A stretch of DNA of 62,672 nt, the filler included, from Vannella sp. (taxonomy: Eukaryota): NCBI GenBank assembly GCA_023345925.1. It is 4 parts of 4 records of this genome, joined end to end, with 100 filler letters (N's around TTAATTAATTAA, not from the genome) between each part and the next. Parts side by side here need not be neighbours in the genome. Positions count along the whole stretch, not along the records: positions 1 to 22,666 come from JAJQQN010001035.1; 3 more parts are not named here. One strand, given 5' to 3'. Numbering within the stretch: the stretch's first letter is position 1; every line of letters starts with the position of its first letter. This document shows, one piece after another, positions 1 through 62,672 of this stretch. The notes under the pieces were generated by a model. That model did no database searches and was not told the DNA's origin. It saw only the letters and a program-made list of their open reading frames with translations. A program made the position numbers and the translations under genes.

Positions 1-610
1 ATGCAGTATTGACTTTCATGAGACTCCTCAGCAGTTCACGCTCAGCTCTGGCTTCTTCTTGTGCCAGCCATCGACTCAGCGCTTCCAACAGATGGTGGAC
101 TTGGCTTCGACAACGTCGCCAGACCCCCAGGACTTGAAGGAGTTCAATGGCACTTGGCACTGGGGTGACCAGGAGATGCTCCGTGTGGTCTTCCAGCAGC
201 TGTCGGATGGTGGGTTACTCTCAATTTGACTATAGCTTGATAGGGGGCTGATGGAGGGATGTGGGAAGGATGGGAGCCACTCTCTTGGGAGTACGACTTG
301 CCCGTTGGGATCTGCCATTGCCCGGAAAGAAGCACTCGGCCGATCTATTCCTATCACTTCGTATGTACTTACCCTTTCCGCAAGCCGTGGGATGATGCCT
401 ACCTTCAGCTCTCGCGTTCTGAAAGTCTCTCTGATTGCATGCGCCAAGTCTATCGTCTCTGGTTCTCGCTCCTCGCCAAGGCACTCAACACACAGTGATC
501 CAATGGCATAGTATCATCAATGACCATGTCTTATCAACCTCAGAGCCGCCTTCTTGCTTCCTTGACGAAGATTCCAGAATGCCGGAAAACTCTCTTCGAC
601 CGGAACCCTC
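1..610 (-). CDS. Partial intron-containing hypothetical protein running off the left edge
   Basis: Open minus-strand frames (CLGEEREPETIDLAHAIRETFRTRELK..., then LEDHTEHLLVTP...ELLRSLMKVQYC open to position 1) separated by intron-like segments; no family recognised; start uncertain. Confidence 0.3.
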
Positions 611-698
611 TATTCAGTGGCCCAGAGCCAGTCCTCTTTCATAGATGATCTCCATTGGGCTTCTGATACAAGAGAAAGTCATTTCTGAGTGAACCGGA

Positions 699-1875
699 AT
701 GAAGGGGAGGAAGGGTTCGCTGCCAGCCCTTCTTGTGGTGGGCCTGGTGGTGGTTTCAGCGCTGTCTTTGGCGGGCTTGTTTGCGACGGGTGGTTGGGGA
801 ATGGATGGGATCTCTCACAGGACGCAACGGCAGCGGTGGGCTCTTCTGCAGACGTGGGAGGCGGATTACAAAGCTCTTTTGCAGGAGAAGGAGGGGATTC
901 TCCTTCGTTTACAACAGGAGGAGGAAAGGGTACATGTTAGCCGTCTTGAGGAGTACTCTTCGTCGTCCTCTCACGCTGTTGTGACGATCTTCGGTCCCAG
1001 TTTGGACCGTTGGGAGCCTGCTGCTCATTGGATCTTCCCGCTTGTGATGTTTAAGTCTCTGGAAGAGACAGGATGTCGCATTAAGCACAAACTTGCCTTC
1101 AGCCGAGTCCCTCTCGAAGAGATTCCCGAGTCAATGCGCCTGGCTTTCGCTGATCTTAGCGTACAGCTACGGTACCTGGGTTCTCCAGGTCCCATAGACT
1201 TCAAAAGTGAAGACGAAGCTCAGATATGGGCCCGTTCCCGCTTGTTTTCGGAGCTGACAGAGTTCAGCCGAGTTCTCTTCATCGACAACTATTCTTTGCT
1301 GGTAGAGAACGTTGACCACGTACTTGACCAGATTGTGGAAACAAAGGGACCTTCCTCTCTCCCAGGAGTCTTGGCAGCTCGTCAGCAGCCCGGGGAATGC
1401 CAAAGTACTCATCCTTGTATGCATCGAGTTGGCCCTTCTCCCCGCTTTTACGTGTTCCAACCCAACGTAAGAGCACTACTTCCCTCTTCTAGACTAACAA
1501 CATGGGCTAGGCCACGACTGGGCGTCTGCTGGAGGAGAAAATTGGAAACGCAGAACGCAAACTCCAAGAAATGTTCTTTCCGGACCAAGTTCGCGGGATT
1601 TTGACTTCCTCCCCGCTACCCGATGACCAGTGCGTACTCCAAACCTTTATTATTAGGCTATTCACTCATTCTCCTTCTCCTCCAGGTTTGACTGGCTTTT
1701 GGGCGAGTGCCGCTGCGACCACTTTCAAGCAGCTCGCGTTAGAAGCGTCCATTTAAGCTGTTTGAGATCGTCTGATATCTTCCTGGATGCGTTGGGGCGT
1801 TTGTGGCGGGAACGGGAGTGTGCGCACCCCTTTTTGGCTGTTTGGTTGCGTTTGTTTGCTTCGTTGTCGTTATAG
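699..1875 (+). CDS. Type II membrane glycosyltransferase family 8 (glycogenin-like)-related protein
   Basis: N-terminal TM anchor (LLVVGLVVVSALSLAGLF) plus coiled stem; RSRLFSELTEFSRVLFIDNYSLLVENVDHV resembles GT8 KLrlw.lteydkv.ylDaD.lv..niDdL but has DNY in place of DxD; inferred introns ~1467-1510 and 1630-1685 give a stop at 1875. Confidence 0.55.
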
Positions 1876-2210
1876 CTCCTGTAAATCCTTTTGTATCGGT
1901 CCTTTCTCGATTCTGAATAGCTCTCATGGACGTTTGGGTGCGTTCTGACCTCCCTGTGCTGGAAAAGGGAAGAAGTGAGAGGTCCTTTGGTGTTTTGGGT
2001 GGGGATTGTCGTTTTCTACTTCAACAGATCGACAGAAGACATCAGATTCATCTCTTTAGTGGATCAGAATGGTCAGTCGGATGCAAACAGACGGACAACC
2101 AAACGACAGATGAAGAGCCATGTGGAAGTTCTTATGATAGAGGCTTACCAACCTCAAACACCCGCTGTTGAACTCATTTTCTTTCGCCGTTTCGTTGGGA
2201 GCACGCGAAG

Positions 2211-4233
2211 ATGCCTTCTGGTGGAAAGCGGCACAAACCGTTGATCATGAAGGACCTGAACCTGTTTCTTACCAAGTTCTGTGATGACAGGGATCACCAC
2301 GACTACTCAAACTGCCTCCAATGGCACTCCAACATCTCCAAACAAATCCCCGTGGCGGACGTGAAGAAGAAGCACCTTCGGCGCATCCCCATTGAAGTGG
2401 TGGCAGGCCAAACACGCTTCCTGTATCTAGGAGAGAAGTGTCCTTACCCTGATAACTGCCCTGATGGGGCGCTCTGCTCTAAATGTCACAACGACCGCGA
2501 GTACATGTACCATCCGCTTGTTTACATGACTGTGCAGTGTAACAAGGGCGCTTTATGTCGCAATCGCTTCTGCGCTTTCTACCACACTAAACTAGAGCAG
2601 GAGGAGCAAGATAGCCGTCGCGATGCCATCTTAAAGGAGATCGCCAATGGCCGACCTGCCACGAAGCCTCCTTCTCGTCCCCCTGTGGAGGAGAGCCCTC
2701 TCGTTGCAGCTACACAGAACCTCAAAATATCTATCAAAAAGCCTCTGAAATCAGCTGCTCCTGCGGCTCCTCCTACGCCTACTTCTGCTTCGGGTTCCGT
2801 CCTCACGCCTCAACCGAAGAAGAGCCCGATTGCTCCTGTGTCCGTCAGTCCTCGACAGAGCGAGACAAAGGGATCAGAGGTTGTCTATACGAACCAGCAC
2901 GTTGGAGAGATCGACTTGGCAGCTAACCCAAGAGCTCCGCCCTCCAGGGTCAGTGAAGAGCGTGCAGGAGCGTCAGCTAGGTACTCCAATCACATATCCC
3001 CCTCTTTAGAGATCCAGAGGGACCGTCCGGTGTCTAGCAGACTCATAGGCAACACATTCGCGGGGGTTTTCACTGAGTTCGGTGTCCGCTGGCCCGTTCT
3101 GGTGCGAGAACTGGACACAAGCATGCTTGGGAACATCCCTGAGCACTACGAGATGGTCACTAAGCCCATCAGTCACCCCAATTTTGTCTGTTTGAGGAGC
3201 GCCCAGCTTGTGGGCGACCGCACCTACCTCGTGATGGACCATCCCGGCATTCCCCTTCATCAGTTCCTTCAGTCTCCACCTTCCAACCTCAAGGACATCT
3301 TGCCTTCCTTGGCAACTCAGTTGTGCCACGCTGTGGCGCACTTGCATCAAACGGGGCACCCTTTCTTGTTAGATATTGCTGTAGGACTGCCCTCGCCACT
3401 TCCAAGTCCTCTCATACTCACTCGTAGTGTAGCCAGATAATATTTTCATAGATTCAAGCATCCCGGGGGAGTGCAGACTCGTCTTGGGTGATGTAGACCG
3501 AAGTCTCACTCAAAGTCACAAAGAAAGAGAATTCTCCTTTGGCCGAGCGGCTCCTGAGCCCTCTCAGTATCATTATCACACTCCTAGATGGCCTTTACCC
3601 CAGGAGAGTCGCTCCGTATCCGTTTCAAAAGAGTCTTTTGGACTCTCTGATATGTGGAGACTTGGCTCTTTGCTCATATTCCTTTTTACTTCGGGACAAG
3701 TGATTCCTGATGAGGCCCCGGCGGCTCTGGACAAGCGAATGTTTGGGGATGGCAACATGAATTGGTATTGTTTGTGTTTCCTTCTTACCCTGCAAAGAGA
3801 AGAGCATCGCTTGCCTCCCAATCGTTTGCTTGATCATCCCACATTCTGGGCTTCCAATCATGCTCGAGTGAGTCTCTTCTGGAGTAACGTGTTTGAACAA
3901 TACGTTCCTTTCAATCTCATGGCCAGTGTTACTTCGTCTGCCAGAGAACTATTCTTCCCCTATTCTGCTTGGACAGAGCCTTTGGGGTGCTATCATGCCT
4001 CTGGCGGAGACCTATTCCCATTAATCAAAGCGATTTGTCAAAAGGAACCGAACGGAAGAGACGAAGCCGTTGAGGTTCTTGCCCGTTATTGCCAACAAAC
4101 TCAAAGCGACCCGCTCTACTTTGTCCAATCCTCCTTCCCGTGTCTCCTCTCAAAGGTGTGGGAAATTCTTTTCTACCAATTGTATTCGATCGAGTTCGAT
4201 AAGAAGTCCATGGAGACCATCTTCAGAGTCTAA
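2211..4233 (+). CDS. Tandem CCCH (Unkempt/plant RR-TZF-like) zinc finger + pseudokinase + KEN-like (IRE1/RNase L-type) protein
   Basis: CDDRDHHDYSNCLQWH...CPYPDNCPDGALCSKCH..EYMYHPLVYMTVQCNKGALCRNRFCAFYH; kinase-fold motifs HPNFV, LVMDH, LDIA|PDNIFI across intron 3381-3432; C-terminal LLDHPTFW ... DPLYFVQSSFPCLL parallels IRE1 VLKHPFFW ... FVCYFTSRFPHLL. Confidence 0.7.
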
Positions 4234-4305
4234 CTCGCGAATCTCTTATCCAAAGAGAATACACTTTTCATTATTACCATAACGCACTGAGATAGAGTCG
4301 CTGCG

Positions 4306-6593
4306 TTATTGAAGCTGCTCTAATTGTCGGTGGCTGCGGTCGGAAAGGCAGCGGCAAAGGTGAAAATAGAAAGCCGCCACCAAAGACGGATAAAGTCGAA
4401 TGAAGTCGGCTCGCAGGAAGTTGCCAGTGATAAGAAGCGCCCGCACTTCTCCCTCGCTGGCTACTAATGAGCAGCTTGCCGCTTCGTTGAGGAGGAAGCA
4501 GGTGTCCCCGTGGACTTCCAAGGGTGGGGAATGGGTGAGAAAGTAGATCGTCTCCCCCAAAGGGAGTTTTCGTTCCAACCGACAAGAGCCTTCCAGGACA
4601 ACAGCTATGAAGGAATAGATCTTGCCTTGCTCAAAGATCTTATCTCCTTTGGCATACGTCATTAATGTGGAAGCTTTGGACACTAATGGGCTGGTCAGAG
4701 TGTCCCACATGTCTTGACTGGGAAGAGGTAATGCTGATAAGGTCGCTGAGACACTTCCGAGATCAATTTGAGTTCTGTTCTCAGCTAATGCCTTTACCAA
4801 GCCACGAAACAAGCTTGCTTCAGCGGTGGTGTTGAACTTAAGCTGGGAAAAGTGAAAGATGAGTTTCAGATTTCAGACCTTCTTTCCTGTCTCTCACCTG
4901 ATAGTGCTTCAGTTTGCCAACGAATTGAAGAGAAACGTTATTTTCTTCTTGTTGAATGATTGTGAGGTCGGAGAGTGCGAACTTTGTGCGAGAACTGGAC
5001 CAATACATGTCACTTGGAGTTAACGCTATTTGCTTCTTCTCCGAGCTGCCAATAGTCACCTCTCCCTCTAAAAGATGATCAGTAAGACGTAATTACTGAT
5101 CAAACGTACCAAAGAGAATAACAGAGGCTGCCAGAGAGGGGAACGCATCAAAAAGAGACCGGGGAAGAAGAGAGCGTTGGACAGTGCCTGTAACGGTGTG
5201 GGTAGAGATAAAGCGGAGATCAAATAGTGAGGAATTGATCGAATTGACTTTTGCATGTGCACAGAGGCGGTGAGCGACAGTGGAGAGGAATCGGAAGGCT
5301 AAACGGGGAAGGAGAGGGAAGATTTGCAGTAAGAATGGCACATTCAGCTGCATGAGAGTAACAGGAGTCTTAGCAATGATCTGGAAGCTACTTTTGAACG
5401 TGCTTTGAAAGATGCTGGCCTCTGCCAGAAGGAAACCGGGCTCTTTCAGTTCTCTCAAATGCACGATTCTCTCTTCTTCCGACCGAACAATGCGCTCTAC
5501 AGCCACCACACCCGAGTGCGTGAGAAAGGCAACAGGTTCTTCTTGATCCTGCTTCACAATAATGGCTCCTTCAGCAAAGGAACGAGGCGCGCTCAGCGTC
5601 AAAAGCACATTCCAGTCCTCCGCCGTCAGCTGCGCATCAAACCACTCCGGTATCTGCGCTCTGGAGCAGAGAAGATTCTTCAAAGCCATATACTGCCTGA
5701 AGCTACTCGTTGCCCCTCTCCCGTCAGAAAACACTTTCCCAGGCAACGCAGAACGCAGGCAGAACGCACCAATCGGTAAAGTCCTCGCTTTGCTTGAACT
5801 CTGGGAACCACTCGTTCTGTAGAAGTCGAATGGCTTCATTCTGAGCAGCATCAAAGCTCCCTTTGGGCAAGAAGCGATCTGGTTTGGCTGTTTCACTGGC
5901 TTTGAAGATGTTCTCGAGTGGCAGTTTGAACTTCTCTGTAAGGTTCACTTCCTGAGGAGCAGAGGAGCTCACAAATCGGTCGAAAAGGCTTCGGCCAAGG
6001 TCAAAGGACTCTGCGAGGGAGAGGAAGGAATGTGTGCCTCGGAAGTACTCCACTTCCTTCCAAAAGTCTAACAGCTCTTCACAGTAGTGCTTAGCAAGGT
6101 AGCTACGGAAGCCAGACAGGAGGATGGGCTCTTTGAGGATCTCTTCAAGTCCTCGCGACCGTTTCGCACGGACAAGCTCCACGCTGAGAGAGAGCGCTCG
6201 CTTTCCTTCCACACGAGTGAGGAGAACAGGTCGACGACGGCTCTGAGTGGGAGACGGCTGCTCATTCACCACATTGCGAGATCGCGGGACCAACGGAGCT
6301 TGCCTCAGCAATAGTTCCGCGTTGCAGCGCTCCGCATCCTCTTCCATCAACTGATCATGTTCATGGGACAGCATAGCATGAGTCTCACTGTTTACGCCCG
6401 CACCAGGCACGAGCAACGGCCCCAGAACGGTCCGAACTTGGCGTAGCAAGTCCTTCGACGCTCTTGCTGACTGAAGGAGCGTCCGCACTAACTCCGCATG
6501 AGACACTTCAAGCAGGACACCTTCTACCTCAACAAAGCTCTCCTCGTCCACTGCAGCGGGAAGAACGCCTCCTCGAAACCCGTCCGCCTCCAT
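4306..6593 (-). CDS. RGS domain + two cyclic-nucleotide-binding domains separated by a GRAM/PH-like segment
   Basis: RGS: ILKEPILLSGFRSYLAKHYCEELLDFWKEVEYFR...FVSSSAPQEVNL...FDAAQNEAIRLLQNEWFPEF; cNBD1 RSFAEGAIIVKQDQ...GFLLAEASIF; cNBD2 TYAKGDKIFEQG...HGDTCFLL; about 3 short introns join ORFs 5724-6593, 5093-5896, 4838-5059 and 4306-4812. Confidence 0.75.
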
Positions 6594-6678
6594 CTTCTCA
6601 AAATGGCGGGAAAATGACTATTTAGAGACTATGAGGCGTTCGGAGGATCGGCTTGTGGTGTGAGGGACTTTGTTAGGT

Positions 6679-9460
6679 CTATGGAGTGTTAGATCGAAGG
6701 ATGAGAGGTAAGGGGAGTGGGTCTGACCCCATTCTGTGGCCTCGGGAGACGAGGAGGAGCTGGAGGTTGGGGAGAGTGTGGCGGAGAGTGATGATATCCA
6801 GGTTCTGAGAGTTTAGGAGTTGTTCAAGGTTCTTATTCAGCAGATAGACGGCGTATTCAAAGCGTGCTCGATCCACCCCGCGTGAATAAAGCGGAAATCT
6901 GAAACAGATTAGTGACTTGAAGAGGGCCGGAAGAGGGATTGGCGCTCACGAGCTTGCAGTTTGTGTCACAGCTGAGATTCTATCACTTATCATTGACCTA
7001 GAACAGGCGGGCGTCATCTGATAGCGTAAAGGAACATCCAACCACCGGGAGAGCATCAAAGTGACTTGACAGACAAACCCCAACGCAGTGGCGATCTCTT
7101 CTTCGGCAAACCCTCCAAAGTCAGTATTGGGAAGACGGATGCCTTGAATGCAGAGAGAGCGGTGAAGATCTTCTGTTTGTGTGATGGGGAAAACTTCCCG
7201 CAACTCCCTGATTAAGACGCTTTGCCTTGCTTCTAAAGAAAAATAAAACTCTGCCAGCTCCCCCCTAAGCATGGTTAGGCTGAAGGCTTGGTTAGGTTGA
7301 CAGTCTGACTCACTTGGAGAAGTTAATCTTCCGAACAGAGTTTTGAAGTTCTTGTTTTGAAGAGAGAAAGTCGAAAAGGCCTTTGGAAATGGAAGTGACT
7401 CGCGGGAATATCGATCCTCTGAGCAGTTCTAACTCTTCTCGCCGCTTCTGCGTGAGTTGTTTCTCCTCTTCAAGCTGCTCTTTCAATCTTCCAATGGATA
7501 TCCGAAGCATTTCACAACGCTGTCTCTAAACACTAACCGTTAGAACCTCTTCAGAAGCTGAGAGAGGCGAGGGCTCCTACTTTGTCCAAAACTAGTTTAC
7601 GAGTGTTCAGTTGATCGGATATGGATTGGCGGAGTCGTTGGTTCCGGTCTTTGGCCTTTTGGATCTTTTGTTGGCTTTTCAAAAGGTTTTGAAAGGTGCT
7701 TCGGGTGTAGCTCTGTTCCAATTGTTAATTTCCTCCTTTTCAGCACCCCCTATGATCACATAGTGACTTACTGGAGCTATTGCTTTGGGTGCCAAGTTTC
7801 TAGAATGAAGGAGGATAGCAGGGAGCAAAGGATGAGCGGCTACAATGTCTTCTTTGGCGTAGAACCCATCGCAAAGCTCCAAAATAAGGAGATTAGGAAC
7901 TGGAACGTTCACTGACTCCAAGTCCTTCTCATTTGTGAGTAAGAAGCACAGACGCCACGGGCTATCAAGTCACCTTTCCGAGATAACCAAGCCGATACAG
8001 TCGAACGCTGGTTTCTACAATGCAAGGACCCGGCAGAGCCTTTCCCTGTTGTGAGCACTCCCAAACCCGCAAAGTAAACCGTGGTAAACGCCCAAATCTC
8101 TCCTCTGGAGGCCCATCGAGGAGGAGTTCCCAGGTTGGATTCTTCCACCAAAAGTCAGAGAGCTCAGCCTTTCTCTCGTTTGGAAGGGCAACCTACCAGA
8201 GTCATTGCTGAAGGGTAACTCTTAAACAAGACCTCATCAATCGGCGTTGAAGGTGTCCCAACAAACGGGTGCACAGTGAAGTAGAGCGGAGTGACAGCTT
8301 CGCACCCTTCGTAAGTGACATTCCGGAGATGCACACTGCGAATGTGACGAGCCCTGCGCTGTTCTGGTACTACGTTGGCATCCCCGTTGGGAATTTGAAC
8401 CTTTCCTGTCCTCCCCCGTCTAGTTCTGCGAGCAAAACCGGCTGGTGGGGTCGTTTGGCCCGTGGGAGAAAGGGAAAGAAGCAGTTCTTGCGGAATTGCA
8501 CTTATCATGCTCTCAACACTTTCTTCTTCCGCCTCTTCCTCGTCACTGGAGTCGTCTACTCGACTAGCTGCTGCTTTTTGAGCGAGGAATTCATCAATGA
8601 CCTCGAGTGTGGCACTTGCGTGCTCTGAAACCTTCATGGGCGTACCATAAGCCCCCTAGATCAGCTAGTAAGCTCAAGAGTGCTGTAAGTGTCTGAGAGT
8701 CGCCCCTAACCTCGATATCTAACGATGCACCAGCTTCGAGGAGCCTCAGCACAGCTTCACGTTGCCCTGCTCGGCACGCAAAGTGGAGAGGCGTTTCTCC
8801 ATATGTCGTGGTCTTCTCTACGTCTGCTCCATTCGCCAAGAGCCAGTCTATCGCGATGTGGCAACCCTCCAGGGACGCCTGATGCAAAGGAGTCTCCCCG
8901 TTGTGGTTCTCAGCATTGACGTCTTGTCCTAACACTCGCATAGTATCCATCACAGACCTAAACAAGTCCTGTTGCTTCGGGTGGACCTTAAAACGAACCA
9001 AATAGTGAAACGCGGTCGTCCCTAACCAGAAGAGTTAGCCCTCCTCTCAAGAGGATCCTTTCCAACATAAAGACAAGTACACACCAGAGTCGTTACGCAG
9101 AGTGATGTCTGCATGGCGGCTGAGGAAGATCTGGGTGACCTCGAGGTGAGAGTGCTTCGCAGCACAGTGAAGAGGAGACCAATCGTTTCTATCCTTCTTA
9201 TTGATGTCTGCCCCGTGTTGCAGGAAGAGACAGATGAGGTCAAAGTGACCCTCCGTAGCGGCAACGTGAAGCGGGTTCTGGTTCCATTGGGCGATTGGGC
9301 GATTCACCAACAGCGCGCCCTCCGCCCTCTCCTCAGCCTCCTCCAACAACCTCTCAATCTCCTCAATACAGTTCCTCCGCACCATTTGCTCCGTCAGCAG
9401 AGCCACGGGAACCTCCGTTGGGGTCGTCTCCACCACCATCCCCTCCGCCCCTCCAGACAA
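6679..9460 (-). CDS. UVRAG: UVRAG/Vps38 (class III PI3K complex II subunit) with N-terminal ankyrin repeats
   Basis: Ankyrin motifs NPLHVAA, SPLHCAA, GETPLHQA, GETPLHFAC; UVRAG signature EQRRARHIRSVHLRNV...YFTVH...NPTW (C2); C-terminal EEEIATALGFVCQ...LDVPLRY...SRSMISD and FEYAVYLLNKNLEQL...LRHTLPNL; multiple ~45-55 nt introns. Confidence 0.8.
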
Positions 9461-10028
9461 TGAAGGGAAGGCCCCAACGACGCAGGAATGGCCCTGATTC
9501 TTTGAGTAGAACCCACTACATCATGAAAGGGCATTCTTTGGGATGCCTTTGGGCGAGCACACGCTCCTTCTCTCCCTCGAAGGAGGCCTTTACGCTTTTG
9601 GACACCACAGCAAGGGCCAAGTCGGTAACAGACAGAAGTATGATCAATGGTAACCAGCAGAGATCCCCTGGAATGCCCCGCAGCCGGTGCAGGTGGACTG
9701 GGGATGGGAAACTCCCTCGTTCTTCACGCGGAGGGAGGTGTGTGGGAAGCTGGTCAACTCCAGTCTTCGTTTACTACCTTTCAGCGAGTTATAGAGGAGC
9801 AACCATGTATCGTGCGTGGACCAATTCAAGGCATTACACCAAGGGGGGGTTTGGAGGGGCGAAAACATGGCAGACTTACAAAAGCTCTGCCTGTCCCCGC
9901 TTCAGTCACCTCCCTGTCCTCAGACAGGACGAGCGATGAAGAAAGTACCTGGTGACTGGCGGAAGAGTCAGCTTCCCTGTGCACGGCAAGTCCGTTGCAA
10001 TGTTGAAGGGGATCAAAGGAAAGCCAGT

Positions 10029-13000
10029 TCATTCATTAACGTGACATGTATCATCTTCAAGTCCAAAACTAAAAGCGAGGGGATCTTTGCTTTTCGGTCC
10101 CAGCATCCGAAGGGCCTCTGCGAGGTCTGTGTCGACAATCAGGAACTTTTTCTTTTCAATGAAGCTCTCGAAATCGGCGTCAGTGAACCTCCACCTCTTG
10201 GCACATTCTGTCCTTATGGGATCCCCGTTTACTGTTTGTCTAATCAGCGCTTTCTTCACTGCCTTCTTGCATTTGTCATTGGACGAAAGGTTAGAGTTAC
10301 CTTGACGTACAAGTTGCCACATGCTGTCTGACCCTACTTTCAGCGTACTGATTTCCCTCAATTGGCATAATGCGAGATTGTTCCTGTTGGCCCACGTGGA
10401 ATTGAGTTGCTCCGCGAGTGTTGCCTCGTGGATTGCTTTTGTCATGAGCTTCCGTTGTCGGTACATCCTGGAGATTAAAACGTGCATGGCAGAGACGAAG
10501 GCATTCTGTTCGCCATCGCGCCAGAACTGGGAAATGTCATTAATCTTCATCTCCTCGTACAAATCGGGCAACGAACCATCCTCTTCGTTTAAGTACCAGC
10601 TAACGAGTTTGCTAAACTGTTGTCTCTCATCTCTGTGACACAGAAGATGCAAAATGAGACTGTTCAGTTCTGAAGGGCGCATCAGATTGCTCAAACGAGA
10701 GAGCATCTCCAAGAGAGTATTGAAGATTCCTTGCCTCAGTTGAATACCACAAGTTTCCACAGTGATAGTGGCAATCAGTGGGTGCCACATTGACAGTCCT
10801 TTGGAGTTTTGGATCAAAAGAGATCCAATCCGAAGCAAAGGCTCAAAGCTGTCAGCCTCAACAGGAAGCCAATGGAAGTCACGGCCAGCAAAGAGACACA
10901 GAAAGGCCAAATCTCCCAAGTGGCTCTTTGCGATTGATCCTGTATCCAGTTTGGACTTGGACACAAACTCGTTGATGTCCGATTGGACAAAATCCCTAAG
11001 ACTTGGCATGGATTTTGAGGAAGAGGGGATCCAGTCCTGCATGGATCTGAAGCAAGGTAGAAGGAAGTTCAACAAATGTCGATCCATTGACCGTTCACAA
11101 TTGGCTAGTCTGCGCAGTAAAGGCATCTGTTTCATGGTAGGAAAGACGACTTGAAGACGGTCACACAACCTCGAAACGTCAACCTGCTTAACAATGGGGC
11201 TAGCAAAGAAGAAGGGATAAGACTGATCACCAGTCTGAGTATGGCGTAAATCGGTTGTTATCAGAAGCAGAACAACTCTGCTTCTGGCAAGCTTCTCCTT
11301 GACAACCTCCAATTCCCATTCCTCCGGCTCATCCATCACGAAGATTGTGGGTGATTGGTACTCGGCCAGGTTGTCCAAAAAGCTGTTGAACTTTGATTTG
11401 TTGGCTGGAGCCTCGACGATTCGTAACTCCGAACAGCGTTGTATTGCTCGAAAAGCAGCGATTTTACCCAAAGAGGATGCGGTGCTCCACTTACAAAGCT
11501 TCAGAATCTTCACAGTTGCCAATTGCCCACTGTTTGATTGGGTTTCAGATGCAATCCTGATCGCCTTAGCAATTCCCTCAGTGGTAAAGGAATCTGTTGG
11601 CCACGCAAGCCCAAGAACTTCAAAGTCATATCCAATTGCTACCTGATTAATCATCCTGTTGGCTGCCTCATGGAGCATATTCAGCTTAGGCTTAGTGGGT
11701 CGCCTGGCTGTCCGACCAATGAAGGTCGCTCCAAGTTGTAACAAGTTACTTGCGGGAGATGGAGGCCCATTTGGGGGAAGAAACAAATCATCAACAATAT
11801 CTTCAGGTTTAAGAAACTCTAACAGGGCTTGTGCTGCACTCCCACAAGGTGCCTGTACGAGAAGACGGTATTTGAGATCCGGTAATTGACGGCGAAGGAC
11901 GGTCAGCCAGTGGGTAATGATTTGATTGTATGTCTTATCGTCAGTCAATTCAACGATTATAACGCAACCCAGCGCCTTCTGATCACAGTCTTTAAGAAGA
12001 AATGGTCGTTCCGCCCCATCAGATTCTACAAGACATGTAATCCCTTTTTTGAAGTGATCCCTCCTTGGAGTTTGTGCATGTTCCGGTGCCACAAGAGCGA
12101 TTGAGCAATGCAATTCGTTCTCGACCAGGCACCTTGCTTCCTGAGAGGGGGTTGGGTGTGACCATAACCAGATATCAAGGGGAGTCAAGAATGTTGTCTC
12201 GAATACGGCCCTCATTGATGTTGGTTCCTTTCGCAGTCCATGAAGTTTGGTTTTGGAAAGGAGAAAGTGGTTGGATGTTCCTTTCATCTCGAAATCAAAG
12301 GTGAAAACACGCCGCCTCCAGGTAACTGCGTTTCTGTTTTCAATTGCGTTTACCTTAGATTCTGTAGGGTTGGTATATCCAATCGCATACGCATCTGGTT
12401 TCCTGGTACGTTTCAGTAACACGCACTCTCCTAAAGAGAAAGCCTCCAGTTGATCCATCCGGCACAATTTCTGAAACTGTTTCAGACTACCTTCAAACCA
12501 ACCGGAAGATGGGGCTCCGGGTTGGGTAATTCCAAAGTAGAACGGCCCATCAACTTTGGGAGGGAATGTACAGAACATTGTGCAGACACACTCTATTGGT
12601 GGCCAAAGACCAAGAAGCCATTTGGTCAGTCCTTGTTTTACCGAGAGAGCAACTGCTGAGTTCTCAATCAAAACCCCGATGGCTTGACGAGAATCGTTCA
12701 CGCCAATGCTGAAGCGAAAGTTGGTCCCTGCCCTGAGAAATGGGAGCAAGGATACTCTCAGTACCTTCGTAATGCTACTTGCTGAGACTCCCCACTTTGC
12801 GAGGTGCTTGTACCCATTAGAACTGTCTTCGTTTGGCCAAGGACCGTTCAAGTCTGGTAAAGCGCCTCCTTCGTTGACCTCGAGCTTCCTAGTAGACGAA
12901 GCTTGAGCCCAATTTGGCCTCGTGGCAAGAGTTGCGGCAATCCAGCTGCTGTGCTGGATCATCTGGGTGAGAGCATGCCCTCTAACTTTGAGCCACTCCA

Positions 13001-22766: not shown

Positions 22767-25003
22767 TAATCAACAACTGTCCCTGGAAGAGGATTCTTCA
22801 CTCCACCTCCTCTAGTGTGGTCAAAGATGCGGGTGTGAATCCGCTTCTGCACTATCACAAAGGTCAGCTTGATAGAGGAGTTCTTGCTCGAGAGGATCTG
22901 CTTGAGCTGGGGGACTTCGTATTCGAAGACTTCAAGGAACTGTCCCTCACCGACACCATCGCGGTACACAATGACCTCTCGGGGATAGAAGCCATTGATG
23001 GACTTGAAGTTCTCCATTGCTTCACCAAAGCAGGCAGAGAGCTGGTCGACAATTTCTTGCCCGACACCCTGGAACTTCACTGTGCTGAAGTACTTGGTAA
23101 ATTCTGAGTTTGTTGTGGCGGTGAAGCCGACAACAGAGCGCTTTCCTCGTCCCTTATCACTTTGAGTATCGTGACACACATCAATGCCCACGACCATCGT
23201 CTTGGATTGGCTTGGGGGGATCTTGACGTTCCAAGATTCTCCTCCAAGCTTGCAATTGATTTGCTGAACAATCTTGGTGACAATACTTGGCACCTTGCGA
23301 GGGTTTTGAGATCGACCTCGGGTTCCCATGGACTTGGACCTGACACATTGGGAGGGGATTCCCAGTTGGTGGCAACACACCTGCTTGATCAAGGAGTACG
23401 ATTGTCCACTCTCGTTCTTGAGCATACAGATGACAAGCATGGTGTCCTTAGTGACATTCTGGCGAATGGCTTGTTCAAATTCGCGGGGATTGTCTCGTTG
23501 AATCTTCACTTCAACCGGCTTGGCGAAGGCAATACCGAGCTTCTCAGATTCAGCCTTGATATGTGAAAGCAGTTCCCCTGCTTCAAAGGATACGTCTGAG
23601 GGGTACACAAAGAGAGACTTACGCACTGCGATGGTTTCAGTGAGAGAAGAGACATTCCATGCAGCGGAAGGACCAGCATTGATGGCCTTGTTTCCCATGG
23701 AGATAACCTCTGGGGGAATTTGGCGTCCCTTCACCTTCAGAGGTTCAGTGGAAGTTTTGACGTTCCACTCAGAGAGAGCTTCTTGCACTGGAGTAGACTC
23801 TCCGACAGATCTAGAGAAGTCCCCAAGCTCCTGGAATCGCTTCGAGGGTTCCACTCGTGTGTGGCTAGCAAGATCAGTCATGAGGCGGAAGTCCTTGCGC
23901 ATATCGTCCGTCAATCCGGTCAAGTAGCATAGCTCTGGTACGAGCAAGATTTCTTGACCGGAGCGACGATCAATATGCTTAAGCAGAGGCTGAGTCATAT
24001 TGCGAATTCCCAGTTGGTAGACACTCTTGTAGTATTGCACAAAGGTTGACTTGTTTCCCTTCCACTCAAAGGTCGTCAGAGGGTTGAGTTCCCATTCAAT
24101 CTTATCAATGCGATAAGTTCGGTTGTTGTAGCGGGTGAGCACAATCTGACCCTCGAGGAGCTTTGAAAGGTTGTCATCAGCCTTCACTGTGTCGCCAGAC
24201 TTGTCCCACTCGTCGTACATCATGTCCAATACAGTGTCGATGCGAATCACTTTGTGGGCCAAGTCCGCACACAAAGTGGCCCCTCGCATCGTGCTGTGCA
24301 CGGATGTGAAATAGCCAGGCCACAGCTCCATCTTGAAATTGGGCATCTTGATGGCGTCTTGGGGACGATAGTGTTGGCGCCCCATTGGTGTCAGAGCCAA
24401 CTCACGAAGGACCTTGCGGAAGAGCAGCGTGTAGACCTGCTTGGGAACGTCCTTTGGCTGTAACCGTCTGGTCTGTTGAATGGTGAGCTCATAAGGCTTT
24501 CCATTCCAGAGGCATTCGAAAGTCTGGTCCTCCACACGGTGGGTGGTGAACATGAGGCTTTCCCCATCGAAGAGGAATTGCGTCCCTAGAACTTCACTTT
24601 GCTGTTCCAGGAGACGGAAGCGAGTTCTCTTCTGTTCTAGAACAGGGGTGATGGTAACCTGGAATTGGAAGACCATGTCCGCACTAATGGTGAGGGGATA
24701 GTGGTTGACCGTACACCTGAGGAATTCCTTCGGCTCCACTAGCTTTGGTCGCTCTGCAAGCTGCAGCCTTTGAGTGGCAGGAAGCGGGGCGACTGGCTGG
24801 GTGACGGCAGAGGCTGGATCCTCTGAGACAGTTAACAGCGCCATTCCCTCAGCAAGAGAGGAGTCGGCAGTCTCGACTTGAGAGGTTTGCCCGTTCTTGG
24901 TGACAGAGGGGTTGGCGACCGCGACGGTGTCAGACTGTGAAGTCTCGGCCCCTGCGATTGCCCTTCGTTGGGCATTGCGCTTGCGAGTCTTAGCGTTGGG
25001 CAT
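22767..25003 (-). CDS. PIWI: PIWI-clade Argonaute (3' end lost in gap)
   Basis: PAZ VLTRYNNRTYRIDKIEW; LVPELCYLTGLTDDMRKDFRLM; MID IPSQCV and KIVQQINCKLGG; PIWI MVVGIDVCHD and VYRDGVGEGQ with catalytic aspartates. Confidence 0.95.
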
Positions 25004-25189
25004 GTTTGAGAATGAATGGTTCTCTCACCAAAGCGTGCTTTTCACATGGAGCGAGAGCAAGCTTCCCTTCACCATCAACGAAGGGAATGAAAAGTGGATC
25101 ATGATTGGTCCACAACACCCAATCACGAAAACGAAAAATTCGAGGAACTGGCACTTTTTTTCGGGATCTGTGGAAGTTTGTCATTTTCG

Positions 25190-28100
25190 ATGAGCGCGCA
25201 ACCCGCGACCAACCTCGACCTGTCTTGGTGGAATGATCGAAGTCAACGACAACATGCGCTAGGGAGTGGATTCTCGTCTGATGGGAAACCAGGAGGAGTT
25301 TCTGCTGCAGCAAGTAGCTTCAGTTTTGTTCCTCCTGCGGAGGTGAGCCACTTGCATCGGGGAAGCATGCTTATCCTGATAGCGGGTCTACACAGTTAAG
25401 GGAGAGGGTCTCTCAGACACCAATTGCAACGAAACAGATGGCTGTGGTAGCTGAGCGAGTGCCCCTCCCAAGTTTCTCACCCAGGCAAAATAGCTTTCCC
25501 CAACAGGCGCTCTCAACGCCAATGCCAACACCAGCTGTTGCACCTCCGTTTGAAAGTGGGCTAGCCACTGTTTCTGCACCCAAGTTTCAGATTTTCCCGA
25601 AGTTGAACCCGATGTTTACCCCCAAATCCCCTCATCCTCCTGATGGGGGATCTTTCGCCCTGCAGGCAGAGCCGAAGAAGCAGGATTCGCTCACTATCTC
25701 ACTCGACGATGATGATGATTGGGGAGATTTGGATTTGGACGAAGTAAAACGCCTCTGCAAGTCTATTTCGTTGTTTACTGACTTGGTGAAATAGATAGAA
25801 AGGAGCGCTTCTAGTTCTCTTTTACAACAAGAATCATCGCCCGCATTCTCAAAGTCACCCCCCTTCATTGCCGATCGAAGGGAATCCCAAAGATTGCATT
25901 CCCTCCCAAGTTTGCTCCTTCTCAGCGACTATGAGCTCGAGAAACTCAAGGCTGATGTTGAGAATGAATTCTCTCGTAGGCGCCTGAGGAGCTCCACAAC
26001 ACTTGAAGCCAAATCCAAAGCGGGCTCGACCATTTCCGAATTTTCCTCATACTCCAACGACTTCGATTCAGCTAATGATGAACTGTATCCAGTTCCTGAG
26101 GACGCCTACGAGGGTTTCGTTGACCAGCCATCAGAAAGGATGAACTCTTGGTCAAGTGGAGATAACTCTTCCAGGATGGAAGTTGATGCTCACTTTGATT
26201 CTCAAGAATTTTGCGAAATGGTGGAGGATAAGTTTCCCATCCCTTCTCCGATTGGCTTTCAACCCCAACAGTTTAAGGACTCTGATGGCACCTCTGAGTT
26301 GATTGCTCTCAATCGGAATTCCCCCAAAACGAGATGGGCTGGACACGGCTTTGCTTGGAGCAAAGAGCTGACTCAAGCACTTCGCGAGGTGTTTGGACTG
26401 TACGACTTTCGTGAGAAGCAGCTTGAGGTCATCAATTGCTTTATGTCTGGGAAAGATGTGTTTGTTCTCATGCCCACTGGAGGCGGAAAGAGTCTCTGCT
26501 ACCAATTGCCTGCGGTAATTTCTCCTGGCGTTACGATCGTTGTGTCACCGCTTGTCTCTTTGATACAGGACCAAGTGATGCAGTTACGAAATTTAGACAT
26601 TTGTGCTGATTTTCTGGGCGCTGGACAAGATCAAAGCCAAGAGAACCAGGTTTATCAAGATCTACGTGACCCAAACGGGATAATCAAAGTGCTTTATATC
26701 ACACCTGAGAAACTCTCCAAAAGCAACAAATTCCAGAACGCCTTGTCGCATTTGCAAGAGCGCGGAAGAGGCATCTCTCGAGTGGCAATTGATGAAGCGC
26801 ATTGCGTCAGCCAGTGGGGAAGAGATTTCCGTCCCGACTACAAGGAGTGCAAACTCTTCAAGGAGATGTTCCCCAGTGTTCCAGTGATTGCATTGACCGC
26901 CACTGCCACAGATACAGTAAGAACTGATGCAATCATGCAGCTGAAGCTCCACAGTGTCGAGCAGTTTCAAACAAGCTTCAACCGAAGGAATCTGCGTTAC
27001 GAAGTGCGACAGAAGAAAGGTAAAGAGAGCTTCGAGGACATGTGTAACTGGATCAAAACTACCTACAAGGACAAAAACGGGATCATTTACTGCCTGTCGC
27101 GGAAGGAGTGTGAAGATGTCGCAGAGAAACTTTGTAGCAACAACATCAAGGCCAACTTCTACCACGCTGAGCTGGATGCTGCAGAGCGAACAAATCGGCA
27201 GAATGCCTGGAACCGAGGTGTTTATCATGTCATGGTTGCAACTATTGCCTTTGGTATGGGCATCAACAAAAGCAACGTGCGCTTTGTTATCCATTTTACA
27301 ATGCCCAAGTCAGTTGAAGGATACTATCAGGAGAGTGGCCGTGGCGGCCGTGATGGTTTGGTTGCCCACACACTCCTTTATTACTCTTACGCAGACACTA
27401 AGAGAATCGAGAGACTACTTGAAGGAGGAGTTGGACCACATCCAAACCAGGATCAGCGCACGCAGTTACAGCAGAACAAAAAGAATCTCTTTGCAATGGT
27501 GAACTTTTGCGAGAATCTCGAAGAGTGCCGACGTGTCCAGTTGCTCAAGTATCTTGGAGAGACCAGCTTTACCAAAGTACAGTGTGGGCGTACTTGTGAC
27601 AACTGTTGCAATCCCTGTTCTGTCGAACGACGGGACATGACTGCCCACGCTCGGAGTCTCGTTAGTATCCTCTCAAGTATGGGAGGGAAACACACCATTC
27701 TTCAGTTGGTCAGTGTCTTCCGAGGAAGCAATGCCGCCGCTATCAAAAGCGCAGGACACGATAAATTGGCGGAACATGGCAGTGGAAGGCAAGTAAACAG
27801 GGCAGATGCCGAACGCTTAGTACAAGAAATGGTTCGCGAGGGACACTTCGAGGAGGAGATTGTCTTCAACAAGTTCAGAGGAACCTCCACCACTTACATC
27901 AAATCCAGCCGTCGCCCTCTTCCTACCAAGTTTTTCTTAACTTTCCGCCAGAAACATGCTCCTTTGGGCAGTACCAAAGCACTCAGTGCCTCTCGAAAGC
28001 AGCAACTGACCGACCTCCTAATCAAGGAGCTGCAGACTGTTCAGCAAATCCACGTCAAGAACGGTATCGAGCCTAAAGCTTGTGCTGAACTGATCAAGCT

Positions 28101-28572
28101 TATGGCAATTGAGCTACCAAGCACCCCATTCGACCTCCAGACAGAGGCATTTGGTCGCATATGCTCGAAGGAACAGCTGCAGCGTTTTGGCCGAGAGTTC
28201 ACAAAGACCATCAACAAGTTCATGGACGAGCATCCTGAAATCAAGAACATCGCTCCAGGTGCGGAGAAGCCCTCCGGATCAGATTTCTCGAGGGGTGGGA
28301 ACATCGAGAGTGAGGATCTACCAAGTGTAATTCCTTCTTCTTCCGCTGTTCCTCGCGGCCGTCGGCCTCAATCCGAGGTAGCCGTTAAAAACTGGCCACC
28401 CTCATCCAACGCAAAGTTCGCATTCCCATCGCCATCCCACAAGACTGCTGACAAAGGGAAAAAGGAAGCCCCCTCTCGCAGCAACGCCATCCGTCCAATG
28501 AAGCCGACCCGCTTTGCCAAGAAGCCATCCTTCACTGCAGCACTCAAGAAGGGTTCCTTCGGCGGGATTTGA
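25190..28572 (+). CDS. BLM: RecQ family DNA helicase (BLM/Sgs1-like)
   Basis: FREKQLEVIN, MPTGGGKSLCYQLP, IDEAHCVSQWGRDFRPDY, ATIAFGMGINK, YYQESGRGGRDG, RQC CRR...CGRTCDNC; N-terminal exons from MSAQPATNL (25190) via introns ~25343-25390 and ~25744-25793. Confidence 0.93.
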
Positions 28573-28629
28573 CCCCATCACAGTGCCCGCCACCAAGGAC
28601 ATAAAACAGCCGATTGAAACTTCAAGGGA

Positions 28630-28734
28630 GAGAGAATCCACGAGCCTGGTGATGGGTCGCACATTGGAAGATAGTTGAACCTAAAAACCTAAACCCTGAT
28701 TCCATTCGCCATCGGTTTTGGTGCCCTTTTTGAA
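28630..28734 (+). repeat. Dispersed intergenic repeat family B (diverged copy)
   Basis: gagagaatccacgagcctgg...agttgaacctaaaaac...gattccattcgccatcggttttggtgccctttttgaa, similar to copies at 35399, 45665 and 62533. Confidence 0.7.
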
Positions 28735-28989
28735 CCTGTTCTGGTTGCGCAGGAGGTCGCCCAGCTAACCAACATGATTTTCTCACAATTTACTCTATTG
28801 GGGGCGTTGTTCAAGTCCTGGAAGGCTCGCTAGCGGAACGATTTTCTCTTCCTTGAATTTCCCCGTTTAGGAATGCGAGGGTGGCTCTTCAACCAATTCC
28901 TATCCGCTTAGGATAACCAACGCGAAATCTACGAGAATTAGTAAAATCGAAAAGATTCCAGTTGGGCTGGGCATTCTATTTTGGTGTGG

Positions 28990-31900
28990 ATGGAAGCAGC
29001 ATTGGCGCTCCGCAGCGTCAGCGCCGTGAAGAAACTACTCGCGAAAGACAAGAAAAAGAGCTTGGTGAATGAGGTGCTGGTGCAAGGAAAGGTTCGTTGG
29101 GTGTAGGAGAGGGCGTGGACTGACCTCTCCTTGGCAGAGCCCGCTTCATGTGTCCAGCGGGAATGGCGACGTTGACCTCGTTAAGCTGCTGCTCAAGAAA
29201 GGCGCGGATCTCTCTCGCACAGATGACAAAGGCTTCACTCCTCTTCACTCTGCTTGCAAAGCAGGGCACCTTGAAGTGGTGAGTACTCTGCTCGAGGCAA
29301 GGTCTGACGTGTGTCAACGAACGGCAGAGGGGAACACTCCATTCCATCTGTTAGTCTCTATGACACCTCCCAAAGACATAAGCCCTTTCTTCCAGACCCT
29401 AGAAGCGATGAAAACAGCAGGAGCGGATCTCGACGAGCGCAACGACTTTGGAGAGACGCCTTTGCACTGTGCTTGCTCATTGAACATGGAGAAGACTGCC
29501 TTGTGGCTCATCAGGCAAGGAGTAGACGTGAACTTGGGAGACACACAAGGAGATACGGCCCTCCACAACGCGGCTGCTCAAGGTTCCGAGAGCCTTGTCA
29601 CCTTGCTCATACGTGCAGGAGCTTCTCTCACAAGAAGTGGAGCCAATGGAACCGCACGCTACGTTGCCGAGATGGCAGAGCGAGCGGAAATTGTGTACTT
29701 GATCGATGATTTGAGCAAAGAAGTGCCCGCTGAGCGCCAGACACCTTGCATTGTTATCAATGGTAAGAAGATAGATAGCCAACAACTGGAAGAGTACCGG
29801 GAACTCTACAAAGCAGCGTGCAGTCAAATAGGGACCAAGATCAAGAGTCTTTCAGTGACGAAGAGCAGCAAAGCCAATCAGGTCATTAACGAGATCTCAG
29901 AACAAGCTGCCACGTACAACTTTATCATCAAGATACTTCGAATCAACCAGCAACTCTTGGAGCCCCAAGATCTCACAGAAATCTTGTGGAGCGGGTTTCT
30001 GTGGGATGACAAAGGTGCTCGTCTGTGGTACCGCGTAGAGAGCAATAGCTTAGTAGGATACGCAGAGCCACTACAAACTCCAGATTCTACTGCTCAGCCA
30101 GTCACTACCATCGAGCTCCAAGGCAATGTCAGCTTCCGCGCATACGCGAAACAGCCTCAAATGGTCACTTTGATTCGAGTAGGAAGTTTCTCATTGAAGA
30201 CAGAAGAGCACTACTCGATTGACACCTCTTTTGAGTCTGATTCTCGGTACTTCCTTCGCACGTTGGTTCGTGTGAGCGGATCTCCGGTCGAGTTCATTGA
30301 TTCAAAGCAGCTCATTTCTATGATCAATCGGTTGGCATCGGAGAGGAAGCTCCATTCCCCAAGAGCAGAGAACGGATCACCAATGTCAGAGGCTTCTCAT
30401 ATCCGAGCGAAGCGGAGTTCGAGCACCTCTTCGGTTCGGATTCGGAGTTCGACAAGCAGTATTCGTTCAGCTTTCCAGAAGAACGTCTCCACGACCATCG
30501 CCTCTCCTCCAAGGCTTGGTTCGACACTGAAAACTCATTCTGCCAGCAAAGATCTCCGGAAATCAGTCCAACCGGCAACTGCTGACCCTGAGCAGAGTCG
30601 GTATGGAGCCATAACGGACGACGGGACGATTTTGAGCACAAACTTCTCCTCTTTCTTTTACAGTGAAACTTTCCCGTCCATTCAAATGACTGAGGTTGAT
30701 TCCAACGAGAAGCACTCCTACATTCTCACTTCTGGTTGCTTGCGGTCTACAATGCAGTATTTACTACTTCATTGCCATCCCGCTCTCTTTGGTAGGTCCT
30801 AGAAGCTCTTTCGAATCTTCGCTGACCCTCTTCTAGTGGGTAACAGAGATTTAAAGGCATTCTACTTGTCATTTTACCGTTTTGGGAGCATTCAAGAGAT
30901 TATGGCTACCCTGGCGACCGTTTGGCGCCAAATGGCTGAATTTTCACCGCCGGCTCCGTACAATTCCGTTGACAAGCGGTCACAGTAAGTGCCAACAGAG
31001 AGTTTTGGCATCCTACTGATTCGCTTAGGCTCTTTTTCTTTCTGAAAGGGTTCATAAGCGCTCCATTTGTGCTGAAAAACGATGAGGAAGAACTTCTTTT
31101 TCGCGAGAAACTGGTCGATTTCTATTCTGCCGAGGTTCCTGACCCTTGCGATCATTTAGAAAAAGGGAGTATCCTTCGCGCACAGTTAGAGTGCATCGGA
31201 AAAGAGCATCTGGCGAAGAAAATGGAAAGAAAATCCAAAATGGCGACTTTGTTTGGACTGGGAGAGGTCCAATCACCCACTCTGGATATGACTGAGCTTC
31301 AGCCAGAGCTCGTCGCCAATCAGATAACTCTAATTCACGCCGAAATCTATCGGCAACTGTGCCTGAGCGAGATATTGGATTTGCGGTTCCAAAAAGACAA
31401 AGGAAACAGTCCCGCTCTCAATCGGGTCCACGAATTCTCTAACAAGGTAAGGGATTGCCATTTGAGACTCGATTTTCATCCTCTGAATCAACATCAGATC
31501 TATTTAACTGTCCCCACAACCATCCTCGCTCCAGATGACCCAAGCACCCAAATCCTCATTCTGAAGAAGTGGGTTACTGTTGCCAGTGTGAGTATCTCCC
31601 TATTGGATTGATATCCTTCTGATAGTGAGAAGATCCTGTTCAAGAACCGGGACTACAACAGTGCTGGGCAGATTGTTAACGGAATATCTGAAACTTCCAT
31701 CACGCGCCTGAAACATCTGAGAGAGGTCCGGAATCCCACCCATTCGCTCTCTGGGGTCTAAGTTTTGGTCTTACAGAGCCTTTCCGCTAAATGGATAGAA
31801 CGCTTCGAGCGGATAAGCCAAGCTTTGGAGCCAGAAGGTAGTTTCAAGAACTATCGACGACTCCCCAAAGATGCTCCTTGCATCCCGTACATAGGTAAGA

Positions 31901-32722
31901 GGAGCGTAAAGGCTCGGAAGTGATTCATTTGTGGACTAGGAGTGGGACTGAAGGATCTGACTTTCACTTTGGATGGAAATCCGGACATTGTGGAGGAGCT
32001 TTTCAATTTCCGGAAGATCCGCTTGATTCACGACGTTCTGGATAGCTGCTTTATTGAGCAACCAGAGAAACTCAGTTATTCTCACTTGGAGACCAACTTT
32101 GCCGTCACTCACGCGATTGTCAGCGTAAGTTGAAGCTTATTCGTTGCTGGGCCGGTGCTTATACAAGTAGATGGAGCCTCTGACTAGTGACAAGCTTTAT
32201 GAGCGGTCAAAACAGATCGAAAGCTCTCGAAATGCCATGTCAGAGGAGTGCGAAGATGTTCCTCTCCTCCGGCGTGAGATCAAGCTCCTCCGTCTAGAGT
32301 TAGCCACTCTCAAAGACACTCTTGCAAGTAGAGAGGACGAACTACAAAGGCGCGATGAGACCATCCAAAAGTACAAAAGGCAGTTGGCAGACAAGAGTGG
32401 AGAGGGCCGAAGGAGTAGTTTTGCTCGGAGAGCATCGTTGGGTGCTCGGGGAAGTCTTCAGTCTGTACTTAAGAGTTCTACTGGCTCTCCTGTGGAGCCA
32501 TCAGACGAATCAGGAGCTTTTGTTGTCGGCCGCAGGCAGAGTGTCATTGAAGCTGCCGAGGATGACTTCCCAGATGACTTGAACTTGATCTCCTACAGTA
32601 TTACAGATGGCTCCAGCGATGACGATGATTCAAACGAGTCACTTGACAGTTTATCCCGCGAGGAATTGATCGCTCGACTGAAAGCAATGTCTTCGCCTTT
32701 CTCCAACGGATCTCCTCCCTAA
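28990..32722 (+). CDS. Ankyrin-repeat, PH-like, RasGEF (CDC25) domain protein
   Basis: Several TPLH ankyrin repeats; CDC25 motifs PELVANQITLI, PCIPYIG|VGLKDLTFTLDGNPD...NFRKIR; C-terminal coiled coil; multiple introns. Confidence 0.88.
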
Positions 32723-32885
32723 CCCTTGTAATACACTTTTTGTTCTCCTTTTCAGCGGCGTTACAACACTCCGCCGCATCTGGTGCTCGGCATCAGAAAG
32801 AAGGACGAGAATGAGAATTCAGATACTTTTAGAGACATTCATTTGGTCTGGGAGGGAGCGTTGGAGACCAAAGGGGGGAAGCAGG

Positions 32886-33734
32886 TTAAAACTTCATTCG
32901 ACAGCAGTTCTCGGAGAGTTTGCCAAATCCGTGGGAGTCACAGAGGAAGCCAGCTCGCTTTGGACCCTGCCCCAACGCGTCTCCGCATTTGGCACAAAAG
33001 TTCTATTTCCCTTCCTTTTCAGTCTCACAGAAACACCCTTTCACGAGGAAGCTCCCTTACCACACGGGGAGCGCAAGACTTGCAGAAACGGCCGTCATAT
33101 CCTCCATGAGGTGACGAACAGACCACACAAGGATCTCCCTTGGCGCAGTTGACACACAAAGACGGCTTGGCGGCTGCTGAAAGAGTGAATGCGTCACAGC
33201 GCTGATAGTTACGACGTCTTCTCTCGAGGAGAGTGTTCATTAGGACTTGAGAGCGCCCAAACATCAGCCCGAAGAAGGCCAACTCGGTGGGAATGCTTCC
33301 TCCCAGCTCCCACTCGTCACCAGCGTGTCCTCTGGGATGGTCTGAACCTCCTTCAACCTTTCTGATCTTTCTGTTATCGTCCGAGGCTTGGATGAGCTCC
33401 CAGGTTAGAGGGGACTTGTACTGGATGGATGTGCAAGCAAAGTGTCCGTTTTTGTCGGTCTGGAAGGTCCAGAAGGGCGCTGCAGACTCATTAGGGAAGA
33501 ACCAACTCCAAGCCCCGTTCGTGTACTCTCCGTATCCTCCGTGGCACACGGAAGGATCGAGAAGGCGGAAGTGCCGACCATCCCACGAGTAGGTTACCTT
33601 CGCGACACCTTCAACACACTCCAGCTACTCAGCATAAGTAACCATCTTCATAGAATACGCGTAGATACCTTTCCATCACCGAAATTCCAACGCTCCTTCT
33701 CATTCATCACAAACCCCCTCCCCACTTCCGCCAT
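32886..33734 (-). CDS. Hypothetical protein with a C-terminal PHF5/Rds3-like Cys cluster
   Basis: Spliced (introns ~33625-33668 and 33003-33060): ...RCDAF..LCVNCAKGDPCVVC..RFCKSCAPRV|NFCAKC..FLCDSH..ENCCRMKF*. Confidence 0.55.
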
Positions 33735-33943
33735 TCTCTCCAAACAAAGAATGAAACCTCTCGGAGCTCTTCTCACTCCTGCAATGCAATGGAACTGGCT
33801 AGTTTCCCTCCTTTGGATCCCTACAGACCCAACTAGAGCCAGAAGAGCCAATCCCTGTTTCTTCATTGTTTGGGTTCGTAGAAGTGCGTTGGGGAGGAGG
33901 ATAAGCAGGATAAGGAGGAGAGAGGTAAGGTAGATGAGGGTTT

Positions 33944-35332
33944 CTATTTCTTCGTTGCAGCAGAGTCGCTTCGGCAGCGGGAACAGAGGCACACAAAGTA
34001 AAAGGCTCGGAGGAGAGCCGTTTGGCGAGAGCGGAACTCTTCGTTGGAGACTCCCATGTAGTCAAAACACAATTCTTCTCCCTCTTCAATGTCTTTGATG
34101 GCAAAGATGGTCAAAGTGTGGTCCCTAACGGAGATAAGGAACTTGGAATGGAGCCAGGCAAAGTGACTTACTCGTTTACGGAGGCCACTTTGCAATTGGG
34201 GTCGCATGAATGATTCAGGTTATGGTGTACTTGAAAGAGACCCGCTGCCATGGAGTACTGGCCCCCACTGGTTCAGAAAAGCGGCCAGAAAGAAAAGGGA
34301 AATACTGACTTCGATGCGTTCCACCTGTTTGGCCCCTAACTGGGCAAGGATTGGGCTTATTGTTCGACTTACTGACGGACTGGATTCCTGTTCAGGGGTC
34401 AGACGGGCCCAGTACTCGTCAAAAGGAGCTCTGGGGACAATCATTTGCTGATTGACATTGAGCATGTCCAACACTCCTTTGAAGAACTCCACTTCTAGCC
34501 CTATCTCAGACCCTAGTCAGATCCCCTGTCTTGTCATCTGTCCCTTTGCGCACACGGGTGATCCGGGGGAAGATAATCTACAAAGATATGGTGGTAAAGG
34601 GCGATAATTTGGCGATATCTCGCCATTGTGCCTTCTTGGACCTTCTCTGGATGGGTGCAAAACGCTCCAAAGAGACGGTTCCACACTTCTACTTCCCCAC
34701 CGACTGCTTCTCTCTCTTGCAGACAGCGAGCGATCATATTGGCCACCAGAAGGGGGAGATGGTTGCCCAAGTGCTCGCACTCTTCAAGAAGAAGGCGGAA
34801 CGGGTGGGCGAGGTCTTGCAGAAGGGTACTTTGAGGGAAGCAGAGGAAGCTGTGGCCTTGGGAGGCCTGCTGATCGCGGCAAGCCAGACTGCAGTAGATT
34901 GCACTGCACTGGCCTGGGCAGGGGAGCTTCTCTGTGGGTGAAAGGATCTTCTTTTCATGGGGTAGTACTTTGACCTTCTTCAGCGGTCCTTTGAGGTCCA
35001 CATAGCCCGAAAGGGACTCGATTGGGGTACAAAGGGCTCGTTGGCAAAGGTTGCAGGCTGCTACCCTCTTCTACAAGAGTACTTAGATGTTGATGATGTA
35101 GAGACTCACTTCTAACTCACCCCCACAGCCATCATCTGCTGGGAGAGGACCGGAGTCTCCTCAAAGACGCATTCGCCCTCCGCAAAGGCTCTTTGAGCGA
35201 AGAGGGCGGCTCCTTTGCCCTTGACCACCTTCCGCTCTACCTCCTCATCAGTCTCCTGCCCGCTCAGCCTCCCTCGTCCTCAAACGACCTACGAATTGCT
35301 CCCTCAAACCGCTCAGGCAACTCCGTGGCCAT
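33944..35332 (-). CDS. SET and MYND domain (SMYD-like) lysine methyltransferase
   Basis: GKGAALFAQRAFAEGECVFEE, CSAIYCSLACR (MYND), NHSCDPN, AIKDIEEGEELCFDY, post-SET FVCLCSRC; several introns. Confidence 0.88.
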
Positions 35333-35398
35333 CTGGATGGCAGCAAAAGACTCTTCTAGTCGACCCTTCAGGACAAGTCACCTCAAGGCCTGCGGAAT

Positions 35399-35514
35399 GA
35401 GAGAATCCACAAGCCTGGGCGATGGATTGGACGCAAAAAGTTGAAAACCTAAAAACATATAAAAATCCGATTCCGCCCTCTCGCCATCGATTTTGGAGTC
35501 CTTTTTTGAAGGGG
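35399..35514 (+). repeat. Dispersed intergenic repeat family B
   Basis: gagagaatccacaagcctgggcga...aagttgaaaacctaaaaacatataaaaatccgattcc...tcgccatcgattttgg...ttttttgaagg. Confidence 0.8.
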
Positions 35515-36398
35515 AGCAGTCGGTGGCCTCCGTTGGATTTTCTCATTACAACAAGGACATCCGATCATATGGTCGCCAACGGTGTGCTTTTGAACAAGTC
35601 CAAATCATCGTTGCAAGGTCGATTTGGCTGAAGTGAGTGGGCTAATATACGGACATCCATAAAATGGGAGATTTGCACGAGCAAGCTAAGTCTCGTTCCA
35701 AGTTGGTTGCAAAGAACTGAAGATCCAGGTTAGAAACTCCAACGAACAACAGCAGTGAGTAATCACGTGATTTGGCGCTCCTGGTACAGGCACACGAGCT
35801 CTCTCTGGAAACGCAAGCGTTTATCGCCAGGCTGCCCAGCTCCCTGAATTCGGAGTGATCCAAATAGGGATTCAACAAAGATGGGTCAGGAATGAATCCA
35901 AGACGGAGGGCTTATCGCACATAGAAGAGAGAGCCGATGCCTGACTCGAACAGACAACGGCTCTGCTTGCCTTCCTCGAAGGAAGTTCTCTTTTACGAGT
36001 GACCCCGCTCAAGGAAGCTCCCAAAATGAGAAGAGAATGGACCAGAAGCCTATTTGTGTGGTTGCTCTTCCCAATCAAGGAACAGCGGCCCTTAAAACGG
36101 TGTGCCCACTAAGAAGGCCAAGTCGGAAGGCTTCTGATGTGCATTACGTGGGAGACAGCTTGCCTTTGTTCACACAACGGAGCGTGATACTGCCCAGTCA
36201 GCTGCGTCGCCGCCCTAAAGCAAGACTCTTCTGTGCTCAAAAGACCTCTAAAGACCTACGAATCGCTCGCTCAAAGCACTCGGAGCATTCTGTGGCTATC
36301 TGGATGGAGAAGCCACCTTTGGTCGCTCCATTCCCTTCAGAAACGCCTCAACTTCGAGGAAGCACATCGCCGGAGCAAGAGCAGACTTCATCAGCTGT

Positions 36399-37150
36399 TT
36401 AGATCAAATAGACTTCACACACTGCTCCTACGAGGGTAGCCACCTCATCAACTGTCAAAGAAGCGTCAATCTACAAATTCTGTGAGTTACTACTGCAGCC
36501 GGGGCGAGGGAGAGGCTGATACGCACTTGTACGACCTTGTCTTGCTTCTTAAAGTGGCCGATGACGGGCATGCAGGTCTCGTAGTGAGTCTTGAAGCGCT
36601 GGGAGAGAGTGAGAAGTGAAAGGAACCTTCTGTGAAGCTCACCTTCTCCAGAGAGGCGAGATTATCGTCGTTGCGGGCTCCACCCGTCTCGGCAGCTCGT
36701 TGGAGGATGCGCTCTTGCATGATAGCTTGGGGCGCTTCGAGGAAGATAACCATGCGACAACGAGCAATGCCCTTCTCGAAGTCCTCTCCTTGGTCGATAG
36801 TGCGGGGGAAGCCGTCGATGAGGAAGGTGTTGGTGGTCTCCGTACGCTCGATCGCCGAGCGCAAGAGGCCGATAGTAACCTCAGCAGGGACAATCTTGCC
36901 ATCTGCCATCATCTGATTCAGCATGCGGCCCTGCTCCGTGTCGGAAAGAGCGGTTTGCCGCAACAAGTCCCCAGCGGAGAAGTGGGCGAAGCCGAAGCGC
37001 TCCACAAGCTTGGCACAGAGGGTCCCCTTGCCTGCCCCTGGTCCCCCTGTACCACTTCCATCAGCATCAAGCCAACCACAAGCACCAATAAGCCACAAGC
37101 ACCGTACCCAGCACGAAGATGATGTTGACGCTGTCGAAGTCCCGTGGCAT
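36399..37150 (-). CDS. UMP-CMP kinase / adenylate kinase family
   Basis: IIFVL|GGPGAGKGT, HFSAGDLLR, GKIVP, FLIDGFPR, RNDDN; three introns. Confidence 0.93.
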
Positions 37151-37319
37151 GTCCTGTCCTCCCTAAAACAAGTGAACTGCGTTATCCTTGGATCATTTTG
37201 TCATAAACCTGGAGAACACCTCAAAATCGTGTTAGACCTTTCTCGGTGATAATTGTGTCATTATGATCTTATCATGTGCGTTTTGGGAGCCGGGAGGAGG
37301 AGGGAGCGGATTTGGGAAG

Positions 37320-40093
37320 TTAGCGGGGCGGTAGTGATTGGAGGAGGGAGGCTAGGGTCTGAGCCGCCGGGCTTTGGGGGCTGGTCCAGCGGGGTTGGAG
37401 GAGTTGAAAGTGGAGCGCCAGAAGGGAGAGGTCTTTGGCGAGGTCTGGGATGGGCATGGGAAGGAGTCTGATACTGTACAGTCCTTCTTTCTCAATGGCT
37501 GCCGCTCCCTGCAAGAGAAAAAGAAGGGAATGAGTCAAACTGCTCCTTCATAAGTTCGGGACTTACCTCCGCGCAGAGGATGGAAGTGAGGTTCTCGAGG
37601 GGTTGAAAGAGACCGCTAAAAGAGTGAAAAGAAGCCAATTTGGAGTCTAATTGCTGGAGGATGCTAGCTACTGAACGGGGCAATTCTAGATCTATTTGGA
37701 TTGCGTTGGCACTTGGCGAAGGAAAGTGGAGAGGAGAGGAGGCTTACCAAAGAGGAGAGAAGGATTTTGAAGAACGCTTCGGAGGATCTGAATCAGGAAC
37801 TTGGCGGAGGCACTCAAACCGAGAAGAGACACATCTTGTTCTGAATGGTCTTCCTCCTGGATGGTTCCAGTCATGTGAGACAGAATCAGGCTCATTGCCA
37901 TCTTCAAAGAGCTGAGACAATGGATGAGCGAGAATTTGGCATTCTTCGCCACTCGGGCTGGACTTACACAGGAACTTCTGAGGCGGCGTGTTGGATGGAA
38001 TCCACCATTGCTAATAGCCAGAAGTCACCGTTTGAGTCTTCTTCGCGTTCATCATTCGAGTGGGAAGAAGTGGCCGCCAGTGTTTCGATAATAAAGCTGT
38101 GACTAACAGTTCTGAAAGCATGTAGAATACACTGTGATGTTGTGCTCTGATTGTCAGAGAGGCAGTCAAGGGCTTCGAGGGGAGAGGTAAGATTGGATTG
38201 AGCTGAGCTGTTGATCATTCTCTGGAAGGCGGGAAGCCATTCCAGATTCCAATCGAGTACTCTGCTGAAGAGTGAGATAATCTCTTCTCTTTCAGGCACA
38301 TTTCCAACCATATTCAGAACTTGGCTTGGTTCCGATAACAAGAAGCGGAAGAGCTTCTCGTATGTTTGAAGCGGATGAACAAAAATCATCTACGAGGAGT
38401 CAGTGACCATCTGCTTGCGATTGAGAGTCAGAAAGTTCATACACAATGGAGAATCGTTCCAGTGAGAGTCCCAATCGGGGGTTTCTGAGCAAAGGCTTGT
38501 AATCGGTCCTTTGAAAGATTTGATTCAAGATAGTACTTGCGGTCTATACTCTTCTCTTCAGGAAGGCTCTCCAAAGGGACCAGAACGGTACCAAGAAAAT
38601 CATCTTTCAATGAATCTCGGTCCCAAAAGTCAATGACCAGGGGTCCTTGGTCCTTAGAGAGACTCTTGAAGTGGAACTCTTCGTTCCAGTGGGGCTCAGT
38701 AGATTCATAAACGATGGAAGACTTGAATTTTTCGGATCCAAGGCGGAGAATGGCGTAAGGATCGCTCAGTCCGTTCGCATCCGCAGAAGCTAGCTGGTGA
38801 GCGCAGAATAGAACCACTCGCAGGCTTCTGGTCTCCTTCGTTAGTCGCAGCTTAACAAAGCCGCTGTTAATCTGTTTGGGAGTTTGGAGAATGGGAAATG
38901 AAAATTCCGGCGCCTTCGCACTCATTAAGGTCAAAGAAGGGATGAGATGGCTCAAGGGGATCACAGTGCAGCCAAGCAGAACTAGGGAGTGATGGTGAGA
39001 AGGGTTTTGCTCACTCTTGCCTGAATAACGCACCCTCTTTGTGACATTTTGTCACATTGGATCGACTCAGGCAGTTCATCCGAATGATACCTTCCGAACC
39101 CGCTTTGGAATCGCTAGTGAATGGTGAGTCGAGCCTTTAGGCCCTCCTAAGAATACTCACAAAACCTGCGTTTCTGCAGAAGGCCACTCGTACTGCTTCG
39201 AATCTGGATTCAGCGAGGAATACGTCCGCGGATTGTCGTAGTACCCCTGGGATTGGACGATGTGAAACACGTCTTTAGGCTTCCCACATCCTCTTTTGTC
39301 AAACTTGATGGTTTTCACTACGTGGCTTGAGAAAAGGGAAATATCAAACTCCTCTGAGAAAGGTGACTGACCGCTGTAGAACACCCGAGCATATTCTCTG
39401 ACCGCTTGTGATCCACACTTTTGCAGATGAAGAGAGAAGAGGTCTGCTTGTGGCGGCATTGGTTGTTGGATGAGGCCGAATGAACGGAATGCGTTCATCC
39501 ATTCTTCTCTGTCCTTTGCACTTTCTGCTTCGAAATGGTCCTCTCCCTATGTAATTGAGTCTCTAGAGAGCTATCGTACGAAGGAAGGCGCACCAATTCA
39601 CGAGAATAACGCAAATGAAAGCCGAGGTCACCTTCAGGCATCACTGAGAAGCACTCAGCGAGGTCAGTGAGGCCCATAGAAGTGCCGCGGCGCTATAATA
39701 CTGGTTGTTAACAAAGTGGCAACGATAAAGGGCGTCGCCTACGTCATGGTCACCAGAAAAGTGGAAGATGACTTTTGTCACTTTGTCCAGAACGCAGAAG
39801 TGCCTTCCCGACTGCAGTTGATTCATTCCTTTAGTTGCAGGCCTCTCTATAGGACATGATGGGCTTGAGTAGTGCAGGTAACCGGACACAGCCGCGCTAC
39901 TAAGAGCAAACAGAAGCGAAGAGGATCCACAAGGCGCCACCCTCGCCCCCTCCAAGCACCTCCCATGCACCAACTGCCTACAAGTACGACACTCCACCGT
40001 CCTCACCCACCTTGGCAAGCAACGCGCCATACACAACAGACATCGGCGCTCGTCCGCCTCCTCCCCTTCTCTCCGTCTCCATTCGTGCTCCAT
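37320..40093 (-). CDS. C1 + C2 domain protein with a degenerate RasGAP-like C-terminus
   Basis: C1: HEW..CLLC..ECRTCRQLVHGRCL..APC; C2: ASADANGLSDPYAILRLG..PHWNEEF..FWDRDSLKDDFLG; downstream helical region resembling the GAP1-family RasGAP N-part; many introns. Confidence 0.65.
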
Positions 40094-40172
40094 CACCAAA
40101 TGGAGCTTCCCAGCCCTTCTCTTCACTACAGCAAGTCACCAGAGGCCAAGGGAAGGGTTGGAAGGCCATTCA

Positions 40173-42255
40173 ATGGCGGACGGTCCGAAGGGACGGTCGA
40201 GCGGGGACAATCGGGAGATCCTCGCGCAGTTGGGCACCAACGCTACGAACCTGAGTGGGATGATGAATCCAAAGCCGCGAGAGGCTCTGCCGAAGAGCCC
40301 CTTGGGGGCGACATCGAGGACGGCTTCTCCTCCGCCTTCTTCTCCTTCCTCTTCTCCTCTTCGGGGAGAGAGCGCGCCGGAGGTTCGACATGGAGGACTA
40401 GCGAAGAGGAACCGCCATAACCAGCCTGTGGATGATGTGGCGAAGCTGCTGAGCTCGTGGGGCTACAAACTGACGCCGTCGCAGGTTCAAGAGTTGGGCG
40501 GCCTTTTGGACACTTTGGTCTCGCACAACCCTGTGGGATCGAACTCTCCTCGTTCAGCGTTACCTGTAGCTCGGAAAGGATCCAGTAAGAAGGCTCCAAG
40601 AAGCCTCTGGCGACGAGGGAAGACAAAGCGCGACCGAAACGAAGAGAGTGAGGCTCTGCAGGCCGTCAATCTGCGGGAGATAGAGATCTGCCAGCAGATA
40701 GGATCAGGAGGAAGCTCAGCAGGAGTGTTCATGTGCATTGTAGACGGCTGGTCGTGCGCTATGAAGCAATTGAAGCGGGAACTCGTGTGTCAGATGGACA
40801 TTAAGTGCTTTGAGAGGGAGATGGACATCTTGTATCAGCTCCCTCCTCATCCTAACATCGTTCGGTACCTCTTTCATACCTCCCACGGGTCAGATCTGTG
40901 CCTCTTCATGCAACTCTATTCGGACACTCTTCGTAACTATCTCGATGAGCGTCGCAAGACGCAGCAGCTTCTCCCAGTAGAGCTTATAGCAGAGATGTCT
41001 TTGGAGATCGCGTCAGGCATCCAGTTCTTGCACCAACACGGAGTTATCCACCGAGACATCAAGGTACAGAACCAATGCCCCTCTCTCTTCCTCCTGGTCT
41101 CACTCAGGGCAGGCAGGGAACATCTTTATGACACTCAACGAGAATGGAGAAGTGACTAAGCTTGCTGTGGGCGACTTTGACACGTCCTTGAGAGTGTCCG
41201 CCTCGGTGGCGCATCTCGTTGATCGCGATCAAGTCCAACACGGCGCTCCCTTCTCCATCCCGCCATCTCCTTCTTCTCGTAACACCGCCAACTTGTTTGC
41301 TAACGTCAAAGCCAGCTCAGGACCCGATCCTACGGCCTCAGAGAAGCGAACAGCCTTCGCATCCAACCGCCCCCGCTCCACCGTGGGAACGGCGGGCTTT
41401 ATGGCTCCTGAGGTCATGCGAGCCCGTAACAGCACTCCGTATGGATTCAAAGTGGACGTGTACTCCTTTGGAATGGTCCTGTACGAGCTGATCACGTTGA
41501 AACTACCGTTTGAGCAGTTGGACACTTGCGATATCATCACTGCCGTGCTCGAAGGGGAGGTAGTGCCCTCTATGGAGGTAGATCCTACGCTACGTGCCAA
41601 GTATTGGTCGCTGGTGGAGCTCCACCGCCGTTGTACGCTACGGGAACCGAACGAAAGGCCGTCGTGGAGAGAGATTCTCTCGATATTGCAGGCCATCCGC
41701 ACGCAGGGGGCTGCTAGACCACAGCTGCTTCTTTCTCAAAAGTCACAGCTCTCTTTAAGAGACCAATTGACGCTGTACAGCAACCCAGGAGCTGTGAAGG
41801 TGTCCCTTACAAACTCTCCCTCGTTCGTCCATCGCCGTCCCGTGGCCGATCTCCCTGAGTCCATCTCCATGGAGTTTGATACAATCACAACACCCTCTCA
41901 AGAACCAGCCACACTCCCGCTGATCGATGAAACGTCTCTTACAGAGGAGGAACCCGTCAAGAACGCCGCCCTCCGCTTCCGTGGCGCCTCCACTCGCGCA
42001 GAAGAGGACGATTCTGAAGCTTCTGAATCTGAAGTATCCACTAGCGAGGGTAGCCGAGGCAGGCGCTCGATGGTAAGGAAAGTAATCGTCGAGATCCGTG
42101 ATCAGTCGGGGAACGTCATCCGCGAGGAGATCCGAGAGGAGCTCATGGACAGTTCACCTCGCCCAACCCTCCAATCTCGTGGATCAGTGCCCAACCTGAG
42201 CGCCCTCGCCATAGGAAGGACGCCCATCCGAAAGAGGTCGCGGAAAGGGACGTGA
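40173..42255 (+). CDS. Protein kinase (TKL-like Ser/Thr kinase)
   Basis: IGSGGSSAGV, CAMK, HPNIVRY, IHRDIK|AGNIF, GDFD (DFD instead of DFG), VGTAGFMAPE, KVDVYSFG; one intron ~41063-41111. Confidence 0.9.
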
Positions 42256-42358
42256 TCGACCATCAGCAGAGGAAGGAGAGTGTCCGTGTGTAGCCTAGAA
42301 GCTTTGTGTGTGCTATAAACGTCCGTTTTCATCGTCATTTCGTGCTCTCGCGCTGTTC

Positions 42359-43551
42359 ATGGCCACTTGCACTCTGAGGACGGACCGGCAATGTAGGTAA
42401 AGCGCGTGGGTGGGAGCGTTATCTCATGAGTGGGAGGTAGACTTTGATCGTATCTTGCAGCTGATCCCGGCGGCGCACTACTTCGCTGAGGCGGACTTGA
42501 ACGCCGAAGCTCTTGCGGCGGGGCGCGCGGTATGTCGCCGTGTTGGTTGACCCAGCTGCGACTTACGTTCACTAGGCCAAGTACCTGAAGAAGGGGAAGA
42601 AGGCTGCAGCGCTAAGCAAGCTCGCCAAGCCTGAGGGGAAGGATCGCCGAGATGGGGTAAGATCGCCCTTCCCGCTGGTGCTGGCTGTGATCTCACTGGG
42701 AGGTAGTTCGACCCCTCCAAGATCAAATCGATCGCGGAACAACAAAGCGAACGAGCTGCACGCGAGACAGAGTCTGTTGTCACTTTAGGGAAACGCCGAC
42801 ACTCTTCTGGGCTTCCAGATGAGACCAAAGAGGCCCTACGCACCAAGATCCAAGCTCTTCGAGAGAAACGTGGAGCTGAGTCCAACAAGACAAAGCCTCC
42901 TGCCAAGAAACAGAAGCGAACCGCCGCCGATCAGATCGCTGACAAGGATTCCGCGCTCGAGAAGGGTCTGGCAGCCAAGTTGAGTAAGCATCTACAGAAG
43001 CTGGAAGGTACAGGGCAAGATGAGAGTGCCTCGGACCTAGAGGACCTCGGGTTCTCGACTTTCGACTATTCTGATGGGAAGGCCACTCCGGCTTACTTGG
43101 CCCAGCGCAAGCACCAGAACGTCTCTTACTCTCTGCTGAAGAAGGTGGAAGAGGAGAAAGCCCAGCTGGATCAGCTGAAGAGCAGCAAAGAGGGAGCTCA
43201 GCTCGTGAGGGAGAAGAAGATGGAAGTGGCACTGCGCCGTGTGCAGGGAGAGAAGGTGAAAGATGACCCTTCAAAGCTCCGGAAGACCCTCAAGCGAAAG
43301 GACCGCCAAGTGGAGAAGAGCCGCGAGAAGATAGCCGACCGCAAGCGCACGGAGAAGGCGCAGCAGTACAAGAAGACCAAGCAACGTGAGGACAACATTA
43401 AAGCTCGTGCTGAAGCGAAGAAGGCCAACCAAGGCAAACGGGGCAAACCGGTACGCGCTTCCCGCTCTTTGCAAGGAAAGGAGCCTTCTTTCTCACCTTT
43501 GGGCAGCGACCGGGCTTTGAAGGGAAGAAGAAAGGCTTTATTAACAAGTGA
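42359..43551 (+). CDS. SURF6: Ribosome biogenesis protein SURF6/Rrp14
   Basis: N-terminal YFDRILQLIPAAHYF; ALRRVQGEKVKDDPSKLRKTLKRK; QREDNIKAR; terminal RPGFEG after an intron. Confidence 0.88.
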
Positions 43552-43669
43552 ACAATCCAATGAAGCGCCTTCTTCTACCTTTGCGCTCTGGAGGGCGGAG
43601 AAGAAGCAAATAGTGACTTGAATGCGTTTGGATGACTTTACTCCGACTTTGCTACCTTTTGAGGTCACC

Positions 43670-45514
43670 TCACCTCATTTCCATTTCCCAACTGTGGCGG
43701 GACAGGTCCACTTCGGACCAATCTTCTTCGTGTTCGTTGGGAACCCAAATGAAGTTGTCGGGAGTGTGAAAGTCGTTGAGTTGGTGCTCAAAGCGAATGG
43801 AGAAGAGCTCGTCTACTCTGGAGTTGAGGTTGACGCCGATATAGTCGTAGGCACTTATCAAAGCCTCCTCCATCGATGGTAGAGCGGCCAGCACACAGGC
43901 ATTCTTGCTCAATGGGTTACAGAGCTTGTATTCGCTCATTTGACTTACCACGCTGCTGATGTTCTGGCACTGAGAATAGAAATACGGAATGTGCAAAGCA
44001 CTGCCGCATCCTCCCCACTCGAAGCCTCCTTTCAGGAAGCTGACCACTTCGATGTAGTTGACATTCAGCATGGATGCCAGATACTTGTACATGGGAGCCC
44101 GCATTCCGTACGGGAAGATCTCTATCAGAGTGCTGCGTGGGGCCATGAGAATCTCATTGGTCACGCCTGCACCATGCACAATCGCGTAGACGTCCACTTC
44201 GGACACTTGGCGCATTTGGGACTCATAATCGTCCCATTTGGTGAAGGACTCGACGAGGACAGGAGTCAGTCCGTAATAGCGGACCATCTCCGCAAATGCC
44301 TCGCGATTGAGCCAGTTACGGCTCCTCCAGTCCCCCCGAAAGTCGATGAGCACTTTGCCGGAGAAGTTGGGCTCGACAGAGCCCGCAATGATGCCTTTGG
44401 GAGCGGGCATGGGCACGTCCAGCATCCCAAACAGCTTCTCTCGATACGAGTGTGCGGAGTGCCAGCCAGAGAACAGGCGGGGCTTCCGGGAGGCAGTGAC
44501 GCCCTCCCGAACGCAAAGAACATTCTCTCGATTCACAGGAGAGCGGCTGTTCTTCCGTTCCTGTGGCTCAAAGTTCTTCTTCTCCTCGGGTGTGAAAGAG
44601 AACTCCAAGTATTCATCAGAAACAGCATAATGAGAGCCATCCCATTCGGAGACATCGAAATCGAGCGGCTGGAACCATTGTCGGTTCAAGAACTGTGTTT
44701 GGGGCTGGACCATGGCTCGCATCATTGTCCTACGCCATCCTGGTAACATCATGGACCACTCATGGATGGCAACAAAGTCCATGGGAGGGAGCTTGCTGCC
44801 CAGAGGGAGCGAGTTGTTGAGCATTTGAATGTCCCAAAGGCAGAGCGTCTCCATGCTGACATGCCAGGGGTTCTCTGTGTTATGCCACACAGGAGCAATG
44901 TAAAACCCACCTTCCACCAACTCCACTGTGTCAGAATGCTCCTTCAGATCGAGAGGATTCATCAGAAGCGGATGGCGATTCAATCCTTTGGACTGGAACG
45001 CTGTGTACTGCGAGGGGAGTGGAGGGTATGGATAAGGATCCCAGTAGCCATTGTCAAAGTCTGTAAACCTCCGAGAATCACTCTCTGGCCCGATAAGATC
45101 CTCGGGAGGCTGTCCGCGCGCCTTTTCGGGATCAAGGAAGATCAGGTCTTGGCCATCGTAGCAGACATTGTTGTAGGTACAGATCTCTGTCCAGTCGTCG
45201 CGCGTGTAGCATCTCCATGTGGTCCTCCACTGGCCCAGATCCAATCCAGCGTGGGAGGGCTTCGGAGAGGGCGAGGCTTCTTCGGTTGGAGGAAGAGCTG
45301 GATGGGGACAGCTCCCTCTCACCTCCAAAGGGTCCCACGAGTCCGGATCGATGCCCAATCCGCGCAGAGTCTCCTCCAGTGCTGCCACCCTCTCGGAAGC
45401 GGCGGCCGTCCGTGAGGACCGCGCCTCTTCCAACGATGCCTCCAAGAGAGTACCCGCGATCAAACACATCAGCAACAGCGAGAGGACAAGACCCACCCAC
45501 CCGCGAGGGGACAT
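43670..45514 (-). CDS. Glycosyltransferase family 61 (DUF563; EOGT/POMGNT2-like), type II membrane protein
   Basis: TM anchor; CTYNNVCY; NPWHVSME; RSRNWLNRE; QMRQVSEVDVYAIVHGAGVTNEILMAPRSTLIEIFPYG. Confidence 0.85.
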   Translation of the reverse strand: MSPRGWVGLVLSLLLMCLIAGTLLEASLEEARSSRTAAASERVAALEETLRGLGIDPDSWDPLEVRGSCPHPALPPTEEASPSPKPSHAGLDLGQWRTTWRCYTRDDWTEICTYNNVCYDGQDLIFLDPEKARGQPPEDLIGPESDSRRFTDFDNGYWDPYPYPPLPSQYTAFQSKGLNRHPLLMNPLDLKEHSDTVELVEGGFYIAPVWHNTENPWHVSMETLCLWDIQMLNNSLPLGSKLPPMDFVAIHEWSMMLPGWRRTMMRAMVQPQTQFLNRQWFQPLDFDVSEWDGSHYAVSDEYLEFSFTPEEKKNFEPQERKNSRSPVNRENVLCVREGVTASRKPRLFSGWHSAHSYREKLFGMLDVPMPAPKGIIAGSVEPNFSGKVLIDFRGDWRSRNWLNREAFAEMVRYYGLTPVLVESFTKWDDYESQMRQVSEVDVYAIVHGAGVTNEILMAPRSTLIEIFPYGMRAPMYKYLASMLNVNYIEVVSFLKGGFEWGGCGSALHIPYFYSQCQNISSVVSQMSEYKLCNPLSKNACVLAALPSMEEALISAYDYIGVNLNSRVDELFSIRFEHQLNDFHTPDNFIWVPNEHEEDWSEVDLSRHSWEMEMR

Positions 45515-45664
45515 GGTTCTCAAAGTCTTGACCCCAAAGAATGACCAAAACCCCCTGCCAGAGAAGAAGGGAGGGATGAAGGAAAGAACAGAGAAGAAGG
45601 AACAGAGAAGAAGGGAGGGATGAGGGAAGGAACAGAGGCGTGGTTCAGTGGGGCCGAACCCTCT

Positions 45665-45744
45665 CCCTTCAAAAAGGGCCAAAATCGATGGCGAGTGGGT
45701 GGAATCGGATATTTATATGTTTTTAGGTTTTCGACTTTTTCTGC
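45665..45744 (-). repeat. Dispersed intergenic repeat family B (truncated at contig end)
   Basis: ccaaaatcgatggcgagtgggtggaatcggatatttatatgtttttaggttttcgacttt. Confidence 0.8.
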
Positions 45745-45844
45745 NNNNNNNNNNNNNNNNNNNNNNNNNNNNNNNNNNNNNNNNNNNNTTAATTAATTAA
45801 NNNNNNNNNNNNNNNNNNNNNNNNNNNNNNNNNNNNNNNNNNNN
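45745..45844. other. Artificial contig spacer
   Basis: N44-TTAATTAATTAA-N44. Confidence 0.98.
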
Positions 45845-45893
45845 GGGGATAAACAGAAGAAGGGCAAATGAATTGGGAAAGAGTTAAATCCAT

Positions 45894-46997
45894 TTATTTA
45901 AGTTCAATGACCTTTTGTGCCTTCTTGGTGCGGGTCTGTTGGCGACGAGAACGACGAACTGTGACGGTAACAGGCTTTTTCGTAGGCTTAGAGCACACTA
46001 AGCCGTAAGACTTTGGAGGGAGCACCTTTTCCGGGGCGGACATGAGGAAAAAGTCAGAGCCCCAGATATCCTCTGGATCTTCCTCACACTTGGTCTGGGG
46101 GACTAATGTTATGGTTTGCAACGCAGATTCAATCACTTGTGAGACTCTGTCGGTCATCTCAGCGGTAGCCTGAGAGACACTCCTTTCCACTGAATCTTGA
46201 ACTGAATTCAGAGTTCCCTGCACTTCGTTGAGCTTCTCCTGAACTCGACCATTCTTGCTTGTGATTAGCTTCTACGATAGCCTCGAGTGAACACCTTCTC
46301 ACCTCATACAAAAGAGATCCCAGTTGAGTGCTGCTTTTTCCTTGCATTGTAAGCAAATCAATCAGTGCCTAGAACCAATAAGATACAATGACGGAGATTC
46401 AATACCCCAACCTTATCCAGGGCATTGGTGAGGCAATGGACGATCTTCTCTTGGAAAGTGGACATGCCTTCCTGAATCGCCTGGGCCAATTGCTCCTTAA
46501 CGTTCATCGGTGCTTCCATCTGCATCTGATCAATCTTGTCACTCCTGAACCCTTCCAAAAGAGACTTTAGCTCCAAGAGTGACTTCTCCTGCTGATCCAA
46601 CTTGGCAATGAGCACAGAGAGATCTCTTGAGGGAACGTTTGCAGCTTGGTCTACTTTCTCCTCAGGAACCGCCACTTGCTGCTGCTGGGAACCAGTTCTG
46701 GTTGCCACGAGCTCTTTCAGTATCTGAACCATCATCTGCTGCGTAGTAGCTTCCTGAGCCTCTCCATTAGTTGGCCGGTCGGGATACAAGAACCACTCAC
46801 TGTTTTCTTGCGCTCGTTTTCTCCCCAAGCCTCTTGAGAGAGCTGGTCCAAAGAATTCCAACCAGAAGGACTCTCGGAACTCTGCGAGTCAGAGAGGTTG
46901 CTCCTGGCCTTCATCAGAACCCACATCTCACCTCACTACCCACTTACCTTCTGTATCTATCATACACCTCGCGAAGGTTAGCCATCCCCGAAGCCAT
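45894..46997 (-). CDS. Hypothetical coiled-coil protein with a basic C-terminal tail
   Basis: ORFs 46358-46861 and 45894-46223 are heptad-rich (LIAKLDQQEKSLLELKSLL) and joined by short introns; start uncertain. Confidence 0.5.
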
Positions 46998-47098
46998 CGA
47001 TGCAAATGCGGCCAATGGACCAATCCGCTGGCCCGAATCCAAAATATCTTGATAATATCTTTGCGTAACGGAGAGCCTTCCAGGAGAAAATGGCATTA

Positions 47099-50000
47099 TT
47101 ATTGGGTATAAAGACTTGATGCGAACACTATATCACGCTTAATCATCTGCGAAGCCTCTTCAAGCTTGTTTTGAAGGACAACATTGCCAACAATCCGAGC
47201 GACCGTTTTAAACTCTCTGCAAGCCTCTTCTATGCGGACTATGCACCGAACGATGCTTCCTTCTTTGATGTCTGTTAGGAGACAGATGTCTGCAAAGGGG
47301 ACACCCCGTGCCCACTCGTAGACCACCTCCATCAGGCCGCAGTTGAGGTTGTCCCTCGCGTACTGCTTCGAGGCGACATCAAGGCCGCATTTAGCCTGTA
47401 CAGAACCAATCTCCTCCGCAAGGTCTTTCATAACCACCCAAGTCTCTTGCAAGACGGGTGTTAGAGTGGGATCTGTCTGTGACTTCTCTTGGAAGACGAG
47501 GGCGGAGATAACAGAAGCGAGCTCCGCAGGATCCAGGTCAGAAAGGACACTACGGAAGACCATCTCAGTCGCAATCATCTCATCTTGCACGGTATTCAAC
47601 TCTCGAGCCACGCGGCCCTTCAATTGAATTGCATTCCCGTCATCAATGTAGTCCAGCTTTCGGAGGACATCCATTCGGCATTCAAACTCAGGTAGTAGGT
47701 AAAGATTGTCCTCTGAAATGGTGAACTTAAGATGCTCAATCATATTGACAAGACGTTGGGTCTTATCTGTTGCGTCGTAGTGTTCGTCAAGCTTGGGACA
47801 AGCATGGCACTTATTAGCCTCCAAAAGATCAATCAAACTCTCTTTCTTTTGATGCTGGACAATGAAATCAACGTCTGAGACCTTAAAGTCCTTGGGTCCG
47901 AGACAAGGAAGTGGAGACTCCTGATGTTTGATGAAGAGTGCCCTTAATTCTTCGACAATCTTGGACATGGAAGCCTCATTGCCAACACTGGCAGCATCCA
48001 AAGTAAGCTTCTCTTTGAATACCCTAAGAATGCAGCTGGCAGGAACTTCCATTGTCTCAAAAGGATGCAAGCCAGAAGGGTCAACACTTCTTGTTTTGGC
48101 AGGAACGACGATATTGTAGCAGCTTATCGTGCTCACACGGTCAGACATCTCATCTAAATTGATCTGTCGGTCACGAGCCTTGTTTAAGATAACCCCAAAC
48201 TGGTTTCTGTGATGTGGAACAGAGATTTGAACGAGACGGCCAATGCTGAAGAGCTTCTGAGCAGTCTTACTCTGCGAGAGGAAAGATTGAACGTTGTGCA
48301 CTAAAAGCTTGGCCTCAGCGTGAGTGCCATAGTAGTCTTCAATCGAAGGATCCCCAAGGATACAATGGATATCTTCTATGTCCATAAGCTTGGATTTTCC
48401 TTTCTTCAGTAACTCCACTTGCTCTGGGACATCTCGTTGAGACCCAGCTTCACTAAAGCTTCGCTTGATCATGTCTTGCACGCGGAAATCCTGAACGCGA
48501 ATCAGATTAAGAATCATGTTGTAAGAGAGTTTGAATCTTGACTCCAGTTTCTCTACTTTGCCAGTAACGACGGAAAGGAGATCCATCTTATCAGGAATCT
48601 GTTTGCAGCAAGCAATGATGACCATTCCCACAGAATCAATGCCTCGGCGACCTGCACGTCCGCTCATTTGAATGTACTCTCCCGTTAAGAGGTTGCGGAG
48701 TCCCTTGTCATCGTGTTTGCGGATAGATTGGAAGACGACAGTTCTAGCAGGCATGTTGACACCCATCGCAAAGGTCTCTGTGGCAAACAGAATCTTGCAA
48801 AGACCTCGTCCAAAGAGAATTTCGACCATCTCTTTGATGATGGGTAAAAGGCCACTATGATGCACGCCAATTCCTCGTTTCAGTAAGTCTCTAATCTCTG
48901 CAACCTGCGGAAGTTTGCGATCCGCCACGTTGAGACGACTGAGCACACTTTCGATAAAGATGTGGATCTCACTCTTCTCTTGTGAAGTGGTCAAGTCCAC
49001 ATGGGTTAAGCTTTGCGCTAGAGAATCAATCTTCTTCTTACTAAACACAAAAATGACGACGGGAGTGAGCTCCTTCTTTTGTAGGAGCTTCAACAGCTTT
49101 GAGAAATAAGATTTCTCAGCCCCCAGCCCCACATAACCTGGGTTCCCTTTGTTTTTGCTCTTCTTCTGGCTTTCTTCAAGGCTACGAACTGCCTTTTGGT
49201 GGGAGTCTCGTTGGAACTGTCCATCCTTGTCTACCAACTTGAAGAATTCATCATTGACACAGAGATAGTGCTCCAGCGGTGTCGGTCGGTACTGTGTACT
49301 GACAACATAGATGGGTTTTTTCTTGGTCCGCCCAATCCAGTCGGCGAACTCCATCGTATTGGGGACTGTAGCAGAGAGCATGATGAGATTGACTCGAGCA
49401 GGAAGCATAATAATCACTTCCTCCCACACCACGCCGCGAGAGGAATCGTTGATGTAATGCACCTCATCAAAGATAACCCATTCCACATCTCGCAAGAGAT
49501 CTGCACCCTTATAGAGCATAGAACGAAGAATTTCTGTCGTCACAATCAAGCACGAAGCCTCAGGATTGATTTGGACATCTCCAGTTATCAATCCAACCTC
49601 CCCAAAGGTCTCTTTGAAGTCTCTGTACTTTTGATTCGATAGTGCCTTGATAGGAGACGTGTAAATAGCCCTCGTCATGTGCTTCCGAGCCAGCGCAATC
49701 GCATATTCCGCCACCACAGTCTTTCCAGCACTCGTATGTGCAGCAACGAAGACACTTTCGTTGCGCTCCAAATGGTAAACTGCTTCTTTCTGAAAAGTGT
49801 CTAGTTCGAATGGATAGCGGATGGCCATCTCAGGAACGTCCTGGTGAAAGCTATCCATATTCATGTTGAGTTGCACGGACCATGTATCCCGCTTTTTGGC
49901 CTTATTGCTTCGCAGGCGCTTAGCATAGACTGATTCCCAATCCTTTGCTTGTTGTAGAAGGTCCTCCACCGTTTCATCTCCACTATCCTCTCCGGATGGC

Positions 50001-50887
50001 TGTTCTTGTTGTAGTGTGGAGGGGAGAGTCTCTGTCTCTTCCTTGACCTCTTCATCTTCGTCTTCGTCTTCGTCTTCAGAGCTACTGAGGAAGAAAGCAT
50101 CTTCTGTATCTTGGAACACCTCGTGGAACCGGATGATGCTGGACTGAGCGCCCTCGTTGATGCGGAAGCGAGCTTGGGAGATGATCTCTTCCTCCTCTCG
50201 TGACAATGCTGTTCCTGGAGGCCCTGTATGGCGCTCTTTTGGTTGAGATACTACTGTTTTGAGGTTATCAGCTGGTTCCTGGCCCTTCTCTAACTCTGCT
50301 GAAGGAGTGGGAAGGGAACCAGAGAACTGCATCCCAGAGGAGAAACCAGGAGGGCATGATCGTAGACGTTGTTCAAAGTTGAGCTCTGCGGGGTCAAACA
50401 CGAAGATCTGGGTTGGTTCAGCCTTCCTCCCGTCCTCGTGAACGTCAAACCCGCCAGGAAGGAAAGGAACGTTGTTCGATGTGCCGAATACAAAGTCCTC
50501 ACGCTTTCCAGGAGCTCTCAAGAGAGAGCTACAGAGGTTTACAGAGTCGCCTTCTCCTGCTACTCGCCCTTCCACCTCTGCTTGTGTCGAGACCTCCAAT
50601 GAGAAGCAAAACTTGGAGAAGTCCAGCTCTCGACCCCAGCGAGTCTGTTCTAGTGGTACACTGATAGAATCGACGTTTCCCTCAAGGTCCAGCTGTCCTC
50701 TAAGTGGCTCCTCGAAGTCTGCCTTCGGAAGGGGAAAGACAACGGTGCTTGGGATGCCCTGCTGGCCCACATTCCTTCCTCCAAAGTTCTCTGATGGTAC
50801 TATCTCATATTGCCGCCCGCTGGTGCCCACACGAACCACCCCAAACTCAACAGGAAGCCCTGCTGCAAGAGGGATGGCCTCTGGCAT
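47099..50887 (-). CDS. SKI2: Ski2 DExH-box RNA helicase (SKI complex)
   Basis: Ski2_N-type SLLRAPG..FVFG..NVPFLPGG; YPFELDTFQKEA, VFVAAHTSAGKTVVAEYA, FDEVHY, QMSGRAGRRG, C-terminal IKRDIVFASSLY. Confidence 0.96.
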   Translation of the reverse strand: MPEAIPLAAGLPVEFGVVRVGTSGRQYEIVPSENFGGRNVGQQGIPSTVVFPLPKADFEEPLRGQLDLEGNVDSISVPLEQTRWGRELDFSKFCFSLEVSTQAEVEGRVAGEGDSVNLCSSLLRAPGKREDFVFGTSNNVPFLPGGFDVHEDGRKAEPTQIFVFDPAELNFEQRLRSCPPGFSSGMQFSGSLPTPSAELEKGQEPADNLKTVVSQPKERHTGPPGTALSREEEEIISQARFRINEGAQSSIIRFHEVFQDTEDAFFLSSSEDEDEDEDEEVKEETETLPSTLQQEQPSGEDSGDETVEDLLQQAKDWESVYAKRLRSNKAKKRDTWSVQLNMNMDSFHQDVPEMAIRYPFELDTFQKEAVYHLERNESVFVAAHTSAGKTVVAEYAIALARKHMTRAIYTSPIKALSNQKYRDFKETFGEVGLITGDVQINPEASCLIVTTEILRSMLYKGADLLRDVEWVIFDEVHYINDSSRGVVWEEVIIMLPARVNLIMLSATVPNTMEFADWIGRTKKKPIYVVSTQYRPTPLEHYLCVNDEFFKLVDKDGQFQRDSHQKAVRSLEESQKKSKNKGNPGYVGLGAEKSYFSKLLKLLQKKELTPVVIFVFSKKKIDSLAQSLTHVDLTTSQEKSEIHIFIESVLSRLNVADRKLPQVAEIRDLLKRGIGVHHSGLLPIIKEMVEILFGRGLCKILFATETFAMGVNMPARTVVFQSIRKHDDKGLRNLLTGEYIQMSGRAGRRGIDSVGMVIIACCKQIPDKMDLLSVVTGKVEKLESRFKLSYNMILNLIRVQDFRVQDMIKRSFSEAGSQRDVPEQVELLKKGKSKLMDIEDIHCILGDPSIEDYYGTHAEAKLLVHNVQSFLSQSKTAQKLFSIGRLVQISVPHHRNQFGVILNKARDRQINLDEMSDRVSTISCYNIVVPAKTRSVDPSGLHPFETMEVPASCILRVFKEKLTLDAASVGNEASMSKIVEELRALFIKHQESPLPCLGPKDFKVSDVDFIVQHQKKESLIDLLEANKCHACPKLDEHYDATDKTQRLVNMIEHLKFTISEDNLYLLPEFECRMDVLRKLDYIDDGNAIQLKGRVARELNTVQDEMIATEMVFRSVLSDLDPAELASVISALVFQEKSQTDPTLTPVLQETWVVMKDLAEEIGSVQAKCGLDVASKQYARDNLNCGLMEVVYEWARGVPFADICLLTDIKEGSIVRCIVRIEEACREFKTVARIVGNVVLQNKLEEASQMIKRDIVFASSLYTQ

Positions 50888-50954
50888 GGGAGTACGGAGT
50901 TATGGCTTCTCCCAGAGTCCTTAATCCTTCTGAAATGGTGAATAACTCATTTAT

Positions 50955-51614
50955 ATGATGGAGGCGTCGTGGAGTGGCGATGTTGTGGACTTGTTGGGAG
51001 AGGACGGGCTCAAAGGGAGCTCTTTGGTGGTATCAGAGGGCGATGAGGTCAACTTCTTGGTTAGTAACAAGAAGCAAAGGAACTTTAGCCGCTATTGTGG
51101 GCGCCTGGAGCCTGTGAAAGATCCTGTCGGGGTCATCAATCAATACACAGACCACACAACGCGGCTCTTTGCCAAAGTGAACCTGTGCTTGGCGTCGGAC
51201 TCTGATGGCTTGTCGCAGTTTGGGGACTTCATTCCTCAGCTTCGCAGCGCAATCTTCTCTCAACCTCTCCTGGACAATGGGGTGTTCTTCCGCGGGGTGT
51301 CGCTGAGCTCCATGGAGATCGCGAAGATGGAAGAGCTCCAGACGTTCTTCATCCCGAGCTTTACGTCAACAAGTGTGGATCCAGCGAAAGCCTACGCAAA
51401 GTCGGCCACGATGGTCATCAAAGTCCCTTTTGGGTGCCAATATGCCTGTAGTATCACTGAGAAGCTCTCTAAGTTCCATGAACAAGAAAGAGAAGTCCTT
51501 TTGGCTTGCTACTCCGCCTTCCGTCTCGAAAGGATCGAGCAAGGTCCTTCCAACACAAAGATCATCTCCCTTTACCTCGATGAACATCTCTCAGCACACT
51601 CCTCTCTTGCATGA
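50955..51614 (+). CDS. Mono-ADP-ribosyltransferase, R-S-E (cholera-toxin-like/ART) clade; intronless; no signal peptide
   Basis: VFFRGV (R), SFTSTS (STS), SKFHEQEREVLL (ExE). Confidence 0.85.
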   Translation: MMEASWSGDVVDLLGEDGLKGSSLVVSEGDEVNFLVSNKKQRNFSRYCGRLEPVKDPVGVINQYTDHTTRLFAKVNLCLASDSDGLSQFGDFIPQLRSAIFSQPLLDNGVFFRGVSLSSMEIAKMEELQTFFIPSFTSTSVDPAKAYAKSATMVIKVPFGCQYACSITEKLSKFHEQEREVLLACYSAFRLERIEQGPSNTKIISLYLDEHLSAHSSLA

Positions 51615-51773
51615 TTAATCTCTCTCTCCTTGAAACCGCAAGACAAGAGCAGTGTAAGCTGATGAGGCAGACAGGGGGTCCTGTTGGAGCCAAATGTGAA
51701 TAAATTGTTTGAACAAGGAACTCGCTGTCATTAATTAAACTGCTTCAACAAGGTTTATTGTTTGGGACCGGCG

Positions 51774-52235
51774 ATGATGTCGGGACGTGATGATCTCGAC
51801 ACCAACCTAGTCTTCACCTACGGTACCCTCAAGCGCGGATTTCACAACTTCCATGTTATAGGAAACGCACAGTTCATTGGGGAGGCGACCACCAGTGAAG
51901 CACGCTTCACGATGGTGCAACTATGTTCACAAACTGGTGTCGCGTACTCGGGTAGCTGTCCTGGAGTGAAAGCCAATGGAAGCAGCTTTGTTAGCGGAGA
52001 AGCGTTTTGCGTTGTTGGAAGAGAAGCAATGGAGCGATTGGATCAACTGGAAGACGAGGGAGTCCGTTACAAGAAAGAGTTGATCCCGATCAACCTCACC
52101 AATGATCCTTCCCCTCTCTCAAGAGCTTGGATCTATGTTCATATCAACGAGGAGGAGCATGTTGTTACGCCTGCCAGCCAAGTTCAATTGAACGAGGACA
52201 CCAACACCTACTCGTGGTTGCTCCCAACCCAATAA
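51774..52235 (+). CDS. Gamma-glutamylcyclotransferase (AIG2/GGACT-like)
   Basis: VFTYGTLKRGFHN, VSGEAFCV, MERLDQLE, AWIY. Confidence 0.88.
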   Translation: MMSGRDDLDTNLVFTYGTLKRGFHNFHVIGNAQFIGEATTSEARFTMVQLCSQTGVAYSGSCPGVKANGSSFVSGEAFCVVGREAMERLDQLEDEGVRYKKELIPINLTNDPSPLSRAWIYVHINEEEHVVTPASQVQLNEDTNTYSWLLPTQ

Positions 52236-52360
52236 CTATGATTGTCCAGTTGCGCGCCCGTCACCCAATAACAACCCAAAGCTTGGATCACCCCACAACA
52301 CCACACAACCCCAACATGCTGCTTGTTGGGTCTAATGATAATGAGCAGTCCTACACCAAA

Positions 52361-52519
52361 TCAAAGTGAACATAAGGTGTTCCAGTTGGCCTTGTTAGTC
52401 CAGAAAGGGCCTCCCGTTGCATTGTAGAGAGCGAGAAGAGAGTCCCTCCTCTCCTCCGGAAGCAGGCAAGAGACTCCTAAAAGTAGAAAAGGGAAGAAGA
52501 ATAGCCGAGCGCTGATCAT
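52361..52519 (-). pseudogene. Truncated LRR receptor-like gene remnant (signal peptide + LRR N-cap)
   Basis: MISARLFFPFLLLGVSCLLPEERRDSLLALYNATGGPFWTNKANWNTLCSL*FGV; the motif AL.alY.atgG..W....nW....C.WfGV is interrupted by TGA at the Trp position and no LRRs follow. Confidence 0.55.
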
Positions 52520-52860
52520 GGACGACAAAAACTGAAGTTAGAAGCAAAGGAGAACACCAACACAATGCCCTTCACGCCCGAATGCTGATTGGCCAGGAGT
52601 AGTTTGGAGCTTCCGCAGACACAAAGACCGATCAACCCCACATCAGACGACATCAGATTGCAGCAAATAAATGGTAGCTTACTATTTATTGTTGTAAATT
52701 ATGATTATGGCCGATGGATTGAGTGTATTGTTCTGAAATAAGGTGGCCCTCGCGTTTGGGCCCTCAACGTGTGACCAAACCGAGCATGTGGGGAGTAGTG
52801 GCTTGTTGTGGATGAAGAAAACATGTCTTCTTCATCCGGCCTCTCAGAAAACTCACCCTT

Positions 52861-53021
52861 CTCCAGAGTACTGTTCCATTAAGCGCCCTGACACATGTTA
52901 ATCAGGCAAGAGCACGGCCATTTACGAAGTCGCCCGCTCCTTCAAGAACTCCCACTACCTTCTACTGAAAGAGGGAGATCACAACCTGATCAGGGCGCTC
53001 AATGGAAACAGTACACTGGAG
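52861..53021. repeat. Inverted-repeat-bounded ~160-bp element (possible MITE)
   Basis: ctccagagtactgttccattaagcgccctga (52861-52891) pairs with tcagggcgctcaatggaaacagtacactggag (52990-53021). Confidence 0.65.
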
Positions 53022-53220
53022 TCAAGCTTGGTGTCAGAAAGTGCTTTCGAGCATTATAAATGACCTGCACAAAAGCTGTGGTTTCATAGCTGATGAAAAT
53101 TTTAACGAAAGTTTCGACGAGCGGAATCGAGGCCCTTTTTCTCTCGCGTGCCAGGCTTTGAGGTATGTCGCAGGTTTCCCTTGTTTGCGGGGTCTCTGTC
53201 TCACGTTCTTGGTTGATAGC

Positions 53221-53849
53221 ATGTCCTTGACTTACCGCAAAAAAATCCAAAAGGAAGGTAACGCGACCATCGACGAGCTCGAGCAGAACGTTGCCCAGGC
53301 CCTTTACGATCTGGAGCAGGGATCCGACTTGAAGTCCGAAATGAAGCACCTGTTCATTCTCTCCGCTAAGGAGGTCCAGGTCGCTGACAACAAGAGCGCC
53401 ATCGTCGTTGTCATCCCCTTCCGTCAGTCCACCCAGTTCCGACGCATCCACACCCGTCTTATCCACGAGCTGGAGAAGAAGTTCGCCAAGAACGTCGTGA
53501 TCATCGCCCAGCGCCGCATCTTGCAGCGACCTGGCCGCAACAACCGAGTTGCTCGCCAGAAGAGACCCGATTCTCGCACTCTCACCTCTGTCCACAACGC
53601 CATTTTGGACGAGATCGTGTACCCTGCTGAGATTACCGGAAAGCGCCTTCGCTTCAAGCTTGACGGAGCCAAGCAGCTCAAGGTGTACGTGAATTCCCCT
53701 CTTCTTTGAACGGCTCTGATCTTTGTTGCAGGTACCTTGACAAGAAGGACGAGCAAACTTTGGGAGACAAGGTTGACAGCTTCACCGCCGTCTACAGAAA
53801 GCTCACCGGCAAAGACACCGTCTTCACCTTCGATAGCCAGTTCAGATAA
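53221..53849 (+). CDS. RPS7: 40S ribosomal protein S7 (eS7)
   Basis: RLIHELEKKF, IAQRRIL, QKRPDSRTLTSVHNAILDEIVYPAEITGKR, FTAVYRKLTGK; one coding intron ~53684-53731; probable 5'UTR intron 53163-53219. Confidence 0.96.
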
Positions 53850-53953
53850 ACTGCCACGCGGTATCAACTGTAAACTTTGAGGCATAAATGATGCACCAGT
53901 ACGACAGGAACAGAAGGGAGGGAAAGGATCAGGTTTAGTCTTCCAGTCCTCGG

Positions 53954-55779
53954 CTACTCCCAGTAGGGGAGCACTGTTCGCTCAGGAAGTCCTTTGTGAT
54001 TCGCCCAGAAGGCGCCTGTCATCGCACGAAGGTAACCGGACTCTTTGAGCTTCCGGTGGTCTTCTGCGCGCGGGAAAATCGCTAATCTCATTCTTTCATA
54101 GAACTCCTCTTCCGTCGAGGAGCCACGGGACAGAGAAGGGGCCAAGATGTGGAAGCGAGGGAAGTAAACGCGGTGAGGGACAATCGCACGGGAAAGGTGC
54201 GAACTCATCCCACTCCGCGTCTTTTTCACCAGATCCTTTGGGGTGGCCTGATTCTAAAGCAGATTGAGTGCCACAGAGTAGCGGAATCATGAGTGACTTA
54301 CAATGAGGTATTGAGGGCACTTGGGGAAGCAACAGTGATGGCGAAGGAGTCTGCTTGATTCAAGGATGAGTTGGTCATTGGCGGGCCGAGAGACATTCAT
54401 TTGGTCCACTTCAGCGCGAGTGAAGGTACGAGGAAGGCCGGAATGGCACTTAAAGAATTGGTGCTGCTCTTGCAAGAGAGTGGCTCTCCGCAATTCCTTT
54501 TTCATGGAAAGGAATCGAACGGACATCTGTTCCACAAGAATGGTTCTGCGTTCTTCCCGCGCGATATCTTCAATCACTTGGCTTGGGTTAAGCAATGATG
54601 GCAAGCCATCTTTGCGGTTCTTGGCAGAGTAGTGAGCCAGTCCTTGGACATAAAGGGCGATCTGAAGGTGCATTGGCACTACGGTGGGGACGTATTCGAC
54701 GATGAAGTTGCGCATTGTCACCTTCTTGAAGCCCTCTTGAAAGTAACTGAACAATCCAGTGGTCTCTCCGCTGCGCAAGAGGTCTCGGATTTCCTTCTTC
54801 CCAGTGAATTGGTGCAGCAGAGAAGCGAATCCCAGACATGCCACAACTGCTTGTGGGGAGCAATTGGTCAAGGTCCTAGCGAAGAGTCGGCTGGAATAAC
54901 GTTTTCCTCGACTTTCGTCAAAGTGTCCTGAAAACACAAAGTCTCCCATTCCTTCCTTGTACTGTTCGGGAGTCTGCCAGTCAGGCAGTTCTTCCCTTTC
55001 TGAGATTCCTAACGCTTGGCGAATGAGCGGACGAGCGTTATGGGCGAGCTGCTTCTGCTTGACGACTACTCTGCAAGAGCGGGAGGTGACTTCAGCCAAA
55101 AGTGCCAAAGCCACATCGCACAGTTGATGGAAGAGGCCTTGATCAGTGAATAGAGCGACCAAGTCATCAAAGAAGCAAAGTGGACCCAGTACTTTTGCAA
55201 CAGATACAACGTCATCTTCCTCCGCCTCTGTCATGAAAAGGCCTGGCCTTGGACTCAATAGGTTCAAGGCAACTGCCTTCCAATACTTGGATTCTCTTGT
55301 AACGTCTTGTAGATGAGCATACATCTCAAAGACTACTTGCAGGTGGGCATGGGTTCGCATTCCCTCGGACATTAACTGTTCCACTGCCTTTACAAAAGAG
55401 ATCATTGTCAGGGCCAAGTGCTGTGAAGGGAGCGAAAGCTCATAGTTGCGAGCAAAGACCACTCCCATATACGCTTGGTGGAGCTGAGTAGCAACAAATC
55501 GCTGAGCTAACAGCGGGCGAGCAGGATCTGGAATGACTAAAACATCTTCAACCGGTTTTCCGGTCTCGTCCTTGTTCTCGAGGCCAATATCAAGAAGACA
55601 CATAGCTGAGTTTGTATCACACACTTGGAGAGAGACATACTCAACAATGAGGGCCCAGGGGTTAATGTTTGACGCCTCAGAACGCTTCACATGAATCCCC
55701 CGGCCAACCATTCCCAAGCTGTAAAGGAGTTCCGGGACATTGATACCATCAAAATCGCTGTCTAGGGTCTGATAGATAC
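53954..55779 (-). CDS. C-terminal part of a large hypothetical protein, possibly the 3' half of the vWA-UBC gene across the gap
   Basis: Long frame open from the gap (PELLYSLGMVGRGIHVKRSEASNINPW...HHCCFPKCPQYL), then short exons; same strand as 55880-58394. Confidence 0.55.
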
Positions 55780-55879
55780 NNNNNNNNNNNNNNNNNNNNN
55801 NNNNNNNNNNNNNNNNNNNNNNNTTAATTAATTAANNNNNNNNNNNNNNNNNNNNNNNNNNNNNNNNNNNNNNNNNNNN
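55780..55879. other. Artificial contig spacer
   Basis: N44-TTAATTAATTAA-N44. Confidence 0.98.
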
Positions 55880-58394
55880 TGATGTTCTTCTTCCGAGCCT
55901 TCTCGGACAGTGTACGAGTGGAGTTTGGTAGATCTTCAATATCTTCTACCTTCTTCGTCTCAGTCAGTACTGCCTCGGACAAGTCAATAGTAGATGGAGG
56001 CGGCGATTGGTGCTGTGCATAACCAAGGGTAGGAACTACAACTTTGGGGACAAACCGATTGGAGGTTGGAATCAACATTTTGTCCACCTCAGTTGCCTTC
56101 TTTCCTGACTTTGCCCTTCCCTGGACAGTCTGCCATCCTACTGCATCAGCAACATCAGTTTGACTTGCCTCTATGTTGATCTTCAACGGCGAAACCGTTG
56201 TGGATGAATGAGACAGTCGCGGAAGTGCTTTTGCCCGGTGAGCGTGTGGAGGGATGACCGCCTTGGAAATCTTCAAAGAGGAATAGAAGCTGGCCTGTTT
56301 GATTTTCTTATCATCCAGAGCCGGCCATGCTCGCTTTGGGGCTCCTGAATGAGGGCATCCATTGCAAACAAAAGCTGAGGCCGAAGCAGAAGCTTTCTGA
56401 ACCTCCTTTCGGGAAGTATCTGCCTTGTCAAAGAGGAATGACTGAAGTTGGAGCAAAACGCTGTGGACGGAGTATGCGGTCGTCCATCCAGAATAAGGCT
56501 TATCTAACTGCTCCTTCGAGGACCATTCGAACTCCTCCAACATATCCAAACAGATCCAAGCCCGGAACACATTCTCGTGCTTGAGATACGAGCAGAAGAA
56601 GAGTTTCGGGGGCTGGAATGGATAAGAGTGAGGGAATTGCATGATAAAGTGGAACACAGTGCCTTGGTATGGGCTGAGTTCCGGACCTTTCATGTTGCAA
56701 TGCCATTCGAACAAGTCACTTTCCACTGGCTCAGCCGTAACAGAAGGCAGCGGATTCCTCTTAATCTCTTCAAGATCAGCTATCAGTCGACGAATACCTC
56801 TTGCTAGTCTCCCTTGGTCTTCTTTCTTTTCCTCTGCCAATGGCTCTGGCACTGACACAGGAGCTTGAATAGGAAGTGCGACCATTTTCGCAGGAGGTTG
56901 AGTCGTAGGTGGAAGCAAGCGGCTCTTCTTCTTGGCCTTGACCGGTTCACTTTGTGTGGGAATGGGAACTGTGGAAGCTGGTGTGACTACTGAGAGGGGG
57001 GCCTTTGGAGTCTGAGGTCCGATTGTCTTTCCTGTTAAGGCCTGGAGCATGTCGCGCTGACCTTCAGTGAGATAAGAAGCTGCAGCTGAGCTGCTGATTC
57101 CACTGGCCCTTTGCTGGTAATGACTTCGAGAAAGGCTGTAAAGATGCTTCACTCCGGTCGAGCGGAAGGTCGCTTCATCTTTCACTAGCGTAAGAGAGTC
57201 CTCAACATCGGTAATCAGAGAAGCGGTAAAGCTGGAAGCAGCTCGATGGGAGCCAGACGCCTTGAGACTATCGAGTTCCGTTTGTAGCGTTGACCGGGCT
57301 TCTTTCAAGTTTCCGCTCTCTCCCAATCGAATGGCTTCTTTCAAAACCTCTGCCACTCGCACTCGGTTCCGCTGCTCATCAATCTCTGTGAATTCTGGCG
57401 TGTCCTTCTCGTCTTTGCAATCTTCAAGACCAGGCCGGGAGACGTTCAAGTTGCAGGACATTTCTTGTACTCCTGCATCAGCTTCAAAAGTCAATTTGAT
57501 GTCAAAGTACACTTCCGAAGCGTTGGCAGGTGCCAGCAGTGTTGGCACTTGGAAAGAGAATGGAATATTGCGCTTCTCTCCTCCACTGAGGTTCCCCAGT
57601 TGGAGCTTGTAGGTTGCGCCTTTTTGTGTTTGCTTCAGATCAGACATGATCTTGATGATTTGGGCCCCTCTCATGGAAGGTTTCAAGTAGAGCGTTGCGT
57701 TCCGGTAAGCCACTGATTTGACTCCTCCCAAACACTCTGCGAAGGACATGGCAATTGTACGCTCGTCTTTGATATAGTAGTACATTCCTCGACCAGTGTC
57801 GCTGATTGCGCGTAGAAACGCTGCATTGTGAGAGCTGCCAAAGCCAAAGGTGGATACTGTCGTGCCTTTCTGCAGCTGTTTAGCCAACGCACTCTCAATT
57901 TCAAACACTGAAGTGATTCCAAAGTTGGCATCTCCATCAGTCATCAGCATCACAGATTGAACGTTTGTTTTGGTAGACTTGGCGATTTCCTGCACTCCCA
58001 GGAACAATCCGGCACTGAGATTCGTGCAGCCGTTGATTTCGATAGCTGCAACAGTGTTCTTTGCCCGCTCCTTGTTAGCGGACGACATCTTCAGTAGCGG
58101 TAAAACAGTTTGAGCGCTACTCCCAAACGTGACGACGCAGAGTTCGTCTCCCTCTTGAAGCTGAGACACGATGAAATTGAGCGTGGACTTGGCGAGGGCG
58201 AGACGCTCTCCCACCATGCTGACACTTATGTCTATCACTGCTACCAATGAAAGGGGGACGGAGGTTTCGCTGGTCAAGGCAGGGACGATCAAATTGACGG
58301 ATCCAAACAACGGAGAAGGCTTTGCGTCGAACGCCACGGTCGAGCTCTCGCTCGTTGCCGTCAACCGAGCCGGACAGCGTTGGCCAGCTGTCAT
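55880..58394 (-). CDS. vWA domain + ubiquitin-conjugating (E2/UBC) domain protein (truncated by gap)
   Basis: MIDAS VIDISVSM, GCTNLSAGL, MLMTDG, TFGFGSSH; UBC RRLIADLEEI..DLFEWHCNMKGPELSPYQGTVFHFIMQFPHSYPFQPP..HENV..ICLDML..SGWTTAYSVHSVLLQLQSFL. Confidence 0.88.
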
Positions 58395-58499
58395 TCTCTC
58401 TTCCAAGAGAATAAGTGAACCCAGAAGCAGCAAAGAACGAAGACATTCCCAGTATCTGGAATGATTCTGGATTCATTATGACGCAATAATGAAGTTGGC

Positions 58500-61400
58500 C
58501 TAACTCCTTTCTGGTTTGGTTCTGGACTTTGATGAAGGGATTAAGGTGTGATTGGAGCGCGCAGTAGAGGCGTTGGATGTGAAGGAGTTCTGTAAGAGCT
58601 GGCCTTGTCTGAGAATGTCGAGGGTGGAGGAATATCCTCGGCTGCCAAGTTGGCCAGAATTGCCGGGTGGCAGAACAGACCATCCTGCATCATCATCTGA
58701 TGGTGACATGTCATGAGCCTGGCGGTAGGCTACCCATTACTTGTCAGGTCCACCGAGCAGAGCCACTTTGAAGGTGGAGGTACTTACAGACTCCCCACCC
58801 TTTCTGGTCAAAGGAATATCGGAAAGGAACAACTTGTGCCATAGAAAGAGTCTCAGAGTCACCACTTGATTCCATGGAGGGGCTGGAAGTGATCAGAAAG
58901 GAATTCAGCCCACAAAAGGAGCAAAGTACCTGATAATGCGATCGAGAAGAGGAGAAATCGTTCCCATGTTATGAGCAAAAGTTGTGCGATGGATCTCTCC
59001 CCAGCGCCAAGAAGAAGGGGGAGCAGAGGCTACACGGCGGGTATGCGAGAGGTGGTGTGATAACCAACGCACCGCATTAATGAAGCTGTCAACCATGAGT
59101 CGATCTGCTCCACCATGTTTCTTCATCTGTTCCAATTGTGAGCAACCAAATGCAATAAAAAGATGGGCGACAGACCCAATTGGATGAGGCCGTCCGCATC
59201 TCTTTGGTTATCTTCGAAGTTGACTTTGCCTCTGAAGAAGAAGCGTCCCACATTGTGAATAGAGCTGTTGGAGAAGTTACAAGCATGCCCGTGCTGGTAT
59301 TAATAACTGGATGGAATCCCCTTTGGAGAGTTCTAAGTAAGCTAGGCTCTAAAGGGGTTCAGAAAGGACTTACTTTCCAAGGCAAATATCTCTCAATGAG
59401 CCGCAGATTCCGTTAAAGAGTTCAATAAGGGCAGTTTGGTAAACAGCATGATAGATAGCTGCACCTGCAGAATTTTTTGCCACGTGGGAGTCCCATCTCC
59501 GGAATTCTTCCAACGCAGCGCAAAGCAGTTTCTCATCTTCTGAGACAGGAGCTCGAGGACAAATACTCTTTGAAATGATCTTTCGGAGGAAGAAGCGCCG
59601 ATGGAACTCTTCAGCAGCCAATGACTTGGTATCCTGTTGGAAAGTAATAGCATCTTCAAGGGTGATCTTGGTGCCGTTATTGATGAAGGATTCGATCAAT
59701 TGGGTAAGGCGTAGAGCGCGATAACCCTGGGACCAAGTGTTGGCAGTTGGATAGAACTCGTTGGATAGTTTGTGGTTACAAGAGAGGATGAAGCCCTCTG
59801 GTGGATTGCGTACACGCGGCATCTCCTTCCATGTCATCATCCTGACCCAAGAATCCTCATTAAGCCAGCCTCTGGCAGGCCGAGTCCCAGCTTTTGAGTG
59901 AGAACGAACCGGTATTCGCCCAGTCACAAAGTGAGCGATGTTCCCTTTTGCATCTGCATAGATAAAGCTAAAGGGCTTGAGCTTATGAACCATTCAGATT
60001 GGTTACTGCTTACTTCAGAGAGGGAGAAACACAGAATCGAGCTGCCTCTTCAAACTCATCGATATTCTCCGCCAACATGGCATTGGACACAGCACCAACA
60101 ATCGAGTAGGTGAGAGAAGAGATCTTCATCACGCCAGGATGCAGAGAGCTACTCATCAACGCCAATCCATGCGTGTAAGGAGATGAATCCTCACCAGCCT
60201 TAGGGACAATCCCATTCTCAGTCACATTCAATCCCAGCACATCGCTGATGATAACGCCATAACGAGTCTTCCGATCAGTTAGTACCCGGTTAAGATATAA
60301 AGAGGAGCATTACGTGGATGATGTCGATTGTCTCAGTCTCTCCTCCTTTAAGAGTGATAGTCTCTTGCACTACCAGCGCATCTTCCTCCCTGTCTAAATG
60401 CTGATATCGCAACTCCCCCGAAGGACCGCGCTCACGAAGGAAGCGAACCAAAAAGGTGTCATCTGTGTCAGGGTTCGCCAAAGTAATTCTGAGGCGAAAG
60501 TCAGAAGTGAGACTTTTGGTAAAACGCACCTACGCGCTACTTAGATGAGGAGACCTGAAGTTGATAAAGAATGGGAGAAGAAGAGTGCTAACACCAGAGA
60601 AGCGGCGCTCTTTCTCAGTTCCACCAGAGATCTTGAGATTCCAGCGATACCAAGTGGAAGGATGAATGGCAGGCAAATGAGGGTCGCCGAGAAGTAAAGG
60701 ATTCCCTGTTTTTGTGTGATTTCCGGAGATGGCTTTGGACAAATAGGTCAGAGTTAGTGGATTTGATGCCTTTTGTTCATGGAACGTACCAAAGGCATTG
60801 CTTCCACCAAAGGTACCAACGGGAATATCTAAGCGCTCTTCCATCTCCTGAGGAAAGTGGACACGAGTGGGTTCATCCTTGAAATTCACTTGCGTATCTT
60901 CCATAGAACAGGTTGGATCTAGAATCGAAGAAGCATCCCCACGGGATGGCATGTTAACGGGGAATGCATTACTGTACTCTGGTAGCAAATCTCCCGCTAT
61001 TTCTCCAAAAGCTAAACGACAACACTCTGCGGTGAGCACAACTTTCAAACAGTCCTTTGCAACACATTACAGTTCAGGAGAAGGCTCATTGACACCTCAC
61101 GAGACCATCCTTTGGACATGGTAAAGCTATTGAACCGATTCCAGCACATTGTATCCTCCACTGTGAAGGGTTCCAAAGCAGATAGACCCAAGAGAGTGAA
61201 TTCTACAGGCATTTTGAATGCCTTGGCCTTCAATTCAGTCTATTTGTCTATTTGTAAGGTTCTTTGACTTACCTTATCGTTCATAAATGCATTGATTCCA
61301 CTCAGATAGCTTTCTACCAGTGCACGAACGTCCACAACAGACTTCCCGGACTCTTGGGGGAACTCTGGAAACTGTTTAAAGGTGAAAGAGTCCGCATTCA

Positions 61401-61996
61401 GTCTCCGGAATCCAAGAACTCGAGCTAACTTGTCCGTTCCTCTGGCCTTCTCCCCAAATATCTCACTCAACCGACCACTACAGAGCCTTCGATTGATTTC
61501 CATTTGGTAGAGTCTTGTCCCAGAGTCAGCCAGGGAGAAGTTACGAGAGGAAGGGGAGGCCCTACCGATCCTGAGCTTGGATGAAGCCCTGTGCAAAGGC
61601 AGCATCTGACAAACTCCTTGCAGTAACAGAAGGAATACCATGAGAGTCACGGAGAATCTCTACCGGCCCGGAGAGCTCGGAGGAGGTGATGAAGTAGACG
61701 TGTTCATCCTCCTGCAGTGAGAACGAAGCAAGCCGAGTCACCAATAGAGCCAATGATTGTTGGAAACTAGACTTGAACCAATCACGGGCGCGCAAGATCG
61801 TTGCCACAACTGGGGATAGCGAAGGAACGTCGGTAACAGGCGGTACTGAACAAAACAAACGAGCTGGCTTCCCAGGAGAGGCCAGCTGTCCCTCACAAAT
61901 AGGAAAGAACTCTTCCATCCATGGAGACTCCGTGACACTCCAGCCAACAGCAAAAAGGGCCACTAGAAGCGCCAAAAGCGCCACTTTCGACATCAT
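58500..61996 (-). CDS. Penicillin acylase / peptidase S45 family Ntn-hydrolase, secreted or membrane-anchored
   Basis: Signal/anchor MMSKVALLALLVALF; VEILRDSHGIP..AFAQGFIQAQDR|LYQME; GGSNAF|AISGNHTKTGNPLLLGDPHL (Ser nucleophile); YADAKGNI; NPPEGFILSCNH; VLPPGNSG; roughly ten short introns. Confidence 0.9.
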
Positions 61997-62116
61997 CTCG
62001 CTAAAAGCCCCGAAAAATGACCCAAAGTTGCCTCCTTTGGATAGATAATGCATGTCATTTTAATTGTGGAGAGGATGTTTGGTTTTGGATGGTCCAGGAC
62101 ATGAGAGAATTCACCT

Positions 62117-62353
62117 CCCCACTCAACCACGTCCGCTGGCCTCATTCAAAAGTACCTCTAAATTTGATCGGGACCCTTGCGGATCAAGTTTTTATATGTT
62201 TTTAACAGGGCCATTTTTCCATCTTCAGGGGAGAGGGTTGAAAGGAGCCAAAAAGTACTCCTCGCTTGAAACACATAAAAAGTTCATTCGTAATGGTCCC
62301 GGTGGAATTCAAGCCACTTTTCAACGGAGGCCAGCGGACGTGGTTGAGTGGGG
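62117..62353. mobile_element. Fold-back/MITE-like element, family A (copy 2)
   Basis: Perfect 27-bp terminal inverted repeat ccccactcaaccacgtccgctggcctc / gaggccagcggacgtggttgagtgggg, with imperfect pairing continuing inward for about 100 bp per arm. Confidence 0.75.
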
Positions 62354-62532
62354 CGGAGAAAATCCACGAGTGAAGGGGAAGAGGGGGGCAGAACTCGTGT
62401 TTGCATTGCTTGCCCTGATGACCTCCATCTCTTCAGGATAAGCTTTTGGACTGATTCCATTTTTTACTTTTTGGATGCTCGAGGACCCAAACAAGGGGAA
62501 ATGCCTTCGCTCGTGACTTCTCTCAACGAGGA

Positions 62533-62654
62533 CCTCCAAAAAAGGGCCCCAAAATCGATGGCGAGTGGTTAGAATCGTATTTTTGTATGTTTTTAGGTTT
62601 TCAACTTTCTGCGTCCTCCTGCGTGATAGGTCGCCCAGGCTCGTGGATTCTCTC
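62533..62654 (-). repeat. Dispersed intergenic repeat family B
   Basis: ccaaaatcgatggcgagtggttagaatcgtatttttgtatgtttttaggttttcaactttctgcgtcc...cgcccaggctcgtggattctctc. Confidence 0.8.
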
Positions 62655-62672
62655 TTGACTCTCTGAAATTGA

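What the first reader, a model, noticed from the sequence alone, without database searches (positions are those of the whole stretch)
2211..4233. RNase L/IRE1-like protein with an RNA-binding CCCH zinc-finger N-terminus instead of a lumenal or ankyrin sensor
Seen: N-terminal tandem CCCH fingers (~2260-2600) with Unkempt/plant RR-TZF spacing (E..YHP..Y.T..C..G..C..RFCAFYH) and a Pro/Ser linker. A kinase fold follows with VAIK->VLVR, HRDLKPxN->LLDIAPDN (spliced across 3381-3432) and DFG->DVD. A helical tail (3826-4233) matches KEN-domain landmarks HPxFW, W..., Y...xxLIKAI and YF.S.FP.LL. There is no TM segment. Known: kinase+KEN occurs in IRE1 (ER sensor) and RNase L (ankyrin 2-5A sensor with a pseudokinase). 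Inference: a cytosolic effector in which direct RNA binding drives dimerisation, an architecture I do not recognise as described. Caveat: the KEN catalytic RNxxxH appears as ICQKEP, so it may be a pseudo-nuclease or a dominant-negative regulator.
Basis: partly seen in the sequence, partly recalled or inferred. Interest (0 to 1): 0.82.

Follow-up and report, generated by a model that had tools for sequence, protein, structure and literature searches.

The report
RNA-binding IRE1 relative lacking nuclease residues
This protist gene joins three Unkempt-type zinc fingers, which likely bind RNA, to a membrane-free copy of the stress enzyme IRE1 whose RNA-cutting residues are missing here and in all its close relatives, so it likely works as an RNA-binding scaffold rather than as a nuclease.

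Summary
The gene is real: two exons (2211-3380, 3433-4233; 656 aa) encode a CHCH+CCCH+CCCH finger triplet of Unkempt/RR-TZF type, a Pro/Ser linker, an IRE1-type kinase fold and a KEN domain, with no membrane segment. Four relatives carry fingers, kinase and KEN in one reading frame; seven more break or carry an insert at the same intron site. A family-only profile ranks IRE1 first in the PDB (E 4e-23, through the KEN). The nuclease motif R-N-x3-H is absent in 12 of 12 family KENs and present in 14 of 15 other KENs; no substitute histidine is conserved. A family-specific C-terminal helix is predicted to dimerise one relative (0.55 against 0.00 for controls). The same layout with an intact nuclease motif exists in the amoebozoan Soliformovum, and without any KEN in another protist; kinship is unresolved. 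Soluble IRE-like kinases and 'CCCH in some' KEN proteins are in print; this family was not found in ten literature searches. Splicing is not read-confirmed. New variant of a known kind.

The parts
2211..3380 (+). Exon 1 (390 codons): zinc-finger triplet, linker, kinase N-lobe up to the catalytic loop
   Evidence: ORF; start matches relatives P0004, P0011, P0155
2280..2327 (+). Finger 1, C-x5-H-x4-C-x3-H (CHCH), followed by a basic RR-type stretch
   Evidence: CHCH plus arginine-rich region is the RR-TZF hallmark (PMC4468379 passages)
2439..2489 (+). Finger 2, C-x5-C-x5-C-x3-H
   Evidence: Unkempt 5elk_A match covers aa 74-127
2538..2585 (+). Finger 3, C-x5-C-x4-C-x3-H, 16 residues after finger 2
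   Evidence: same spacing as the second RR-TZF finger
2646..2996 (+). Low-complexity Pro/Ser/Ala/Thr linker, poorly conserved, probably disordered
   Evidence: 16% identity to P0004 against 57% for the fingers
2997..3849 (+). IRE1-type kinase fold (interrupted by the intron); beta3 Lys replaced by Arg, Gly loop lost, catalytic-loop Asp and Asn and the DFG-position Asp kept
3381..3432 (+). 52-nt phase-0 GT-AG intron in the catalytic loop (inferred from relatives, not from reads)
3433..4233 (+). Exon 2 (266 codons plus stop): kinase C-lobe and KEN-type domain
3850..4230 (+). KEN (HEPN-type) domain without the nuclease motif
4036..4053 (+). Position of the R-N-x3-H nuclease motif; reads C-Q-K-E-P-N
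4144..4224 (+). Long C-terminal amphipathic helix typical of the family; predicted dimer element in relative P0004

Best explanation
The gene encodes a membrane-free IRE1 relative whose KEN domain lacks the nuclease residues, and which likely acts as a dimeric RNA-binding scaffold rather than an RNase. Shown: the domain order, the loss of R/N/H across the family, the lack of a TM segment, and the strongest conservation in the fingers. Inferred: the finger triplet binds short single-stranded mRNA motifs as Unkempt and RR-TZF proteins do; the linker is a flexible tether; the kinase-KEN module is kept for its fold, and its KEN helix 1 and long C-terminal helix pair two copies, which brings two finger triplets onto RNA and offers a surface for silencing or decay partners. 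Kept Mg-binding positions may let nucleotide binding tune the module. The likely output is sequence-guided control of mRNA translation or stability through partners.
For: Full motif in 0 of 12 family KENs (R kept in 1, N in 1, H in 2) against 14 of 15 other KENs; no KEN column has more than 4 His in 12. PMC3710099 (passages) says the H and R are needed for KEN activity and that motif-less HEPN domains probably act non-catalytically. The fold is still conserved: F149, W180, I201, W243 of exon 2 invariant in 12 of 12; family profile ranks 16 IRE1 sequences first among 2048 PDB matches; a family-only model (pLDDT 68.6) has IRE1 in all top 10 Foldseek rows and only IRE1 aligns through the tail. 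Fingers 57% identical to P0004, kinase 32%, KEN 21%. Predicted homodimer of P0004 296-697: score 0.55, best of 3 controls 0.00, runs agree in at least 92% of contacts, pLDDT at least 77; mark reached by 21 of 30 microbial pairs and 0 of 23 single chains, in eukaryotes 17 of 29 and 0 of 30. Interface positions 571 and 674 are invariant and 694/695 hydrophobic in 11 of 11. P0032/P0157 carry the same triplet and an IRE1-like kinase with no KEN, so the nuclease can be dropped from this layout.
Against: No RNA binding, partner, location or expression was measured. The dimer was predicted for a relative, not the window protein; IRE1 dimers are solved, so the pass may come from memory (only 1 of 7 eukaryotic pairs without an older solved relative passed). 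The model is weakest (pLDDT 51-61) over exon-2 residues 161-210, which hold the former catalytic helix; no Foldseek row reaches E 0.001 and the IRE1 Z of 10.6 (rmsd 5.0, 188 aligned) ties with plain kinases. The family is not uniformly kinase-dead: P0007 keeps Lys, HRDLKPNN and the Asp. The window has the longest branch in the family (2.25), so it may be under relaxed selection.
Confidence: 0.55

Rival explanations
1. Regulatory partner of an active IRE-like nuclease: the dead module pairs with an active paralog, either blocking it or steering it to RNAs chosen by the fingers.
For: IRE1 and RNase L form a composite active site across a dimer (PMC8104961 passages); amoebae can carry several soluble IRE kinases (PMC1420674 passages); the predicted interface uses KEN helix 1, as IRE1's does.
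Against: No paralog could be sought, as no genome is held; the predicted interface relies on a C-terminal helix that ordinary IRE1 tails lack.
Confidence: 0.17
2. RNA-regulated protein kinase: RNA bound by the fingers controls a kinase output, the KEN is only a dimer module, and the window copy has decayed further than its relatives.
For: Beta3 Lys is kept in P0002, P0004, P0007, P0016 and the catalytic Asp in 7 of 12 sequences checked, the window included; Asn and the DFG-position Asp are kept in all aligned full-length members.
Against: Gly loop lost in all aligned members; catalytic Asp replaced in 5 of 12; the window lacks the Lys.
Confidence: 0.13
3. One reading: an RNA-activated cytosolic RNase, working here through an unusual active site.
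For: KEN fold kept; the same layout with an intact motif exists in Soliformovum P0026; His survives at the catalytic position in 2 of 12 members.
Against: R, N and H all replaced in the window, often by hydrophobic residues in relatives; no conserved His or replacement pair in the KEN.
Confidence: 0.07
4. Not one functional gene: the intron is not spliced, or the locus is decaying, giving a fingers-plus-half-kinase product and an orphan ORF.
For: No reads confirm the splice; database entries of this gene are the unspliced 409-aa form; long branch.
Against: Both exons are open; four relatives are contiguous across the site and seven stop or carry an insert exactly there, which is what a shared intron read by a gene caller that ignores introns looks like.
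Confidence: 0.05

Closest known systems
IRE1 (Ire1p/ERN1; Dictyostelium IreA)
   Same: Kinase plus KEN module; best PDB match by profile and by fold.
   Different: No signal peptide, lumenal domain or TM segment; N-terminal finger triplet; nuclease motif gone; degenerate kinase; long C-terminal helix.
Dictyostelium soluble IRE-family kinases
   Same: Non-membrane IRE kinases with RNase domains in an amoeba: six of seven members (PMC1420674 passages).
   Different: The passages seen describe no CCCH fingers and no loss of the nuclease motif; their sequences were not compared here.
RNase L
   Same: Soluble; sensor-like N-terminus, degenerate kinase, KEN (PMC10400998 section 6).
   Different: Fingers instead of ankyrin repeats; RNase L is an active nuclease; it is not among the best 60 PDB matches of the family profile.
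Unkempt and plant RR-TZF proteins
   Same: CHCH + RR region + tandem CCCH with matching spacing, followed by a low-complexity region. [quoted passage not shown]
   Different: One triplet, finger 2 shortened to C-x5; no RING or ankyrin; fused to kinase-KEN.
KEN proteins with CCCH fingers noted before
   Same: [quoted passage not shown] P0079 (Pristionchus) has CCCH behind the KEN.
   Different: The table names no protein or finger position; P0079 has C-terminal fingers and an intact motif.
Soliformovum irregulare EP01119 P010197 (P0026; unannotated, Amoebozoa: Variosea)
   Same: N-terminal Unkempt-like fingers, kinase, KEN, helical tail.
   Different: Two finger clusters, conventional kinase motifs, intact R-N-x3-H; orthology neither shown nor rejected.

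Membership tests
IRE1/RNase L kinase-KEN superfamily | Kinase fold directly followed by a KEN domain | tested here: met
IRE1 (UPR sensor) | Signal peptide, lumenal sensor and one TM helix | tested here: not met
   hydropathy maxima 0.81 and 1.17; relatives start at the same basic N-terminus
IRE1 (UPR sensor) | Active kinase motifs (Gly loop, Lys, HRD, DFG) | tested here: not met
   Lys to Arg, Gly loop lost, both Asp kept
Active KEN/HEPN RNase | R-N-x3-H (Rx4-6H) motif | tested here: not met
   window C-Q-K-E-P-N; 0 of 12 family members
Active KEN/HEPN RNase | Measured RNA cleavage | not testable with these tools
   needs an assay
IRE1/RNase L | Back-to-back dimer through kinase N-lobe and KEN | tested here: inconclusive
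   P0004 dimer predicted, but confident contacts are KEN helix 1 and the C-terminal helix only
RNase L | N-terminal ankyrin repeats binding 2-5A | tested here: not met
   no ankyrin hit in exon 1, P0002 or P0004
Unkempt/RR-TZF finger module | CHCH + RR region + tandem CCCH with conserved spacing | tested here: met
   finger 2 has C-x5 in place of C-x7-8
Unkempt/RR-TZF finger module | Sequence-specific ssRNA binding | not testable with these tools
   inferred from homology only
Unkempt (full protein) | Two finger clusters and a C-terminal RING | tested here: not met
   one triplet, no RING hit

The most novel reading that the evidence does not exclude
Protists have built a third branch of the IRE1/RNase L design, with an RNA-reading finger triplet as the input module, and it exists in three states: nuclease intact (Soliformovum P0026, a candidate sequence-guided soluble RNase that needs neither ER stress nor 2-5A), nuclease dead but fold and dimer kept (this family, a conserved pseudo-KEN family), and KEN lost (P0032). 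The dead form would be a dedicated mRNA-targeting or inhibitory subunit for active IRE-like nucleases.
Probability: 0.25. Interest if true: 0.8.

Novelty: new variant of a known kind. Interest (0 to 1): 0.58.

Why it matters
KEN domains are treated as nearly always active (95% keep the motif in the 2013 survey). A family that keeps the IRE1 module across many protist loci after losing the nuclease would show what the module does apart from cutting RNA. The search also turned up a directly testable candidate for a zinc-finger-guided soluble RNase (P0026), a natural counterpart of RNase L with its own RNA reader.

Tried and rejected
Single-sequence fold of exon 2: pLDDT 37.4, not used. Whole-genome search for paralogs: no genome held. 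Read evidence for the splice and for expression was not obtained, so both stay open. The Foldseek-independent wide fold search was not obtained; the VIA result is only a second look at Foldseek's matches. Orthology of P0026: tree unresolved, AU p 0.498, tail-helix score 5.9 against 5.6 bits for an ordinary IRE1 and its fingers below 12 bits on the family profile; left open. Host taxon: eS7 and vault searches did not place it; none of the family proteins looked up carries an organism name. Atlas search with P0026 gave only generic kinase clusters. Rfam: 0 matches in the window. JAK2/ABL hits for single sequences were rejected as generic kinase likeness once the profile ranked IRE1 first. Weak Pfam hits to Tir, EB, Nop52 and JAB1 are below cut-off and treated as noise. 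The Unkempt structure paper was not held. The supplement held for PMC3710099 is a 4,325-character front page without protein lists and that of PMC10400998 could not be read; either could list this architecture.

Full report
Gene model. The window shows a 422-codon open frame at 2172-3440 and a 266-codon frame at 3433-4233. Of 14 in-frame GT-AG joins, 3381-3432 (52 nt, phase 0) gives 656 aa and aligns without a gap to P0002, P0004 and P0158 at the kinase catalytic loop. Relatives point to a shared intron: P0002, P0004, P0007 and P0158 run straight through the site, P0010, P0013, P0014, P0023, P0039 and P0156 leave the kinase there, and P0016 has a 19-residue insert there. No reads were laid, so the splice is inferred. 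The gene lies on the first contig-like segment of the window (N spacers begin at 22667).

Relatives. Word-based searches found 2 of 4395 candidates with exon 1, 2 of 3537 with the kinase-KEN part of P0002 and 13 of 7990 with a 27-sequence alignment. The HMMER search of 1.84 billion representatives gave 4650 hits at E 0.001, of which 150 were listed; I read 29 of these and scanned 52 against Pfam. Four relatives hold at least the last finger, the kinase and the KEN in one frame (P0002, P0004, P0007, P0016). The six members long enough for a tree form one group at 100/99. None carries an organism name. The host is a gene-dense, intron-bearing eukaryote; an amoeba is my guess, not a result.

Fingers. 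The N-terminus is C-x5-H-x4-C-x3-H, a basic stretch, C-x5-C-x5-C-x3-H, 16 residues, C-x5-C-x4-C-x3-H. CHCH with an arginine-rich region and the second-finger spacing define plant RR-TZF proteins (PMC4468379, passages); the best PDB match is Unkempt 5elk_A, E 3.7e-5 (that this entry is fingers 4-6 is recalled). This is the best-conserved part: 57% identity to P0004 against 16% (linker), 32% (kinase) and 21% (KEN).

Kinase. The window has Arg for the beta3 Lys, no Gly loop, LLD for HRD and DVD for DFG. The family is mixed: the catalytic Asp is kept in 7 of 12 sequences checked, and P0007 keeps Lys, HRDLKPNN and the Asp. The window fits the usual sequence definition of a pseudokinase; the family as a whole may not.

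KEN. The window's tail alone has no Pfam hit, but 4 of 12 family members pass the Ribonuc_2-5A cut-off, 3 hit below it and 5 do not hit. A profile built from the family only ranks 16 IRE1 sequences first among 2048 PDB matches (E 4.4e-23 to 6e-20), aligned from the N-lobe to the last KEN helix. A KEN-only family profile ranks 16 KEN-bearing outsiders above all other outsiders among 158 fetched proteins. The Atlas places exon 2 near a cluster with 98% Ribonuc_2-5A at rank 3. A model from 12 family sequences (pLDDT 68.6, pTM 0.65) has IRE1 in the top 10 Foldseek rows, none at E 0.001, and Z 10.6, rmsd 5.0 over 188 residues to IRE1 691-955, while plain kinases of similar Z stop near residue 150.

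The nuclease site is gone. At the R-N-x3-H position the window reads C-Q-K-E-P-N. The whole motif is present in 0 of 12 family members (R in 1, N in 1, H in 2) and in 14 of 15 other KEN proteins aligned with them. No column has more than 4 His in 12. The H and R are required for KEN activity, and 95% of KENs keep the motif (PMC3710099, passages). Loss across a divergent family with the hydrophobic core intact is what a pseudo-enzyme looks like.

Dimer. Two copies of P0004 296-697 scored 0.55 against 0.00 for the best of 3 controls; runs agree in at least 92% of contacts, pLDDT at least 77. The mark was reached by 21 of 30 microbial pairs and 0 of 23 single chains; in eukaryotes by 17 of 29 pairs, 0 of 30 single chains, and only 1 of 7 pairs without an older solved relative, so memory of IRE1 may contribute. 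The confident contacts join KEN helix 1 (567-581) to the C-terminal helix (674-697), whose hydrophobic pattern is kept in the family and the window. This supports, and does not show, a dimer, and it was not run on the window protein.

Mechanism. [quoted passage not shown] Every functional step is inferred. Rivals: partner of an active IRE-like nuclease (0.17), RNA-regulated kinase (0.13), active RNase (0.07), unspliced or decaying locus (0.05).

Related layouts. P0026 from Soliformovum irregulare (Amoebozoa) has Unkempt-like fingers, a conventional kinase and a KEN with the motif intact. P0032/P0157 have the triplet and an IRE1-like kinase but end just after it. Common origin with the family is neither shown nor rejected.

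Prior art. Seen as passages or named sections: PMC3710099 (Table 1, 'CCCH in some'; section 16), PMC1420674 (six non-membrane IRE kinases in Dictyostelium), PMC10400998 (section 6: RNase L arose by adding ankyrins to a kinase-RNase), PMC6025073, PMC8104961. Ten full-text searches returned no description of an N-terminal Unkempt-type finger IRE1 relative or of a motif-less KEN family; most of their hits were seen as listings only, the library lacks most subscription papers, and two supplements could not be seen. Verdict: real, conserved, a new variant of a known kind; interest 0.58.

Noticed in passing
window 22667-22766, 45745-45844, 55780-55879: Three identical-sized spacers (44 N, 12 bases, 44 N) join four separate pieces; the vault and Piwi ORFs are cut at the first one. 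Neighbourhood across spacers means nothing.
   Followed up: yes
P0026 (Soliformovum irregulare, EukProt): Two Unkempt-like finger clusters, conventional kinase and KEN with intact motif: candidate zinc-finger-guided soluble RNase.
   Followed up: partly
P0032, P0157 (EukProt transcripts): Finger triplet plus IRE1-like kinase with no KEN, in ORFs marked complete.
   Followed up: partly
P0007, P0013, P0014, P0016, P0023, P0039, linker about 50 residues after finger 3: A conserved short D-x-x-S-x-N-x-F-P-x-L motif in an otherwise variable linker; absent from the window, P0002 and P0004. Possible partner-binding motif.
   Followed up: no
P0096, P0114, P0079, P0129: Other kinase-KEN fusions among the hits: F-box, CARD, C-terminal CCCH, and a doubled KEN.
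   Followed up: no
window 4306-6617 (-): Convergent neighbour with an RGS domain and two cNMP-binding domains in three open frames.
   Followed up: no
window 55827-58472 (-): VWA domain fused to a ubiquitin-conjugating enzyme domain.
   Followed up: no
window 59373-61066 (-): Penicillin amidase family gene in several frames in a eukaryote.
   Followed up: no
P0058, P0092, P0100: Closest finger triplets outside the family, attached to helical regions with no Pfam family.
   Followed up: no
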